From the NCBI GenBank assembly GCA_041742635.1, contig JBGSIF010000175.1:52-64051 (forward strand): 64,000 bases of DNA, given 5' to 3'. Below, piece after piece: positions 1 to 64,000 of the stretch (its first letter is position 1; every line of letters starts with the position of its first letter). Source of the stretch: Phycisphaerales bacterium. GTDB taxonomy: Bacteria > Planctomycetota > Phycisphaerae > Phycisphaerales > UBA1924. The notes beneath the pieces are model-generated. The model had not been told where the DNA came from and did no database searches. It saw only the letters and a list, made by a program, of their open reading frames with translations. Both the position numbers and the translations under genes were made by a program.

Positions 1-263
1 CCGCGATGCAGTGGATCGGTTCCATCGACGCGGCTTCTTCAACCGTCCCGACCGACGCCACTACCAACGCCGCAATCGCCCCCGGCGCCGTCTTCACACG
101 CACCGGACAGGGCCGCGATTTCTCGCTGGCCATGCTTATCCTCGCGCTGGTGCTCGGGGTGTTCGAACTCATCTTGGCCCGCCGCTCCAGCCACGCGAGC
201 ACAATCGACACCACCGTGCTTCCAGCGGGCATTGCACACGGATCGATCGGGGGTGCCGCTTGA
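1..263 (+). CDS. C-terminal end of a hypothetical membrane protein entering from upstream of the window
   Basis: The frame is open from the window edge to TGA 261-263. It contains one hydrophobic helix (LAMLILALVLGVFELILA). The stop overlaps TTG 260 of the next gene (TTGA). No family motif recognised. Confidence 0.3.
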   Translation, partial: AMQWIGSIDAASSTVPTDATTNAAIAPGAVFTRTGQGRDFSLAMLILALVLGVFELILARRSSHASTIDTTVLPAGIAHGSIGGAA

Positions 264-2833
264 ACGACCTGCTCCGTTGGGCACTCAATCTCCGCTCTCT
301 CTCCTTTGGGCAAGAAGGCGTGCAGTTCGATTTCGCTCGCCCGCTCCCCACATGGGGTTGGGCCGCGGTGTTTTTCCTCGCCGCGGTGTTGGCCGCTTGG
401 AGTTACCGCCACCTCGAAGGCCCACGCCCTATCCGCGTCGCTCTTGCCGCCGCTCGCACGCTTGTCCTCCTCCTGCTCGTGCTGCTCATCGCCGGCCCGC
501 GGCTCATCAAGCCCAACGAAACCCAGGAAAAAGACTGGGTCATCGTCCTTCTCGATCGCTCCGCGTCCATGAACATCAAAGACGCCCCCCCCACTCTCCC
601 TACTCCCTCCACACCGGGCGACTCGACTCCCATTACCTCTACCTCCATCCGTGTCGCACGCGAGTCGCAGTTACAAGACGCCATCGACCGCGCCGCGCCG
701 ACGTGGAACGCGCTCGCCAAAAACCGCACCCTCGTCTGGCTGGGCTTCGACGCCGGTGCGTTCGACCTCCGTCCACTCTCCCTCAACTCTCTATCCATTT
801 CACCCCCCAGCACGCCGCCCCTCGGCTCGCCCGCCGGTCGTCGAACGTCCATCGGTCGTTCCCTCGACCAAGCCCTCCGCCGTGCCGCCGCTCGACCCAT
901 CTCCGGCATCGTCATCCTCTCCGACGGTCGCTCCATCGACTCGCCCTCCCGCGCCACCCTCCGACGGCTCGAAGCCGAGCGCATCCCCATTTTCGCCGTC
1001 CCGCTCGGCAGCCCCGAACCTGTCACCGATTTTTCCATCCGCCGCGCCGAAGGCCCCAAAAGTGCTTTCGTCAACGACTTCATCCCCATCGAGGTCGAAA
1101 TCGAACGCCTCGGCACCGCGGCCGACTCGTCCGCTCCTGCCAAAGTCCAACTCATCGATAACACCTCCGGCACCATTCTGGACGAGCGCGAACTCACCTT
1201 CGATCCCACCTCCTCCGCTCGCGTCACCCTCACGACTAAGGCCGACCAATCCGGCACCCCGGATTGGAGCGTGCGCCTCATCACCCCGCAGCCCGACCTC
1301 ATCGAAGAGAACAACGCCGCCGCCGTCGCGGTTAGCCTGATCGAACGTCCCTTGCGCGTCGCCTTCTTCGACGGCTATCCCCGCTGGGAACAACGCTACA
1401 TCAAACAACTCCTCGTCCGCGAACGCTCCGTGCGCGGCACATCCCTCATCCTCGCCTCCGGTCGCCGCTTCGTCCAAGAAGGCGACGACGAGATGACCTC
1501 CCTCCCTCGCTCACCAGAAGAATGGCGTGCCTTCGACGCCATCATCCTCGGCGACGTCCGCCCCGAACTCTTTACCGACGATCAACTCCAGCAAATCAAA
1601 GACCACGTCGCCTTCAACGGCGCCGGCCTCGTCTGGATCGGCGGCGAAGGCGCCACCCCCGGTGCCTGGCGCGGAACCCCCCTCGCCGACCTCCTCCCCT
1701 TCGTCCTCGCCGGCGGCGACTCCTCCGGTCTGCCCCTCTGGAATAACCCCGTCACCATCACCCCAACCCCCCTCGCCGACCGCCTCGGCGTCTTACGCCT
1801 CCTCCCCGAACCCATCGCCGGTTCTTGGTGGCCCACCGAACTCGCCGACCCCGCCACCGGTTGGAACCAGATCCAGTGGGCGCAGCGCCTCGATCCCGCC
1901 CTCCTCAAGCCTGCCGTCGAAGTCCTTGCGCTCGCGCGAGACGTCACCGCTCCTACCTCCTCCGGCACGCCGCTCGATTCCCTCACTCCCACGCCTTCAA
2001 CCGACGCTACCGCGCCCATCCTCGTCTCCATGCGCTTCGGTGCTGGCCGCGTACTCTACCTCGGCACCGACGAAATCTGGCGCTGGCGCTACGGCCGCGG
2101 CGAACTCTTCGCCGAACGCTTCTACCTCCAGATCCTGCGTATGCTCGGCCGAGACAGCGTCTCCCGCGCCGGCAAACTCGCCGACCTCTCTATTGCTCCA
2201 TCTCGCGCCCAAATCGACCAACCCGTCCGCGTTTCCATCGACCTCATCGATCAATCCCTCATCGACACCGCCCCCGCCTCGCTCCGTATCCGCATCGTCC
2301 GCGAGGCCGCTCCTTCCCCCGCGGCGCCGTCGAGCCCAGGCCCGCTCCCCGCTCTCGACGATTCCTTTGCTCCCATCGACCTGGTTCTCCTCCCCGATCA
2401 AGCCGATGCGCCTTCATCTCGCGACCCACTCAAACTCCGAGGCGTTCGCTCCTTTGCCGCGTCTTGGATCGCCACCGAATCCGGCCACTACCGAGCCGAA
2501 GCCACCGATCCCCTTCTCACCTCTCTCCCCTCCTCCACTCCAAATACTCTCGGCGTACTCGCCGCTCCCGTCGAAATCTGGCTCCCCGACGACGAACTCC
2601 GCCGCCCAGAGACCGACCACCCTTCCCTCGCTCGCCTCGCACAAGCCACCGGCGGCTCCATCATCTCCCCACGCGACCTCGCCGACCTCCCCGCCTTGCT
2701 CCCCAACCGCGAACTCCGACTCGCCGGCGAGCCAGACGTCGAAACCCTCTGGGACACCCCACTCGCCCTCTTCCTGCTCATGCTTCTGCTTACCGTCGAA
2801 TGGGTCGGCCGCCGGCTCATCCGCCTCGCCTAG
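260..2833 (+). CDS. BatA/VWA-type large membrane protein (aerotolerance-operon-like)
   Basis: N-terminal TM segments are followed by DWVIVLLDRSASM (VWA/MIDAS-like DxSxS). A central block RVAFFDGYPRWEQRY...FDAIILGDV follows, and there is a C-terminal TM (LALFLLMLLLTVEW). The TTG 260 start is inferred. The track start at 11 lies in an Arg/Pro-rich stretch that overlaps the upstream gene. Confidence 0.55.
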   Translation: MNDLLRWALNLRSLSFGQEGVQFDFARPLPTWGWAAVFFLAAVLAAWSYRHLEGPRPIRVALAAARTLVLLLLVLLIAGPRLIKPNETQEKDWVIVLLDRSASMNIKDAPPTLPTPSTPGDSTPITSTSIRVARESQLQDAIDRAAPTWNALAKNRTLVWLGFDAGAFDLRPLSLNSLSISPPSTPPLGSPAGRRTSIGRSLDQALRRAAARPISGIVILSDGRSIDSPSRATLRRLEAERIPIFAVPLGSPEPVTDFSIRRAEGPKSAFVNDFIPIEVEIERLGTAADSSAPAKVQLIDNTSGTILDERELTFDPTSSARVTLTTKADQSGTPDWSVRLITPQPDLIEENNAAAVAVSLIERPLRVAFFDGYPRWEQRYIKQLLVRERSVRGTSLILASGRRFVQEGDDEMTSLPRSPEEWRAFDAIILGDVRPELFTDDQLQQIKDHVAFNGAGLVWIGGEGATPGAWRGTPLADLLPFVLAGGDSSGLPLWNNPVTITPTPLADRLGVLRLLPEPIAGSWWPTELADPATGWNQIQWAQRLDPALLKPAVEVLALARDVTAPTSSGTPLDSLTPTPSTDATAPILVSMRFGAGRVLYLGTDEIWRWRYGRGELFAERFYLQILRMLGRDSVSRAGKLADLSIAPSRAQIDQPVRVSIDLIDQSLIDTAPASLRIRIVREAAPSPAAPSSPGPLPALDDSFAPIDLVLLPDQADAPSSRDPLKLRGVRSFAASWIATESGHYRAEATDPLLTSLPSSTPNTLGVLAAPVEIWLPDDELRRPETDHPSLARLAQATGGSIISPRDLADLPALLPNRELRLAGEPDVETLWDTPLALFLLMLLLTVEWVGRRLIRLA

Positions 2834-2948
2834 CACTTCCTAGGCATCCTCTTATTCCCCACACTCTTCCGCGGCTCCTGCCTTCTGCGCCCTCATATTT
2901 CATCCGCACATCACTTGCATTTTGCAAGCAACATGATATGCTCATTTC

Positions 2949-3506
2949 GTGCTCACCTCATCCGCTCGAACTCCACGCCGTCGCCTCCGACGTCCCGCCC
3001 TGCTGATCCTCACTGTCGCAGGCTTCATCGCCGCTCTCTTCGGCCTTCCGAGTTGCCAACTCGCCACCCCGTTCGCCGGGCCTGGATATTCCCCCTCCCG
3101 CGGCGTCACACTCCCCGATGTCGGTGACTCCGTCATCGTCGCCGTCACTCACGCCCACTTGGACCCCGACAACCGTCGTCCATTCGACGATTACACTCGC
3201 CACGTCATCCGTTCCCTCTCCGACAACGACGGCTACATCGGGCACTCCGTCCGTGCCCGCGTCTTTGGCCACGAAGTCTGGACCCTCACCGTCTGGCGCG
3301 ACGAACCTTCGCTCGATGCCTTCGTCCGTTCACCCACGCACCGCGCCGCGATCCGCGAAGGTCTCTCCGGCGTCACCACCGCTCAGTTCATGCGATTCAC
3401 TTCGCCCACCTCCGATGTACCGCCCCGCTGGAACTCGATCCTCCAGCGCCTTAAATCCGTCGAGTTCATCGACTATTCCCAGCCATCCGCTCGCTCACCG
3501 CGTTAG
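2949..3506 (+). CDS. putative lipoprotein with ABM/DUF3291-like domain
   Basis: GTG start. Arg-rich signal peptide followed by a lipobox-like LPSC. The body (VAVTHAHL...GYIGHSVRARVFGHEVWTLTVWRDEPSLDAFV) resembles small antibiotic-biosynthesis-monooxygenase-like domains. Confidence 0.45.
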   Translation: MLTSSARTPRRRLRRPALLILTVAGFIAALFGLPSCQLATPFAGPGYSPSRGVTLPDVGDSVIVAVTHAHLDPDNRRPFDDYTRHVIRSLSDNDGYIGHSVRARVFGHEVWTLTVWRDEPSLDAFVRSPTHRAAIREGLSGVTTAQFMRFTSPTSDVPPRWNSILQRLKSVEFIDYSQPSARSPR

Positions 3507-3635
3507 AGCGGCTTTTATTGCTTCGTATCGCGTCAGGGAGTGGACCGCGCGTCAAGACCCCGGCACGTTGTGCGTGAGCGCTGGTCCAAACTCGTCGATT
3601 CCGGGTGTTGCCGCACCCTCTCCGGACCCAGCCCC

Positions 3636-3989
3636 ATGAAGTCCCCAAAGAAACGCTCTCCCTGCCCGATCGCCTGCACCCTTGACCTCATCGGCGATAA
3701 ATGGACCCTGCTCATCATCCGTGACCTCTTCGCCGGCAAATCCCATTTCCATGAGTTCGCACGCTCACCCGAGCGCATCGCCACCAACATCCTCACCGAT
3801 CGTCTGCATCGCCTCGAACTCCACCGCTTCCTCAAATCCACACCCTCTACCCTCCGCGCGGGTAGTTCGGCGTACTCATTGACCGACCGCGGCCGCTCAC
3901 TCTTCCCTCTCCTCCTCGCTTTCAAAGACTGGGGACTCACACACATCCAAGGCACCCAGGCCAACGTCACCGTCGCTCCTCCCGGCTGA
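3636..3989 (+). CDS. HxlR-family winged-helix transcriptional regulator
   Basis: CPIACTLDLIGDKWTLLIIRDL...FHEF...I..NILTDRL is the typical HxlR signature. ATG 3636 was chosen over the track start 3540. Confidence 0.8.
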   Translation: MKSPKKRSPCPIACTLDLIGDKWTLLIIRDLFAGKSHFHEFARSPERIATNILTDRLHRLELHRFLKSTPSTLRAGSSAYSLTDRGRSLFPLLLAFKDWGLTHIQGTQANVTVAPPG

Positions 3990-4088
3990 GTCCGCGCGCT
4001 CGCACCAGGAACTTCGCGGTCCGTTCGTCCGTCCGTCGGAATTTCGTTCCGCGTATAAACCGCGCCGCTGTGCGCGATTACGCCAACT

Positions 4089-4115
4089 AAAAACCCCCGG
4101 GCATACGCCCGGGGG
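4089..4115 (-). terminator. intrinsic terminator of the 4147..5652 gene
   Basis: Perfect 9-bp stem CCCCCGGGC/GCCCGGGGG with a 4-nt loop. On the minus strand it is followed by TTTTT (plus-strand AAAAA 4089-4093). Confidence 0.8.
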
Positions 4116-4146
4116 TTCGAGGTAAACAGATGATGTCGATTCAGAT

Positions 4147-5652
4147 TCAGCAGCCGACGGGCGGAGCGAAGAAGCAGCCCAGGAAGTCGAAGAAGTCCTG
4201 GCTGTCGGTCCCACCGCTGTTGTTGTAGTCGGCGTTGCCGTTGAAGAAGTCCGCGACGAAGTCGAAGAAGTCCTGGCTATTGAGGCCGCCCTGCTCGTTC
4301 CAGTCGCACGGGCAGACCGGGGGCGGCGGGGTGCCGGGGACGCTCACGCGGCCCAGCGGCGACGTCACGCGGGTGGGCTCACCAACCGCGGCCGGACGCC
4401 ACAGACCAATATCCACCACGCCCGCGACCGGCGCGACGTTCGCATCGAAACGGAAGTTGTACACCGTGCCCCAGCGCAGCGCATTCGCGCTCTGGTTCTC
4501 AGCGAACGTCTGGGTCGACCACACGAGCGGCGTGCCGTCGGAGACCGTGTTGTTCAGTTTCGACGCGGTCCAATCGGTGCCGGAGTAGTTCACGTTGCCG
4601 GGACCGTCGCCCGAGTGGTAATCCACATCACGGAACCCGATGTTCGTCACCATCACGCCTGCCGGAACCGGCACTTCGAAGGTGCCGCCGGAGCGGTGCG
4701 AGTTCATGTTCTGAACCGCGTACTCGTAGTGCCACATGCCGCCGCCGAGGTCCGTCGCGGACATCGCGACGATGAACAGACCTTCGGAGAACGCCGTCGC
4801 GCTCGGAACAAACACATCGGCTTCCATCACGCTGGGGTCATTGTCTCCCCACGCGCGGATGGCCTGCTGCCCGCGCTGAGTCGCGCCGGTCAACGCAAAC
4901 GACCATGAGCTGCCCGAACCCGTCACGTTGCAGCGACGGTACGACTCGTTGTTGTACTTGTTCAGGCCGTTGTTGGTCGTCGCATCGTCCGGCGTCACGT
5001 ACTGACCGGTCACGAAGTACAGCACCGAGGCCGAACTGATTTCCATGTCCGCCGCCTTCAACTGGCAGCGACGCGCCACCGAACCGCTCCACGTCGGATT
5101 GGCCGGGGGATAGTTGAACGCACCCGTGCTGGCATTCACCTGCCACTTGGGGCCAAGGCCGCTCTGCGAGCCGTTGCGCCCCGAGGTGTATGGGTCGGAG
5201 CAGTGGATGCCCAGACGCGTGCCGTTGGTCCCTTGGCAACCGGAGCAGCACAGCCCTTCGGACAGTGCGAAGAACCCGTGTTTGAGCCAACTCTGGCCGA
5301 TCTGCTCAAACGTCCGCACGCCGTTGGGGAGCGTCTTGAGTTTGTAAGCGTTCTGCCCGATGACCGGGTGCTGATTGTTGTTGTCGATCCAGAGCAACTG
5401 CGCGTTGCCGATATTGCAGGAAGTCGTACCGACCGCGATCGCATCGGTCGTGCCGGCGTTCGTGTAGTTTGAAACGCCGTTGAGGTCGCCGACGATCACG
5501 TCGGGACCGTTGCAGTTCCCGAGGGGATTGCACTGCGTGGGGATCACACCGTTCGAGCAGTTCTGCCCCACCGCCGCGCCGGCAAAAGCCAGCAAGCCGA
5601 GGGCAGAAGCCGTACAAAGACCTGTTTTCTTGAAATTCGTCATCATGTTCAC
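4147..5652 (-). CDS. secreted Cys-rich protein with C-terminal dockerin-like tail ending in GC
   Basis: Signal peptide ([13 protein letters not shown]) and a 440-aa body of unknown function. The tail is [55 protein letters not shown], with two DxNx[11 protein letters not shown] repeats and a terminal GC. Confidence 0.75.
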
Positions 5653-6091
5653 CTCTTGTTCGTCGATCCAACCGAGTGCGTCGGGGCGGCAGGCGCCAAT
5701 ACCTGCTGGGACTCACCCCTCAAAACGGAAATCATTGCCAAAGGCTGTAGCCGGAACTTCCAGTTCCCTCCCTTGACAATGAACAGCATCCTCATCTTCA
5801 GAATAAACAACACCTGTGTTTGCTCAGGCGTAACAAACTTCGTATACCACTCTTGCACGACCGCCGAGCCAGCGAAGGCGCCGCGATACGGTAACTTTGG
5901 GGAAGTGTCACTATCTACTTTCAAAAACTACATCGGGTTGCACGAAATGCCAATACCATTGTCAAGAATCCGATTGGTTCTGCAAATATTCGGTTCAAAA
6001 CAAGATCCCGGTCGTCTTCGGGCTTCGGTTTTCGACAGATTCAAACATCTTCCAAATAACCAGACACGATAACACATCTATTCCCAAGGAA

Positions 6092-8221
6092 TCAACTGGC
6101 TGAAAACGTGCAGTGAATCGCTCCGTTGCGGCGTTGAGATTCGGCAGTCGGAATCACCACGGTAGCCGCTTCATTGCTCATGTGCGCCGATATTACCCGA
6201 TTCGCCGCCGCGTCGAGCGGCTCAAACAACCCACCCACATCACCCCCACCACACGACCCCGAAATCAGATATTTCGACCTCGTTTGCACCCCATTCAGGG
6301 GGCACATGCTCCGGTCGGCGTGCGCGATGCCGGGCACCGTAACGACCCTGAAACCTTCGGACCTGAGTTGTTCGTGCATCTGATTACGAGCCGCATGGTT
6401 CCGTCTGAGTGCTCGCAAGTACGCTTGGGCGTGCGGGGGCATCGAAGATTCCCAAGGCGTCTGGATCCACGAAGAAACGACATCGAGTGCCAAAAGCACC
6501 CGATAGAGGTTCCCGGCGGGGTGGTCGCCGGGGCTGAGAGCAAAGTGCCGGGCGAACGATTCGGTGAGGTGCCCGTCGGACCCAACGCCTTGGGGGATCA
6601 CCGCGCTGAAGAAGAGTTCGAGGAGTTCGATCCACCGAGACGAAGCGAGATAGTGCCGAGCGGCCTTCAGGCGGGGCTTCGGAAGAAGTCGGGCGCGCTC
6701 GATCGCACTCAATGCACATTCCAGAACGATGATCGTCGCTTTGGGGACATCGAGGACAAACGCGACCACATCCGTGGGTGAAATCGCGCGGAGACTAATC
6801 TCGTAGTCGATGTGGTACGAAACGGCGGGGAGGACCACGGCCCGGCCCGCGCCAAACTCGATGGCGAGGGCTTCGATGGCTTGTGTTCGAGAGAAACCAA
6901 GAGAAACATTGCGGGCGACTTCGGCTTCGCCGAGGAGCAGGAGGCGGTTGGGCGGGTGGCGCGGGTCGGGGGAAAGCAGGAGGTTCCCGCCTTGGAAGAG
7001 GAGCGGCGATTGCACAACGACGAGGTCAGCGCGCGCGAGCGAGCGCACAACCGCGGCTTCGGTGGGAATGAAGACGGAACCGTCGTCGCCGCGGCTGGGG
7101 AAACGAGGAGATAGAACCGCGAAACGGCGCGATGCCGAGGCTTTCACGTCGATATCGGGTCGAAGTTCGACGAAACCGGCGCGGGCGTTATCTTGCGCCC
7201 ATTGCGATACGACGCACGCGTGGGCGAGGACAGTGACCGGGGCGTGTTCGGAACGAGCCCAAGAACGAGCACGGGCGATGAACTCGTCGGCGAAGCCGGC
7301 TTGGATGTTCACGAGGATCGGGATATCGGGGAGAGCCTGTGCGACATGTCGGAGGAGGTCGAGGTTGTCGCCGGAGTTGGGGCCGAGGTAGTGCCCGGCA
7401 CGGGTCATCTGGGCGCGGAGGAGGGCGGGGGTGTGCGATCCGGCGTCGTCGGGATAAAAGATGGCAGGGTTGGTGGGCGAGAAACGAAAGAGGAGACCAA
7501 AGTCGAGTTGATCCGACGTGGGGGGAGTGTGGGATTGGGGGGCGAGTCGCCGGGCGACGTGGCGGATAGTGGCGAGGGCGCGAGAATCGATGGATGAAAC
7601 CGGCGAGAGCGGGTCGGCGCGCTGCGGCGTGGTGAAGTGGGCGAGAAGATCGACGGGGAAGCCGATCGAGGCGAGTTGGAGGAGGTGGTCGGGAGTGGGG
7701 TCGATGAAGTTGGACTGGCTGAGAGAGGTGAGTACGAAGGCAAGGGTGTGGAGCAATCCGTCGGTGGCCAGGTGGACAGCGATGTGATGGGCGATGCTCT
7801 GGAGTTCTGGGGGAAGAGGCGCGAGAGAAGGCGGGAGTGAAGCGACGACGCCGAGGGACAGCGTAATAGGAGGGGCGAAGGCGCGAGAGCCGGGGCGAGC
7901 CTCGGGGCAATCGTCGAGCGGATCGGTCGGGAGAGGGGCAACATCGATTCGGGTGACGGAGTGGGGGCCGGGAGTAAGCGAGGTGGGGGTAACTAGAGGC
8001 GCGAAGGCGGGGGGTGGGGTCGTGGCGACGACGGGAGCGGTGACGATTCGGTGGCGTTCCTCAAACGAGGAACAGATGACGCGGTCGATGATGTGGGCGA
8101 GGAGGGAATCGGGGAGGGCGAGGTCGGCGAGTGTGGCCGATCCAACGGGTTGAGCGAGAATATTGGCGCGGACCTCGGCCTCGATGTCGGCGTCGCGGGT
8201 GTCCAGGGATGAAGTGAGCAT
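6092..8221 (-). CDS. 709-aa protein whose C-terminal half resembles the guanidino-group-modifying (pentein: agmatine/peptidyl-arginine deiminase, amidinotransferase) fold
   Basis: Motifs in family order: SQWAQDNARAGF (WxRD-like), LLFQGGNLLL (xGGN), VSYHIDYE (HxD), and near the C-terminus NGAIHCTFS (catalytic GxxHC). The ~330-aa N-terminal region matches nothing I recognise. No signal peptide. Confidence 0.4.
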   Translation of the reverse strand: MLTSSLDTRDADIEAEVRANILAQPVGSATLADLALPDSLLAHIIDRVICSSFEERHRIVTAPVVATTPPPAFAPLVTPTSLTPGPHSVTRIDVAPLPTDPLDDCPEARPGSRAFAPPITLSLGVVASLPPSLAPLPPELQSIAHHIAVHLATDGLLHTLAFVLTSLSQSNFIDPTPDHLLQLASIGFPVDLLAHFTTPQRADPLSPVSSIDSRALATIRHVARRLAPQSHTPPTSDQLDFGLLFRFSPTNPAIFYPDDAGSHTPALLRAQMTRAGHYLGPNSGDNLDLLRHVAQALPDIPILVNIQAGFADEFIARARSWARSEHAPVTVLAHACVVSQWAQDNARAGFVELRPDIDVKASASRRFAVLSPRFPSRGDDGSVFIPTEAAVVRSLARADLVVVQSPLLFQGGNLLLSPDPRHPPNRLLLLGEAEVARNVSLGFSRTQAIEALAIEFGAGRAVVLPAVSYHIDYEISLRAISPTDVVAFVLDVPKATIIVLECALSAIERARLLPKPRLKAARHYLASSRWIELLELFFSAVIPQGVGSDGHLTESFARHFALSPGDHPAGNLYRVLLALDVVSSWIQTPWESSMPPHAQAYLRALRRNHAARNQMHEQLRSEGFRVVTVPGIAHADRSMCPLNGVQTRSKYLISGSCGGGDVGGLFEPLDAAANRVISAHMSNEAATVVIPTAESQRRNGAIHCTFSAS

Positions 8222-8410
8222 CGGTGGAACGTAGGGGGCAGAGTAAGGATTGAAGTGGTGGGCGAAGCGGGCAGGCTTCCCTGGGGCTGGCGAGAACGCT
8301 GCGCCACCAGCACGATTGGTACGCCCTTCGTACGAGAGGGGGGAGGACGGAGAAGAAGGAGCGAGAACAGGAGAGGGGTAGAAGTGGAAGTCGAGCGGAG
8401 CGGAAGCAGT

Positions 8411-9226
8411 TTATTTTATGGTGAAGTCAGGTGTGGTGGCGGACCATTCTTCGGTCGTGTCGCGGACGGTGACAGTGAAAGCAACGGCAAGTTCACGGCG
8501 GAGTTCGTGAAGAACGCCAAGGGTGGGGTGAAGGTGTGTGATGGTGTGGTTGGTGCTGCGCGAGACACCGAAGTCGATCTCGCAAGTAGCACGGAGTCTC
8601 GCGGCGGGGTGAAGCATCGTGGACGACGCGGGGGGCGACTCGAAGCCGTCGTACCAGATCCGCTGGGTCGCGGGGCCTTTGACGCGGACCTTTTCGGGTT
8701 TATTCATTGGGTGGACCGTGACGAACGTTTGCTGGGTGAAGCCCGGGGGAGCGTCGGTGGAAGCGTCGGAGCGGGCGATGCGAGCGGGGAAGATGACCAT
8801 GGGTGGATCGAAATCGACGATGACGGATTCGTCGTGGTTGACTTCACGGCTGAGGGCGATGGAGCCGTCGGGGAGTTCGAGCCACGTCTGTACGCGGTGG
8901 CTGGTGAGTTTGTCGTGGGGTTCGGTGTTATGTGGATGGGATTGTCGCGTCACGGTCCACATGGCGCGGTAGTGGTCTGAGGAGACGGGGGAGAGGTCTG
9001 GCTCGATACGGACGCGGAGGATGCTGGGTGTGGAGCCGGCGACGGAGTTGAAGGACCGATCGGAGGGAGCGAGAAGAGCGGCTTGGGCGGGTAGGAACTC
9101 GTCTGGGGCGGGGGTCGTGATGGGGGCGGGTGGGTGTGTAGAAGCGCAGCCTGAAAGAGAGATAAGGAAAGCGAACAAGAGGATGTGAAGAAGTGAGGCC
9201 TGGGTGCGTGTGGATGAGGCGGGCAT
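8411..9226 (-). CDS. lipoprotein, unknown function
   Basis: ATG 9226 gives MPASSTRTQASLLHILLFAFLISLSGCAST (signal plus lipobox LSGC). The longer track ORF to 9895 runs antisense into shc and was trimmed. Confidence 0.55.
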   Translation of the reverse strand: MPASSTRTQASLLHILLFAFLISLSGCASTHPPAPITTPAPDEFLPAQAALLAPSDRSFNSVAGSTPSILRVRIEPDLSPVSSDHYRAMWTVTRQSHPHNTEPHDKLTSHRVQTWLELPDGSIALSREVNHDESVIVDFDPPMVIFPARIARSDASTDAPPGFTQQTFVTVHPMNKPEKVRVKGPATQRIWYDGFESPPASSTMLHPAARLRATCEIDFGVSRSTNHTITHLHPTLGVLHELRRELAVAFTVTVRDTTEEWSATTPDFTIK

Positions 9227-9411
9227 GGGGTAGGGTACGTTGTGGATGAAGGGAGGATGCGAAGTACGAGAGGTACACCTTGCGGGGCGGGGAGGGAGGG
9301 GAGAGGCGGCGGTTTTTTCACTGGACCAGAGAGGTATAAACTCCGTCAAGGGTGTGGGGGACGGCGTTGAAGTCGATGAGGATGGTTGTTCAAATGGATG
9401 GTGTTTGACGT

Positions 9412-11676
9412 ATGCCAAGCGTGGTTGAACCGGTCGGGAGGCCTGGGCGAGTGGAAGGCGCGGGGGCGAGCGAAGAAGTGATCGCACAGGCGTCACGTGC
9501 GCTGGAAGCGGGGATCGACGCTCTCTTTCGGAAACAGCGGACGGAGCGAGCGGACGCGAGCCGAGCGTGGGCACCGATGGCGGGGCGGCACTGGTGCGCG
9601 GAACTGGAGGGTGACTCGATCCTGTCGTCGGAATATTTGCTGATGAAGGTGATTCTGTCGCAGGAAAGCGAGCCGGAGGAGATGCCTCGGCTGCGTCGGA
9701 TAGCGAACCATCTGCGGCTGACGCAGCGGAAACCCGGTGTGACACTAGCGCATGAAGGGGTGGGTGGGTGGGGGCAGTATCCGGGGTCGCCGCCGGATGT
9801 GTCGGCGACGGTAAAGGCATACTTCGCGCTGAAGTTATTCGGGGACCATCCGGATGCGCCACACATGAAGGCGGCGCGCGAGTTGGTGCTGGCAATGGGG
9901 GGCGCGGAGAAGTGCAATACGTTCTCGACGTTTTACCTCGCGTGCCTCGGGCAGGTGACGTGGGATGCGTGTCCGGCGATACCGCCGGAGGTGGTGCTGC
10001 TGCCGCGATGGTTCCCGTTTCATATGGACAAAGTGGCGGCGTGGACGCGGACGATGATTTTGCCGCTGGCGTTGTGCTCGGCGCTGAGGCCGGTGCGGGC
10101 GTTACCGGAGGATCTGGGGATCGACGAACTGTTCATCGAGAAGAAGAAGTACAAGCACACGCTAGCGAAAGGGTGGAACAAGCAGAACCCGGTGGGTTGG
10201 CAGAACTTGTTTCTGGCGTGTGATCGGGTGCTGAAGTTTGTGCAGCGGCACGGGTTGTCGCCGGTGCGTGGGAAGGCGATACGTGAGGCGGAGCGGTGGA
10301 TTCTGTCACGGCTGGATTCGCGGACGACGGAGGGGTTGGGGGCGATATTTCCGCCGATGGTGTATGTGCAGATCGCGTTCAAAGCGCTGGGGTATGCGAG
10401 GAGCGAGCCGGTGATCCGGCAGGCGGAGCGAGACCTGGATGCGTTCATGGTGGAGGAGGCGAACGAGGACGCGACACTGGACCATGTGAGGTTGCAGCCG
10501 TGTTTCAGCCCGGTGTGGGATACGGGGATCGCGCTGTATGCGCTGACGGAAGCGGGGCTGGCGGCGTCGAACGACGAGCGGATCGCGCAGACGTGCGATT
10601 GGCTGCTCGATCGGCGCGTGAAGATGACGGGGGACTGGGTACGGAACCTGCGTGCGGAGGATCAGGGGATTCGACTCGGTGAGTCAGGCACTGGGCAGTC
10701 GGCACTGGGCGGTCGTGAAGAGACGGGGGCCGCGGCGTGGTCGTTTGAATACCACAACGACTGGTACCCGGATGTGGATGACACGGTGATGGTTGCCAAG
10801 GCGCTGTGGCGTGCTGGAGACCGCGCGGGTGAGACGAAGAACCGTGACGCGGCGAGAGCGGCGGTGCGGTGGGTTCTGGCGATGCAGAACGACGATGGCG
10901 GATGGGCCGCGTTTGACCGGACCAAGGATCGGCCATGGATGGAAGCGATCCCGTTCGCAGACCACAACGCGATGCAAGATCCGTCGTGCGCGGATATCAC
11001 GGGGCGGACCGTGGAGGCGCTCGTGACGTGCGGGGTGTCCGCGGCGCATCCATCGATCACGCGCGCGATCAAGTACATCCTCTCTCATCAGCAGCCGGAG
11101 GGGTGCTGGTGGGGGCGGTGGGGCGTGAACTATGTTTACGGGACGTGGCAGGCACTGGGGGGGCTTGTGTCGGCGGGGGTGGTGACGCCGGGGGCAGCGG
11201 TGCTGCATCCCGCGGCGGGAGCCGCGCTGGGGTGGGTGCGGAGCGTGCAGAATGAGGATGGGGGATTCGGCGAGACAGCGAACTCGTACTTGGATAGGGA
11301 GTGGATGGGGCGCGGGGCTTCGACCGCGTCGCAGACGGCGTGGGGGCTGGCGTGCTTGCTGTATTTGGTGACGACAGAGGACGAGGGAGTGCGGCGTGCG
11401 GCGGCGTGGCTGGCACGCAACCAAGTGGTGGAGGACAAGCCGGCGTATGCAGCGGCAAAGAATGTGGACCCCGGCGCGGTGAACGCGGATTGGGAGCGGC
11501 TGGCGCGGTTCGATTTCTCTCCTGAGTTTCGTGGAGGGTGGCACGAACATCACTTCACGGGGACAGGGTTCCCGCGGGTGTTTTATTTGAGGTACAACCT
11601 GTACCGACACTACTTTCCGGTGATGTCGCTGGCGCGGTACGTTCGGCTGGCGCGCGCGGAGCGGGGGCGTGCATGA
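9412..11676 (+). CDS. shc: squalene-hopene cyclase
   Basis: Catalytic DVDDT (WYPDVDDTVMV). Repeated QW-type motifs (QNDDGGWAAF, QNEDGGFGE, QQPEGCWWGRWG). C-terminal GFPRVFYLRYNLYRHYFP. Confidence 0.9.
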   Translation: MPSVVEPVGRPGRVEGAGASEEVIAQASRALEAGIDALFRKQRTERADASRAWAPMAGRHWCAELEGDSILSSEYLLMKVILSQESEPEEMPRLRRIANHLRLTQRKPGVTLAHEGVGGWGQYPGSPPDVSATVKAYFALKLFGDHPDAPHMKAARELVLAMGGAEKCNTFSTFYLACLGQVTWDACPAIPPEVVLLPRWFPFHMDKVAAWTRTMILPLALCSALRPVRALPEDLGIDELFIEKKKYKHTLAKGWNKQNPVGWQNLFLACDRVLKFVQRHGLSPVRGKAIREAERWILSRLDSRTTEGLGAIFPPMVYVQIAFKALGYARSEPVIRQAERDLDAFMVEEANEDATLDHVRLQPCFSPVWDTGIALYALTEAGLAASNDERIAQTCDWLLDRRVKMTGDWVRNLRAEDQGIRLGESGTGQSALGGREETGAAAWSFEYHNDWYPDVDDTVMVAKALWRAGDRAGETKNRDAARAAVRWVLAMQNDDGGWAAFDRTKDRPWMEAIPFADHNAMQDPSCADITGRTVEALVTCGVSAAHPSITRAIKYILSHQQPEGCWWGRWGVNYVYGTWQALGGLVSAGVVTPGAAVLHPAAGAALGWVRSVQNEDGGFGETANSYLDREWMGRGASTASQTAWGLACLLYLVTTEDEGVRRAAAWLARNQVVEDKPAYAAAKNVDPGAVNADWERLARFDFSPEFRGGWHEHHFTGTGFPRVFYLRYNLYRHYFPVMSLARYVRLARAERGRA

Positions 11677-12125
11677 AACGGTACCTGTGCCTGGACTTGG
11701 GCGACAAACGGACGGGGGTGGCAGTGGGGGACACGGTGCTGCGGATCGCGTCGCCGGTGACGGTGCTGGAGGTGGGAGTGCAGGAGCACGCGGGGGATGC
11801 ACTGCTGGAAGCAATCGCACGGGTGTGCGAGGAGCAGTTGGGGAGGGACGGTGAGTTGGTGGTGGGGCTGCCGCTGAATATGGATGGAACGGAAGGGGCG
11901 CGGGCGAAGATGGTGCGTGCGCTGGCCGCAAGGATCGAGGCAAGGACGAAGCGTGCGGTGACGTATCGGGACGAGCGGCTGAGTTCGGTCGCGGCGGACT
12001 GGACGATGGCGCAGTCTGGACTCACACACAAACAGAAGAAACAGCGGCGTGATGCACTGGCGGCGGCGAATATCTTGCAAGGGATGCTGAACGAAAACAG
12101 CCCCGCGGGTGCGGGGCCGAAGTGA
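11673..12125 (+). CDS. ruvX: YqgF/RuvX-type putative pre-16S rRNA nuclease / Holliday junction resolvase-like protein
   Basis: MKRYLCLDLGDKRTGVAVGD...VVGLPLNMDGTEG...DERLSS is the YqgF signature. The start overlaps the shc stop (ATGA). Confidence 0.85.
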   Translation: MKRYLCLDLGDKRTGVAVGDTVLRIASPVTVLEVGVQEHAGDALLEAIARVCEEQLGRDGELVVGLPLNMDGTEGARAKMVRALAARIEARTKRAVTYRDERLSSVAADWTMAQSGLTHKQKKQRRDALAAANILQGMLNENSPAGAGPK

Positions 12126-12186
12126 GAAGAACATCAGTGCTGAGGATGATCAAAGAACTCGCGTGAGCTGGGATCCCGGCCATTTG

Positions 12187-12254
12187 GGCTCGCCAAAGAG
12201 GCGGCCCGGAGGTCCGCGGATAACGGGAGAAACGGCTCGGAGAGCCGTTGCACC
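12187..12254 (-). repeat. structured intergenic repeat (copy X), includes a terminator-like hairpin at 12231-12249
   Basis: Its reverse complement shares ordered blocks with 36966-37075: GGTG.AACGGCTCTCC, CCGTTTC and GGACCTCCGGGCCGC. The hairpin AACGGCTC-GGA-GAGCCGTT lies ~25 nt past the stop of 12274..13743. Confidence 0.6.
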
Positions 12255-12273
12255 AAAGACGTGATCGAGCGCA

Positions 12274-13743
12274 TCAGCAGCCGGTGAAGTAGGCGTCGAG
12301 GAAATCGAAGAAATCGAGGACGTTGACGACGGAATCGTTATTGACGTCGGCGGCATCATCGTTGGCAAAGAAGGCGGCGAGGAAGGAGAAGAAGTCGCGG
12401 AAATCGATGTTGCCATCGGCGTTGAAGTCGGCAATGCAGACGGGCTGGAAGTAGTTCCGTGCGATGTACTGACCGAGGCTCAGGCCGGAGATGTTGCCGT
12501 CGACGGCATCGAAGCGCCAGTGGACGCCGAGGTAGATTCGGCTCAGCGCGTTCTCCCAAGCGGCATCGGTGAATCGGTTGAAGGTGCGAGCGGGCGGAGT
12601 CTGGCCGGGGTAGAGGTCGGCGTAGAAGGGATCTTCGGAGGTGGCGGTGAAGGTAACGTTGTCGGTGCCGAAGAACTCGCGGAGGACGCCGGCATGAGCG
12701 GCACCGAACGTGGCGTGCCCGGAGACCCAGGCGGGGAAGGGAGGGGTGAAGGTGTTGAGGGGGAGCCAGGCGGGGTCGGCGACAGTGCGAGAGTTATTAT
12801 CGATCGCGCCGTTGCGGATGCCGGTGATGGGGCGCCAGAGATCGACGTTAGTGAGGTATTTCATGTCCCAGGCGACGACACCGGCATCGCCCATGGCGAG
12901 GCCCACGAGGCCGAAGAGACGGGCGTTCTCGGCGAGGGAGAGGCCTTGCTGATTGGAGATTTCGGTGGTGATGCTCAGAAGGTGTCCCGGCGGCTTGTAG
13001 GTAGCGTTGACGTCGTTGGCCCAGAAGAAAGCGATGTCGGTCTGATCGGACGTGCGTGTGGTGCTGTTGCGTGAGCCGTAGGACTTCACTTCGTTGAAGT
13101 TGTCGGCATAGGCCCGGCTGCGGAGCAGCGCGTTCATGTTCCAGAATCCGGCGGGGCCGGGACGACGGAACTGGGTAGGGTGTGTCATGGCGAAGGGGGT
13201 GGTGAGGCCCCAGTTGGGAGAGAAAGGAGCGGTATCGGAGGGGAGGTCTTCGGGGGTGCGGTAGTCGCCGGGGTTGGTGCCGAAGGTGTAGGGGGTGCTG
13301 TTGTCGGAACCGTCGCTGGCGCGAGCGGTGATGATCTGAGCAGCGGCGGCGACGCCGACGGCGATGCCGTCGGTTTTGGCTTGGCCGTCGGGGATCAGGT
13401 CGAGGCGATCATCGAGTTCGTCATTAAACGTGCTGGCCTGCGCGGGGTAGACATGGACGAGTACGGCGTGGCACGCGGCGGAGATGGCGGCTTCGGGCGA
13501 AGCACCCGTGGGAGCGGAGACGTAGGCGATATAGGGGGTGTGGGAGCGGTCGATGGAGTTGAAGGCCTCGAACATGGCGGCGTGGGTCATGGCGATCGCG
13601 CGGCCAATGGGACAGGGTGGGCCGCCGTTGACGCGGATGGACTGTTGGACCATGCCGCTCCAGTGAGTAACTTCGTCGGCATGGCAGACGGAACCGGTCG
13701 AAGCGAGCACGCCGATGGTGCTGAGGAGTGCGATGTGTTTCAT
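12274..13743 (-). CDS. secreted PAP2/vanadium-haloperoxidase-like enzyme with C-terminal dockerin-like GC tail
   Basis: Signal peptide present. Motifs DLWRP, PAWVSGHATFG and SRIYLGVHWRFD match the acid-phosphatase/V-haloperoxidase signature (KxxxxxxRP, PSGH, SRxxxxxHxxxD). Tail: CIADFNADGNIDFRDFFSFLAAFF...NVLDFFDFLDAYFTGC. Confidence 0.75.
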   Translation of the reverse strand: MKHIALLSTIGVLASTGSVCHADEVTHWSGMVQQSIRVNGGPPCPIGRAIAMTHAAMFEAFNSIDRSHTPYIAYVSAPTGASPEAAISAACHAVLVHVYPAQASTFNDELDDRLDLIPDGQAKTDGIAVGVAAAAQIITARASDGSDNSTPYTFGTNPGDYRTPEDLPSDTAPFSPNWGLTTPFAMTHPTQFRRPGPAGFWNMNALLRSRAYADNFNEVKSYGSRNSTTRTSDQTDIAFFWANDVNATYKPPGHLLSITTEISNQQGLSLAENARLFGLVGLAMGDAGVVAWDMKYLTNVDLWRPITGIRNGAIDNNSRTVADPAWLPLNTFTPPFPAWVSGHATFGAAHAGVLREFFGTDNVTFTATSEDPFYADLYPGQTPPARTFNRFTDAAWENALSRIYLGVHWRFDAVDGNISGLSLGQYIARNYFQPVCIADFNADGNIDFRDFFSFLAAFFANDDAADVNNDSVVNVLDFFDFLDAYFTGC

Positions 13744-13858
13744 GTAAGTGCCTTTCGCGGGTGGGCCGCTAGGAGACGAATCGGGACAAAGAACTGTTCA
13801 GGACAAGAACCTTCAACGGGTACAAGGACGCCATGCAGAGAAGCGACAAAGGTGAAGA

Positions 13859-13886
13859 GGTGGCGCCGCGGTCAAGCGGGGCCACC
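13859..13886 (-). terminator. candidate terminator of 13927..15387
   Basis: On the minus strand, GGTGGCCCCGC-TTGACC-GCGGCGCCACC forms an 11-bp stem with one mismatch. A moderately U-rich tract follows. Confidence 0.4.
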
Positions 13887-13926
13887 GTGAAAAGCAAGAA
13901 CGATCGCGGCGGTGGACTGAAAAGGA

Positions 13927-15387
13927 TCAGCAGCCGACGAAGAATGTGGTGAGGAAGTCGAAGAAGTCCTGAGAGTTGTTGATGCCGTCACGATTGAAGT
14001 CGGAGGCGGGAGACTGGGCAAAGAAGGCGGTGATGAAGTCGAAGAAATCCTGAGAGTTGGAGAAGCCGTCGGAGTTGAAGTCGGCACGACAGACGGGGAG
14101 GAAAAGGGACTGTCCGACCATGTGCCCGATGGCAAAGCCGGCGGCGTTACCGTCGGAGGCATCGAAGGGGAAGTGGACGCCGAGGTAGACACGGCTGACG
14201 CCGTTCTCTATGGCGGCTTCGGCGAAACTGTTGAACGTTCGTGGGCCGCTTTCGGGGAGTGCGTTGTAGAAGGGGTCTTCGGAGTCACAGGTGAAGGTGA
14301 CGCTGTCGGTGCCGAAGAACTCGGCCATAACGCCGGCGTGAGCGGCGCCGAAGGTGGCGTGGCCGGAAATCCATGCGGGGAACGGCGGTGAGAAGGGATT
14401 GATGGATTCCCAGTTGGGGTCGGCGATGGTACCGGGGTTGCCGTCGTTAGCGGCACTTCGGATGGCTGAGACGGGGCGCCAGAGGTCGATATCGGTGGAC
14501 CACTTGGCGTGCCATGCGGCGATGCCTGCGTCCCCCATGGAGATGGCGACGAGGGCGAAGAGGCGGGCGTTCTGGCTGAGTGAAAGAGCGTGATCTTCGG
14601 AGACGACACGGGTGATGTCAAAGAGATGGCCCGGCGGCTTGTAGGTGCCGTTGACATCGTTGGCCCAGAAGAAGGCGATTTTGGTTTGCTCGGCGGTGCG
14701 TACGGTGCTGAAGCGTGCGCCGTAGGCTTTGACGGCGTTGACCTGAGCGGCGTAGGCGGGGCTTTGGATGAGGGCCGCCATGGACGTGAAGCCGAGGGGA
14801 CCGGCGGGGACGTATTGGCGGACGTCAACGCCGGAGAATGACGCGACTTGGCCCCACTGTGGATTGCACTCTGGGTTGAAGGAAGGGGGCGTTGGGACGT
14901 AATCGCCCGGGGCGGTGCCGTAGGTGTAGGGGGTATCGATGAGGGAGCCGTCGTCTTCACGCTCGGCGAGGATCTGATCGGCGGCGGCGATACCAACGGC
15001 GATGCCGGCGGTCTTCGGTGCACCGTCGGGGATGAGCGCAAGGCGTGCGTTGTATTCGTTGGTAAGGGGCGTGATCGAGCCGGGGAAGAGGACGGACATG
15101 GCCCTGAAGGCAGCGGCGGAGACGGCGGCTTCTTTGGAGGCCGACGAGGCGGCGGGGATATAGGCGCGGTAAGGGGTGTGGGTGCGTTCGATGGAGTTGA
15201 TGGCTTCAAAGACGGCGATGTGTGTGATCGCGCCGGCGCGAGCGAGCGGGCAGGGGCAGCCGGTGCCGAAGTCCAGCCGGTACAAGTCCAGCATGACGTC
15301 GTTCCAGTGAGTGACTTCGTCTGCGTTGCAGACGGGAGCCGCCGCGGCGATGAGGCCGATGGCGGCGAATCGTTTCCAGCTTTTCAT
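13927..15387 (-). CDS. secreted PAP2/vanadium-haloperoxidase-like enzyme with dockerin-like GC tail (tandem paralog)
   Basis: Colinear with 12274..13743: ADEVTHW, FFWANDVNGTYKPPGH, DLWRP, PAWISGHATFGAAHAG, SRVYLGVHFPFD. Tail: [24 protein letters not shown]...[17 protein letters not shown]. Start moved to ATG 15387 (MKSWKRFAAIGLIAAAA). Confidence 0.75.
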   Translation of the reverse strand: MKSWKRFAAIGLIAAAAPVCNADEVTHWNDVMLDLYRLDFGTGCPCPLARAGAITHIAVFEAINSIERTHTPYRAYIPAASSASKEAAVSAAAFRAMSVLFPGSITPLTNEYNARLALIPDGAPKTAGIAVGIAAADQILAEREDDGSLIDTPYTYGTAPGDYVPTPPSFNPECNPQWGQVASFSGVDVRQYVPAGPLGFTSMAALIQSPAYAAQVNAVKAYGARFSTVRTAEQTKIAFFWANDVNGTYKPPGHLFDITRVVSEDHALSLSQNARLFALVAISMGDAGIAAWHAKWSTDIDLWRPVSAIRSAANDGNPGTIADPNWESINPFSPPFPAWISGHATFGAAHAGVMAEFFGTDSVTFTCDSEDPFYNALPESGPRTFNSFAEAAIENGVSRVYLGVHFPFDASDGNAAGFAIGHMVGQSLFLPVCRADFNSDGFSNSQDFFDFITAFFAQSPASDFNRDGINNSQDFFDFLTTFFVGC

Positions 15388-15697
15388 AGAGAAACCCTTA
15401 TCTACGTGTGAGCCACGGGACAAAAGGATCAAAGGAAGAACAGGAGCGCAGGAAAACCAACGCTGTGGAGCGGCCTCGTCAGACTGAACTTGTAGAAACT
15501 GAAGCGTCGGGACTACGCGGTGCCGAGCCTGGACTTGTCGTCCACTTCCAACTCACGCTCGATACGTTATTGAATGTATCCCAACGTGCGGAAACTGCAA
15601 GGAAGGTCCGAATGAATTATTCCCAAAAGTCAAGAATATTCGGACTATATGTAAAATCAAGTGGCTTATTTACGTACACAATACTAACAAATTGTCG

Positions 15698-16696
15698 CTA
15701 TCGTCTCAATGATTGGCGATACGACGTAATGGTCATGCGTAAAGCGACTTCAAGAGGGGTAGATTGCGGATCGAGGCGTTGAGGGTCGCCGACGGATTTA
15801 ATCAGTGGATGTTGGAGTGAGGACGCGTCGGCAGCGGGGCACGAGAGGCGATGGAACTCGGCGAGCGCTGAAGCGGCGCGGCGATCCAGGGTGCCGGCGA
15901 TGCGGCGTGCGAGTGTGGAAAGTGATGCGACACGCGGTTCGTCATGTACACCATTGGGTGCGCCGGACGGGGTGGTGAGACGGATGGCGGCGGTGGCGAG
16001 TTGCGTGAGGAAGGCTTGCTGCGACCCGGTGATGTGGGGCACATGGAGAAGCAAGACCGAGCCGGTATTGGGAGACAGGACCGGTGTTGTGATGACGAAG
16101 TCGGTGAGCAGCCGAGCGGCATCGGGGGCGTAGGTCCAGGTGGAGGGAGCGTTCAGGTCGCCGGGGAAGCGAAGGGTTTTCCAATCGAGGGCGGCACGGC
16201 AGAGTGAATCGATGATCCAGTGACGGACGGTGGGGCCGAAGAGGGGACCGATGGAAACCAAGGTGAGTCTCATGCGTGCGTCGGTAGCGGCGGATGTGAG
16301 AGAAGGATTGGTGGAGACGGAGTCGGCATCGGGGAAGGGAACAGGAGCGACGATGTGGGTGGGGGGGGCGTCGGCGGGGCGGGCGGGGAGTTTGGCGACG
16401 AGTGCCGCAAGACGCGCGAGTTCGGCGGGGCGTGACTCGTGAGTGAACGGAAGGGCGACGACAACGGCGCGGCAATCACGCATGGCGCCGAGGAGAGCGG
16501 CGTCGTCGGCGGTATCGCCGGTGAGGTAGGTGGCGTTGGCGCGATTGCCGAAACGGCGTCGCGCGAGTTCAAGGTCGCGGATGAAGAGGCGGACGGGGAC
16601 GCCGCGGGAAAGGAGTTCGAGCGCGGCGGCGGCCCCGAAGGAGCCGGTCGCGCCGAGCACGAGGACGTGGGAAGCATCATCGACCGGCTTAGGCAT
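15698..16696 (-). CDS. NAD(P)-binding Rossmann protein (NmrA/SDR-like)
   Basis: N-terminal VLVLGATGSFGAAAALELLSRG dinucleotide-binding motif. Confidence 0.6.
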   Translation of the reverse strand: MPKPVDDASHVLVLGATGSFGAAAALELLSRGVPVRLFIRDLELARRRFGNRANATYLTGDTADDAALLGAMRDCRAVVVALPFTHESRPAELARLAALVAKLPARPADAPPTHIVAPVPFPDADSVSTNPSLTSAATDARMRLTLVSIGPLFGPTVRHWIIDSLCRAALDWKTLRFPGDLNAPSTWTYAPDAARLLTDFVITTPVLSPNTGSVLLLHVPHITGSQQAFLTQLATAAIRLTTPSGAPNGVHDEPRVASLSTLARRIAGTLDRRAASALAEFHRLSCPAADASSLQHPLIKSVGDPQRLDPQSTPLEVALRMTITSYRQSLRR

Positions 16697-16774
16697 CGCG
16701 TGGGTATCGAACCGGGGAGGTCGAAACCTTGAGGAGAAGTTGAAGCGGTGCGCGATGCGTGGGTAATGCCGGGA

Positions 16775-17386
16775 TCATGCGGAGGAAGGTGGGGGCTTGA
16801 CCCAACGGGACATGAGGATGTCGTGGACATACTCCTCGGTATCGAGTTTGAAGAAGTCGCGGCGGATGCCTTCCTTTGCGAAGCCCAAGCGTGAGTAGAG
16901 GCGACGGGCACCGAGGTTGGACTCGAAGACGCCGAGGTAGATTTTTTCGATGAACTCGTGTGGTGTGGCCCAATCGATGAGAGTCTGGATGAGTGCCCGG
17001 CCGATGCCTTGCCCGCGCCAGTCTTGGACGACGCTAATACCGAAATCGCCGTGGTGCTGAACTCGGCGGCGGGAGCCGCAGCGGAAACTGAGTTCGCCGA
17101 GGAGACGGTGTGGTTGCGCAGGTGAGGCAGGCTCATGGTCTGGTTCGGCTGGGACTTGATCGGCGACGAGGAGGAGCCAGCCGGGGTTGGTGAGGTAGTC
17201 GGTGATCCAAGCGCGGATCTTGGTTGGGTCGGTATCGACCTCGTCGAGGGTGGTAACGTTGTGTTCGCTGGTTCGGGCCATGTGCCGGCGGAGAAGAATG
17301 AAGGCGGGCGCGTCGTCGGGGGTGGCGGGACGGACGCGGATGTCGCCGAGGGGGGTGGGTACGGTGCGGGATTGGGTGGTGCCCAT
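16775..17386 (-). CDS. GNAT-family N-acetyltransferase
   Basis: Acetyl-CoA motif A: VVQDWRGQGIGRALI...ARRLYSRLGF. Confidence 0.8.
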   Translation of the reverse strand: MGTTQSRTVPTPLGDIRVRPATPDDAPAFILLRRHMARTSEHNVTTLDEVDTDPTKIRAWITDYLTNPGWLLLVADQVPAEPDHEPASPAQPHRLLGELSFRCGSRRRVQHHGDFGISVVQDWRGQGIGRALIQTLIDWATPHEFIEKIYLGVFESNLGARRLYSRLGFAKEGIRRDFFKLDTEEYVHDILMSRWVKPPPSSA

Positions 17387-17453
17387 GAGAGATCTTTGTC
17401 AGGGGAAAGGGCGTGGGCGCGGTAGAAGGTTGGTCGGTCCCACTTTACGGTGA

Positions 17454-19763
17454 GTGAAGATGAAATCTCGTATGAATAGCGGCGTGGTGCGTAGAACGAA
17501 GCGGCGGATGATCGGGCACGACGTCGGCGCGACGCCGGTGCTGGAAATGCTGGAGGCCCGCGCGCTGTTCGCGGGGGACTTCGCCAGCGTGGGGATGCGG
17601 TTCGAGACGTTCGGGTTCGGGAACCTGGATGGGGACGTATTCATCTCCGAAGGGTTCATAGACGACTCGCTGAGCACGTTCGGAGATGTGTTTTCGAGTG
17701 GATCGTTGGACCGGGTGCGGGTGGACACGCTGCCGTACGACTTTATCGAGCAGAGCGCGGACGGACGGTATGTGCGGCATCCTGATCGCGGGTCGTTCGG
17801 GGTGCCTGTGGAATCGAACGGGGCACGATTTTTGGATGCGGACGGATTCCCGGTGGGGTGGTGGTACGGAGACTTCGGTGGCGGGGACAAGGAAGCGGAG
17901 TTCATCGTGGAGCGGCCGGAGAACGCTGAGTACAGCGACTTCGTGGGGGAATGGCGGTTCAGCATGTTGACGATGGACGTCGGGGACGAAGACTTCGACA
18001 ACGGGTACGGGTTGCTGTCGATCGACTTTGATGACGTGCGGTTTGTGAGAGATTCGGGACGGGTGCCGCACACGATCAGCGCGATCGACGTGGTGACGGA
18101 TCGTGGGCGGCTGACGACGGAAGCGGGGGAGTATTTTTACCTGAGCAAGGACAAGTCGGTGATGATCTTCGCGGACATGGCGGAGAACGACGGGGCGGTT
18201 TCGATCGGGGTGGCGGTGCGGACGTCGCCCGCGTTATCGCGGGACGAACTCGTGGGCGGGTACCTGCTGCAGTGGGCGTTCGCGGACACACCGGCGGCGG
18301 ATGGGGCCAACGGGGAGGTGGACTTCCGACAGCGGTTCCTGAGTCTGGAAGCCGACGGGGATTACCGGATCTGGGATTTGGACGATTGGGACTCGGGGCG
18401 GGACGAGAACGAGTACGCGATCTCGCGTGGGTTCTGGCGTGTGTCGGGGAATCGGTTGATATTGGAAAGAAGGGATTCGGACGATGTGGTGGTGATGGGG
18501 GTGTCGCCGAACGGTTCGACGCTGGTGGCGTTGTCGCTGGATGATGGGGAGATATTCAGCCCGGTGTTGGGTGTGGGAACGCGGGCGTTCCCGAACGGGA
18601 TTGTGCCGCCCCCGCCAAGCGGGGTGGACGCGGTGATCGCGGTGCCGGCGGCGGGCGAGTTCGGAAGGCCGCTGGTGTACGCGCTGGGGACGGACTACGT
18701 GTGGGAAGTGGTGGACCTGATCCGCGAAGCGGGTGGACCGACGCCGACGGGCGGTGCCGGTGATGTGGCGACGTGGATCGATACGAAGGACGGGCGCACG
18801 TATGCGGCGGCGACGAGCGCGCAGGGCCTGGTGTTGTACTCGCAGCCGAGCAGCGGGAACTGGACGTACCGGATTTTGACGAGTGAGATAGCGGGGGCGA
18901 ACGCGATCGTGGGCGGGGCGGAAGGCGGCGGCGTGCAGGTGATGACCAGCCCGGACGGGATGGTCCATATCACCGGCTTGAACGCGGCTGGGGATGTCGT
19001 GCGGTACTACCAGACGGGCGAGCGGCTCACGTCGTCGGCGGCGTTCCGGTGGTTCTTCGCCGACACAGGGGACGACCTGGCACAGGTTGGGCAACACACG
19101 CCTGTCTTCGCGGGCGGGCTGGTGAGTTACGCGACGTCGTGGGGCGGACTGAACGTCGCGGGGATCGAGGAATCGACGGGCACGATCTGGGTGGTGTGGT
19201 GGGCACCTGGGCAGACACGGTGGACGCTGACGACGCTGGCGCCGACACTGTCGCCGCCGGACTACACAGTGGCGGGCGGGCTGTCGGCGTACCTGACGCC
19301 TTGGGGCGGGATTAATTTATCGGTGATCGACACGGCGGGGGACCTTCGGGTCACATGGTGGGTGCCGGGGTTCGGGGGCAACTGGCGGCGGAGCAACCTG
19401 ACGGACGAGGTGAACGGAGGAGCCGGGCCTGCGCTGCGTCCGGACTCGATCAGCACGTATGTGTCGTCATGGGGGGGGCTGAACATCGTGGGGCTTGACG
19501 CGAGCAGCGGGGATGTGCGGGTGTATTGGTGGTCGCCGGAACGGACGAATATTGGATGGGCGGTGACGTCGCTGACAGCGGCGGTGCCGCCCGGCACGGA
19601 GCGGATCGTTGATAGCCCAATTCTGGGACGAGCCTCAGAAGACCGGAGCCTGAATGTGTTCGGGTACGCGGAGGGGGGTTCGTTTGTGCGGTACTTCTGG
19701 CTGCCGGAGTTCGGCGGTGCGTGGCAGGTGGAGGACTTGACGGCGATCGCGGTAGATCGGTGA
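17454..19763 (+). CDS. exported repeat protein, probable beta-propeller C-terminal half
   Basis: The N-terminus contains LEMLEARALFAG. The C-terminal ~300 aa carry at least 4 repeats of the form Y.(S/T).WGG(L/I)N..G.D..G...V.WW.P....W....L. Confidence 0.6.
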   Translation: MKMKSRMNSGVVRRTKRRMIGHDVGATPVLEMLEARALFAGDFASVGMRFETFGFGNLDGDVFISEGFIDDSLSTFGDVFSSGSLDRVRVDTLPYDFIEQSADGRYVRHPDRGSFGVPVESNGARFLDADGFPVGWWYGDFGGGDKEAEFIVERPENAEYSDFVGEWRFSMLTMDVGDEDFDNGYGLLSIDFDDVRFVRDSGRVPHTISAIDVVTDRGRLTTEAGEYFYLSKDKSVMIFADMAENDGAVSIGVAVRTSPALSRDELVGGYLLQWAFADTPAADGANGEVDFRQRFLSLEADGDYRIWDLDDWDSGRDENEYAISRGFWRVSGNRLILERRDSDDVVVMGVSPNGSTLVALSLDDGEIFSPVLGVGTRAFPNGIVPPPPSGVDAVIAVPAAGEFGRPLVYALGTDYVWEVVDLIREAGGPTPTGGAGDVATWIDTKDGRTYAAATSAQGLVLYSQPSSGNWTYRILTSEIAGANAIVGGAEGGGVQVMTSPDGMVHITGLNAAGDVVRYYQTGERLTSSAAFRWFFADTGDDLAQVGQHTPVFAGGLVSYATSWGGLNVAGIEESTGTIWVVWWAPGQTRWTLTTLAPTLSPPDYTVAGGLSAYLTPWGGINLSVIDTAGDLRVTWWVPGFGGNWRRSNLTDEVNGGAGPALRPDSISTYVSSWGGLNIVGLDASSGDVRVYWWSPERTNIGWAVTSLTAAVPPGTERIVDSPILGRASEDRSLNVFGYAEGGSFVRYFWLPEFGGAWQVEDLTAIAVDR

Positions 19764-19767
19764 AGTA

Positions 19768-19793
19768 GGGAAGAGATCGAGGGATCGAGGGTC
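19768..19793. repeat. octamer-repeat remnant (GGGAAGAGATCGAGGGATCGAGGGTC)
   Basis: Lies in the 42-bp spacer between convergent genes. It has the same GAAG(G/A)GATCGAGGGATCGAGG lead as the elements in leuS and uvrC. Confidence 0.6.
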
Positions 19794-19805
19794 AATTTGG
19801 CGGGA

Positions 19806-20582
19806 TTAGCACCGGGCGTATTTCACGATACAGCGGAGTGCGGAGACGCCGTCGCGCCAGGTGATTTTTTTACCTTCTTCGTAGGTACGGCCTGCGTAGG
19901 AGACGCCGACTTCGTAGACGCGAGCGGAGCGATTGTTGAGGCGTAGCCGCGCAACCTTGGCGACGAGTTCAGGCTCGACGCCGAAGCGGTCCTCCTGGAT
20001 GCGAATCTGCTCGATGACAGGGCGAGTGAAGGCCTTGAGGCAGCACTCGATGTCGGTGAGGTTGAGGTTCGTGAGCATGTTCGAGCAGGTGGTGATAAAC
20101 CAGTTGGCGACGGCGTGCCAGAAGTAGAGGACGCGGTGGGTGTCGCCGAGGAAGCGTGAACCGAAGACGGCGTCGGCGCGGCCGTCGATGATGGGCTCGA
20201 GGAGTTTGGCGTGGTCGCGCGGGTCGTACTCGAGATCGGCGTCCTGGATCACCACAATGTCGGCGCCGAGGGCAAGCGCGGCGTCGAAACCGGCGCGGAC
20301 GGCGGCGCCCTTGCCACGGTTAACGGGCTGCAGGATCGGATGGATCACCCCCCCTTGCTCGCTCGTGCGGTTGCGGAGGGCTTCGACGAGGGCGCGGGTG
20401 CCGTCGGTGGAGCCGTCGTCGATAACGATGATGTGGCGTTCTACCCCCCCTGCACCCAGTGCCCCGATCTCCCCCCCACTTCCCGACGTCGTGCCAACTG
20501 GAGGAGTGACCAGGAGGCGTTCGAGCAAGCGCGGGAAGAGCGCGGCTTCGTTGAAGACCGGGATGATGACGGCGTAGCGCAT
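19806..20582 (-). CDS. family-2 glycosyltransferase (polyprenol-phosphate sugar transferase-like)
   Basis: [13 protein letters not shown]...[11 protein letters not shown]...DADLEYDP are typical GT2 motifs. Confidence 0.8.
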
Positions 20583-20804
20583 GGGAGGGTGCGATGGCGG
20601 GGCGACACAGGGTCGATGATATCAAGGATATTACAACGCTGGACGGGCTGAGCGGCGAACGTGCCGCTCGTGACCGGCCTTGTGTGGTGGTGGCTCGATG
20701 CTGAGACCATCGTTGACTACGCGGTATCCATCGGCACGCGATTCGCCCCCAAATAGAAGCACGAAGACGCCAGCGGTACGACTTCGGGGCCGCGCCGCCC
20801 CGAG

Positions 20805-21170
20805 TCATTCTTCGCGCAGGATTTTCTCCATCGCTCGACCCTTGGCGAGTTCATCGACGAGTTTGTCGAGGTATCGGGCTTGCTGGGTCAGCGGGTTCTT
20901 GATGTCTTCGACCCGGTAGCCGCAGATGACGCCGGTGATCAGGCTCGCACGCGGGTTGAGTTTGGCTTGGCGGAAGAACGCTTCAAAGGTCGCCTGGTCT
21001 TTGATGAGTTTCTGCAGCGAGCGTTCATTGAAGCCGGTCAGCCAGTTGATCACCTGATGCAGTTCCGCTTTGGTCCGCCCCTTCTTTTCGACCTTCGCCA
21101 GGTAGTGCGGGTAGACGGACGAGAAGGTCAGTTTGGCGACGCGTGTATCGTGATCGAGTGCGCGGCTCAT
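20805..21170 (-). CDS. DUF2200-like small protein
   Basis: 121 aa starting at ATG 21170. FSSVYPHYLAKVEKKGRTKAEL..VI.WLTG matches my memory of DUF2200. The upstream part of the track ORF is Arg/His-rich junk. Confidence 0.6.
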   Translation of the reverse strand: MSRALDHDTRVAKLTFSSVYPHYLAKVEKKGRTKAELHQVINWLTGFNERSLQKLIKDQATFEAFFRQAKLNPRASLITGVICGYRVEDIKNPLTQQARYLDKLVDELAKGRAMEKILREE

Positions 21171-21256
21171 GGGGCGGTCCTCATGCTGATCGCAGAGCAT
21201 CAAACGGTGGGTGTTGGGCGAGGCCGGGCGGGCCAAGGCCCGGGCAGGTACCCGAA

Positions 21257-22567
21257 TCACCGATCCAGTTCCGCCGCGACGACGTTGATGGAGCCGATGA
21301 TGGCGACGATGTCGCTGAGCAGGTGGCCCTCGGTAAGTTTCTGCATGATGGAATAGTTGATGAAGCAGGCGGGACGGGTTTTGACGCGCCATGGGCGGGC
21401 GGTGCCGTCGGAGACGATGTAGAAGCCCTGCTCACCGTTGGGGCCTTCGTTCCAGCCGTAGGTCTCGGCGACGGGGGGCTTCCAGCCGCGGTTGGACATG
21501 ATGAGTTCAAAGTGCTGGATGAGGCCTTCGATGGAGCCGTAGACGTCTTTTTTGCTGGGCTTGGTGATCTTGCCGTCGGCGAAGGTATCGACGGGACCGG
21601 GGGGGATGTTGTCGATGAGTTGCTTGATGATCTCGATGGACTGCTTGATTTCTTCGATGCGGACGTGGAAGCGGGCGAAGACATCGCCGCCGCCGCCGCC
21701 GTTGGCGGGGTCGTTGGCGACGATGACCTTGAACTTAACAGCGGGGGCGCCCTGTCCGTCCCAGTTGTCGGCGTAGCAGAGGTAGGGCATGTCCTTGCGG
21801 AGGTCGCGGGCGACGCCGGAGGCGCGAGCCATGGGGCCGGACATGCTGTGAGCGATGGCGTCTTCTCGGGTGAGCACGCCGATACCGACGGCGCGGTCGA
21901 GGAAGATGCGGTTCTTCATGAGAAGTTTTTCGGCGTCCTCGATGGCGCGTGGGAGTTCATCGAGGATGAACTTCTTGACCATTTTCTTGAAGATGGCTTC
22001 ATCGGGAAGGTCTTGCATGAGACCGCCGACGCGGGACCAGTCGGGGTGAAAGCGTTGGCCGGAGATGAAGTCGACGATGTCGTAGATGGTTTCGCGCGGG
22101 TTGAAGCAGTAGAGAAAGGCGGTGAAGGCGCCGAGGTCCAGCCCCGCCGCGCCGACGCAAAGGAGGTGGTTCTGGATCCGCGCCATCTCGTTCATGATGG
22201 TTCGGAGGACCTTGCAGCGCGGGGTGATATCAATGCCGAAGAGGCGTTCGACCGCGCCGTGCCAGGTGATGTCGTTGTGGATCGGCGACAGATAGTCCAT
22301 GCGCGACACGATGGTCACGTACTGGTTGTAATCCAGGTGCTCGCCGAGTTTCTCGAAGCCGGAGTGGAGGTAGCCGATGTGGGGCGTGCAGCGTGCGATG
22401 CGCTCGCCATCGAGTTCGAGGACGAGGCGGAGGGTGGTGTGGGTGGCGGGGTGCTGGGGACCGAAGTTGAGCACCCAGCGTTCGCCGGTATCGACGTGGT
22501 TGGAGAGGTAGCCGGTGGAATCGACATCGACGTCGAGGCCGTCGTGGGGTTTGAGGGTGAAAGGCAT
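21257..22567 (-). CDS. nuoD: NADH-quinone oxidoreductase subunit D
   Basis: NFGPQHPATHTTLRLVLELDGE, HIGYLHSGFEKL, and a C-terminal ...VAIIGSINVVAAELDR. Start set at ATG 22567 (MPFTLKP). Confidence 0.85.
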   Translation of the reverse strand: MPFTLKPHDGLDVDVDSTGYLSNHVDTGERWVLNFGPQHPATHTTLRLVLELDGERIARCTPHIGYLHSGFEKLGEHLDYNQYVTIVSRMDYLSPIHNDITWHGAVERLFGIDITPRCKVLRTIMNEMARIQNHLLCVGAAGLDLGAFTAFLYCFNPRETIYDIVDFISGQRFHPDWSRVGGLMQDLPDEAIFKKMVKKFILDELPRAIEDAEKLLMKNRIFLDRAVGIGVLTREDAIAHSMSGPMARASGVARDLRKDMPYLCYADNWDGQGAPAVKFKVIVANDPANGGGGGDVFARFHVRIEEIKQSIEIIKQLIDNIPPGPVDTFADGKITKPSKKDVYGSIEGLIQHFELIMSNRGWKPPVAETYGWNEGPNGEQGFYIVSDGTARPWRVKTRPACFINYSIMQKLTEGHLLSDIVAIIGSINVVAAELDR

Positions 22568-22852
22568 AGGCCAGATGGTATGCGGGAAGGCGGGCCGGCC
22601 GAGTGAGGCGCCGGGGGCAAATGGGGAGGGTAACGGGGGGCGATTCATGCCCTGTGATGCAGGCGGCGAGGCACCGACCAACCGGCGATGGGCATCTACA
22701 CCAATGTGAGGAGAGCATCGTCTGCCTCACAGGGGTAAGGCGGGTGGTGAGTATGCAGTGCGCTCGACGGATTCCGATACTTTGAAGAAGCGCGACGAAT
22801 CGCTCCGAGGACTCCGCTCATCGTCGGCGTGTGTGCACCGATGTCGCGCCGA

Positions 22853-23770
22853 CTAGCCGATGCTGCGGGTGCTTTCGACGCTGGGGGCGGTGGGGAGTTT
22901 CTGGGCGACGCCGAGGAGGTCTTCGGCGTAGTTGGTTTCAGCGCGTCGTTCGGTGATGGGGCCGTCGGGGTCGCCGCGGAGAAACTGGCGTATGAGTTGC
23001 TGCTCGGTAGGCATGAGGCGAGCAGCCTCGAGGGGCGTTCGGCGCAGCGCGTCGAACCAATCGCGCGACTCGACGGTGAGCATGCGTCCCTTGTCGAGCA
23101 TGGCCATGCGGTCGGCAATTGTGAAGGCCGAGTCCATCTCGTGGGTGACAACGACGCTGGTGACGCCGAGTTTTTTGGTGAGGTCAACGATGAGACGGTC
23201 AATCTCGGCGCTGGTGACGGGATCGAGGCCGGCGGAAGGCTCGTCATAAAAGAGGATGCGGGGATCGAGTGCGAGGGCACGCGCGAGGCCGGCGCGTTTT
23301 TTCATACCGCCCGAGATCTGGGCGGGGTATTTGCCGGCGTGCTCGCGGAGGCCGACGAGTTCGAGTTTGATTTTGACCTGGATATCGATGATCTCTCGGC
23401 CAAGGTCCGTGTGCTCTTGGAGTGGGAGGGCCACGTTGTCGGCGATGGTCATGGAGTTGAAGAGCGCGCCGGACTGGAAGAGGATGCCGAACTTCAGGCG
23501 GAGTTCGTCCATGTCGGACTCGCGGAGGTCGATGGTCTCCTGGCCGAAGAGCATGATGGAGCCGGCGTCGGGCTTGATGGAGCCGATCATGGAGCGGAGG
23601 AGGGTGCTTTTGCCGGAACCGGAGCCACCCATGATGACCATGGTCTCGCCGGGGAAGACGTCGAGGGAGACGCCGTCGAGGACGGCGCGCCCCTCGAATT
23701 TTTTGACGAGGTTGCGCACGGAGATGATTGGCTCAGGAGACGGCGGCGGTGAAAGATCGTGGGCAGGCAC
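22853..23770 (-). CDS. ABC transporter ATP-binding protein (MlaF-like)
   Basis: Walker A GGSGSGKST, signature ISGGMKKRAGLARAL, Walker B ILFYDEPSAGLD. It has a C-terminal extension. GTG start, uncertain. Confidence 0.8.
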   Translation of the reverse strand: MPAHDLSPPPSPEPIISVRNLVKKFEGRAVLDGVSLDVFPGETMVIMGGSGSGKSTLLRSMIGSIKPDAGSIMLFGQETIDLRESDMDELRLKFGILFQSGALFNSMTIADNVALPLQEHTDLGREIIDIQVKIKLELVGLREHAGKYPAQISGGMKKRAGLARALALDPRILFYDEPSAGLDPVTSAEIDRLIVDLTKKLGVTSVVVTHEMDSAFTIADRMAMLDKGRMLTVESRDWFDALRRTPLEAARLMPTEQQLIRQFLRGDPDGPITERRAETNYAEDLLGVAQKLPTAPSVESTRSIG

Positions 23771-23835
23771 GACGGAATATAGGTGAGAAACGAGCGGTCG
23801 GGGGCGCTGCGGCTATGCGCGGCACGGGGAACGGT

Positions 23836-23864
23836 TTGCCGTTGCGGTGCGGTGTTTCTATACT
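23836..23864 (+). promoter_or_regulatory. sigma70-like promoter candidate (TTGCCG-17 nt-TATACT)
   Basis: The hexamers and 17-nt spacing were read directly. No annotated plus-strand gene starts before the hairpin at 24001. Confidence 0.3.
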
Positions 23865-24000
23865 GTTGCCGAACGAGTAGGCTCATACAGGTATTGCCGA
23901 TGTACTACTTGACGCAGGAACTCCGCTCGCCGCTTCGGCTCTTTCGAGAGTCAGCGAGGTAGTGCGCCCACGGATCGTGCGATGAAAGAGATCATCACAG

Positions 24001-24028
24001 GCCCCGCGAGCGCGGGGCTTGTTTGTTG
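24001..24028 (+). terminator. intrinsic terminator/attenuator-like hairpin 110 nt upstream of leuS
   Basis: GCCCCGC-GAGC-GCGGGGC (7-bp GC stem, tetraloop) followed by TTGTTTGTTG. Confidence 0.55.
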
Positions 24029-24137
24029 AATAGGGAAGTGGATTGGGGGGAGTGTCGAAACGGCGTGCGACGCCGTGCAAACCAAGGCCGGCCTGTAGCG
24101 CCGGACGACCAGACGGCCGACCAGTAACGAGGCACCC

Positions 24138-27100
24138 ATGTCGATTCCGATCGAACCGCCGAGCACGCCGAGTACGACCCCGCACAGCACGACCGAGCAG
24201 CCGCGGTTTCGGTATACCGCCGCGCTCGCGGACGACATCGAAACACGGTGGCAGCAGGAGTGGGACCAGCGGCAGACGTTCCGTCAACCCAACCCTGGCG
24301 AAACGGGGTTCGACGGGACGAAGCCGAAGTTCTATTGCCTCGATATGTTTCCCTACCCATCGGGCGCGGGCCTGCACGTCGGCCATCCCGAGGGGTACAC
24401 GGCAACGGACATCCTGTGCCGGTATAAGCGGATGCAGGGATTCAACGTGCTGCACCCGATGGGGTGGGATGCGTTCGGCTTGCCCGCCGAGCAATACGCG
24501 ATCCAGACCGGCATCCACCCCGCGATCACCACGCGCACTGCGATCGACAACTTCCGCCGACAACTCAAACGGTTCGGGTTCAGTTATGATTGGTCGCGTG
24601 AGTTCGGCACCATCGACCCGACGTACTACAAGTGGACCCAGTGGATCTTCTTGCAGTTGTACGGGGCGTGGATGTGTGAAGAAGGGATCGAGGGATCGAG
24701 GGATCGAGGGATCGAGGGGAGAGCGCGACCGATTTCTGAGTTGTTGGCCAAGTTGGAGCGCGGCGAGATTGCGGCGCAGGTGAACCCGAAGGCGGCGGAG
24801 GTAAAGCCGCTCTCGCCCGCGCCGACGAGTTGGGCCGCGGCGACCGCCGAAGAACGACGCACGATCATCGACAGTTACCGGCTGGCGTATCTGGGGGAGC
24901 AAACGGTGAACTGGTGCCCAAGGCTCGGCACGGTTTTGGCGAACGATGAAGTGATCGACGGACGGAGCGAGCGTGGCGGGCATCCGGTGCTGCGCAAGCC
25001 GCTGAAGCAGTGGACCTTCCGGATCACGGCTTACGCCGAGCGTTTGCTGGGCGGCTTAAAGAAACTCGATTGGCCCGAATCAACGAAAGCGATGCAGTCG
25101 GAGTGGATCGGGCGCAGCGAAGGGGCGGAGATTGAGTTTGAGTTGGAAGGTGAGAAGGCATCAATCCGCGTCTTCACCACCCGCCCCGATACGGTCTTCG
25201 GCGCGACCTACATGGGTGTCGCGCCGGAGCATCCGCTGGTGAGCCGCATCATTGCTTCGCCCGCCGCGGAGACGTGCGTACCCGCGCTGCGCGCGTACGT
25301 CGATCGGACCAAGAGCCGATCGGACATCGAGCGGATGGAGAGCAAGGAAAAGACGGGGGTCTTCACCGGCGTGTACGCCATCAACCCGGCGACCCGCCAG
25401 CGGATCCCGGTCTGGGTGGCGGACTACGTCTTGATGGGCTACGGGCACGGGGCGATCATGGCGGTGCCGGCGCACGACGAACGCGACTTCGAGTTCGCCG
25501 TCAAGTTCGGGCTCCCGATCCGCGATGTGGTCTACCCGAGGGTGCAACTGGCGATGGCACACTTTGCGAAGTACGCGCCCGCGGAGGTGCGCACGAACGA
25601 GCGATGGACGGGGGTGCTGGCGGACTTCCTGGGGTGGATCACGAGCAACAACGCCGGTGCGGAGCGGTTCGGGGAAGGGCTGGGGGTGGTGACATCGCGC
25701 CGCCATCCGCCGATGGGTGGGACGGCGGTGCAGATCCACAGTGCCGAAGCGCCGCCGATCGAGCGACCGGGTTCAATCGGCGAACGCCGGGGCGTATCGA
25801 GCATCCAATGGCTCGACGCGATTGCCGAGATGAAGTTCGCGGGGATCGACGATTTCACGGCTCGTTTCCAACACGGTCGGTTGTTTGTGACGTTGGGCGA
25901 AGCGTTCGTCGGCGCCGGGAACGAAGGCACCCTAGTGAACTCCGCGAATGACGAAGTGTCACTCGACGGGCTGCATGTAGACGCGGCGAAAACAACGATT
26001 GTGGACTGGCTGGATCGAACGAAGGTGGGAAATAAACGTGTGAACTATCGACTGCGCGATTGGACGTTCAGCCGGCAACGGTACTGGGGCGAGCCGTTCC
26101 CGATCGTGTTTGATGCGCACGGGAACCACTATCCGGTGAGCGATTCGGCGTTGCCGGTGGTGCTACCGGAGTTGGCGGATTACGCGCCGGTGGAGAGCGA
26201 AGACCCGATGCCGCTGCTGGCCAAAGCGACGATGTGGATGAACACGACGGCGGGGGCCGCCGGAGTATCGTCGGCGTTGTTGGCGCCCGAGGCACCGGTG
26301 CGGCGTGAGAGCAACACCATGCCCGGCAGCGCGGGGAGTTCGTGGTACGCCATCCGATACTGCGATCCGAAGAACGATGGCAGGTTTGTAAGTAAAACGG
26401 CAGATCGGTATTGGATGGGGGATGGGTACGCCGGCGTCGATCAATACATGGGCGGATCGGAGCACGCCGTGGGGCACTTGCTGTATTCGCGGTTCTGGCA
26501 CATGGTGCTGCACGACCTGGGGCATGTGAGCACGATGGAGCCGTTCGAGCGTTTGTTCCATCAGGGGCTGATCACGAGTTTCGCGTACCAGCGAAAAGAC
26601 AAGACGCTCGTTGCGACGGACTTGGTGGAAGAAACAGGCGAAGGGAAGTTCGTCGAGCGAGCGACGGGGCAACCGGTGACGCAGATCGTGGCGAAGATGT
26701 CCAAGTCCCTCAAAAACGTCGTCAACCCCGACGACATCATCAACGAGTTCGGGGCGGACACGTTCCGACTGTACGAGATGTACATGGGACCGCTGGAAGC
26801 GACCAAACCCTGGAACACACGCGACATCGTGGGGTTGCAGCGATTCTTGCAGCGTCTGTGGCGGGTGACGGTGAACGAGCAGACCGGCGAACTGAAGATC
26901 GCAACGGCAGGGAGCGAAACCGTCGAGCGACAGATGCACAAAGCGATCGCCAAAGTGGGGCCGGATATCGAGCGGATGGCGTTCAACACGGGGATCGCCG
27001 CGCTGATCGAGTTTGTGAACGTGGCGACGAAGGAAGCCGGGGAATCAGCGGGGTCGGCGTCACTCACACGGGATCAGATCGATCGGCTGGCGCGGATCAT

Positions 27101-27401
27101 CGCGCCGTTCACGCCGCACATCGCGGAGGAACTGTGGCGGAAACTGGGCAACACGGAGCCGATCGCGTATGCGTCGTGGCCGGTGGCAGACCCGGCGATG
27201 ATCGCGGAAGAGACCGTGGAGATCGCGGTGCAGATCGCAGGGAAAGTGCGCGCGAAACTCAACGTACCGGCGGGTATGGACGAAAAGACGCTGGAAGCCG
27301 CCGCGATGGCAGACGAAAAAATAAAGGCGATGCTGGAAGGCAAGACGGTGAAGAAGGTAATCGTCGTGAAAGGGAAACTGGTGAACATAGTGGCCGTGTG
27401 A
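24138..27401 (+). CDS. leuS: leucine--tRNA ligase (enlarged, 1087 aa)
   Basis: HIGH motif (LHVGHPEGY), KMSKS (KMSKSLKN), editing-domain AHDERDFEFA, YRLRDWTFSRQRYWGEPFP. Confidence 0.95.
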   Translation: MSIPIEPPSTPSTTPHSTTEQPRFRYTAALADDIETRWQQEWDQRQTFRQPNPGETGFDGTKPKFYCLDMFPYPSGAGLHVGHPEGYTATDILCRYKRMQGFNVLHPMGWDAFGLPAEQYAIQTGIHPAITTRTAIDNFRRQLKRFGFSYDWSREFGTIDPTYYKWTQWIFLQLYGAWMCEEGIEGSRDRGIEGRARPISELLAKLERGEIAAQVNPKAAEVKPLSPAPTSWAAATAEERRTIIDSYRLAYLGEQTVNWCPRLGTVLANDEVIDGRSERGGHPVLRKPLKQWTFRITAYAERLLGGLKKLDWPESTKAMQSEWIGRSEGAEIEFELEGEKASIRVFTTRPDTVFGATYMGVAPEHPLVSRIIASPAAETCVPALRAYVDRTKSRSDIERMESKEKTGVFTGVYAINPATRQRIPVWVADYVLMGYGHGAIMAVPAHDERDFEFAVKFGLPIRDVVYPRVQLAMAHFAKYAPAEVRTNERWTGVLADFLGWITSNNAGAERFGEGLGVVTSRRHPPMGGTAVQIHSAEAPPIERPGSIGERRGVSSIQWLDAIAEMKFAGIDDFTARFQHGRLFVTLGEAFVGAGNEGTLVNSANDEVSLDGLHVDAAKTTIVDWLDRTKVGNKRVNYRLRDWTFSRQRYWGEPFPIVFDAHGNHYPVSDSALPVVLPELADYAPVESEDPMPLLAKATMWMNTTAGAAGVSSALLAPEAPVRRESNTMPGSAGSSWYAIRYCDPKNDGRFVSKTADRYWMGDGYAGVDQYMGGSEHAVGHLLYSRFWHMVLHDLGHVSTMEPFERLFHQGLITSFAYQRKDKTLVATDLVEETGEGKFVERATGQPVTQIVAKMSKSLKNVVNPDDIINEFGADTFRLYEMYMGPLEATKPWNTRDIVGLQRFLQRLWRVTVNEQTGELKIATAGSETVERQMHKAIAKVGPDIERMAFNTGIAALIEFVNVATKEAGESAGSASLTRDQIDRLARIIAPFTPHIAEELWRKLGNTEPIAYASWPVADPAMIAEETVEIAVQIAGKVRAKLNVPAGMDEKTLEAAAMADEKIKAMLEGKTVKKVIVVKGKLVNIVAV
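24684..24715 (+). repeat. four perfect tandem GGGATCGA octamers inside leuS
   Basis: Read directly. Translated in-frame as part of EEGIEGSRDRGIEGRARP. Confidence 0.9.
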
Positions 27402-27515
27402 GAGGGGTACCGGATCGGTCGGCATGGTGGAGTGAATGACTCGCACGAGCATGTACCGGCATCGCGTACTCCGTACAATCCGTCAGCAGGATCATCACCA
27501 ACAAGGAAACGCCGT

Positions 27516-28046
27516 ATGCCACGCATTACTCCAATCGAAGCGACGTCCGCCACGGGCCGTGTGAAAGAGATTTACGAAGGCCCGCTGAAGGGCAAGACGT
27601 TCAACATCTTCCGGTCGATGGCGGCGTCGCCGGCCGCGCTTGATATGTACCTCGCCATGTCCGGCTCACTGCACAAAGGGTCACTGAGCGCGAAAGAGAT
27701 CGAGGCGATCCAGCTCACCGTCGGTGAACAGAACAAGTGCGAGTACTGCGTGAGCGCACACACGGCGATCGGGAAAATGTCGGGGCTGACCGAAGCCCAG
27801 ACGATCGAGGCTCGGCGTGGTGCAATGAGCGACGCCAAACTGGGTGCGTTGGTCAAGTTCGCGCTCGCTCTGCACGACAAGCGAGGGCTGGTGAGCGACG
27901 GGGATATCGCGTCGCTGCGAGCGGCAGGGTACGGGGACGCCGCGCTGGCTGATATCGTCGCGTGCTATACGCTCGCGGTGTATACGAACTATTTCAATCA
28001 TGTGAACCAGACGGTGTCGGACTTCCCGCCAGTTGTGAAGGTGTGA
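27516..28046 (+). CDS. carboxymuconolactone decarboxylase / AhpD-like family protein
   Basis: CEYCVSAH (CxxC AhpD-core motif). ATG 27516 is preceded by AAGGAAAC. Confidence 0.75.
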   Translation: MPRITPIEATSATGRVKEIYEGPLKGKTFNIFRSMAASPAALDMYLAMSGSLHKGSLSAKEIEAIQLTVGEQNKCEYCVSAHTAIGKMSGLTEAQTIEARRGAMSDAKLGALVKFALALHDKRGLVSDGDIASLRAAGYGDAALADIVACYTLAVYTNYFNHVNQTVSDFPPVVKV

Positions 28047-28069
28047 AGCACTGCTTCGCAGGCGTGCGG

Positions 28070-28951
28070 CTACCACTCGCCGCGCAGGATCTGCTGGATG
28101 GCATGAGCGACGCCGTCGTCGTCGTTGCCGAGCGTGTGCTTGTGCGCGGCGGCTTTGGCTTCGTCGATCGCATTACCCATGGCGACGGAAAGAGCGGCCT
28201 GCTCGAGCATCGCTATGTCGTTGATGTCGTTGCCGATGGCGGCGACGCCCGAGATCGGCAGCCCGCGGCTGGCGGCGAGCCATTCGATCGCCGTCCACTT
28301 GTTCGCGGCTTTGTCGAAACACTCCAGGATGAGGGTTTTGCCTTCTGGATCGTCGTACTCGGGGCGCGGGACAACAGCGTGGAAGTGCTGGAACATGACC
28401 TCGGAGGCGAAGGATTCGCGTACGAGGGCGGCGACGCCGTCGGTCCGACGTTTGGGGCCGCAAACACCGACGCGTACCGTGTGAGACAGGTGCTCGTCGT
28501 GGTCGAGCGATGTCACGTAGCGCACCGGAACGTTCATCTTCTGGAACCACCACCGGGTGACAGGGTCAATGCCGGCATCGCCGGTGGGACTCACAACCAG
28601 GTAGTCATGGGCGGCGTGCGAAGGGTCTTTCAGCACAAGCACGGCGTGCCCCTGCGACGCGAGCGCGTTCACCAGTCGGCGGACCAGGTCGTGGTGCATC
28701 GGGAATCGATGGAGCGTGCGCCGGGTCGTCGGACACGCGACCATCGAGCCGCCCGCGACGACGATCGGCTCGGCCTGGCCGATCTGGTCCGTGATGTGCT
28801 TGCATTCGACTAGCCCCCGCCCGGTGCAGATGGTGACGAACAGCCCATGTCCGCGTGCGTCGGCGATCGCCTCGCGGTTGGCGGCGGAGACCTGCCCCCG
28901 AGAACACAACAGCGTCCCATCGAGGTCGATGGCGAGCATCGAGTACTTCAT
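28070..28951 (-). CDS. Cof-type HAD-IIB phosphatase
   Basis: LAIDLDGTLL (motif I), GNDINDIAML (motif IV). Start at ATG 28951. Confidence 0.8.
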   Translation of the reverse strand: MKYSMLAIDLDGTLLCSRGQVSAANREAIADARGHGLFVTICTGRGLVECKHITDQIGQAEPIVVAGGSMVACPTTRRTLHRFPMHHDLVRRLVNALASQGHAVLVLKDPSHAAHDYLVVSPTGDAGIDPVTRWWFQKMNVPVRYVTSLDHDEHLSHTVRVGVCGPKRRTDGVAALVRESFASEVMFQHFHAVVPRPEYDDPEGKTLILECFDKAANKWTAIEWLAASRGLPISGVAAIGNDINDIAMLEQAALSVAMGNAIDEAKAAAHKHTLGNDDDGVAHAIQQILRGEW

Positions 28952-29127
28952 CGTTGAGTGCATCAGGCTCGATCCTAGGTGGGCGGCTCGCCGACGGACG
29001 AAGGATGGCACAGAAGACAAAAGCCCGCGGAAGATCTCCGCGGGCCTTGCACAAATGTCGTTGCGACTCGGATAGAAACATGTAGTCTGGAGCGTCTTGG
29101 GCCAGACGGTGATTGGCGTGATACGTA

Positions 29128-29505
29128 TCAGGCCGCATTTTTCTGCTGTGCCCGCGTGTGCTTCTCGGCGATCAGCACGAGATCGTCAAAGACCTTGGGA
29201 TCTTCGATAGCAATCTGGCTCAGCATCTTGCGGTTCAGGAGGATACCGGCCATTTTGAGGCCGTTGATGAACCGGCTGTAGCGGGTGCCGCGCATCTGGC
29301 AGGCGGCGGTAATGCGGGTAATCCATAGCGCACGCATGTCCCGCTTGAGGGTCCGACGGTCGCGGTACGCATAGCACCCGGCGCGGACCATCGCATAGAA
29401 CGCGCGGTACGGCGACAGACGATTGGAACCGAAATACCCGCGAGTAGCCCTGCGGATCCGCTTACGGGCCTGGGTCCGAGCGGCCCCCTTGGTTGTACGA
29501 GGCAT
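29128..29505 (-). CDS. rplT: 50S ribosomal protein L20
   Basis: MPRTTKGAARTQARKRI...YRDRR..KRDMRALWITRI.AA. Confidence 0.95.
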   Translation of the reverse strand: MPRTTKGAARTQARKRIRRATRGYFGSNRLSPYRAFYAMVRAGCYAYRDRRTLKRDMRALWITRITAACQMRGTRYSRFINGLKMAGILLNRKMLSQIAIEDPKVFDDLVLIAEKHTRAQQKNAA

Positions 29506-29665
29506 GAATCTATCTCCAAACTACGGTGCCCGAACGGGGCGGGCCGAACTCTTCGGCGCGCTTCATGCCCGGCGGACGAGACTTTTCGAATACCTGAACA
29601 CTCCACGATGGCGGTGGAGACATCCCCCGAACGGAGCCGCCCCGACACCTTCATCGTGAAGCGTA

Positions 29666-29962
29666 CTAATCGTTACGAGCGGCCTTGGCGGCTTCCTTCG
29701 CGGCTTTCCGCTGCGCGGGGTTCGGGCTGCGCTTCAGCGTCGCCCGGGCCTGATCACGCCCACGGAGCCGGCGATACAGAAGTCGCTCGAGCCGCTTGGC
29801 CTCGGGGTTCGACAGGAACTTGTCTTTGCGCAGCCGGCGGAGCCGGTCCGAACTCTTGCTGGAGCGAAGGTGCTTTCCGAACGCGCAGTTGTGTCGCACC
29901 AAGCCGGTCTTGGTGATCTTCATGCGCTTCAGGATGCCCTTGTGACTTTTGTTCTTCGGCAT
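29666..29962 (-). CDS. rpmI: 50S ribosomal protein L35 (with basic C-terminal extension)
   Basis: MPKNKSHKGILKRMKITKTGLVRH...HL is the L35 signature. Start at ATG 29962. Confidence 0.85.
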   Translation of the reverse strand: MPKNKSHKGILKRMKITKTGLVRHNCAFGKHLRSSKSSDRLRRLRKDKFLSNPEAKRLERLLYRRLRGRDQARATLKRSPNPAQRKAAKEAAKAARND

Positions 29963-30228
29963 AGTGAAACTCCGACCCTCTCCCCCCCACTCTTTCGGCT
30001 GACCGTATGGCCCGATCGTCCCAATCCACAGCGTATGCGCTAACGAGCGTAAACAAACCAACCCCGACCGACGACCGAAGTACGGCCTGAACGTTAGGCG
30101 GGGCTAGGGCCAGTTGCAAGTGATGACGGGGCGATAGATCCGCCTTCGACACAGGTTCTTTGCGGCATATTCGCACAATGTTTGGCGTCGTTCGCTGCTA
30201 CGACTCACCGCTCGAAGTATCTGTGCCG

Positions 30229-30669
30229 ATGCGTCTATGCTCCATAATGACATCATCGGATCACAACACCCCGCAGACTTCCGACCGCCGGCTCGCACTT
30301 CGTGTCGTCACACTGCCGAAAGATACGAACCAATACGGGACCATCTTCGGGGGCGTCATTCTGAGTTACATCGATCAAGCCGGGTTCGTGGAAGCGAGGC
30401 GGCACGGGGTGCATCGGTGGGTGACGGTCGCGGTAGATCGGGTGGAGTTCAAACAGCCGGTACACCTGGGAGACGTAGTCTGTTTTTATGCGCACACAGT
30501 GCGTGCGGGGACGAGTTCGGTGACAGTGCGTGTGGAAGTGGACGCCGAGCGATACCTGACGGGCGAGGTCGTGCCAGTGACGGAAGCGAGCGTGACGCTG
30601 GTGTCCGTGGATGCTACGGGGAAACCGATCCCGTTCAAATCGGCACCGACGGCAGGAGATCGTGCGTGA
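30229..30669 (+). CDS. hotdog-fold acyl-CoA thioesterase (YciA-like)
   Basis: LPKDTNQYGTIFGGVILSYIDQAG...V.F..PV..GD. The start is 30229 or 30247. Confidence 0.75.
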   Translation: MRLCSIMTSSDHNTPQTSDRRLALRVVTLPKDTNQYGTIFGGVILSYIDQAGFVEARRHGVHRWVTVAVDRVEFKQPVHLGDVVCFYAHTVRAGTSSVTVRVEVDAERYLTGEVVPVTEASVTLVSVDATGKPIPFKSAPTAGDRA

Positions 30670-30708
30670 GCTCCGGTCGCTCGACAATGCGGCCGTAGCA
30701 ACGGAGCG

Positions 30709-31791
30709 TCAGGCAGTAAGAGTGAGCCGATCGGCGCGGATGCCGTGGCGTAGTGGGTCGTTTGGATCGAGGATAAGGGTGGCATCGGCGGTGATGTGGG
30801 CGTCGCCGGTGATGACGGGGATGATGCCGCCGCGGACGCCCGTGTGAGGGATGACACGGCCCGAGAAGGCGGTGCCGATGATACTTTCTTGACGCCACAT
30901 GGAGCCGGGAAGGATCTTGCCGTCGGCGAAGAGGCAGGCAAGTTTGGCGCTTGTGCCGGTGCCGCAGGGCGAACGGTCGTACGCCTTACCCGGGCAGAGC
31001 ACGAAGTTTTTACTATGGCAGTCGGCGCGGGCAGGAGGGCCGAAGAGTTCGATGTGATCGATATCACCGTTGGCGCTGCCGAGGGCTGGGTCACCGGTGA
31101 TGCTGGCACGCTGGAGCGCCAGTCTGATGCGCCACGCAAGGTCGGTGAGGGACTCGATATTCCATCGTGATAGTTCGGCGGCGTGGTCATCAACCAGAAA
31201 AAACCAGTTGCCGCCCCAGGCGATGTCGCCGTGGAGAACACGGCCGTCATCGAGCGTCACGGGCACGCGGGCGCGGTATCGGTAACTCGGCACGTTGGCG
31301 ACCGTGACGCGGTTGGGGTTCCAATGCATCTGCGTGGCCCGGCTCTCCGAGCCGGCTCTTTGGGTGGTCCGGCTGCACCCATCGGACTTGTTCGATGGAT
31401 GGTCTTGCTCATCACCCAGCGTGATGGTGACATCACCAACGGGAGTTTCGATCAGGTGCGACCCCGGCCCGATTCGCTCCAAGTGGGCGAGGGTGGCACC
31501 CAGGCCGATGGTGCCGTGGACGCACATGTTGAGGTAGCCGACGTTGTTGAAAAAGATCACGCCGGTGACGGCGGCCGGGCTAACCGGGGGCACAAGCACC
31601 GCACCGACCATCGCATCGCACCCGCGAGGCTCGTTGCAGACGGCACTGCGAACATGATCGAACGAATCGCGGAAGCGGCGGAGGCGATCGGCAAGAGGGC
31701 CGGTACCGAGGTCCGGACCACCTTCGATGACGATGCGCGTAGGCTCGCCCTCGGTGTGCGAATCGATAACGCGGATAGGTCCGTGCGGCAT
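30709..31791 (-). CDS. proline racemase family protein (4-hydroxyproline 2-epimerase-like)
   Basis: IDSHTEGEPTRIV, a first catalytic Cys in NMCVHGTIG, and a second in DRSPCGTGTSAKLA. Confidence 0.8.
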   Translation of the reverse strand: MPHGPIRVIDSHTEGEPTRIVIEGGPDLGTGPLADRLRRFRDSFDHVRSAVCNEPRGCDAMVGAVLVPPVSPAAVTGVIFFNNVGYLNMCVHGTIGLGATLAHLERIGPGSHLIETPVGDVTITLGDEQDHPSNKSDGCSRTTQRAGSESRATQMHWNPNRVTVANVPSYRYRARVPVTLDDGRVLHGDIAWGGNWFFLVDDHAAELSRWNIESLTDLAWRIRLALQRASITGDPALGSANGDIDHIELFGPPARADCHSKNFVLCPGKAYDRSPCGTGTSAKLACLFADGKILPGSMWRQESIIGTAFSGRVIPHTGVRGGIIPVITGDAHITADATLILDPNDPLRHGIRADRLTLTA

Positions 31792-31926
31792 CGCTGAACA
31801 TAGGCCCGCGAACGGGGGGAATGCTTGCAGGGTCCGATTGAGACGGGTTGCTGATATCGTTTTGCGCGACTCCCGTGCCGTACACTAGCGAACGAATCAG
31901 CATGCGCTCTACCGGAGCAGAATCCC

Positions 31927-34900
31927 ATGGCGATTTTCGGTCGCAAGCCCAAACCAACGTCCGCAACCACCTCGTCGGCACCGCGCCCGGAGACACACGC
32001 CGCACCCGTCGTCCTGCACGCCGGTATGAGCCACGAAGGCTCAGCGGGGAGTGCCAACGAGCCTCGCATCCTGGCGCTGGGGACCGAGATGCTCGCGCTG
32101 GCACGCAATCACAAATCGGGCGTTCTGAGCGCGAGGTTTTATTCCGACGCGCTGATGAACTGGTCGATGAAGGATCCGAACTTCAAGGTGCAGTTGTTCC
32201 GATTTGTCGATGCGTTCCCGATGCTGCGATCGTCGGACGATGTGTTCGACCATTTGAAGGATTACTTGTCGCAGCCGGGGGTAACGGTGCCGGGACCGAT
32301 CGAACTCGCGCTCAAGGCGGGCGGGATCGCCAAAGGACTGGCCGCGAGCCAAATCAGCAAACAGATTACGGGGATGGCGTCGAAGTTCATCGCCGGGACC
32401 GACGCGAAATCGGCGCTGGGGAACCTCAAGGAACTCTGGGACGACGGGATCGCGTTCAGCGTGGACCTGTTGGGCGAAGCGTGCGTGTCCGACGCCGAGG
32501 CAGACCATTACCGCGACAAATACCTCGACCTGATCACCAACCTGCCGGGGGCAGTGGCGGCGTGGAAGGGCAATGCCCGCCTGGAAACGGACCACCTCGG
32601 CGCCATCCCCCGTACCAATGTTTCGATCAAGGTCTCCTCGCTCTCGGCGCGGTGCGACCCCATCGATCCAGCGGGGTCGATGAAGAATCTGTTGTCGCGT
32701 CTGGGACCGATCCTCGACACGGCGCGCAAGCACGGCGTGTTCGTCAACTTCGACATGGAACAGTTCGCGTTCAAGGACTTCACGCTCGACCTGTTCATGC
32801 GCTGCTGCGAGGAGTACGAGTTTGACGCCGGGCTGGCAATGCAGGCATACCTGAAATCTGGCGAGGCCGACGCCCGACGCATCTGCGAATGGGCAGTCAA
32901 AAAGGGGCGTCAAGTCAGCGTGCGGCTCGTCAAAGGCGCGTACTGGGACTATCAAGTAATCCATGCGGAGCAGATGGGCTGGCCGTGCCCGGTTTGGACG
33001 ACCAAACGCGAGACGGACGCCTGCTTCGAACGGATGGTTGAGATCTTCTTGGATGCGTGTCCGGGTGGAACTGCGCTCCAGAGCGGTTCAGCTCCGAAGA
33101 ACACTTCTCTGGAGAGCCGTGCCACCAAATCCGCTGGTGTCAAACTCGCCCTCGGCTCGCACAACGTTCGCTCGATCGCCGCCGCTCTCGCCGGACTGGA
33201 GCGACGGGGCTTGCCCAAGAACGCGATCGAACTCCAGATGCTGCACGGGATGGCGGACCAACTCAAGTACGCCGCCGCGGAAATGGGGCTGCGCGTGCGC
33301 GAGTACGTACCGGTCGGGGAGATGATCCCCGGGATGGCGTACCTGGTACGCCGACTGCTGGAGAACACAAGCAACGAATCGTGGCTGAAGGCGGGTTTCA
33401 TGGACAACGCCGACCCAAAGGTGCTGCTTGCCAGCCCGCATGGTGGTTGGGGTGGTGCCGCGCTCCAGAGCGGCATGGGTACCGCCGCAACTAACGATGT
33501 TCACATCAGTGCTGGACCAACCGACACCAAGCCCGACCTTGTCACCATCGCCGCCGAGCGGCATCGACTCACGCCGGCGTCCCTGAGCGTGGGCGACGGG
33601 AAGCCGTTCATCAACGAAGCGTTCCGAGATTTTTCGAGCGCGGCGCAGCGTGACGCCTTCGCCGCGGCGATTTCCAGGGCTAGCGTCCCGCATGTGGCCA
33701 ACGACACGACGCCCGCGCAGGCAAGCGAGATGGTCGCGCGAGCGCTCGCCGCCTTCAACGGCGACCGCTCAAAGAAACACACCGGCTGGCGCGACGCCGA
33801 CGCACTGGTCCGGGCGCGGGTACTGACCGTGGCGGCGCAGATGATGCGGCATCGACGCGACGAACTCTCGGCCGTGATGATCAAAGAAGCAGGAAAAACA
33901 TGGCGCGAAGCGGACGCCGATACCTGCGAAGCGATCGACTTCTGCGAGTATTACGCCCGGCTCGCGCCGCGCCTGTTTGAACCGCAGCGCCTCGGGCGGT
34001 TCATCGGCGAACTCGACGAAACCTGGTACCAACCCCGCGGCGTCGCCGTCGTGATCGCGCCGTGGAACTTCCCGCTGGCGATCCTGTGCGGGATGACGGC
34101 GGGCGCACTGGTGACGGGTAACACTGTGATCATGAAGCCCGCGGAACAGACGCCGGGCATCGCCAAACTGCTCTTCGGGATCTTGGACGATGCGCTGTCG
34201 GAAGTGGACAGCGGAGACGACGTACTGCAGTTCTGCCCCGCGCCGGGAGAAACAACCGGCGCTGCGCTCGTCCGCGATCCGCGTGTCTCGCTGATCACCT
34301 TCACGGGTTCGCGGGACGTGGGGTGCGACATCCTGAACGCTGCGGCCCCGCCCTCGCCGTTTGCCGGCTCGAGCGGTCGGACGAGCGTGGGATCGCTGTC
34401 GCATCTCAAGCATGTCGTCTGTGAGATGGGTGGTAAGAATGCACTGATCGTCGATACGTCGGCGGACGCCGACGAAGCCGTACTCGCGGTGCGGCAATCG
34501 GCGTTTGGTTTCCAAGGTCAGAAATGCTCGGCCTGCTCTCGCGTCATCGTGGTCGATCCCCAAGGACCGAACGGGCCTGCAATCACTTCCTTCCGCACTC
34601 GCCTCTGCGAAGCGACACGTGCGCTCACCATCGGCGACCCCTCGCACCCCAGCACGGACGTCGGGCCGGTGATTGACAGCGAGGCCGCGGACAAGATCCG
34701 CGGGTTCATCGAGCGCGCCAAGGCTTCGGGGCTGAACTGTCTGTCGCTGGAACTGCCGACATCGAACCCCTTTGTTGCCGCGTCGGCTCGCCGGTTCGTA
34801 GCGCCCCATCTCTTCTGGACCGTGCCAAGGGACCACGAACTGGCCCGAGAAGAAATCTTCGGCCCCGTCCTCGCCCTCCTGCACGCCGGCACGTTCGAGG

Positions 34901-35181
34901 AAGCGATCGACATCGCCAACACATCGGCGTACAAACTCACCGGGGGCGTCTTTAGCCGCAAACCGTCGAACCTCGAACGAGCACGCCGTGAGTTCCGTGT
35001 CGGGAACTTGTACCTAAACCGCGGGATCACCGGCGCGCTCGTGGGGCGCCAGCCGTTCGGCGGGTTCGGGATGTCCGGCGGCGGGACCAAAGCCGGTGGG
35101 CTGGATTACCTGCTGCACTTTGTCGAACCCCGCGCGTGCTGCGAAAACACACTACGACGTGGGTTCGCGCCGGAGTTGTGA
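31927..35181 (+). CDS. putA: bifunctional proline dehydrogenase / L-glutamate-gamma-semialdehyde dehydrogenase
   Basis: An N-terminal PRODH barrel region (YVPVGEMIPGMAYLVRRLLENTSNESW) plus an ALDH domain (VCEMGGKNALIVD, FGFQGQKCSACSR). Confidence 0.85.
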   Translation: MAIFGRKPKPTSATTSSAPRPETHAAPVVLHAGMSHEGSAGSANEPRILALGTEMLALARNHKSGVLSARFYSDALMNWSMKDPNFKVQLFRFVDAFPMLRSSDDVFDHLKDYLSQPGVTVPGPIELALKAGGIAKGLAASQISKQITGMASKFIAGTDAKSALGNLKELWDDGIAFSVDLLGEACVSDAEADHYRDKYLDLITNLPGAVAAWKGNARLETDHLGAIPRTNVSIKVSSLSARCDPIDPAGSMKNLLSRLGPILDTARKHGVFVNFDMEQFAFKDFTLDLFMRCCEEYEFDAGLAMQAYLKSGEADARRICEWAVKKGRQVSVRLVKGAYWDYQVIHAEQMGWPCPVWTTKRETDACFERMVEIFLDACPGGTALQSGSAPKNTSLESRATKSAGVKLALGSHNVRSIAAALAGLERRGLPKNAIELQMLHGMADQLKYAAAEMGLRVREYVPVGEMIPGMAYLVRRLLENTSNESWLKAGFMDNADPKVLLASPHGGWGGAALQSGMGTAATNDVHISAGPTDTKPDLVTIAAERHRLTPASLSVGDGKPFINEAFRDFSSAAQRDAFAAAISRASVPHVANDTTPAQASEMVARALAAFNGDRSKKHTGWRDADALVRARVLTVAAQMMRHRRDELSAVMIKEAGKTWREADADTCEAIDFCEYYARLAPRLFEPQRLGRFIGELDETWYQPRGVAVVIAPWNFPLAILCGMTAGALVTGNTVIMKPAEQTPGIAKLLFGILDDALSEVDSGDDVLQFCPAPGETTGAALVRDPRVSLITFTGSRDVGCDILNAAAPPSPFAGSSGRTSVGSLSHLKHVVCEMGGKNALIVDTSADADEAVLAVRQSAFGFQGQKCSACSRVIVVDPQGPNGPAITSFRTRLCEATRALTIGDPSHPSTDVGPVIDSEAADKIRGFIERAKASGLNCLSLELPTSNPFVAASARRFVAPHLFWTVPRDHELAREEIFGPVLALLHAGTFEEAIDIANTSAYKLTGGVFSRKPSNLERARREFRVGNLYLNRGITGALVGRQPFGGFGMSGGGTKAGGLDYLLHFVEPRACCENTLRRGFAPEL

Positions 35182-35223
35182 CGCGCTGCCCTCGAATACT
35201 CATCGCTGTTCGGAGGATTATCT

Positions 35224-35934
35224 ATGGCAACTTCGTCGTCATTGGTTCGATTGGAACTACTCTGGAAACACGTGCCCGGCGACCTCGCCGGGGCGATCCA
35301 CGCCGCGGGCGAGACCCTTCGATCACTGGATCAAGGCGGGTTCGTGATCGGGGTCGGGGCCGATTTTGCCAATGCCAGTTCCTATGTACACGCGGATCAG
35401 GGGGTGGGCACCGTTTCGATCCATGCTTGGTTCGTCGGCCCCGGTGCATGGAAAGCCGCGCTCATCGAGCATCACACCGGCCCCGACGGCGGCGGCGTCT
35501 TCAGCATCAATGACTTCGGTCTGCGGACCGTAGAACCCAAGATCATCGATCGGACAAAGGGACTACGCCGGCCGGGGTGGACGATTCGCGGCTCGCTCCG
35601 GAACAACCCGGAACTCGTGATCCGCGCGGATGCCGGGCTGATGACCCCCCCGCTCATCAGTGCGGACCATCGGCTCATTCCCCTTTGGAACCTCGGGCTG
35701 ACACACGATACCCGTATCGCGCTGCACACATGGAACGTCCAGGCGCGAGCCGTCGCGTTGCTCGCGCCAGCGTTCGAGGACGAGGGAATCTACCGCAAAT
35801 GGGCCAAGCAACAACTGTATCAAAAACGCTCCGAGTTGGCGCTCGAAGCCAAACGCCTGGCGTCACTCGTCACGAAGGAGTCGGGGTTCACGGTTCGAGT
35901 CGGTCCACTGATTGACCCAATGGGCGGATTCTGA
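35224..35934 (+). CDS. hypothetical protein (236 aa)
   Basis: Clean ATG ORF 42 nt after putA with coding-like composition. No motif recognised. Confidence 0.45.
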   Translation: MATSSSLVRLELLWKHVPGDLAGAIHAAGETLRSLDQGGFVIGVGADFANASSYVHADQGVGTVSIHAWFVGPGAWKAALIEHHTGPDGGGVFSINDFGLRTVEPKIIDRTKGLRRPGWTIRGSLRNNPELVIRADAGLMTPPLISADHRLIPLWNLGLTHDTRIALHTWNVQARAVALLAPAFEDEGIYRKWAKQQLYQKRSELALEAKRLASLVTKESGFTVRVGPLIDPMGGF

Positions 35935-36179
35935 GCAAGCCGCGCTCGACCACGACCCGACACATCGTGATTCGCGTCCTAGAACCGCCTGGACGGTCTG
36001 GAAACTCAAACCCAAGTGTGAGTCCAAGGGGTTTGTTCCTCGCGTGCGGACGCCGTGGTGGCCGCGCCAGCACTGTGGGGGTGCAAACCATGGCGTCTTC
36101 GAAGGCGTGTGGCATAGTTCACTCGTCCCGCACCGATGCGGCACACGAACGAACAACAACGCAAGAAAGGACTCTTCCC

Positions 36180-36824
36180 ATGAGCATCCGCACCCTCATC
36201 GCCGCAGCCCTCTTCATTGGTACCACCGCCGCCGCCGCCGCCTCGGCCCAGACCGGCACCTTCACCATCGATTGGAAAGTGAACGGCGTCGAAGGCGTCT
36301 CCGTCGTCCCCGGTGCCACCGTCCTCGTCACCGGCACCGCCAACTGGACCCCCGCCGGCTTCGGCCTCGGCGGCACCCAGTTCCGCGTCAACCTCGCCAA
36401 CGCGAACATGACCGACACGCTGGTGTACACCGAAGCGATGGGACTGGGCCGCAGCCCCAACCTCCGTCTGACGCCGCAGTCGCTCATGGACTCATCGAAC
36501 ATCACCAGCCGCTCGATCACCGCCGCCGCCAACACGCCCGTTGATGCCGCGCAGGCCCCGCAGTTCATCAACCCCGGCTACAGCACCGCGAACCCGATCC
36601 AGGTCTTCAGTTTCATGTTCACCGCCGGTGCCGCAGGCCGCACGATCAACATCGGGTCTGAAATGCTGGGAGCGACCGTCCTCTCCAACTCGTTCGGCAT
36701 CCCCCTTCCCGTTCAATACCAGCGAGTCTCCGATGGTGCGACGATCGAAGTCGTCCCCACCCCCGGCTCCGTCGCGCTGCTCGGCCTCGGCGGCATGCTC
36801 ACCCTCCGCCGCAAGCGTCGCTAA
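36180..36824 (+). CDS. PEP-CTERM-anchored exported protein
   Basis: Signal peptide MSIRTLIAAALFIGTTAAAAASAQ. C-terminal VPTPGSVALLGLGGMLTLRRKRR (PEP-CTERM-type sorting signal, PTP variant). An AGAAAGGA RBS lies upstream. Confidence 0.75.
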   Translation: MSIRTLIAAALFIGTTAAAAASAQTGTFTIDWKVNGVEGVSVVPGATVLVTGTANWTPAGFGLGGTQFRVNLANANMTDTLVYTEAMGLGRSPNLRLTPQSLMDSSNITSRSITAAANTPVDAAQAPQFINPGYSTANPIQVFSFMFTAGAAGRTINIGSEMLGATVLSNSFGIPLPVQYQRVSDGATIEVVPTPGSVALLGLGGMLTLRRKRR

Positions 36825-36920
36825 TCCTCACGCACACTGACCGTTTGACTTGAACACTCCTTGTTTCCAGCGATCACTCGTTTGAATCCACCGACTTCTC
36901 GCGTGCCTCTCTTGTTGTTG

Positions 36921-36960
36921 CAACCACCCCGTGCTGGCGCTCGGGGTGGTTGTTCTTTTG
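36921..36960 (+). terminator. intrinsic terminator of the PEP-CTERM gene
   Basis: Perfect 11-bp stem CAACCACCCCG/CGGGGTGGTTG with a 10-nt loop, followed by TTCTTTTG. Confidence 0.85.
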
Positions 36961-36965
36961 CGATG

Positions 36966-37075
36966 TGGTGGAACGGCTCCCCGGTGGAACGGCTCTCCAG
37001 CGCCGTTTCCCTTCCCGGTGGATCGGCACTCGGAGCCGATTCCCCCGTCTCCGTGGACCTCCGGGCCGCTCTTCG
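36966..37075 (+). repeat. structured intergenic repeat (copy Y)
   Basis: Shares ordered blocks with the reverse complement of 12187-12254. It also has an internal direct duplication, GGTGGAACGGCTC, at 36967-36979 and 36983-36995. Confidence 0.6.
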
Positions 37076-37194
37076 TTACTCGGACAACATCAAACACACA
37101 CCGATTCGCCCCACCCACACCCTCATCCAACAACACCACTACAACACAAAAACCCACGCAAAATCACTTCCTCCACAACCGCTACCATCAGGTA

Positions 37195-38106
37195 ATGCAC
37201 CGCCGCTCCATCATCCTCTTCTGCCTCCTCGCAGCCGGTGCTCTTCTAGGCTCCTGTCACCGCTCAGCGCCCGCACCCAATCCCACAACTACCACGAACA
37301 CCCTCCGTATCGTTTCCCTCTCCCCCGCCGCCACGGACATCCTCCGCGGCCTCGGGCTCGCCGACTCGCTCGTCGGACGCAACTCCGCCGACGCCTGGAC
37401 TGATCGCTCCGTCCCCTCCTGCGGCGAACTCGGGCGCATCGATTACGAAGCCCTCCTCGCCGCCCGCCCGACCCACGTCTTCGTCCAAGAACCGTCGCTC
37501 CCGCCGCGCCTCCAGCAACTCGCCGCCCAGCACGGCTTCCTCGCCCTCAACCTCTCCCTCCTCTCCCTCGACGAGATCCGAACCAGCACCCGCGGCATCG
37601 TCGATTCACTCCCGCCCGCCCACCAAAAAGCCGCCACGCCCGAACTCGACCGCATCGAACTCACCATGCACCGCGCGTGGGCACCCGCATCCTCCATCCA
37701 TCAAGGCAACGTCCTCCTCCTCGCCTCAATCGATCCCCCCGCCGCGCTCGGCCCCGGCTCGTTCCACGTCCAGATCCTCCAACGCCTCGGCGGCACCAAC
37801 ACCCCCGCCGTCGGCCCGCCCTACATCACACTCAGCGCCGAAGACATCGTCGCCCTCGCTCCCGCCGCGATCATCCTCATCCAACCCCGCGCCGTCACGC
37901 ATCCTGCGCGAGAACACACCACCGACGAAGCCCTCGCCGCCCTGGGCGTCCTCGCCCGCCTCGATACCCCCGCCGTGCGCGCCCGCCGCGTCGCCCTCAT
38001 CGACGACCCCAAGGCCCACCTCCCCAGCACCGCCATGATCGACCTCGCCGACCAGATGCGAGCCATCATCGAAACCTGGGCACGCAGCGAACCTCCCGCC
38101 AAATAA
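37195..38106 (+). CDS. periplasmic substrate-binding lipoprotein, BtuF/siderophore (cluster-8) type
   Basis: Lipoprotein signal (LLAAGALLGSCH). LRIVSLSPAATDILRGLGLADSLVGR is typical of Fe-siderophore/cobalamin-binding proteins. No permease or ATPase gene is adjacent. Confidence 0.65.
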   Translation: MHRRSIILFCLLAAGALLGSCHRSAPAPNPTTTTNTLRIVSLSPAATDILRGLGLADSLVGRNSADAWTDRSVPSCGELGRIDYEALLAARPTHVFVQEPSLPPRLQQLAAQHGFLALNLSLLSLDEIRTSTRGIVDSLPPAHQKAATPELDRIELTMHRAWAPASSIHQGNVLLLASIDPPAALGPGSFHVQILQRLGGTNTPAVGPPYITLSAEDIVALAPAAIILIQPRAVTHPAREHTTDEALAALGVLARLDTPAVRARRVALIDDPKAHLPSTAMIDLADQMRAIIETWARSEPPAK

Positions 38107-38126
38107 CCCACAAACTCTCGTTCTAG

Positions 38127-39245
38127 TCAGTCACCTTTAACGTTCGATTGCACGCCAGCGTGATCGATCGCCGGCCCGAACCGCCGCAAGAACTCCCCCG
38201 CCATCTCCCCCGCCTCGACCTCATAATCCACCTCGCCCCACCATTCGCTCTCACGCCACACCTTGAACAATCGTGACCGCGGTGCATCGCTCACAAGCCG
38301 TATCGACACCGGCACCCGCCGTTTCTCTTCTCCCGTTTTAGGTGCCGATATCACAACCCCTTTGATGTCACCTCGCGCCCACCGCTCCGTCCGCCGCCAC
38401 CGCACCAGTTCGACACCTTCGTCGCTTACTACCAACCGCCGCACCGCTCCCCCCCGCGCTCGCTCCACGAACCACGGCCACATCGGCACTGAGCAGATCA
38501 CCACGACCATGCCCCACGTAAACACCCTCGGCAACCACGGCCCCGCTAGCAGCGGTGCCCCAACCGGCTCGATCGCCGACCTGAACATCACCATCATCAC
38601 AAACCCGATCAGCAGCGTCAGCGGGAGCCAGATCCGCAGCGGCCGACACTTTGCCTCGAACACCCGAGATGCCCCCGACGAACCCGCCGCACGCTCCAGC
38701 ACCGCTCGCTCGATCGGTGTCGGCTCCGTGGGCACAGCTCCGTACAACCCAATCAACCCACGGCGAACCTCGTCGGTCGTCATCCCGTTCGACGGTAACT
38801 CGATGTCCCGCTTCCCTTCACCAACTCGAGCGATCCGCACCGCGTTCCCCGGCCCTTCGCCGTCCCGCCGACCCCATATGGTCACCAAGCGCCTCGGCCG
38901 CACGCCAAGGATTTCACTCCGTTTCAGCACAATCGATGGCCCCAGCCCCCGCTTCACCCGCATCCCATCAGCGTCCGCCACAATCGACCTCACACTCCAA
39001 AACATCGGCAGCACTGGCAGGAACCCAAAGACCACAACAAGTCCCGCCGCGCTCACCAGCCGTACCTGCACGCTCGCGGCGGTCCCGTTATCGTCACGAA
39101 AGCCCTGCGCCACAAAGAACAACCCCGGAAGCACAATCCACACGATCGCGGCCAACCAAAGACAATCCCGCTGCGTCGCGCGTGACCACCGCCACTCGTA
39201 CTTCACATCACTCCCGCGCGTCGTTCCCGGCGTAGGCTCGCTCAT
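38127..39245 (-). CDS. membrane protein with internally duplicated (2 TM + soluble module) architecture
   Basis: There are two hydrophobic hairpins, at roughly residues 28-85 and 205-255. Each is followed by a ~100-aa Arg-rich soluble segment. The start codon directly abuts the uvrC stop. Confidence 0.5.
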   Translation of the reverse strand: MSEPTPGTTRGSDVKYEWRWSRATQRDCLWLAAIVWIVLPGLFFVAQGFRDDNGTAASVQVRLVSAAGLVVVFGFLPVLPMFWSVRSIVADADGMRVKRGLGPSIVLKRSEILGVRPRRLVTIWGRRDGEGPGNAVRIARVGEGKRDIELPSNGMTTDEVRRGLIGLYGAVPTEPTPIERAVLERAAGSSGASRVFEAKCRPLRIWLPLTLLIGFVMMVMFRSAIEPVGAPLLAGPWLPRVFTWGMVVVICSVPMWPWFVERARGGAVRRLVVSDEGVELVRWRRTERWARGDIKGVVISAPKTGEEKRRVPVSIRLVSDAPRSRLFKVWRESEWWGEVDYEVEAGEMAGEFLRRFGPAIDHAGVQSNVKGD

Positions 39246-40766
39246 TCACTCCTCCAGTGTCTTCTTCCGCCGCAGCACATGGTGATAGTGCTGCGCGAAC
39301 CGGTGCGCCTCGTCCCGAATCGCCTGCACCAGCCGAAGCCCCGCGTTCTCACGCCCCAGTTTCACCGGCTCCTTCCGTTCCTGCACATAAATCAACTCTT
39401 CCTTCTTCGCCAGGCTAATCACCATCGGCGGCTTGATGTTCAACTCCGCGAACGCCTCTTGCGCCGCGTGCAACTGACCCAGCCCGCCGTCGATCAGGAT
39501 CACATCCGGGTACAACTCCTGCCCATCCCCGGCGTCCCGGTACCGACGCGAGATCACCTCGCGAAGACTCTCATAATCGTCGTTGATTGAGGAAGGGATC
39601 GAGGCACGAGGGATCAAGGGATCAAGCGCGGAGAAGGAGTCACTGCCCTTCTTACTCCCACTTGATCCCTTGATCCCTCGATCCCTTGATCCCTTCCCAC
39701 CAATCCTGAACCGCCGATACTCGCTCTTCAGCGGCCGCCCATCCACGAAACACACCTTGCTCGCCACCGTCTCGCCCCCTTGCAGGTGCGCGATATCGAA
39801 CCCCTCGATGCACCTGATCTCCGCGCTCAGCCCCAGCACCTTCTGAAGACTCTTCAGCCCCTTCTTGGGGTCCAGGTACGACACTTCCGTCTCCGGCTGC
39901 CAACCGTCCGATCGCTTCGCCCGCTCGTCCAGCCGTTCGATCGCCCGGATCTGATCCCGAAGCCCCGCGGCTTTCTCGAAGTTCAACCCCTTCGACGCCG
40001 ACTCCATTTCCGATCGCAACTCGCGCAGCGTCTCGGCCCGCTTGTTCGAGATGAACTTCACAAAGCGTTCCGAGTCCGCCCGATACGCCTCCTTGCCGAT
40101 CTTCGCCGCGCACGGCGCGCTGCATTGCCCGATCGCGTGCAGGATGCACGGGCGGAAATACTTGTTCTTCTCGTCCCCGTCGATGATGTCCAGATGGCAC
40201 GTCCGGAACTTGAAGATCCGCTGCGCGATCTGCACCGCGTACTTCAGCGACTTCACGCTCACGAACGGCCCGAACACCCGCGCCCCCTTCAGTTCCGGCG
40301 ACGACGGCTCCCGCGTCACTATCACCCGCGGGAAATCCTCTCCCATCGTCACGGCCAGGTACGGAAACGTCTTGTCGTCCGTCAGCCGCGTATTGAACCG
40401 CGGGCGGATGTCCTTAATCAGCCGGTTCTCGGTGAGCAGCGCCTCCCACTCCCCGTCGCACAGCAAGTAGTCCACATCATGCACGACCTCGAGCATCGGC
40501 TGCTTCTTGAACCCCAGTTCGGTGGACGCGACGAAGTACGACGCGACCCGGTCGCACAGCCGCAGCGCCTTGCCGACGTACACCACGACGCCCTTGTGGT
40601 CTTTCATCAGGTACACGCCGGGGCGGTCGGGTAGGTTCCGCGCCTTGGCCCCCAGCCGCCCCAGCCGCTGCTCGCGCGTCTCCGACCCCCACCCCGGCGG
40701 GGCGTCCGAGGGCAAGAAACCGTCGGCGTCGGTCAACATGTGGTCGGCATCGTCCGGCACCCACAA
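39246..40766 (-). CDS. uvrC: excinuclease ABC subunit C (short form, no C-terminal HhH region seen)
   Basis: GIY-YIG (PGVYLMKDHKGVVVYVGKA), a UVR-like helix region, YRRFRI...DDYESLREVISRRY, DGGLGQL and DEAHRFA. The ORF stops ~15 aa after EAHRFA. Confidence 0.85.
   Translation of the reverse strand: MWVPDDADHMLTDADGFLPSDAPPGWGSETREQRLGRLGAKARNLPDRPGVYLMKDHKGVVVYVGKALRLCDRVASYFVASTELGFKKQPMLEVVHDVDYLLCDGEWEALLTENRLIKDIRPRFNTRLTDDKTFPYLAVTMGEDFPRVIVTREPSSPELKGARVFGPFVSVKSLKYAVQIAQRIFKFRTCHLDIIDGDEKNKYFRPCILHAIGQCSAPCAAKIGKEAYRADSERFVKFISNKRAETLRELRSEMESASKGLNFEKAAGLRDQIRAIERLDERAKRSDGWQPETEVSYLDPKKGLKSLQKVLGLSAEIRCIEGFDIAHLQGGETVASKVCFVDGRPLKSEYRRFRIGGKGSRDRGIKGSSGSKKGSDSFSALDPLIPRASIPSSINDDYESLREVISRRYRDAGDGQELYPDVILIDGGLGQLHAAQEAFAELNIKPPMVISLAKKEELIYVQERKEPVKLGRENAGLRLVQAIRDEAHRFAQHYHHVLRRKKTLEE
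39591..39697. repeat. ~107-bp palindromic element made of GGGATC(G/A)A octamers, in-frame inside uvrC
   Basis: Left arm 39591-39626 and right arm 39661-39697 are near-perfect inverted repeats (one octamer degenerate). The 34-nt spacer carries its own short stem (AGAAGG/CCTTCT). Confidence 0.9.
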
Positions 40767-40837
40767 TCGTACACGCCCGCGGCCCGTTCCCCTGCCTTCT
40801 CACGCTATCCTTGCGCCTGATGCTCCCCCCCGCTTCG

Positions 40838-41617
40838 ATGCTCATCCTGGCGATCGAGAACAGCAACCCCTCGGCGGTCATTCCCGATTCCAACCCACTC
40901 GGTTCCTCCCCCAACCCCAACAATGGACCCGGAATCGCCGTGCTTCGGGTCGAACCCAGTGCCGGAGTGTCAGAATCAACGAAACTCGGTACTCATCAAC
41001 CACTGTCGTATGAACCCATTCGTCCGGTCGCGCGCGACAAAGACGACCTCCTCCCAGCGATCGACCGTGCCATGCGTGCATCGCGTATTACACCCCGCGA
41101 TCTGACCCACATCGCCGTATCGGTCGGCCCCGGTGGGTATACCGCGGTACGGGCCGCGTGCAGCGCAGGGAAGATGATCGCGTGCGCAGTCGGTGCGCGA
41201 TGCGTTGCGGTTCGATCATCGCTCGTCGCGGCCCTCGGCCTGCTTGAAGAGGATGAAGCCCTCGTGCGGCAAGGGTTTGCAGTCTGCCTAGCCGGCAAAG
41301 ACGCAACGTCTCACGCGGCACGATTCGGTCCGGTGAACCACTGGGCCGAAATACCTGAGGTCATGCAGGATGTGGGGCTGGTCGGACCAGCCGAGATCGA
41401 GTCGTTGCGCGTGCCGGTATTAGTAGCGGATCGATTTTTACCCGCGGCGGTTCGGACTGAGGCGATTCGATTGGGGATTCGTGTTGTGGAACCACGGTTT
41501 CGAGCCGATTTGTGCGCACGGCTGGCAAGTGTGGTGCCGACGTGCGAGGCAGAGCATCTGAACCCATTTTATGCGCGGGAGCCCGACGCCGTGACCTTGT
41601 GGCGTTCACGACGTTGA
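40838..41617 (+). CDS. tsaB: tRNA threonylcarbamoyladenosine biosynthesis protein TsaB
   Basis: MLILAIENS...IAVSVGPGGYTAVRAACSAGKMIA (YeaZ/TsaB signature). Alternative starts at 40811 and 40820. Confidence 0.75.
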   Translation: MLILAIENSNPSAVIPDSNPLGSSPNPNNGPGIAVLRVEPSAGVSESTKLGTHQPLSYEPIRPVARDKDDLLPAIDRAMRASRITPRDLTHIAVSVGPGGYTAVRAACSAGKMIACAVGARCVAVRSSLVAALGLLEEDEALVRQGFAVCLAGKDATSHAARFGPVNHWAEIPEVMQDVGLVGPAEIESLRVPVLVADRFLPAAVRTEAIRLGIRVVEPRFRADLCARLASVVPTCEAEHLNPFYAREPDAVTLWRSRR

Positions 41618-42018
41618 GGTTCCAACGGGTAGCGTGTGCGCACCTTTCGCAACGTGTTTATGGAGTATCAAACAATATACGAACACGACTTGCGTGTTGG
41701 ATCGGGATCAGCAAGGGGGTGGGTTGCGAATGTAAAGATGGCGTGCATTCTCGTGCATGTTTTCGTTCTGGGAGCCTCTGTGCTAGGCTGAAGTCGGCCA
41801 AATCTGGCTGAGCTTCGATCCGAGGCGCAGCAAACTTGTGGGAATTTCCTGTTCTGTACGCGGATTTGTGTGATTTTCGGACGTGATCGTGACGATGTGC
41901 GCCACTGTGTACCCCACTCGTTGAAGGGAGTCGCTTCGCGCGTCGATAGAGCAATGTTGAAATAGACAAATAAAGCAGATTGGGTAGTTTAGTTGTTTGT
42001 GTATTGTCCAGGGATGAC

Positions 42019-42642
42019 ATGTCCGAAAAACGTGAGGCCAAGATGGAACAGGAATCCGACACGACGATCAACTGGGCGGACAAGAAGATCTTCACGACGG
42101 GAGAGGCCGCCGAGATCTGCAAAGTCAGTCAACAGACGATCATCCGGTGCTTTGACAACGGACGGCTGGGCGGGTTTCGGGTGCCCGGGTCGAAGTTTCG
42201 ACGGATTCCGCGCGCCGAACTGATCAAGTTCATGAAGGCCAACGAGATCCCGACCGGGGTGCTGGATCAGGGAAAGAAGCGGGTGCTGGTCGTGGACTAC
42301 GACCCATCGATCATCGAGATGTTTCAAGATATTTTGGGCAAGGATTCGCGGATCGACCTGCGGGTGGCGGAGACGGGGTACGACGCGGGGATGCTGACCG
42401 AAGCGTTCCGGCCGAACCTGCTGATTCTGGATTATCTGCTGCCGGATGTGAACGGCGACCTGGTGCTGCGCCGGCTACGTGAACGGGACGAGCACGCCGG
42501 GATCAAGGTGTTGGTCATCAGCGGAGTGGTGAATCAAGCGGAGATACAGCAGTTGCTGGACGGCGGTGCGGTGGGGTTCATGCGGAAACCGTTCGATGTG
42601 AATGAACTGCTCAAGAAGGTGAACGAACTGCTCGAAGTCTGA
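42019..42642 (+). CDS. response regulator with N-terminal excisionase-type HTH
   Basis: HTH: FTTGEAAEICKVSQQTIIRCFDNGRL..FRVPGSKFRRIP. Receiver: VLVVDYDPS, LLILDYLLPD, VLVISG, RKPF. Confidence 0.8.
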   Translation: MSEKREAKMEQESDTTINWADKKIFTTGEAAEICKVSQQTIIRCFDNGRLGGFRVPGSKFRRIPRAELIKFMKANEIPTGVLDQGKKRVLVVDYDPSIIEMFQDILGKDSRIDLRVAETGYDAGMLTEAFRPNLLILDYLLPDVNGDLVLRRLRERDEHAGIKVLVISGVVNQAEIQQLLDGGAVGFMRKPFDVNELLKKVNELLEV

Positions 42643-42727
42643 TAGAGATGCACGCCGCGTCGAAGGACTCGCCCGGTTATCGGGCGATCGTCGCGGTGGA
42701 GCGATCGGGCGAGCAGGAGTCACCCTA

Positions 42728-45070
42728 GTGACCGCGGCGGCAACGATGTCGGCAACGAGGCGTGCCGAACTCATCCTGCATGAGGTGGAGACGCTCCCGA
42801 CATTGCCATCGGTGGCGATGCGGCTGATGCGGATCACCAGCGCGGAAGACGCAGACTTGAAAGAGATTATCCGGCTGATCGAGGCGGACCCGCCGCTGGC
42901 GGCAAAGGTGCTGTCGATGTGCCGTCGCGCGGAACTCGGGCTGGGCGCGCGCGTGACGACGGTCGAGCGAGCGGTGGTGCTGCTGGGGCTTGAGATGCTC
43001 AAGTCGATCGTGCTTGGGGTGCAGGTGATGGACTGGTCGAGTACGCACGCGGAGCGAGGGAGCCAACCGGGAGCAGCGGGGACGAAGCCGGGGACGTTCG
43101 ACCGTGAGGGGTTCTGGCGGCACTGCATCAGCGTGGCGTGCGGAGCGGAGATGATCGCGGCGAAGCATCGGGAACTGGAGGTGCAGCCGGGGGAAGCGTT
43201 CGTGGCGGGGCTGCTGCACGACCTGGGGAAGGTGGCACTGCAGATGGTGCTGCCGCAGGCGTATGCGCAGGTGATCGAGATGGCGGACACGCGGAGCGCG
43301 AACATAGCAGATATCGAGGCGCAGGTGATCGGGCTGGACCATCACACGGCAGGAAAACGGCTGGCGGAACGATGGCAGTTGCCGACGGTGCTGACGGAGG
43401 CGATCTGGCTGCATGGGCAGCGGTGCGAGGCGTTGCCGCCGGGGCCGAACAGGAAACTGGTAGGGATCGTTCGGACGGCGGACGCTTTGTGCCGGCGGCT
43501 GCACCTGGGGTGGTCGGGGAATCACACGATGCCGGAGAGCACAGCGGAGTTATGCCGATCCGCGGGGTTGCACCCGCAGCGGGTGGACGCGCTGAGCGCG
43601 CCGCTGTTGGAAGCGGTGAGCGAGCGGTGCGCGGACCTTGGGCTGGGCGACGCGCCGAGTGAACAGATGGTGGTGGATGCACTGGCTAGCGCGAACCGGC
43701 AACTATCGCGGCTGAATACGACGATCGAACGCCGGACGAAAGACTCGGCGTCGCGGGCAAAGGTGCTGGACGGGGTGAGCGAGTTTTTATCAAGGGCCAA
43801 GCCCGCGCTGGGTGTGGTGGAAACAGTGACCGAAGTCGCCCGGTCGGTATCGAAGATGTTCGGAGAAGGCACAAGCGTGGTGGTGTACGACACGGGGCGG
43901 GTGGCGATGAATGGGAGGCCGAGCCAGAACGATGAGCGGCCGTACAGCATGTGGATCGTACTGGAGTTTGACGGGAGCGGGAACCGGCTGGCGAGCGATG
44001 TAATCGATCGGCCCGAAGTCGGAGCCGGAGACGCGACGAATCGGTTTGCGGAGGTGGCGCTCCGGACGGTCGAGAGCGTACGGAGCGTTCTGAACCGGCC
44101 TGGGGCGGCGGTGCTGAACCTACTACCCGCGAGCGTGATCGGGCACGACGAAGCCGGGGTGGTGATGGTGCATGACCGAGAAGACGCGGTGCGCGCGCTG
44201 GGGCGGAAGCAGGTGGGGGCGTTGCTGACGGCGTGGGGATCGGCACTCGGAGCGGCGATACGGGAGGAAGCAGGGTCGCGGCTTGGGGAACAACTCGCCG
44301 AGGCGAACCGGGTGCTGGCGGACATGCAGCGAGAACTCTCGGAATCGCAATCGATGGCGCGTCTGGCCGAACTGACTGCGGGGGCGGCGCACGAGTTCAA
44401 CAACCCGCTGGCGGTGATATCGGGACGAGCGCAACTGATGGCGGGGACAGTGGTGGACCCGAAGCACAAAGCGGCGGTGGCGTCGATCGTGCAGGGTGCG
44501 CGGCAGTTGTCGGACCTGGTGCAGCGGCTGCATGTGATTGCGCGGCCGCCGGTACCGACGTTCGATCGGACGACGGTAAGCGATGTGCTCAGCGAAGCGG
44601 TGAAGCGCGCGGTGTTGCGTGCGCCACGCAAGAACGCGCAGGGAGTGCCGACGGAGATCCGGGTCAGCGTGCCGAGCAATCTACCGGCGGCGCGGCTGGA
44701 CCGAGAACAGATCACGCAGGCGATGACGGAAGTGCTGGCGAACGCGCTGGAAGCAGATCCTCGTGACTTTGTGGACGTTCGAGTTCAAATCGATGCCCTG
44801 GATGACCGACTGTTAGTACAGGTAACGGATACGGGTCGGGGGATGTCGGAGCACGCGGTAAGACATGCGCTCGACCCGTTTTTCAGCCATAAGACGGCTG
44901 GGCGGCAGCCGGGGCTTGGCTTGACGCTGGCGCATCGGTTGATTCAGTTGCACGGTGGGACGATTCGGATCGAGAGCGAGCCGGAGGATGGGACGATCGT
45001 GAGTATCGCGCTGAAGGATTGGCGCTGGGACACGGCCGCGGGGACACGCGGTGCGAACAACGGAATGTGA
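42728..45070 (+). CDS. HDOD-domain sensor histidine kinase
   Basis: N-terminal HDOD (LPTLPSVAMRLMRI...GLLHDLGK). H-box AAHEFNNPLAVISG, N-box VLANALEA, G-boxes DTGRGM and GLGLTLAHRL. The start is GTG 42728 or ATG 42746. Confidence 0.8.
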   Translation: MTAAATMSATRRAELILHEVETLPTLPSVAMRLMRITSAEDADLKEIIRLIEADPPLAAKVLSMCRRAELGLGARVTTVERAVVLLGLEMLKSIVLGVQVMDWSSTHAERGSQPGAAGTKPGTFDREGFWRHCISVACGAEMIAAKHRELEVQPGEAFVAGLLHDLGKVALQMVLPQAYAQVIEMADTRSANIADIEAQVIGLDHHTAGKRLAERWQLPTVLTEAIWLHGQRCEALPPGPNRKLVGIVRTADALCRRLHLGWSGNHTMPESTAELCRSAGLHPQRVDALSAPLLEAVSERCADLGLGDAPSEQMVVDALASANRQLSRLNTTIERRTKDSASRAKVLDGVSEFLSRAKPALGVVETVTEVARSVSKMFGEGTSVVVYDTGRVAMNGRPSQNDERPYSMWIVLEFDGSGNRLASDVIDRPEVGAGDATNRFAEVALRTVESVRSVLNRPGAAVLNLLPASVIGHDEAGVVMVHDREDAVRALGRKQVGALLTAWGSALGAAIREEAGSRLGEQLAEANRVLADMQRELSESQSMARLAELTAGAAHEFNNPLAVISGRAQLMAGTVVDPKHKAAVASIVQGARQLSDLVQRLHVIARPPVPTFDRTTVSDVLSEAVKRAVLRAPRKNAQGVPTEIRVSVPSNLPAARLDREQITQAMTEVLANALEADPRDFVDVRVQIDALDDRLLVQVTDTGRGMSEHAVRHALDPFFSHKTAGRQPGLGLTLAHRLIQLHGGTIRIESEPEDGTIVSIALKDWRWDTAAGTRGANNGM

Positions 45071-45117
45071 ATCGCCGACCGCGCGGGCGCGGGGTCGGCA
45101 GGAGCAGAGGGAACTGC

Positions 45118-46347
45118 ATGTCATCATACCGAAGCGAGCGCGAGAGCGCTGGCGGGGGCGATCAATCGATCCGCCCGACGCCGAGGTTACAACCACACAC
45201 GACATCGCCGCCGGGCGTCGTACCGACGTCGGCGGTGGCGGCGTACCTCAACGCGCTGGAACCCGTGTGCGTATTGATCGTGTCAAGAAACCCTATATGG
45301 CAGGCGAGGCTGCGCGAGGCGTCGTTGGCGCTGCGCGTGCTGCCGGTGGTGTGTACGACGGCGGCGCGGGCGTGCGAACGGCTGCTGGAACATGCACGAG
45401 CGGGGGATGAGTGGGTACCGATCGTGGCGATCGATGCATCGCTGGGCGAGGGTGCGGTGACGGAGATGCTGCACATGTCGGCGCGTGTGGATGCCGGGGT
45501 TGTCATGCTGTGCAACGAGCCGAGCAGGGGAGAGAAGACGGCGGTACTCAGGCACGGGATGCTGGATGTGCTGCACGAGTCGATGGAATCGCGTGAACTG
45601 GAGCGGCGGGTATCGGCCGGGGCGACGCGGGCGCGAGAACAAGCCCGCCAGAACCGGCGGGCTACCCGACTGAAACGAATCTGCCGACGGTTGTGTGACG
45701 CGCCGCGTCAAGTTGCACGACAGATGGACGCGCTTTGGACCGATCTGATGAACACGCACCGGGAGTTAGGGAAACACATGAACCAAGTAGCCATCTCCAG
45801 CGAGTTCGGCGGGCTGATCCGGCAGGAACTGGACCTGGAAGTGCTCCTGCGCACGACGCTGGAGTACATCCTGAGCAAAAGCGGGCCGACGAATGCCGCG
45901 GTGTTCCTGCCCGCGACGACCGGTGACTTTACCCTCGGGGCATACGTGAACTACGACTGCCCGAAAGAGACGGTGGATGTACTTTTGGACCACATGGCCA
46001 ATGTGGTCGCGCCGCGGTTCGAGGACGTGGCGGATGTGGCACACCTGACCGATCCGAAAGAGATCGAGGAGAAAGTCACTGGCGATGCGATGTGGATCGG
46101 CGATTCGCACATCGTGGCGTATGCCTGCCGGCATGAAGGGGAGTGTCTGGCGATCTTCTTGTTCTTCCGCGATGCGAGGTCGCCGTATTCGGAGGCGTTC
46201 GTCAGTCAGTTGCGGGTGATGCGAGACCTGTTTGCGGCGCAGTTGGCACGGGTGGTTCGGATTCACCATCGGCACTTGCCGAAGGAGAAGTGGGGCGCGC
46301 TGGGAGATCCGCCGCGAGAGGAGAATGATGAGGGGCTGGCGATGTGA
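45118..46347 (+). CDS. putative pseudo-receiver + GAF-like regulatory protein
   Basis: The N-terminal receiver-like fold lacks the acidic pair (VLIVSRNP). The central part is coiled and Arg-rich. The C-terminal region is GAF-like (LEVLLRTTLEYILSKSGPTNAAVFLP...FTLGAYVN). ATG 45118 is preceded by a GGAG. Domain calls are tentative. Confidence 0.45.
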   Translation: MSSYRSERESAGGGDQSIRPTPRLQPHTTSPPGVVPTSAVAAYLNALEPVCVLIVSRNPIWQARLREASLALRVLPVVCTTAARACERLLEHARAGDEWVPIVAIDASLGEGAVTEMLHMSARVDAGVVMLCNEPSRGEKTAVLRHGMLDVLHESMESRELERRVSAGATRAREQARQNRRATRLKRICRRLCDAPRQVARQMDALWTDLMNTHRELGKHMNQVAISSEFGGLIRQELDLEVLLRTTLEYILSKSGPTNAAVFLPATTGDFTLGAYVNYDCPKETVDVLLDHMANVVAPRFEDVADVAHLTDPKEIEEKVTGDAMWIGDSHIVAYACRHEGECLAIFLFFRDARSPYSEAFVSQLRVMRDLFAAQLARVVRIHHRHLPKEKWGALGDPPREENDEGLAM

Positions 46348-46392
46348 GGCGGACAGTGCTGGTTCGTGGAACGGTTCAACTGGACGCGTGGG

Positions 46393-48183
46393 TTACTCGG
46401 CGTTGGGTGGCTCCGCACGCCGATTCAAGCACCGCTCGATCGCATCCTTGGCACCCGATGCGGCGTCATGTTCGGAGGTATCCGCAGAAGATTGAATGAT
46501 TCGGTCGATTGCGGGGAGAAACTGCTCGATGCCGGGAGTGTCGAGGAGAGCGAGTTCTTCGACCCAATACAAGGCGTATGAGCGGATATCCGGATCCTCG
46601 TCGGCGAGGCCGATGGGGATGAATCGCCGCATCGCGTAGCGTTCCGTCGCTTCGTCGAGTCGGGCGAGGCGTTGGAACGCGCTTCGCTTCATGGGGCCAG
46701 CCTTGGTATCGACCTGTTCGGCGAGCCATTGTGGGTAGGCGGGTAGCCGGGAATGGATGTTGACGATCACGCGCGAGGCAAGGCGAGCGGTGCTTTGATC
46801 ATCGCTTTGAACCGTCTCGTAGATTCTGCCCATGATGAGCGGGTGGAGATCTTGGCGGTGTGAAGTCATCGCCAAGCCGAACAAGACTTGGGAGCGGATC
46901 TTCGGCTCCGGGTCGTTCAGACGGAAGAGAACGGCTTGTGCAATCTCGGCTCGCTCGGTATCGGGGGTGCGGGTGAGCGCATAGGTAGCCAAACCGGCTT
47001 GGTTCGAAACGCTGAGAGTGGGATAGCGAACGAGCAGGACACGGCGGACTTCTTCGGTGTGTGCGGGGATGTCAACAAGAGAGAGCGCCGCGAAGACGAC
47101 AATGTCGATCTCGGGTACCGTGAGTGCTTCGGCGAGAGAGGGGGCGGCTTGGCGAACAGCCGCGTTCATGGCCGCAACGGATTCGTCATTCATGCCCCAT
47201 GGGGAAGTCAGGTCGCTGATGATGGCAAAGGCGTCCGCACGCGTGTGAGCATCTGGTGATGAGAGCCGTTTGGCGGCGAAGCGGTAGCCCGAGATCGTGA
47301 AGGAATCGTCTTCGTCGGTGGCGGCACTCTTGATTTCGACGGCTCGCTGATAGCGGGCAAGACTCGTGGGGCGGTCAATGACAGCCGTGGCGCGGCGTGC
47401 GGCCCACCAGCGCTGCCACCCCCAGGCTTCTTCGACGTCGAGGCGGTTGACGATGGTTGATTCATCGTCGTAGTTCTGGTTGTCGATCCAATCGTCGGGG
47501 CAGTACCAGATACCGGCAATGAGTACGGTGGTGGGCAAGAGAGCCTTGGCACCGCCGGTGGGAACGCCTGCGAGGCGAGGAACCCAGAGTGCAGCAAGCA
47601 CGAGGAGGGTGCCGAAAACGATTGAAACTCGATGACGGCGAGTACGCAGGAGGTTGGCGGGTGCGAGAGCGTCGTGTCCACATTCGGGGCAAACGAAGCG
47701 GCCCGAAGCGGCCGTACCGGCCATGTCGTACCAGCACTTGGGGCAGCGTTTGCGGCCGTTCGATGAATCGCGGAAAAGCCCGCGTGCAACGACAACGAGA
47801 GCGAAGACGAAGAGGCCCGCGGCGATAGCGTGGAAGATCGTTGGGCCTTGCGGTGAATCGAAGTCTTCTCCGCTGGCGTAGCGCTGAATGGCGCGGCCGA
47901 CGAAAAAAAGGAGCAAGCACGCCGGCTGGCACGCGGCACCGACGACCAATCCGAGGAGACGCCGGCGGCGATCAGACGAGGAAGCGGCGGCATCGCCGAT
48001 TGAAGCCGCATGTGCTCTCGTGCGTCTACTTCGGATACCGCGCGAGACGAGGGAGATCCCCCAAAGCGAGAGGCACGTCGCTATGAACCACACGAGATGG
48101 TGAGCGGCGGGGAGCATTGGTAGAAGTGTAGTGTGAGGGACCGAGGCGCAGGAGTATTGCTGGCGTCCATACCGCAACGCCAT
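46393..48183 (-). CDS. membrane protein with inter-TM zinc ribbon and C-terminal HEAT-like repeats
   Basis: TM helices flank CPKCWYDMAG...FVCPECGH (CxxC...CxxC). The C-terminal 350 aa are helical-repeat-like (...DPEPKIRSQVLFGLA..., ...DEDPDIRSYALYWV...). Confidence 0.55.
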   Translation of the reverse strand: MALRYGRQQYSCASVPHTTLLPMLPAAHHLVWFIATCLSLWGISLVSRGIRSRRTRAHAASIGDAAASSSDRRRRLLGLVVGAACQPACLLLFFVGRAIQRYASGEDFDSPQGPTIFHAIAAGLFVFALVVVARGLFRDSSNGRKRCPKCWYDMAGTAASGRFVCPECGHDALAPANLLRTRRHRVSIVFGTLLVLAALWVPRLAGVPTGGAKALLPTTVLIAGIWYCPDDWIDNQNYDDESTIVNRLDVEEAWGWQRWWAARRATAVIDRPTSLARYQRAVEIKSAATDEDDSFTISGYRFAAKRLSSPDAHTRADAFAIISDLTSPWGMNDESVAAMNAAVRQAAPSLAEALTVPEIDIVVFAALSLVDIPAHTEEVRRVLLVRYPTLSVSNQAGLATYALTRTPDTERAEIAQAVLFRLNDPEPKIRSQVLFGLAMTSHRQDLHPLIMGRIYETVQSDDQSTARLASRVIVNIHSRLPAYPQWLAEQVDTKAGPMKRSAFQRLARLDEATERYAMRRFIPIGLADEDPDIRSYALYWVEELALLDTPGIEQFLPAIDRIIQSSADTSEHDAASGAKDAIERCLNRRAEPPNAE

Positions 48184-48360
48184 CGAAATGAAGATCGCTC
48201 GACGAGTTCAGGCCGTACTCGCCAAGAATCTGTGATCGCGGGGATGTGCCGCGATGCCCACGACCGGCGGGACGGGCGAGCCAATAAGAGGGATCGCATG
48301 GTTGCAAATAGTCAGTGAGGCGCTGCTGCGAGTTGGGTCACCCGAACTACAAGAGCGTGT

Positions 48361-49170
48361 TCAGAACCTCATGCTGGCTGGTTTTTCCTCCGGGGGCTTG
48401 GCGTTCAAGATAAGGCGCGCAAGGCGGATATCGGCGGCGTGGGTGATCTTGATGTTGGTCGGCTCGCCGGGGACGACCAGGACGTACTCGCCGAGGCGTT
48501 CGACGAGTTGGGCATCGTCGGTGCTGCTGAGGTCGGGCTGCGCGTACGCCCGGCGGAGCAAGTCAAGAGTGAAGACCTGCGGGGTCTGCACCTGCACGAC
48601 GCACGTACGATCGAGGGTTTGCAGGACGTGACGGCCCAGGGTTGTTTCCTCGCCGCCGAGGATGCTCGCGAGCGGATCGGCGGGCGCGAGCACGGGCTGG
48701 GGGGCGACTTTCTTGAGCGTGTCGGGGACATCAACGCCGGGGATGACGGCGGGGTGATGTTCGGCGGCGCGTAGGACACGTTCGATGAGTTCGAGCGAAG
48801 CACACGGACGCGCGGCATCGTGGACCAGAGCGTGTGTACAGGAATCAGGAACGAGTTTGAGTGCATTCTGGACGGTCTCGTAGCGGTGGGTCACGCCGCC
48901 TTGACAAAGACGGACGCCGAGGATGCCGAGTTTGTCGGCGTGCCTGTCGCGGAAGACGGCGAAGGCGGCGTTGTCGGCGGGGCCAGCGACGATGATGCAG
49001 GAGACCTCGCTCAGTTTGGTGAAGAGTTCGACGGTGCGGTGGAGGACGGGGCGACCGCCGAGGTCTTCGTCGAGTTTCGACCGGGTGATGTCGGCACCCG
49101 TCTCTTGGACAACGGAATCGGAGTAACGACGGCTGGCACCAGCGGCGGGGACGATGACGGCGAGGTTCAT
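48361..49170 (-). CDS. ispD: 2-C-methyl-D-erythritol 4-phosphate cytidylyltransferase
   Basis: AVIVPAAGASRR, VHDAARP, QTPQVF. Start at ATG 49170. Confidence 0.85.
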   Translation of the reverse strand: MNLAVIVPAAGASRRYSDSVVQETGADITRSKLDEDLGGRPVLHRTVELFTKLSEVSCIIVAGPADNAAFAVFRDRHADKLGILGVRLCQGGVTHRYETVQNALKLVPDSCTHALVHDAARPCASLELIERVLRAAEHHPAVIPGVDVPDTLKKVAPQPVLAPADPLASILGGEETTLGRHVLQTLDRTCVVQVQTPQVFTLDLLRRAYAQPDLSSTDDAQLVERLGEYVLVVPGEPTNIKITHAADIRLARLILNAKPPEEKPASMRF

Positions 49171-49240
49171 ATTGCAAGAGCGTACGCCGCTCGGCATTTC
49201 GCTCAAGCGAGTTCGAGGCCTGCACGTCCTACAGTCGGAT

Positions 49241-49642
49241 GTGTATGAGTTGACGGTACAACGCGTGTTTTCGGCGGCTCACGCGATCAACATCCGCGGG
49301 GTTCGAGAAACACTGCACGGGCATGACTGGCATGTCACGGTCGCAATGACGGGGGATTCGCTCGACGACGATGGGCTTCTCGTTGATTTTCATGTGCTCG
49401 AACGGGTCGTTGACGAAGTGATCGCCCCCTTCCGGAACACGAACTTGAATGCGGCGCCCCCGTTTGATCGATTGAATCCGACGGCTGAAAATGTGGCGTC
49501 ATATTTCGGACGGGCGATAGAAAGAGGATTACACGCGGCCATGCGCGGGACTGATGACGCGGCTGCGTCGACGACGAGGCTGGCGTGGGTACGTGTGACC
49601 GAAGCACCCGGATGTGCGGTGACGTACCGCCTCGTTCCGTGA
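49241..49642 (+). CDS. queD: 6-carboxytetrahydropterin synthase / 6-pyruvoyl-tetrahydropterin synthase family
   Basis: FSAAH......LHGHDWHV, DDGLLVDF and the family length fit. GTG 49241 is chosen to avoid overlap with ispD, so the start is uncertain. Confidence 0.7.
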   Translation: MYELTVQRVFSAAHAINIRGVRETLHGHDWHVTVAMTGDSLDDDGLLVDFHVLERVVDEVIAPFRNTNLNAAPPFDRLNPTAENVASYFGRAIERGLHAAMRGTDDAAASTTRLAWVRVTEAPGCAVTYRLVP

Positions 49643-49868
49643 TCGGGCAGGTAAACAATGCAGCGTGGGGCAAATGACGCGGGGCGGATGGTGCCGAGGC
49701 AGGACGAGGGGGGCGGCGTGGGAGAAGCAAGCCGTGAGTTCAGGAACGAGTAGAGCGGATCAACGTGTGGCGACCGGTGAGGCAACGCCGTCGAACGCGA
49801 GCGTGCCGGCGTTGCCGATCGAAGGCGTCGCGGGGAACGTGGCGGAGGATGCGTGCGCGGGAGCAAGC

Positions 49869-52031
49869 ATGGCGAACGCAAGCCGACCGGATGCGACGGC
49901 GAACGGGCGCGTGTTCAACCGCGATCTCTCGTGGCTGGAGTTCAATCGACGTGTGCTGCACCAATCCACGGACGTGCGGACGCCGTTGCTAGAGCGGGTG
50001 AGGTTCCTGGCGATCTTTTCGTCGAACCTGGATGAGTTCGTGATGAAGCGGCTCGGCGCACTGAAGCGCCGGATCACACAGGGAATCCTCAGTCCGGATC
50101 AGGACGGATTGGCGGCCGGGGTGCTGCTCTCGGCGATGCGCTCGACGACGCGCGAGTTGCAGTCAAAGCAGGCAGAGATCTACGAAAAAGAAGTGAAGCC
50201 CGCGCTGCGCAAACAGGGGATCGACATTGTCGAGTATCTGGACCTGAGCGAAGCGGAACGGACGTGGATCGATCGGTGGTACCGGACGAACGTGTTCCCG
50301 GTGTTGACACCGTTGTCGGTGGACCCGGGGCACCGGTTCCCGTTTATATCGAACTTGTCGAGAAACTTCGGGGTGCTGCTGGCGGAGCCGGGCCGGTTTG
50401 AGCCGATGTTTGCGCGGGTGAAAGTGCCGAGCGTGCTACCGCAGTGGATCATGGTGCCAGAGACACCACTAGAAGGCGCGGCGGCCCCTGCGGCGACGGG
50501 CACGGGGCGGTTTGTGAATCTGCGTGATGTCATCAAATACAACTTGGATGACTTATTCCCAGGGATGCAGATCACGGAGGTGGTGCCGTTCCGGGTGACG
50601 CGAGACGCCGAACCGGAAGCAGACGAGCCGGACGACGACGACGATTCGGACGACACGCTGCTGGAACAGGTGGAAGAGCAACTGCGTCGTCGTCGGTTTG
50701 CGAACACGGTGCGGCTGGAGATCGGTCCCGGCGCGTCGGAGACGATGCTGGGGCATCTGAGCGAGCAACTGGAGTTGACTCCGGACGATATCGACGAGCG
50801 GGGTGGACTGCTGGATTACACAACACTGACGGAGATCGCGGAGTTGCCCCGTGCGGACCTTCAGTGGCCGAAATGGACGCCGGTGATCCCGAAACGACTG
50901 GACGAAGATGGAACTGACATTTTCTCAATCATCCGGCGAGGGGATGTGCTGGTGCATCACCCGTATGAATCGTTCGAGGCGAGCGCGGTGCGGTTCATCA
51001 CGGACGCCGCACGGGATCCGAACGTGCTGGCGATCAAACAAACGATCTATCGCACGAGCGGGGACTCGACGTTTGTGTCGTCGCTGATCCGAGCGGCGGA
51101 GGCGGGAAAGCAGGTGGCGGTGCTGGTCGAACTGCGGGCCCGGTTCGATGAGCAACGGAACGTAAAGTTCGCGCGGATGCTGGAAAAGGCCGGGGCGCAC
51201 GTGGCGTATGGTGTGATCGGGCTGAAGACGCACTGCAAAGCCGCGCTGGTCGTTCGGCGTGAAGAGGGCGGGATCCGAACCTACGCGCACCTCGGGACGG
51301 GCAACTATCACACCCGCACGGCACAGTTGTACACAGACCTGGGGCTGCTGACGTGCAACCCGGCGGTGACGGACGATGTGATCGAGATGTTCAACCTGCT
51401 CACCGGGCGCTCGCGGCAGGATACGTTCGAGACGGTGCTGGTCGCGCCGATGAACATGAAAGCCCGGTTCATCGAGTTGATCGAGCGTGAGATCCGCGTG
51501 GCGCGGGAGTACGCCAACGGGAATTCCAAGGTCGGTGGGCGCATCATCGCCAAGATGAACGCGATGGCGGATCAGGACGTAACGGAGAAGTTGTACGAAG
51601 CATCGCAGGCGGGGGTCCAGATCACGCTGTTCGTGCGCGGGTTCTGCTGTCTCAGGCCGGGGGTGGCCGGGATGAGCGAGAATATCCAGGTGATCTCGGT
51701 CATCGGGCGGTTCCTGGAGCATTCGAGGTTTGTGCATTTCGGCGCGGGCCGGCCGGATCCGCTCGACGGGGATTGGTACATCTCGTCGGCGGATTGGATG
51801 TACCGGAACTTGAACAACCGTGTCGAGGCCGCGTGCCCGGTGACGGATCGTGCGTCGCGCGCACAGTTATGGAAGATCGCAACGATTATGCTCGAAGACG
51901 CACGGTCGGCGTGGGAACTCGGGGCGGACGGGTCGTACCAGTTGCGGACGCCCCCGGCGTCGCTGCCGGCAGATTCCGTGGCGATGCTCGGCACGTTCGG
52001 GACACTGATGCGTCAAGCCAAACGGGGATGA
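49869..52031 (+). CDS. ppk: polyphosphate kinase 1
   Basis: FNRDLSWLEFNRRVL, two HKD-like regions (GLKTHCKAALVVR, GRFLEHSRF). Confidence 0.9.
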   Translation: MANASRPDATANGRVFNRDLSWLEFNRRVLHQSTDVRTPLLERVRFLAIFSSNLDEFVMKRLGALKRRITQGILSPDQDGLAAGVLLSAMRSTTRELQSKQAEIYEKEVKPALRKQGIDIVEYLDLSEAERTWIDRWYRTNVFPVLTPLSVDPGHRFPFISNLSRNFGVLLAEPGRFEPMFARVKVPSVLPQWIMVPETPLEGAAAPAATGTGRFVNLRDVIKYNLDDLFPGMQITEVVPFRVTRDAEPEADEPDDDDDSDDTLLEQVEEQLRRRRFANTVRLEIGPGASETMLGHLSEQLELTPDDIDERGGLLDYTTLTEIAELPRADLQWPKWTPVIPKRLDEDGTDIFSIIRRGDVLVHHPYESFEASAVRFITDAARDPNVLAIKQTIYRTSGDSTFVSSLIRAAEAGKQVAVLVELRARFDEQRNVKFARMLEKAGAHVAYGVIGLKTHCKAALVVRREEGGIRTYAHLGTGNYHTRTAQLYTDLGLLTCNPAVTDDVIEMFNLLTGRSRQDTFETVLVAPMNMKARFIELIEREIRVAREYANGNSKVGGRIIAKMNAMADQDVTEKLYEASQAGVQITLFVRGFCCLRPGVAGMSENIQVISVIGRFLEHSRFVHFGAGRPDPLDGDWYISSADWMYRNLNNRVEAACPVTDRASRAQLWKIATIMLEDARSAWELGADGSYQLRTPPASLPADSVAMLGTFGTLMRQAKRG

Positions 52032-52064
52032 AGAAGGAGGGCGGGTGCTGGAGCAACGTCGGGA

Positions 52065-52265
52065 TCACCCGCCGCCGACGAGGGTGACGATCTCGACTTG
52101 ATCGCCATCACGGAGCGGAGCGAAAGGATGGCGTGCTTTGGGAACCAGTTCACGGTTGAGTTCGACCGCGCACGGAGACCGGGACAGCCCCAGTTGGTGC
52201 AGCAGCGATTCAACCGTCGAGCCATCGGCAATGTCCATCGGCTTGTTGTTCAGGGTGATCGTCAT
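52065..52265 (-). CDS. thiS: sulfur carrier protein ThiS
   Basis: 66 aa ending in VEIVTLVGGG. Confidence 0.8.
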   Translation of the reverse strand: MTITLNNKPMDIADGSTVESLLHQLGLSRSPCAVELNRELVPKARHPFAPLRDGDQVEIVTLVGGG

Positions 52266-52361
52266 GTGCTGGGCCATCTGTATGTGGGACCGATTCAACC
52301 CGGATCGTATCGGCGCGACGCACTGCTTCGAATGGAAACTCGACGCCAGCGACACTCAGGA

Positions 52362-53168
52362 TCAGCGAGGCTTGATCGCCCATACCACCCAGACACGATG
52401 GGTAATACTGACGGGATCGGGGGCACGTTCGGCAAGCATGTCCCGCAAGTCGTCATCGAACACCTTGACCCGATCGGGGGGGAGCGATGCGCCGACGCCG
52501 TTGCAGGTGCGCATGCGCCCCCGCCATGCTTCGTGTGAAAACACTTGCTCATGTTCGAAGGAGAACTGTTCGACGCAAGAGAACCCGGCGGCGGGTAGGT
52601 CGTGCAGGGGCTTGAGGTGGCAGCCGTTTCCGTTGGCGAGCGGCCAAGTGGGGTTGTACTTCAGGATGAGGCCTTCGGTCGCGCCGGCAACCGTGGAACG
52701 ACCGGGGAGGTAGTCGAAGGAGACGGTCAGGATGATGCCGCCAGGCCTGAGGACTCGCATGGCTTCGGCACCGGCCCGGATCGGATCGAACCAATGCCAC
52801 GCTTGGCTGGCGAGGAAGAGGTCGATCGACTGGTCGGGCAGGGTGGTAGCCTCGGCGGTTCCGACAATGGTGCGGAAGGTGAGTCCGGCTTCGCGCGCGA
52901 GGCGCGACGCCTGGGCGAGTTGTGGTTCGGCGGGGTCGATGGCCGCGACGCACGCCCCTCGACGGGCGAGTTCGATGGACACAAGCCCGGTCCCCGCGCC
53001 GACATCCGCGGCGTGCAAGCCCTCCAGACGAACGATCTGGGCGAGTCGTTCGTAGAAAGCCTGTGGTGGGCCGGGACGGAATCGGGCGTAGTCGTCGCTG
53101 GTGCGCCCGAAATCCACGGCGGCACGGAGTTCGGACGTGACAGCACGCTCTTTGGGTACGGTTGTCAT
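52362..53168 (-). CDS. class I SAM-dependent methyltransferase
   Basis: Motif I: ADVGAGTGLVSIELARRG. Post-I: AIDP. Motif II-like: DLFLASQAWHWF. Confidence 0.8.
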   Translation of the reverse strand: MTTVPKERAVTSELRAAVDFGRTSDDYARFRPGPPQAFYERLAQIVRLEGLHAADVGAGTGLVSIELARRGACVAAIDPAEPQLAQASRLAREAGLTFRTIVGTAEATTLPDQSIDLFLASQAWHWFDPIRAGAEAMRVLRPGGIILTVSFDYLPGRSTVAGATEGLILKYNPTWPLANGNGCHLKPLHDLPAAGFSCVEQFSFEHEQVFSHEAWRGRMRTCNGVGASLPPDRVKVFDDDLRDMLAERAPDPVSITHRVWVVWAIKPR

Positions 53169-53484
53169 TACACAAGGATAGGAAAGCGGCACCGATTGAA
53201 CCGCTCGTGCCGTGTGTATCCCGCATGATGGCTGTGTGGTTTGACACAAGGACGAGGAGCGAATCGAAGAAAACGACTGTCAGACGTGGTCGGCATACGG
53301 CGGCTTGAGAGCGAGCGAGGGAGGGGAACGGGTCCGGCGCGTGCGGCAGGATCCGTACAGTCGCCCGATGTCGCCCAGCCGCTGCCGACTTTGGGGAAAG
53401 TAGGCTGCACCGATCGGCAGAATTGGCCGATCGAAGCGAGAGTGAATGTTGTTTCCGATCCTTGTCGCCGCGGAGTGCCAGTAC

Positions 53485-55668
53485 ATGCGTAGCGCCATAA
53501 CCAAGTTCGTACCATGGCGAGCAGCGATTGCTGGAGGGGCCATCGCGGCAATATCCGCCTGCCCCGCATCAGGCCAACAAGTCCCGGCCCCGGAAACGGG
53601 GACGCGGGTAGTGAACGTGGGTATCAACGGGGATCGATTCCGAATCAATGATGCGGAGAATGGTTTCGAGATCATGCCGCTGGGGTACCCGGCGTACGAG
53701 CCGTTGGACCCTCTGGACTCGCAGGTGGAGTTCCGCGAGCAGCCGTCGGGGCTTGATATCGTCTACACGCTGACCAACTCGGGCACACAGCCGGCGCGGA
53801 TGGGGACGTTCTCGTTCGGGAAACTGAACCTGGGAAACAACATCACGTACCAGGATTTCCGGCACATCGGCGAGCCGATCGTTGCGGACTACAACAACTT
53901 TGCGGCGCAGGCGTTCACCTACCCGAACGATTTGTACTCGCCGGTGTGGGTGGTTCGCAACGCGGACTATGCGGTGAGCCTGAGCCTGCAATACCCGGTG
54001 CTGGACTACCAACACGACGTGCGCATCATGATGCGGAGCACATCAGCGACGGCGGACCCGGCGGTCTACGGCCCGCGCGGGTGGATCGTCGAGTTCCGGT
54101 TCGGCAATGTTGGCAACGAGAATCAATGGGCACGGATCCCGCGCGAGGGGATCCTCCCCGCAGGTGAAAGCCGGACGTATGTCATGTCGCTCCGAGTGAC
54201 CAAGACGCCTAATGACTGGATCCGGCTTCTGGTGCCGTATCGCAACTATTTCAAGGGGATGTACGGCGCGGTGACGTACCGGCGGGACGACCGCCCGGTG
54301 CGTCCCGTACTGATGGCGGTGGAGCACAACATCTCAACGGGGAATCCGAGGGGATGGGCGGGGTATCCGAACCAGCGTCCGGATCGGTATTCGTTCCGAC
54401 CGTGGATGGACTACATCAAGTCGGAGCCGAAGTGGTCGCGGGTGATGTTCTGGGCACCGACGGGCTTGTATAACGAGCAGACGGACTTGAACTATCCGTT
54501 CCAGTTCGCGTCGCCGTGGGCGGATGATGCGCAGCTCGCATCGGCACTGGATCCGCAGCACGGGTTCCCAAGCCTTCCGACGGCGGGGATGACGCTTGGG
54601 CTGTGGTGGGGACGTGCGCTGCAGGTATCGCGTGCGTGGAACCCGAGCGTGGTCGAGCACTTCGATCCGGCCAACCGCGACCACCGCGAAGCCGCCTTGC
54701 GGGAGATGGACATCGCGGTGCAAGCCGGCGCGACGGATATCGGGCTGGATACGTTCCACACGATGCTGACGCCGATCTGGAAGTTGTACCCGTGGCTACG
54801 GACGCTCCGGGAGCGGTACCCGACGGTAAAGTTCTGCATCGAGCCGGACCAGTGCGACATCCTGCACACCCAAGCGGCGATGTTCATCTCGGGCTGGCAC
54901 CCGCAGATGCCCGCGGACGGCGGGATCGACTGGAGTACGCTCTCGAATCAGCACTACCTCGCCGACCTGCTCAATCCCGGGCACGAGTCTTGGGGCGCGA
55001 TGTCGTACCACGTCCACCGAGCGCACGGGGTTGTGATCACGCCGAGCGCGATGCAGGCGCAGGCAGAACGGATCGCACAACTCGGGTACGTGCCGGTGAT
55101 GTTTGAAGATGTGCCGGACCCGCGCGAAGTCCGCGCGAAGGACAGTTGGATGGACTCGGTGCCGCACGACCTGCTGCGCGGCTCTGGATGGAATATCAAC
55201 TTCAACCAGAATGTCGTCACCCGCGGGTCCGACGGACGCATGAAAATCGTGAACGCGAGCGGCGTGGCCCGCCCCGGCTCGGCCCCGGCCGACAGCGCCG
55301 AGACTCTGCCCGACGCGAGCGAGCACTCCACCGAGCCGGATTCCACGAACCCTCCGGCGGGAAACGCGGATGAGAATCCCACGTACGCTGCCTCATCAAG
55401 TTCGCCAACCAAAGTCGTGATCGTTCGCTCGGGCGAAAAACGCAAGCCGGGGGCGAAAGGCTCCCGCGTGGGCAGCAATGGACGCCCGAGCGTCCCGACC
55501 AAAGGCTCACGCAGTTCGTCGTACCCTCGATCGCGCAGCGGGCAAGGGGTGTCGGCGGCGGCGCTGGCCCGCGCCGGGTTGCTCGGCAAATCGATGAGTT
55601 CCGTCAGCCGGGCGCAGGTACAGGCGGCGATCGAACGCCTGTCCACACCATCGCCGGGTGCGAACTAA
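53485..55668 (+). CDS. exported hypothetical protein (727 aa) with disordered Ser/Arg/Lys-rich C-terminal tail
   Basis: Signal-like N-terminus (AIAGGAIAAISACPASGQQ). A large globular region with no motif I recognise. The last ~170 aa are low-complexity. Confidence 0.55.
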   Translation: MRSAITKFVPWRAAIAGGAIAAISACPASGQQVPAPETGTRVVNVGINGDRFRINDAENGFEIMPLGYPAYEPLDPLDSQVEFREQPSGLDIVYTLTNSGTQPARMGTFSFGKLNLGNNITYQDFRHIGEPIVADYNNFAAQAFTYPNDLYSPVWVVRNADYAVSLSLQYPVLDYQHDVRIMMRSTSATADPAVYGPRGWIVEFRFGNVGNENQWARIPREGILPAGESRTYVMSLRVTKTPNDWIRLLVPYRNYFKGMYGAVTYRRDDRPVRPVLMAVEHNISTGNPRGWAGYPNQRPDRYSFRPWMDYIKSEPKWSRVMFWAPTGLYNEQTDLNYPFQFASPWADDAQLASALDPQHGFPSLPTAGMTLGLWWGRALQVSRAWNPSVVEHFDPANRDHREAALREMDIAVQAGATDIGLDTFHTMLTPIWKLYPWLRTLRERYPTVKFCIEPDQCDILHTQAAMFISGWHPQMPADGGIDWSTLSNQHYLADLLNPGHESWGAMSYHVHRAHGVVITPSAMQAQAERIAQLGYVPVMFEDVPDPREVRAKDSWMDSVPHDLLRGSGWNINFNQNVVTRGSDGRMKIVNASGVARPGSAPADSAETLPDASEHSTEPDSTNPPAGNADENPTYAASSSSPTKVVIVRSGEKRKPGAKGSRVGSNGRPSVPTKGSRSSSYPRSRSGQGVSAAALARAGLLGKSMSSVSRAQVQAAIERLSTPSPGAN

Positions 55669-55718
55669 CTTCGGCACATCATCGCGTTGATCGATGCGGC
55701 TCTCGCGTAAACTGTGTG

Positions 55719-56216
55719 ATGCCCGAACCCACTGCCCTACCTCACTCGTCAACCGCCGCGGCGCACGGTGCTTCGCCCCGCGACTTGGCCTCGATCCAAA
55801 TCGCACGAGATTTGTATTGGCAGGACATCGTGCGGGAGATGCTCACCGGCCTGTCGATGATGCAGGGGCAGCCCGCAGAAATGTTCGACGGCCGGTTTGC
55901 GATACTGACCAGGGGGGGCGAGCGGATACCGATCGCGGATGTCTTCCCGATGTTCGCGTGCGCTCTGACGGGGAGCGCGGACGAGCGTGCGTTTTCGATC
56001 GCCGTGGAATGCACGGTGTTTCGGGTGCGGACCCCGTCGGGAGAGGTGTTCACGCTCCCGCTGCACGAAGTGCGCGGGCTGCACGGGCTGTCGCCCGAAC
56101 TCGTGAAGCAACTCGAGCAGGAATCCCTCGGGCGGCTGGGTGGCGAAGAGAACACGAGTACCCCATTTGGTTTGGCGGCGTACACCTCGCCCTCGACACC
56201 GCAGGATCGACCGTAA
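55719..56216 (+). CDS. hypothetical protein (165 aa)
   Basis: ATG ORF with coding-like composition. No motif recognised. Confidence 0.4.
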   Translation: MPEPTALPHSSTAAAHGASPRDLASIQIARDLYWQDIVREMLTGLSMMQGQPAEMFDGRFAILTRGGERIPIADVFPMFACALTGSADERAFSIAVECTVFRVRTPSGEVFTLPLHEVRGLHGLSPELVKQLEQESLGRLGGEENTSTPFGLAAYTSPSTPQDRP

Positions 56217-56231
56217 CCGAACGCGGTCGGA

Positions 56232-56717
56232 TTAGCGGCATCGCTCGATGAGATCGACTTCGTGCCGGTGTGTGAGCCGACGCTGGGCTTCTTCGATCGT
56301 TGCCCACAGCATTACATCCACTTCATCATTGGGCACGAAGCGACCGGGGCCGACGAGGGTCATGTGCCAGTAAAATACAAACTTCGCGGAGCCTTTGACG
56401 GTGTATCGAACAATGTCCCCGAAGGGACCGAGCGCGACATGGCAACCGGTCTCTTCGAAGATTTCACGCACGGCACAGGCTTCGAGGGTTTCGCCCGGCT
56501 CCCACTTGCCCTTGGGCATCGACCAATCGTCATAACGTGGGCGGTGGACGATGCACAACCGCTCGCGGGCCTCGGTTTCCCAGAGCATCCCGCCCGCGGC
56601 GAGGATCACGCGAGACGACGCCGACAGTATCGATATCGCGCCGGGATCGGTCGGTGGGGTGGGGCGAGATGCCGACCCAGCGGGGTTTTCGTCGGCCGGG
56701 GTTGAGCGTGCCTTCAT
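56232..56717 (-). CDS. NUDIX hydrolase
   Basis: Nudix box: [22 protein letters not shown]. Confidence 0.85.
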
Positions 56718-56763
56718 GCCTACATTATCCCAGCGGCACGCGCGGCTGGAATCTCACGTCATC

Positions 56764-57624
56764 ATGCACACTCACACCGATTCAAACTCGTCATCGCTCG
56801 TGATTGCCGAGCGCTCATTCCGCTCGCGCCTCATCGTGGGTACGGGGAAATATTCGAGTTTCGATGTCATGCGTCAATCGCTCGAAGCGTCTGGCACACA
56901 GGTCGTAACCGTCGCGGTGCGGCGTGAGCGTTTGTTCAACGAGCGGGGCGAATCCCTGCTGGATCATTTGGATTTGACCAAGTACACGATCCTGCCGAAT
57001 ACCGCCGGCTGCTTTTCCGCCGACGACGCGGTGCGCGTCGCAAGGCTGGGGCGCGAGATCCTCTCGCAACTCAGCGGCGGCGGCGCTGGGGGGGCGGCCG
57101 GGGCCGACTGGGTGAAACTCGAAGTCCTCGCCGACAAGAAGACACTCTTGCCCGATCCCGTCGGCACGATCGAGGCGACCAAGACGCTTACCCGCGATGG
57201 GTTCCGCGTGCTCGCGTACACATCGGACGATCCGATCGCGGCGCTGCGCATCAAAGAAGCCGGGGCGGCGTGTGTCATGCCCGCCGGCTCGCCGATCGGG
57301 TCCGGGCAAGGCGTGCTGAACCCCAACAACATTGTGCTGTGCCTGGAACTGCTTAAGGCCGGCGACCCGGCGTTCCCCGTGATCGTCGATGCGGGCGTAG
57401 GTAGCGCGTCGGATGTGGCGGTGGCAATGGAACTAGGGGCGGACGCGGTGCTGCTTAACACGGCCGTAGCGCACGCGAAGCAACCGGTACTCATGGCCGA
57501 AGCGATGAAACAGGCGACGCTCGCGGGCCGCGCGTCGTACCTCGCGGGTCGCATCCCCAAGAAGTTATACGCGAGCGCCAGCAGCCCATGGGAAGGCACG
57601 ATTTCGTACATCCCAGGTGAGTGA
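56764..57624 (+). CDS. thiG: thiazole synthase
   Basis: [41 protein letters not shown] 56764 is chosen because the longer track ORF overlaps the NUDIX gene. Confidence 0.9.
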
Positions 57625-57625
57625 C

Positions 57626-57704
57626 CTGAGCCGTGCCGCGCGAGTGGCCGGTCTTCGTGTATTGCATGACAAACAAGACCGAGGGCTTGCGCCCTGCGGC
57701 TCAG
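57626..57704 (+). repeat. REP-like inverted hairpin pair, copy A
   Basis: CTGAGCCGTGCCGCGCGAGTGGCCGGTCTTCG...CAAGACCGAGGGCTTGCGCCCTGCGGCTCAG. It starts 2 nt after the thiG stop. Confidence 0.9.
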
Positions 57705-57705
57705 T

Positions 57706-57784
57706 CTGAGCCGTGCCGCGCAAGCGGCCGGTCTTCGCATCTCAGTTGACCAACAAGACCGAGGGCTTGCGCCCTGCGGCACAG
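57706..57784 (+). repeat. REP-like inverted hairpin pair, copy B
   Basis: Same arms as copy A with a few substitutions and a different central ~18 nt. Confidence 0.9.
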
Positions 57785-57827
57785 GCTGGTATACTCAGAA
57801 ATAGGGTCGCACCCGCTCGCGTACTTC

Positions 57828-58274
57828 TTGACTTGGACCTGTTACGGCACATGGCTTCATCATGATCAACGGGGTTCCGTTGATCGTGAACACAATGTCT
57901 TTGGCACGCCTCGCCTGCCTTCCGATGAGGATGACTTGAAACTGGCCGAGGAGTCTCGGCACCAGCCCGCAATACTGCTTGATACGTGCATGAGAACATG
58001 CGTTCACGAAACAATAGTGGAACACGCACAGGTACGCGGCTGGCGACTCTCGGCGGTCAACGTTCTTACCAACCATGTACACGTCATCGTGATGGGCAAG
58101 GCGACACCCGAGCAGATGCTGGCCCAGTTTAAATCCTGGGCCACGCGAAGACTCCGTGAATACTCCTTTGTCGTGCCCGAGCAACGTGTGTGGACACGCC
58201 ACGGGAGCACGATCTACTTGTGGTCCGACGATCAGGTTCGATCCAAAGTAAAATATGTACTCGAAGGCCAGTAA
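57828..58274 (+). CDS. IS200/IS605-type HUH Y1 transposase homolog (REP-associated tyrosine transposase-like)
   Basis: HUH motif in LTNHVHVIV and a C-terminal Tyr helix KVKYVLEGQ. The N-terminal TWTCYGTWLHHDQRGSVDR block is typical of this small-transposase family. TTG start, and the frame stays open upstream into REP copy B. Confidence 0.6.
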   Translation: MTWTCYGTWLHHDQRGSVDREHNVFGTPRLPSDEDDLKLAEESRHQPAILLDTCMRTCVHETIVEHAQVRGWRLSAVNVLTNHVHVIVMGKATPEQMLAQFKSWATRRLREYSFVVPEQRVWTRHGSTIYLWSDDQVRSKVKYVLEGQ

Positions 58275-58275
58275 T

Positions 58276-58354
58276 CTGAGCCGTGCCGCACAAGCGGCCA
58301 GTCTTCGTGTTTCCATTGACTCTCAAGACCGAGGGCTTGCGCCCTGCGGCTCAG
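58276..58354 (+). repeat. REP-like inverted hairpin pair, copy C
   Basis: Same arms, different central loop. It begins 2 nt after the transposase stop. Confidence 0.9.
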
Positions 58355-58494
58355 TTGGGTGTCAAATCGACAGTCGCCGAGCGAACTGAATACAAACTGG
58401 CTGCCGCTTGATGCGGTTTACGCACACTCATCGCGGCCCGCCGGTTGCAGTAGTTCCCTCGTGGGTGTACAACCCCATTCAATCGGAGTTCACT

Positions 58495-61236
58495 ATGCGA
58501 CCAGACCGCCTAACAACCCTCGCCCAGCAAACCCTTGCCCAAGCCCAGCAGGACGCGACTTCCCGGGGGAACCCCGAAATCGCCGGGCTGCACCTTCTTG
58601 GCGCGATGCTCGCTGATCGCGGTGGCGGTAGCGGCGGCGGAGCGGCGTGGTCGATCCTCGGCAAAGCCGTTGAGGTCGAAGGCGGTGTCGAACGGATTGC
58701 ATCGATGACCGAAGGTGAACTCGGGCGGTTGCCCAAGACATCGTCAGGTGCCGGCAGCACCGGACGTGCGGTCATGGATATTCTCAGCAAGGCCGACGCC
58801 GAGGCCAAGAAACTCGGCGACTCCTATGTCTCGACCGAACACCTGTTGCTCGCGCTGACCGACACCCCGGGGCAAGCGAAAGAACTTCTGAGCCTGAACG
58901 CTGTGGATAAGAAACAGGTCGAGCGGGCCATGAAACAACTGCGTGAGAGTTCGGGCGTCAAGAACGTGACCGACCCCGGCGCGGAGACCACCTACGAAGC
59001 CCTCAAGAAATACGGCATCGACCTGACCGAGAAAGCCCAGCAAGGCAAACTCGATCCGGTCATCGGGCGCGACGATGAAATCCGACGATGTATGCAAGTG
59101 CTGTCGCGCCGAACGAAGAACAACCCGGTGCTGATCGGCGAGCCGGGCGTAGGCAAAACCGCCATCGCCGAGGGGCTCGCGCTCCGCATCGTCAACGGCG
59201 ACTGCCCCGAGGGGATGCGCGACAAGAAAGTGATCGGGCTGGATGTCGGCCAACTGCTCGCGGGCGCGAAATACCGCGGGGAGTTTGAAGAGCGCCTCAA
59301 AGCCGTGCTGCGAGAGGTGCAGGCAAGCAAGGGCGATGTTATTCTCTTCATCGACGAACTGCACACGATCGTGGGCGCGGGCGCGGCAGAGGGCGCGGTG
59401 AGTGCGGGCAATCTGCTCAAACCCGCGCTCGCCCGCGGCGAAGTCCGCTGCATTGGTGCGACGACGCTCGACGAATACCGCAAGCACATCGAGAAAGACC
59501 CCGCCTTCGAGCGCCGCTTCCAGCCCGTGTATGTCGATCAGCCCAGTGTGCAAGATACCGTGGCAATCCTGCGCGGCCTGAAGCCTCGATACGAAGCGCA
59601 CCACGGCGTGCGGATCCTCGATGCCGCGATCCTCGCCGCCGCGAACCTGAGCAATCGCTATATCACCGAGCGGTTTTTACCAGACAAGGCGATCGACCTC
59701 ATCGACGAAGCCGCTTCGCGCTTGCGCATGGAGAACGACTCGATGCCGACGGAACTCGACGAGTTACGCCGTCGCATTATGCAGTTGGAGATCGAGCGTG
59801 AAGCCCTCAAACTCGAAGTCAAGGAAACCGGGCGTGACGCCCGGTCCACCGACCAAGGAAAGTCGCAACTGGAGAAAGTGGAGAAGGAGCTCAGCGAACT
59901 CCAGGAACAGAACCGCGGGCTTACCGCGCGCTGGGAAGAAGAAAAGAAGGAACTCGACGCGGTCAAACTCATCAAAGAGCAGATCGACCGCAAACGCACC
60001 GAACTCGAACAGGCACAGCGCCGCGGCGACCTCGAAACCGCCGCCCGCATCCAATACGGCGAGATCCGTGAACTAGAAAAGAAACTCACGACCGCCGAGT
60101 CGGTGATGGACGATCGTCAAGCACGAGGCGGAGCGATGGTGAAGGAAGAAGTGGACGCGGAACTCATTTCCGAAGTCGTCGCCGCATGGACGGGTATCCC
60201 GGTCTCTCGCCTCGTCGAGGCCGAGCGCGACAAACTCATCCGCATGGAAGACGGGCTTCGCAAGCGGGTCGTCGGTCAGGATGAGGCGCTGAAGTCCGTC
60301 TCCGACGCCGTGCGTCGCGCCCGCGCGGGACTCGGCGATCCCAACCGCCCCATCGGCTCCTTCCTCTTCCTTGGCCCGACCGGCGTGGGGAAAACCGAAA
60401 CCTGCAAGGCGCTCGCCGAGTTCCTCTTCGATACCGAAGAAGCCCTCGTCCGCATCGACATGAGCGAGTATATGGAGAAGCACGCCGTATCCCGACTGAT
60501 CGGCGCGCCCCCAGGCTACGTCGGGTACGAAGAAGGCGGCGCGTTGACCGAGGCGATCCGCCGTCGCCCCTACGCCGTGCTCCTCCTCGACGAGATCGAG
60601 AAGGCACACCCCGACGTCTTCAACGTTCTACTGCAACTGCTCGACGACGGGCGGCTGACCGACGGTCAAGGCCGCACCGTTGATTTCAAGAACGCGATCG
60701 TCGTGATGACGAGCAATATCGGCTCGCGCGAGATCCACGAGATGACGGAGCGCGGTGCCGAGGATTGGGAGATCGACGCCGCCGTGCGCGACCTCATCCG
60801 ACGCGGCCCCGGCATGGACATGCGCGGGAAGGGGATGCACGCCGATATGGATTCCGGCGAGTTCGCCGGTCAACTCAATGTCGGGATGCGCGAAGGGTTC
60901 ATGCGACCCGAACTGCTCAACCGTATCGATGAAGTCGTCGTGTTCCATCAACTCAAGCGGGAGCACCTGGCGAACATCGTGGACATCCAACTCGCCCGGC
61001 TGCGCAAGCGCCTCGACGATCGGCAGATGACCCTCGAACTCACGATGGAAGCCAAGCAGCACCTCGCCAGCGAAGGCTGGGATCCGGCCTACGGTGCCCG
61101 ACCGCTTAAGCGAGTAATCCAGCAACGACTGGAAAACCCGCTGGCCAGCAAGATCCTCGCGGGCGAGTTCGTCGCCGGCGACGCCGTCTTGGTGGATTAC
61201 AAGGGAACGAGTTTCACGTTTGAGAAAGTCCCGTAG
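58495..61236 (+). CDS. clpB: ATP-dependent chaperone ClpB
   Basis: Two AAA+ modules ([10 protein letters not shown] and GPTGVGKTE Walker A), a coiled-coil M-domain, and a C-terminal [10 protein letters not shown]. Confidence 0.95.
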
Positions 61237-61289
61237 CGGCGGTCGAACATGGTTGCGTGCGTGTATCATGCTGCTCCCCCGGAGCGAGC

Positions 61290-62621
61290 ATGTTCGATCG
61301 CAACCATCTTTTTTATGGTGACAATCTCGATTTCATTCGAGACCACTCGGTGTTTCCGAGCGAGTCTGTTGACCTGATTTATCTTGATCCGCCGTTCAAC
61401 TCAAACGCCAACTACAACGTGCTCTTCAGTGAGACCGCCGGGGAGTCTTCCTCGGCCCAGATCCGTGCGTTCGACGACACCTGGGCGTGGGACACTTCCG
61501 CGGCCGAGGCCCTCGCGTTCCTGATGAACGATCAACACACCCCGGCGGCCGTCGTCTCGCTCATCAAGATATTCCACCAGTTCCTTGGTCATTCGCCCAT
61601 GCTCGCGTACTTGGTGCAGATGGCGGTGCGGCTCGTCCACCTGCGCCGCATCCTCAAGCCTACTGGCAGCCTGTACCTGCACTGCGATCCGACGGCGAGT
61701 CATTATCTCAAGATGGTCTTGGACGGTGTGTTCCAAGCGAAGCATTTCCTGAACGAGATCATCTGGAAGCGAACTCACGCACATGGATCAGCCGACCGCT
61801 TCGGCCGGGTCCACGACGTGATTTTCCTATATGGCGCAACCGAGTCTCGCCTGTGGGCTTACCCACGAATCCCCCACGACCCAGATTACGTCGAGACCAA
61901 GTTCCGGTGGATTGACCAAAAGACCAGTCGTCGATATCAAGATGTGTCTCTCACCGGCGCTGGCAAATCGACCGGACCAAGCGGCAAACCTTGGCGACGA
62001 GTAAACCCGACGAAAGTTGGTCGTCACTGGGCCTTGCCCCAGAAGATGCTTCAACACTACAGCATCACTGGCAAAACCATTCAAGATAAGCTCGATGCGC
62101 TTGACGCCGCGGGACTGATTCACTGGCCGACCAAGAAGGGCGGAGTGCCACGGCTCAAGTGGTTTGCGGATGCACTCGAAGGTGTCGCCCCGACAGACGT
62201 GTGGATCGACATCCCCCCGATCAACTCCCAAGCCCAAGAACGCCTCGGCTACCCCACGCAAAAAACCATCGACCTCCTCAAACGAATCATCGCCGCCTCA
62301 TCCAGCCCGGGTGCGGTGATCCTCGACCCCGTCTGCGGCTGTGGCACTACCATCGATGCCGTCGAAACCATTAGCCGCGAGAACCCCGACCTCGCGCCCC
62401 GCCGCTGGATCGGCATCGATATCACTCACCTGGCGATCAACCTCATCAAGCACCGCCTCGCACGGTTTGACCCCAGCCCGGTCTACGAGGTCGTCGGCGA
62501 ACCCAAGGATCTCTCCGGCGCTCGCCAACTCTTCCACGACGATCCCTTTCAGTTCCAGTTCTGGGCGTGCGGCCTGGTCGGTGCTCGCCCCGCCGGGGCT
62601 ACTCCGGCGCAACCCAAGTAG
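61290..62621 (+). CDS. beta-class N6-adenine/N4-cytosine DNA methyltransferase (ends at an in-frame TAG)
   Basis: Motif IV DPPF (LIYLDPPFNS) lies N-terminal of motif I (ILDPVCGCGTT), which gives the beta-class order. Confidence 0.8.
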   Translation: MFDRNHLFYGDNLDFIRDHSVFPSESVDLIYLDPPFNSNANYNVLFSETAGESSSAQIRAFDDTWAWDTSAAEALAFLMNDQHTPAAVVSLIKIFHQFLGHSPMLAYLVQMAVRLVHLRRILKPTGSLYLHCDPTASHYLKMVLDGVFQAKHFLNEIIWKRTHAHGSADRFGRVHDVIFLYGATESRLWAYPRIPHDPDYVETKFRWIDQKTSRRYQDVSLTGAGKSTGPSGKPWRRVNPTKVGRHWALPQKMLQHYSITGKTIQDKLDALDAAGLIHWPTKKGGVPRLKWFADALEGVAPTDVWIDIPPINSQAQERLGYPTQKTIDLLKRIIAASSSPGAVILDPVCGCGTTIDAVETISRENPDLAPRRWIGIDITHLAINLIKHRLARFDPSPVYEVVGEPKDLSGARQLFHDDPFQFQFWACGLVGARPAGATPAQPK

Positions 62622-63128
62622 GGCAAGAAAGGTGCCGACCGGGGCATCGACGGCGTCCGATTCTTCATCGACGACAACAAAGGCCCCAAGCCGATCATGG
62701 TCCAAGTCAAGGGCGGCAAGGTCGGTGCCAAGGACGTGCGCGATTTCCGCGGCGTGATCGATCGAGAGAACGCCGCCATCGGCATCCTGATCTCACTCGA
62801 CGAACCTACTGCACCGATGCGCGCCGAAGCGGCGACGCTCGCGTCGTACGCATCACCCTTCCAAGCCACGGTCGTGCCACGGCTCCAGATTGTCACGATT
62901 GCACAACTTCTCGGCGGGGGCACCCCGTCAGCGCCCAGCGGTGTGACGCTCCCGCGCGGGACCGACGCTGATCGCACCGTCAAAAAAGCCGAACGCTTCG
63001 ACGCTGGTGCCCTCTTTCTTGCTCAGGATTCGACCGCCGAAGATCAGGACGAATCGGCACCGGTCATCAAGGGTGGTGGCGGTGCGGGCCGCGGCCCTCG
63101 CTCGATGCAACCATCCCTTTTTCAATAA
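62622..63128 (+). pseudogene. Mrr-type PD-(D/E)xK restriction-endonuclease-like domain, separated from the methyltransferase by one in-frame amber codon
   Basis: Same frame as 61290..62621. The codons just after TAG encode GKKGADRGIDG...MVQVKGG (nuclease D...QxK core). The first ATG (62697) lies downstream of the GIDG motif. Confidence 0.6.
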
Positions 63129-63143
63129 ACTCAGGATTTCCAG

Positions 63144-63581
63144 ATGCAGTCAATCAACATCCTTCACTGGTGGGACGCCGCGTGGGACGAGGGGCTGTGG
63201 TACGCCCCTTGGTCCAAGGCCATCGATGGGCTCACCGCGGCACAAGCCGCCTGGTCCCCGGCCCCGGGCCGACATTCCATCTGGGCCATCCTCAATCACA
63301 TCTGCTTCTGGCGCGAACACGCCCTGCGCACGCTCCGCGGCGACCGCCCCGCGCCCGATGAAGTCGAACGCCGAAACTTCGAGTCGCCCGACGAAATCAC
63401 TGAACCCGCTTGGCACGCCACCCGCCAGCGGTTCGCTTCGCTGCACGAACAGGTCCGCGCCGTGATCGCCGATCCGGCGGGGGACCTCTCACGAATCCGC
63501 TACCTCATCCCCCGCGATTCCTATCACATCGGGCAAATCATGTACATCCGCGCGATGCAAGGGCTGCCGGCGATCGAGTAG
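63144..63581 (+). CDS. DinB-family (DinB_2) four-helix-bundle protein
   Basis: SIWAILNHICFWRE...SYHIGQIMYIRAMQG (His-triad pattern). Confidence 0.75.
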   Translation: MQSINILHWWDAAWDEGLWYAPWSKAIDGLTAAQAAWSPAPGRHSIWAILNHICFWREHALRTLRGDRPAPDEVERRNFESPDEITEPAWHATRQRFASLHEQVRAVIADPAGDLSRIRYLIPRDSYHIGQIMYIRAMQGLPAIE

Positions 63582-63627
63582 CCCTCAACAATCCCCTATG
63601 CAACGACCGGCGTTCGACCCAACCAAA

Positions 63628-64000
63628 ATGGCGGCCAAGCGAGAAGCCGGCTCGCTGTTCTCGCACGCGGCCATTCCGCCGAACGTTGCAAACCCACTAA
63701 CTTCGCTCTCCACCACACCCCCACCTCCCGCCACCCCCACCACTCCCCCGGCGGCGCACGCCTCGACATCCGATCGACCCATCACCGTCTCGCAACTTTG
63801 TTCGATCATTGATACGACACTCCGCTCGGCGATGCCGGCACGCCTCCGCGTCGTCGGCGAAATTACCGGCTTCAACCACCGCACGCACTGGTACTTCAAT
63901 CTCAAGGACTCCGACGCCGTCGTCAACTGCGTCATGTTCACCGGCGCGGCCCGCTCCGCGAAATTCCAACCCGAGAACGGGCACGAGGTCGTCGCCACCG
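63628..64000 (+). CDS. xseA: exodeoxyribonuclease VII large subunit, N-terminal part (continues past window end)
   Basis: My own translation of frame 1 gives PITVSQLCSIIDTTLRSAMPARLRVVGEITGFNHRTHWYFNLKDSDAVVNCVMF, the XseA OB-fold signature. The ORF is absent from the track because no stop occurs in the window. Confidence 0.75.
   Translation, partial: MAAKREAGSLFSHAAIPPNVANPLTSLSTTPPPPATPTTPPAAHASTSDRPITVSQLCSIIDTTLRSAMPARLRVVGEITGFNHRTHWYFNLKDSDAVVNCVMFTGAARSAKFQPENGHEVVAT

What the first reader, a model, noticed from the sequence alone, without database searches (positions are those of the whole stretch)
39591..39697. Palindromic ~107-bp repeat element sitting in-frame inside uvrC
Two near-perfect inverted arms lie wholly inside the uvrC reading frame. 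The left arm, 39591-39626, is GGAAGGGATCGAGGCACGAGGGATCAAGGGATCAAG. The reverse complement of the right arm, 39661-39697, is GGAAGGGATCAAGGGATCGAGGGATCAAGGGATCAAG. Both are built from GGGATC(G/A)A octamers. The 34-nt spacer has its own short stem.

The element is translated as GGKGSRDRGIKGSSGSKKGSDSFSALDPLIPRASIPSS, between the conserved YRRFRI and DDYESLREVISRRY motifs. As I remember canonical UvrC, only a handful of residues separate those motifs, so this looks like an insertion of about 33-35 codons that preserves the frame of an essential repair gene.

This is the behaviour known for Rickettsia palindromic elements. I am not aware of a description for this kind of GC-rich (planctomycete-like) genome.
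Basis: partly seen in the sequence, partly recalled or inferred. Interest (0 to 1): 0.7.

Follow-up and report, generated by a model that had tools for sequence, protein, structure and literature searches.

The report
Octamer-repeat palindrome translated inside uvrC
A 107-bp hairpin-forming stretch built from 8-base repeats sits in frame inside the DNA-repair gene uvrC of a hot-spring planctomycete, and it is one copy of a previously undescribed repeat family that also sits inside many other housekeeping genes of that bacterial order.

Summary
Window 39591-39697 is a near-perfect palindrome of GGGATCRA octamers (RNA fold -84.7 kcal/mol, z -9.65). It lies in frame in uvrC (39246-40766, minus strand). 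It adds about 35 residues where solved UvrC structures have 4-7, in a loop that AlphaFold2 predicts to be disordered. An independent assembly reproduces it exactly.

It belongs to a dispersed family of (GGSATCRA)n arrays. A scan of one genome per species returned 118 loci, 83 of them from Phycisphaerales or other Planctomycetota. Arrays occur alone or as inverted pairs. They lie in frame in valS, pheS, carB, radA, thiC, lpxB, topoisomerase VI-B and others, and in this window in leuS. Each genome prefers one unit variant (GGG or GGC). All 26 paired arrays have the same polarity. Only the arms are shared; the spacers are unrelated.

Diverged UvrC orthologs (62-81% identity) carry such palindromes at the same codon position, with lineage-specific units. 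So this site is either old or a hotspot, and its arrays keep turning over.

My best reading is a selfish or neutral passenger that behaves like Rickettsia palindromic elements but has a different architecture. I found no published description. How it spreads is unresolved.

The parts
39246..40766 (-). uvrC coding sequence (506 aa from a TTG start; the database protein P0001 is a 497-aa start variant). It has GIY-YIG, UVR and RNase H-like endonuclease domains but no C-terminal HhH2 domain.
   Evidence: ORF list; PDB hits 2nrt, 3c65 and 1yd6; Pfam PF08459 and PF02151; orthologs named excinuclease ABC subunit C.
39591..39697 (.). Palindromic octamer-array element, translated in frame as roughly GKGSRDRGIKGSSGSKKGSDSFSALDPLIPRASIPSS.
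   Evidence: dG -84.7 kcal/mol, z -9.65; translation; AlphaFold2 pLDDT below 50 and coil over P0001 residues 349-385.
39661..39697 (-). 5' arm in gene sense: GGAA leader plus four GGGATCRA units. It encodes GKGSRDRGIKGSS.
   Evidence: period 8, 4.4 copies, 92% matches.
39627..39660 (.). Unique 34-nt spacer with its own short stem. It is not similar to the spacers of other copies.
   Evidence: Fold; spacer comparison across 26 paired elements.
39591..39626 (+). 3' arm in gene sense (G-rich on the + strand): GGAA leader plus units, one of them irregular (GGCACGA). Read antisense it encodes ALDPLIPRASIPSS.
24683..24718 (+). Solo array of 4.5 perfect AGGGATCG units, in frame inside leuS (24138-27401, +). 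It encodes EGIEGSRDRGIEG. About 35 readable LeuRS orthologs lack it.
   Evidence: metagenome word depth of 343-607 on the array against 13 on the flanks.
19761..19791 (+). Leader TGAAGTAGGGAA followed by about 2.4 units (GAGATCGAGGGATCGAGGG). The TGA of the leader is the stop codon of ORF 17454-19763.
   Evidence: the same (G)AGTAGGGGAA leader sits at a fixed distance in 9 of 104 arrays.

Best explanation
The feature is one copy of a lineage-restricted family of short interspersed repeats made of tandem GGSATCRA octamers. The family is found mainly in Phycisphaerales (Planctomycetota).

Architecture. Copies occur as solo arrays or as two arrays in inverted orientation around an arbitrary spacer. 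The inverted form can fold into a long hairpin.

Why coding copies survive. The unit has period 8 and no stop codon in any frame of its G-rich strand. Any frame therefore reads (G-I-E/K-G-S-R-D-R/Q)n. The C-rich strand reads (S-I-P-R-S-L-D-P)n and stays open as long as the TTGA variant avoids the in-frame phase. A copy that lands in a tolerant loop with a total length divisible by three leaves the gene functional.

In uvrC. The copy is transcribed and translated as a low-complexity loop of about 35 residues, predicted to be disordered. The loop lies between a beta-strand (YRRFRI) and the following helix (DDYES...) of the RNase H-like 5'-incision domain. The element has no dedicated role there. 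It is a tolerated selfish or neutral passenger.

Spread and persistence. The arrays are copied or converted between loci within a genome, which is why each genome has its own preferred unit. They gain and lose units by slippage. A site once occupied stays occupied and is remodelled for a long time.

Shown: the anatomy, the in-frame position, the family and its distribution, the genome-specific units, the fixed polarity, the persistence at the orthologous site, and the predicted disorder.

Inferred: that the segment is translated, that it is functionally neutral, and that arrays spread by copying. The enzyme or pathway that copies them is unknown.
For: Anatomy and chance.

In-frame insertion in UvrC.

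The gene is still under selection. The residues I take to be the catalytic triad, D315, D417 and H479 (P0001 numbering), are invariant in all 58 aligned orthologs whether or not they carry an insert.

Predicted disorder: pLDDT of about 28-31 and coil over residues 349-385, between strand 342-346 and helix 388-403.

Family and distribution. In the source metagenome the arms have 25-45 times the word depth of the flanks, and many contigs with unrelated flanks carry them.

In frame in real genes: ValRS, AcrB, Ser/Thr kinases, RadA, lipoyl synthase, TopoVI-B (two sites), a transketolase-like protein, LpxB, ThiC, CarB, T2SS-E, PheRS-alpha and an aldehyde dehydrogenase, plus LeuRS in the window.

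Location bias. About 45% of arrays lie in coding-like ORFs, against 84% for random positions. Arrays are depleted from genes but far from excluded.

Copying between loci. Unit type (GGG or GGC) is genome-specific: chi-square 178, p = 2e-27. Locus pairs agree 48/62 within genomes and 733/1478 between genomes. A shared (G)AGTAGGGGAA leader lies at a fixed offset in 9 of 104 arrays against a 1% background.

Fixed polarity: 26 of 26 array pairs within 150 nt read (GGSATCRA)n...(TYGATSCC)n, and none the reverse.

Slippage. The orthologous hairpins L029 and L104 share a spacer but have 6+4 and 4+3 units.

Passenger rather than function. Spacers are unrelated. The closest relative, L001, has a decayed arm (dG -33, z -0.1). 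L207 has GGC units in one arm and GGG units in the other (z -2.2). Many members of the same UvrC clade keep only short Gly-rich remnants of the form KG...GIN.
Against: No transposase, no target-site duplication and no conserved full-length consensus were found. Mobility is therefore inferred only from distribution and homogeneity.

In about 750 kb of DNA around uvrC orthologs, the only arrays of 3 or more units are the uvrC ones and the window's leuS array. The uvrC site is thus occupied far more often than array density predicts. That fits long persistence or a hotspot, but it also leaves room for a uvrC-specific role.

Eight of the nine lineages that still have two arms show hairpin z-scores from -3 to -13, despite about 65-80% protein identity between them. 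A purely neutral relic would not keep that pairing without ongoing homogenisation.

There are no RNA or protein data, so translation of the segment is assumed from the open frame and the conserved downstream domain.
Confidence: 0.62

Rival explanations
1. The uvrC palindrome is a conserved functional structure specific to this gene. It could be an mRNA or DNA hairpin that tunes uvrC expression. Or it could be a slippage-prone 8-nt tract that lets nucleotide-excision repair switch off and on by frameshift, as a mutator contingency locus.
For: The same codon position is occupied by a hairpin-forming palindrome in 9 of 10 lineages read, window included, with lineage-specific units in both arms. 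The site is the only array-bearing place in 6-21 kb around uvrC in six lineages. A unit length of 8 is not divisible by 3, so gain or loss of a single unit would shift the frame.
Against: The hairpin is lost or decayed in the closest relative (L001) and in most members of the clade. The arms of L207 use different units. Spacers and arm lengths are not conserved. Identical arrays sit in essential genes (leuS, valS, pheS, carB), where on/off switching would be lethal. Another orthologous site, L029/L104, also keeps its hairpin, so persistence is not unique to uvrC. Metagenome contigs show no length variants, though contigs hide rare variants.
Confidence: 0.12
2. There is no mobility at all. Each array arose locally by replication slippage of a chance proto-repeat. 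Palindromes arose by local inverted duplication (template switching). Similarity between loci reflects a genome-wide mutational or codon bias.
For: Arrays differ in unit number between orthologous loci. Unit variants drift within arrays: GGGAGCRG units in L134 and L004. No target-site duplications or transposase were found.
Against: I tested whether empty uvrC sites resemble the unit. They do not: the site window ranks at the median 27th percentile within its own gene. The same 8-mer with the same leader recurs at dozens of unrelated loci and is homogenised within genomes. Local fold-back should give both polarities, yet pairs are 26:0. The pattern is strongly concentrated in one order among 185,579 species genomes.
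Confidence: 0.18
3. It is a sequencing or assembly artefact, such as a chimeric fold-back or a collapsed repeat.
For: Palindromes and short tandem repeats are classic sources of assembly error. Logan contigs of runs X1 and X2 do break inside the arrays.
Against: An independent contig spans the whole element with no differences. The reading frame of a conserved gene is preserved. The same architecture is found in uvrC from unrelated samples and assemblers.
Confidence: 0.01

Closest known systems
Rickettsia palindromic elements (RPEs; described in the review PMC10969869 with its references 63 and 64)
   Same: Palindromic elements of about 100-150 bp, dispersed in the genome. They are often inserted in frame into unrelated housekeeping genes without destroying them, and they add a peptide segment at a structurally tolerant position.
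   Different: RPE families have a conserved consensus and a conserved peptide along the whole element. Here only the arms (tandem octamers) and a short leader are shared, and the spacers are arbitrary. The host is a free-living GC-rich planctomycete rather than a reduced AT-rich intracellular genome. Solo arrays outnumber palindromes. One site persists across a whole subclade while its units turn over.
REP / REPIN elements mobilised by RAYT transposases (PMC3337134, PMC3733652)
   Same: Two repeats in fixed inverted orientation around a spacer form a long hairpin, and singletons are common. The populations are lineage-restricted, vertically persistent and homogenised within a genome. A GTAG-containing tag lies 5' of some copies.
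   Different: REPs are extragenic, are 20-40-nt imperfect palindromes in themselves, and have conserved spacers within a family. Here each arm is a non-palindromic tandem array. Nearly half of the copies are intragenic, spacers are unrelated, and no RAYT could be looked for.
Bacterial MITEs that create in-frame fusions (intragenic ERIC, BOX, Nezha-type elements; PMC10969869, PMC2229807)
   Same: Short non-autonomous elements with terminal inverted repeats, found both between and within genes, and able to be read through.
   Different: No target-site duplication was found, there is no conserved internal sequence, and no parent IS is known. The terminal repeats are themselves variable-number tandem repeats.
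Dispersed octameric VNTRs and coding contingency repeats (for example the Brucella 'HOOF-print' octamer loci, PMC1183211)
   Same: An 8-bp unit is tandemly repeated at several genomic loci, and copy number differs between related genomes.
   Different: The Brucella loci are typing markers. As far as I know they are not reported as inverted pairs or as in-frame parts of essential genes. Here no strain-level length variation has yet been observed.

Membership tests
Rickettsia palindromic elements (RPE) | Palindromic element of about 100-150 bp | tested here: met
   107 bp, dG -84.7 kcal/mol, z -9.65.
Rickettsia palindromic elements (RPE) | In-frame insertion into several unrelated protein-coding genes | tested here: met
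   uvrC and leuS in the window. At least 13 further gene families in other Phycisphaerales.
Rickettsia palindromic elements (RPE) | Copies share a family consensus and a conserved encoded peptide along the whole element | tested here: not met
   Only the octamer arms and a short leader are shared. Spacers of 9-139 nt are unrelated between loci.
Rickettsia palindromic elements (RPE) | Sequence homology to RPE-1 to RPE-10; Rickettsiales host | not tested
   No RPE sequences were compared. The host is Phycisphaerales, judged from its nearest named relatives.
MITE | Terminal inverted repeats | tested here: met
   The arms are inverted copies, with GGAAGG...CCTTCC ends.
MITE | Target-site duplication flanking the element | tested here: not met
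   No consistent direct repeat lies outside the palindrome in 21 paired elements. A flanking ATC...ATC at uvrC is explainable as unit remnants.
MITE | Conserved internal sequence derived from a parent insertion sequence | tested here: not met
   Spacers are unrelated. No parent IS was identified.
REP / REPIN | Two repeats in fixed inverted orientation around a spacer, forming a hairpin | tested here: met
   26 of 26 pairs are convergent and none divergent.
REP / REPIN | Extragenic location | tested here: not met
   About 45% of arrays lie in long ORFs, many with Pfam domains on both sides.
REP / REPIN | Each REP is a 20-40-nt imperfect palindrome with a GTAG or CGTC tag | tested here: inconclusive
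   A (G)AGTAGGGGAA leader is present in 9 of 104 arrays. The arrays themselves are tandem repeats, not palindromes.
REP / REPIN | Cognate single-copy RAYT (Y1 HUH) transposase in the same genome | not testable with these tools
   No complete genome of an array-bearing organism could be fetched or annotated.
Slippage-driven VNTR / contingency locus | Copy number of the tandem unit varies between related genomes | tested here: met
   The orthologous elements L029 and L104 have 6+4 and 4+3 units around the same spacer. Arm lengths differ among uvrC orthologs.
Slippage-driven VNTR / contingency locus | Frameshifting length variants within a population that switch the gene off and on | not testable with these tools
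   Only contigs, not reads, were available for the source samples. No indels were seen in them.

The most novel reading that the evidence does not exclude
The arrays are made by a dedicated, polar, template-driven activity. One candidate is a hairpin- or GTAG-recognising HUH transposase acting on single-stranded DNA. Another is repeat addition to 3' ends at DNA breaks followed by joining. Either would explain why the G-rich strand is always 5' on both sides of a pair and why each genome has its own unit. On this reading the uvrC copy is retained across the clade because 8-nt slippage gives a reversible switch of excision repair.
Probability: 0.08. Interest if true: 0.85.

Novelty: new variant of a known kind. 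Interest (0 to 1): 0.62.

Why it matters
In-frame palindromic repeats in essential genes are best known from Rickettsia, with scattered intragenic MITEs elsewhere. There they raised the question of whether selfish DNA can create new protein segments. This would be a second, independent and architecturally different case in free-living, GC-rich bacteria.

The repeat is a frame-independent, stop-free octamer. It can be read in any frame and on either strand. It occupies loops of aminoacyl-tRNA synthetases, repair proteins and biosynthetic enzymes.

The fixed polarity, the genome-specific units and the long persistence at one orthologous site give concrete handles for finding the mechanism that makes and homogenises such repeats.

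On the practical side, these arrays break short-read assemblies. That may explain why many Phycisphaerales genes, LeuRS for example, are deposited as partial. They also add low-complexity inserts that can mislead annotation and structure prediction.

Tried and rejected
1. Seed hypothesis. The native uvrC site (...ATCAAGAGCGTCGAGGGCGGC...) looked unit-like, so it might nucleate arrays. I scored all 24-nt windows of 51 empty-site orthologs against (GGSATCRA)3. The site window sits at the median 27th percentile, so it is not special. Rejected.

2. Stop-avoidance as the cause of the irregular unit in the 3' arm. Read in frame, a perfect complement of the 5' arm would not create a stop. The irregular unit changes the length by one base, which keeps the total in frame. 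The claim is dropped.

3. Target-site duplications. None is consistent across 21 paired elements.

4. More hairpin-bearing uvrC DNA from the metagenome scan. The 80 loci were almost all empty sites. They were useful as controls only.

5. RNA evidence. No RNA run holds the gene.

6. Rfam. Nothing reaches gathering score. The sub-threshold hits are generic miRNA-precursor hairpin models.

7. Phage vector. Only 7 matches in 2.9 million viral contigs.

8. Literature. Four searches by organism, concept and literal repeat strings found no description. The three literal hits are wheat marker papers.

9. Arm-to-arm covariation as evidence of selection. Unit type is concordant between arms in 8 of 9 lineages, but this is expected from genome-specific units, and L207 is discordant. 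It is not used as evidence of function.
Full report
**What is there.**
On the + strand there is a G-rich arm (39591-39626), a 34-nt spacer with its own small stem, and a C-rich arm (39661-39697). Both arms are runs of the octamer GGGATCRA. TRF gives period 8 with 4.4 copies each, and the repeat finder gives 9 inverted pairs. One unit of the left arm is irregular. As RNA the region folds at -84.7 kcal/mol (z = -9.65; no shuffle does as well). It is the only strong inverted repeat in the 64 kb. The double-unit motif occurs 9 times in the window against 0.24 expected.

**Gene context.**
The element lies inside a 506-aa minus-strand ORF (39246-40766). That ORF is UvrC. Pfam finds UvrC_RNaseH_dom (2.6e-44) and UVR. 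PDB searches hit the GIY-YIG domain (1yd6) and the C-terminal half (2nrt, 3c65). In the 2nrt alignment, query 355 pairs with chain residue 60 and query 395 with residue 65. So 39 residues stand where Thermotoga UvrC has 4.

An AlphaFold2 model built from 58 orthologs puts the insert in a coil. These are residues 349-385 of the 497-aa start variant, with pLDDT of about 28-31. The coil lies between strand 342-346 and helix 388-403. D315, D417 and H479 are invariant in all 58 sequences, with or without an insert. From the motifs and from what I know of T. maritima UvrC, I take these to be the catalytic triad of the RNase H-like domain. The gene therefore looks functional and the insert sits in a tolerant loop.

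**Not an artefact.**
The contig comes from a hot-spring metagenome. An independently assembled Logan contig covers 39485-40000 without a single difference.

**A repeat family, not a single oddity.**
Inside the window there are two more copies. A perfect 4.5-unit array lies in frame in leuS (24683-24718, peptide EGIEGSRDRGIEG). A short array follows a TGAAGTAGGGAA leader whose TGA is the stop codon of ORF 17454-19763.

In the source metagenome the arms have word depths of 220-340 (uvrC) and 343-607 (leuS), against 9-13 on the flanks. Many contigs with unrelated flanks carry them.

Of these, 83 are from MAGs labelled Phycisphaerales, Phycisphaeraceae or Planctomycetota, often several per MAG. 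The other 35 are scattered. Streptomyces and Burkholderia probably carry unrelated VNTRs. A few Chitinophagales, Acidobacteriota and WOR-3 MAGs have several arrays each.

Arrays lie in frame inside genes with Pfam domains on both sides. These are ValRS, AcrB, two Ser/Thr kinases, RadA, lipoyl synthase, topoisomerase VI-B (two sites), a transketolase-like enzyme, LpxB, ThiC, CarB, a T2SS ATPase, PheRS-alpha and an aldehyde dehydrogenase. By a crude ORF criterion, 45% of arrays are intragenic against 84% of random positions. Arrays are selected against in genes, but they are far from excluded.

**Rules of the family.**
- Stop-free reading. With period 8 every reading frame passes through all three phases in 24 nt. 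The G-rich strand always reads G-I-E/K-G-S-R-D-R/Q and contains no stop. The C-rich strand reads S-I-P-R-S-L-D-P. It is open unless the TTGA variant falls in phase. This follows directly from the sequence.
- Genome-specific unit. Some genomes use GGCATCRA and others GGGATCRA. Chi-square is 178 (p = 2e-27). Locus pairs agree 48/62 within genomes and 733/1478 between genomes.
- Leader. Arrays are preceded by a purine-rich leader with A at position -1 in 90%. In 9 of 104 cases the leader is (G)AGTAGGGGAA at a fixed offset, against a 1% background.
- Polarity. When two arrays lie within 150 nt they are always convergent: (GGSATCRA)n...(TYGATSCC)n in 26 cases, and never the reverse. About 17 of the 26 are independent loci.
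- Spacers. They are 9-139 nt long and unrelated in sequence. Some are terminator-like GC hairpins (L035, L084, L107).
- Unit number. It changes between orthologous copies. L029 and L104 share a spacer but have 6+4 and 4+3 units.
- No target-site duplication was found.

**The uvrC site across lineages.**
Among the 120 closest UvrC proteins (62-81% identity), most have 4-6 residues at this position (RSVEGG, RTAE). One clade has KG...GIN extensions of 8-53 residues. About 13 members of that clade show the two-arm peptide signature (GIKGSRDQ...LDPSIPRS, or GIEASRHQ...LDASMPS).

I read the DNA of nine such orthologs. Eight are clear hairpins:

| Locus | dG (kcal/mol) | z |
|---|---|---|
| L002 | -70 | -8.9 |
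| L004 | -72 | -5.4 |
| L005 | -69 | -7.8 |
| L006 | -47 | -3.1 |
| L007 | -63 | -6.2 |
| L206 | -92 | -6.5 |
| L207 | -46 | -2.2 |
| L208 | -56 | -7.0 |

The closest relative, L001 (81% identity), has a decayed 5' arm (z = -0.1). L006 and L007 use GGCATCRA in both arms. L207 uses GGC units in one arm and GGG units in the other. In about 750 kb of DNA around uvrC orthologs, the only arrays of 3 or more units are those in uvrC and the window's leuS array. The leuS array is absent from about 35 readable LeuRS orthologs.

So the uvrC site is either an old insertion whose arrays are continually remodelled, or a hotspot that is refilled. The leuS copy is young. I tested whether the empty uvrC site resembles the unit, which would explain a hotspot. 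It does not (median 27th percentile).

**Interpretation.**
The simplest account that fits all of this is a selfish or neutral repeat family. Its unit happens to be translatable in every frame, so copies survive in protein loops. Arrays are copied or converted between loci, which gives genome-specific units and a shared leader. They also slip locally.

In uvrC the copy adds a disordered loop. I see no sign of a dedicated role: spacers are not conserved, arms can decay or become discordant, many clade members keep only Gly-rich remnants, and another orthologous site keeps its hairpin too. The pairing of the arms is what two inverted arrays of the genome's own unit would give.

Two things remain unexplained. 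One is the strict polarity of pairs. The other is the unusual persistence at uvrC. Both keep a functional or mechanistically novel reading alive at low probability.

**Comparison with known systems.**
- It behaves like Rickettsia palindromic elements (PMC10969869) but fails their requirement of a conserved full-length consensus.
- It has the doublet-hairpin architecture and within-genome homogeneity of REPINs (PMC3337134). But it is not extragenic, its arms are not themselves palindromes, and a RAYT could not be sought.
- It has terminal inverted repeats like a MITE, but no target-site duplication and no conserved core.
- It shares the octamer VNTR habit of the Brucella HOOF-print loci (PMC1183211).

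Rfam has no matching family. Literature searches, including literal repeat strings, found no description. I therefore file it as a new variant of a known kind: in-frame palindromic selfish repeats.

Noticed in passing
window 57626-57788: Two tandem copies (85% identical) of an 80-nt GC-rich, internally palindromic element lie directly after the stop codon of thiG (56551-57624). The pair folds at -88.2 kcal/mol (z = -4.9). It is a different structured intergenic repeat, unrelated to the octamer family.
   Followed up: partly
window 39246-40766 and all 120 orthologs (P0001-P0120): UvrC of this Phycisphaerales group is only about 460-510 aa and ends right after the RNase H-like domain. Neither Pfam nor the PDB alignment finds the C-terminal (HhH)2 DNA-binding domain of canonical UvrC.
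   Followed up: partly
window 19761-19791; loci L015, L027, L031, L047, L050, L080, L123: A subset of arrays carries a conserved leader, (T)GA(A)GTAGGGGAA, containing TGA and TAG. In the window its TGA serves as the stop codon of ORF 17454-19763. This suggests that an element insertion can redefine a gene's 3' end.
   Followed up: partly
P0121-P0240 (LeuRS orthologs): Almost all close LeuRS relatives in the databases are annotated as partial and come from short contigs. In run X1 the contigs break exactly inside the leuS array. The repeat family probably fragments short-read assemblies of these organisms.
   Followed up: partly
L090 and L121 (Chitinophagales MAG), L082 (Saprospiraceae), L020 and L028 (Vicinamibacteraceae 'PLA1'), L081 and L103 (WOR-3): Arrays of the related units GGCAYCRA, including a convergent pair in an AT-rich context (L121), occur several times per MAG outside Planctomycetota. 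Either the family is broader than one phylum or some contigs are mis-binned.
   Followed up: no
L134 (uvrC insert) and L004 6189-6273: At the uvrC site some lineages carry arrays of a mutated unit, GGGAGCRG, in place of GGGATCRA. Whole arrays can evidently drift to a new unit.
   Followed up: no
UvrC orthologs P0014, P0015, P0022, P0034: A separate group of orthologs has inserts of 64-99 residues at the same loop, rich in acidic residues and proline and showing no octamer signature. The loop tolerates large insertions of other origins too.
   Followed up: no
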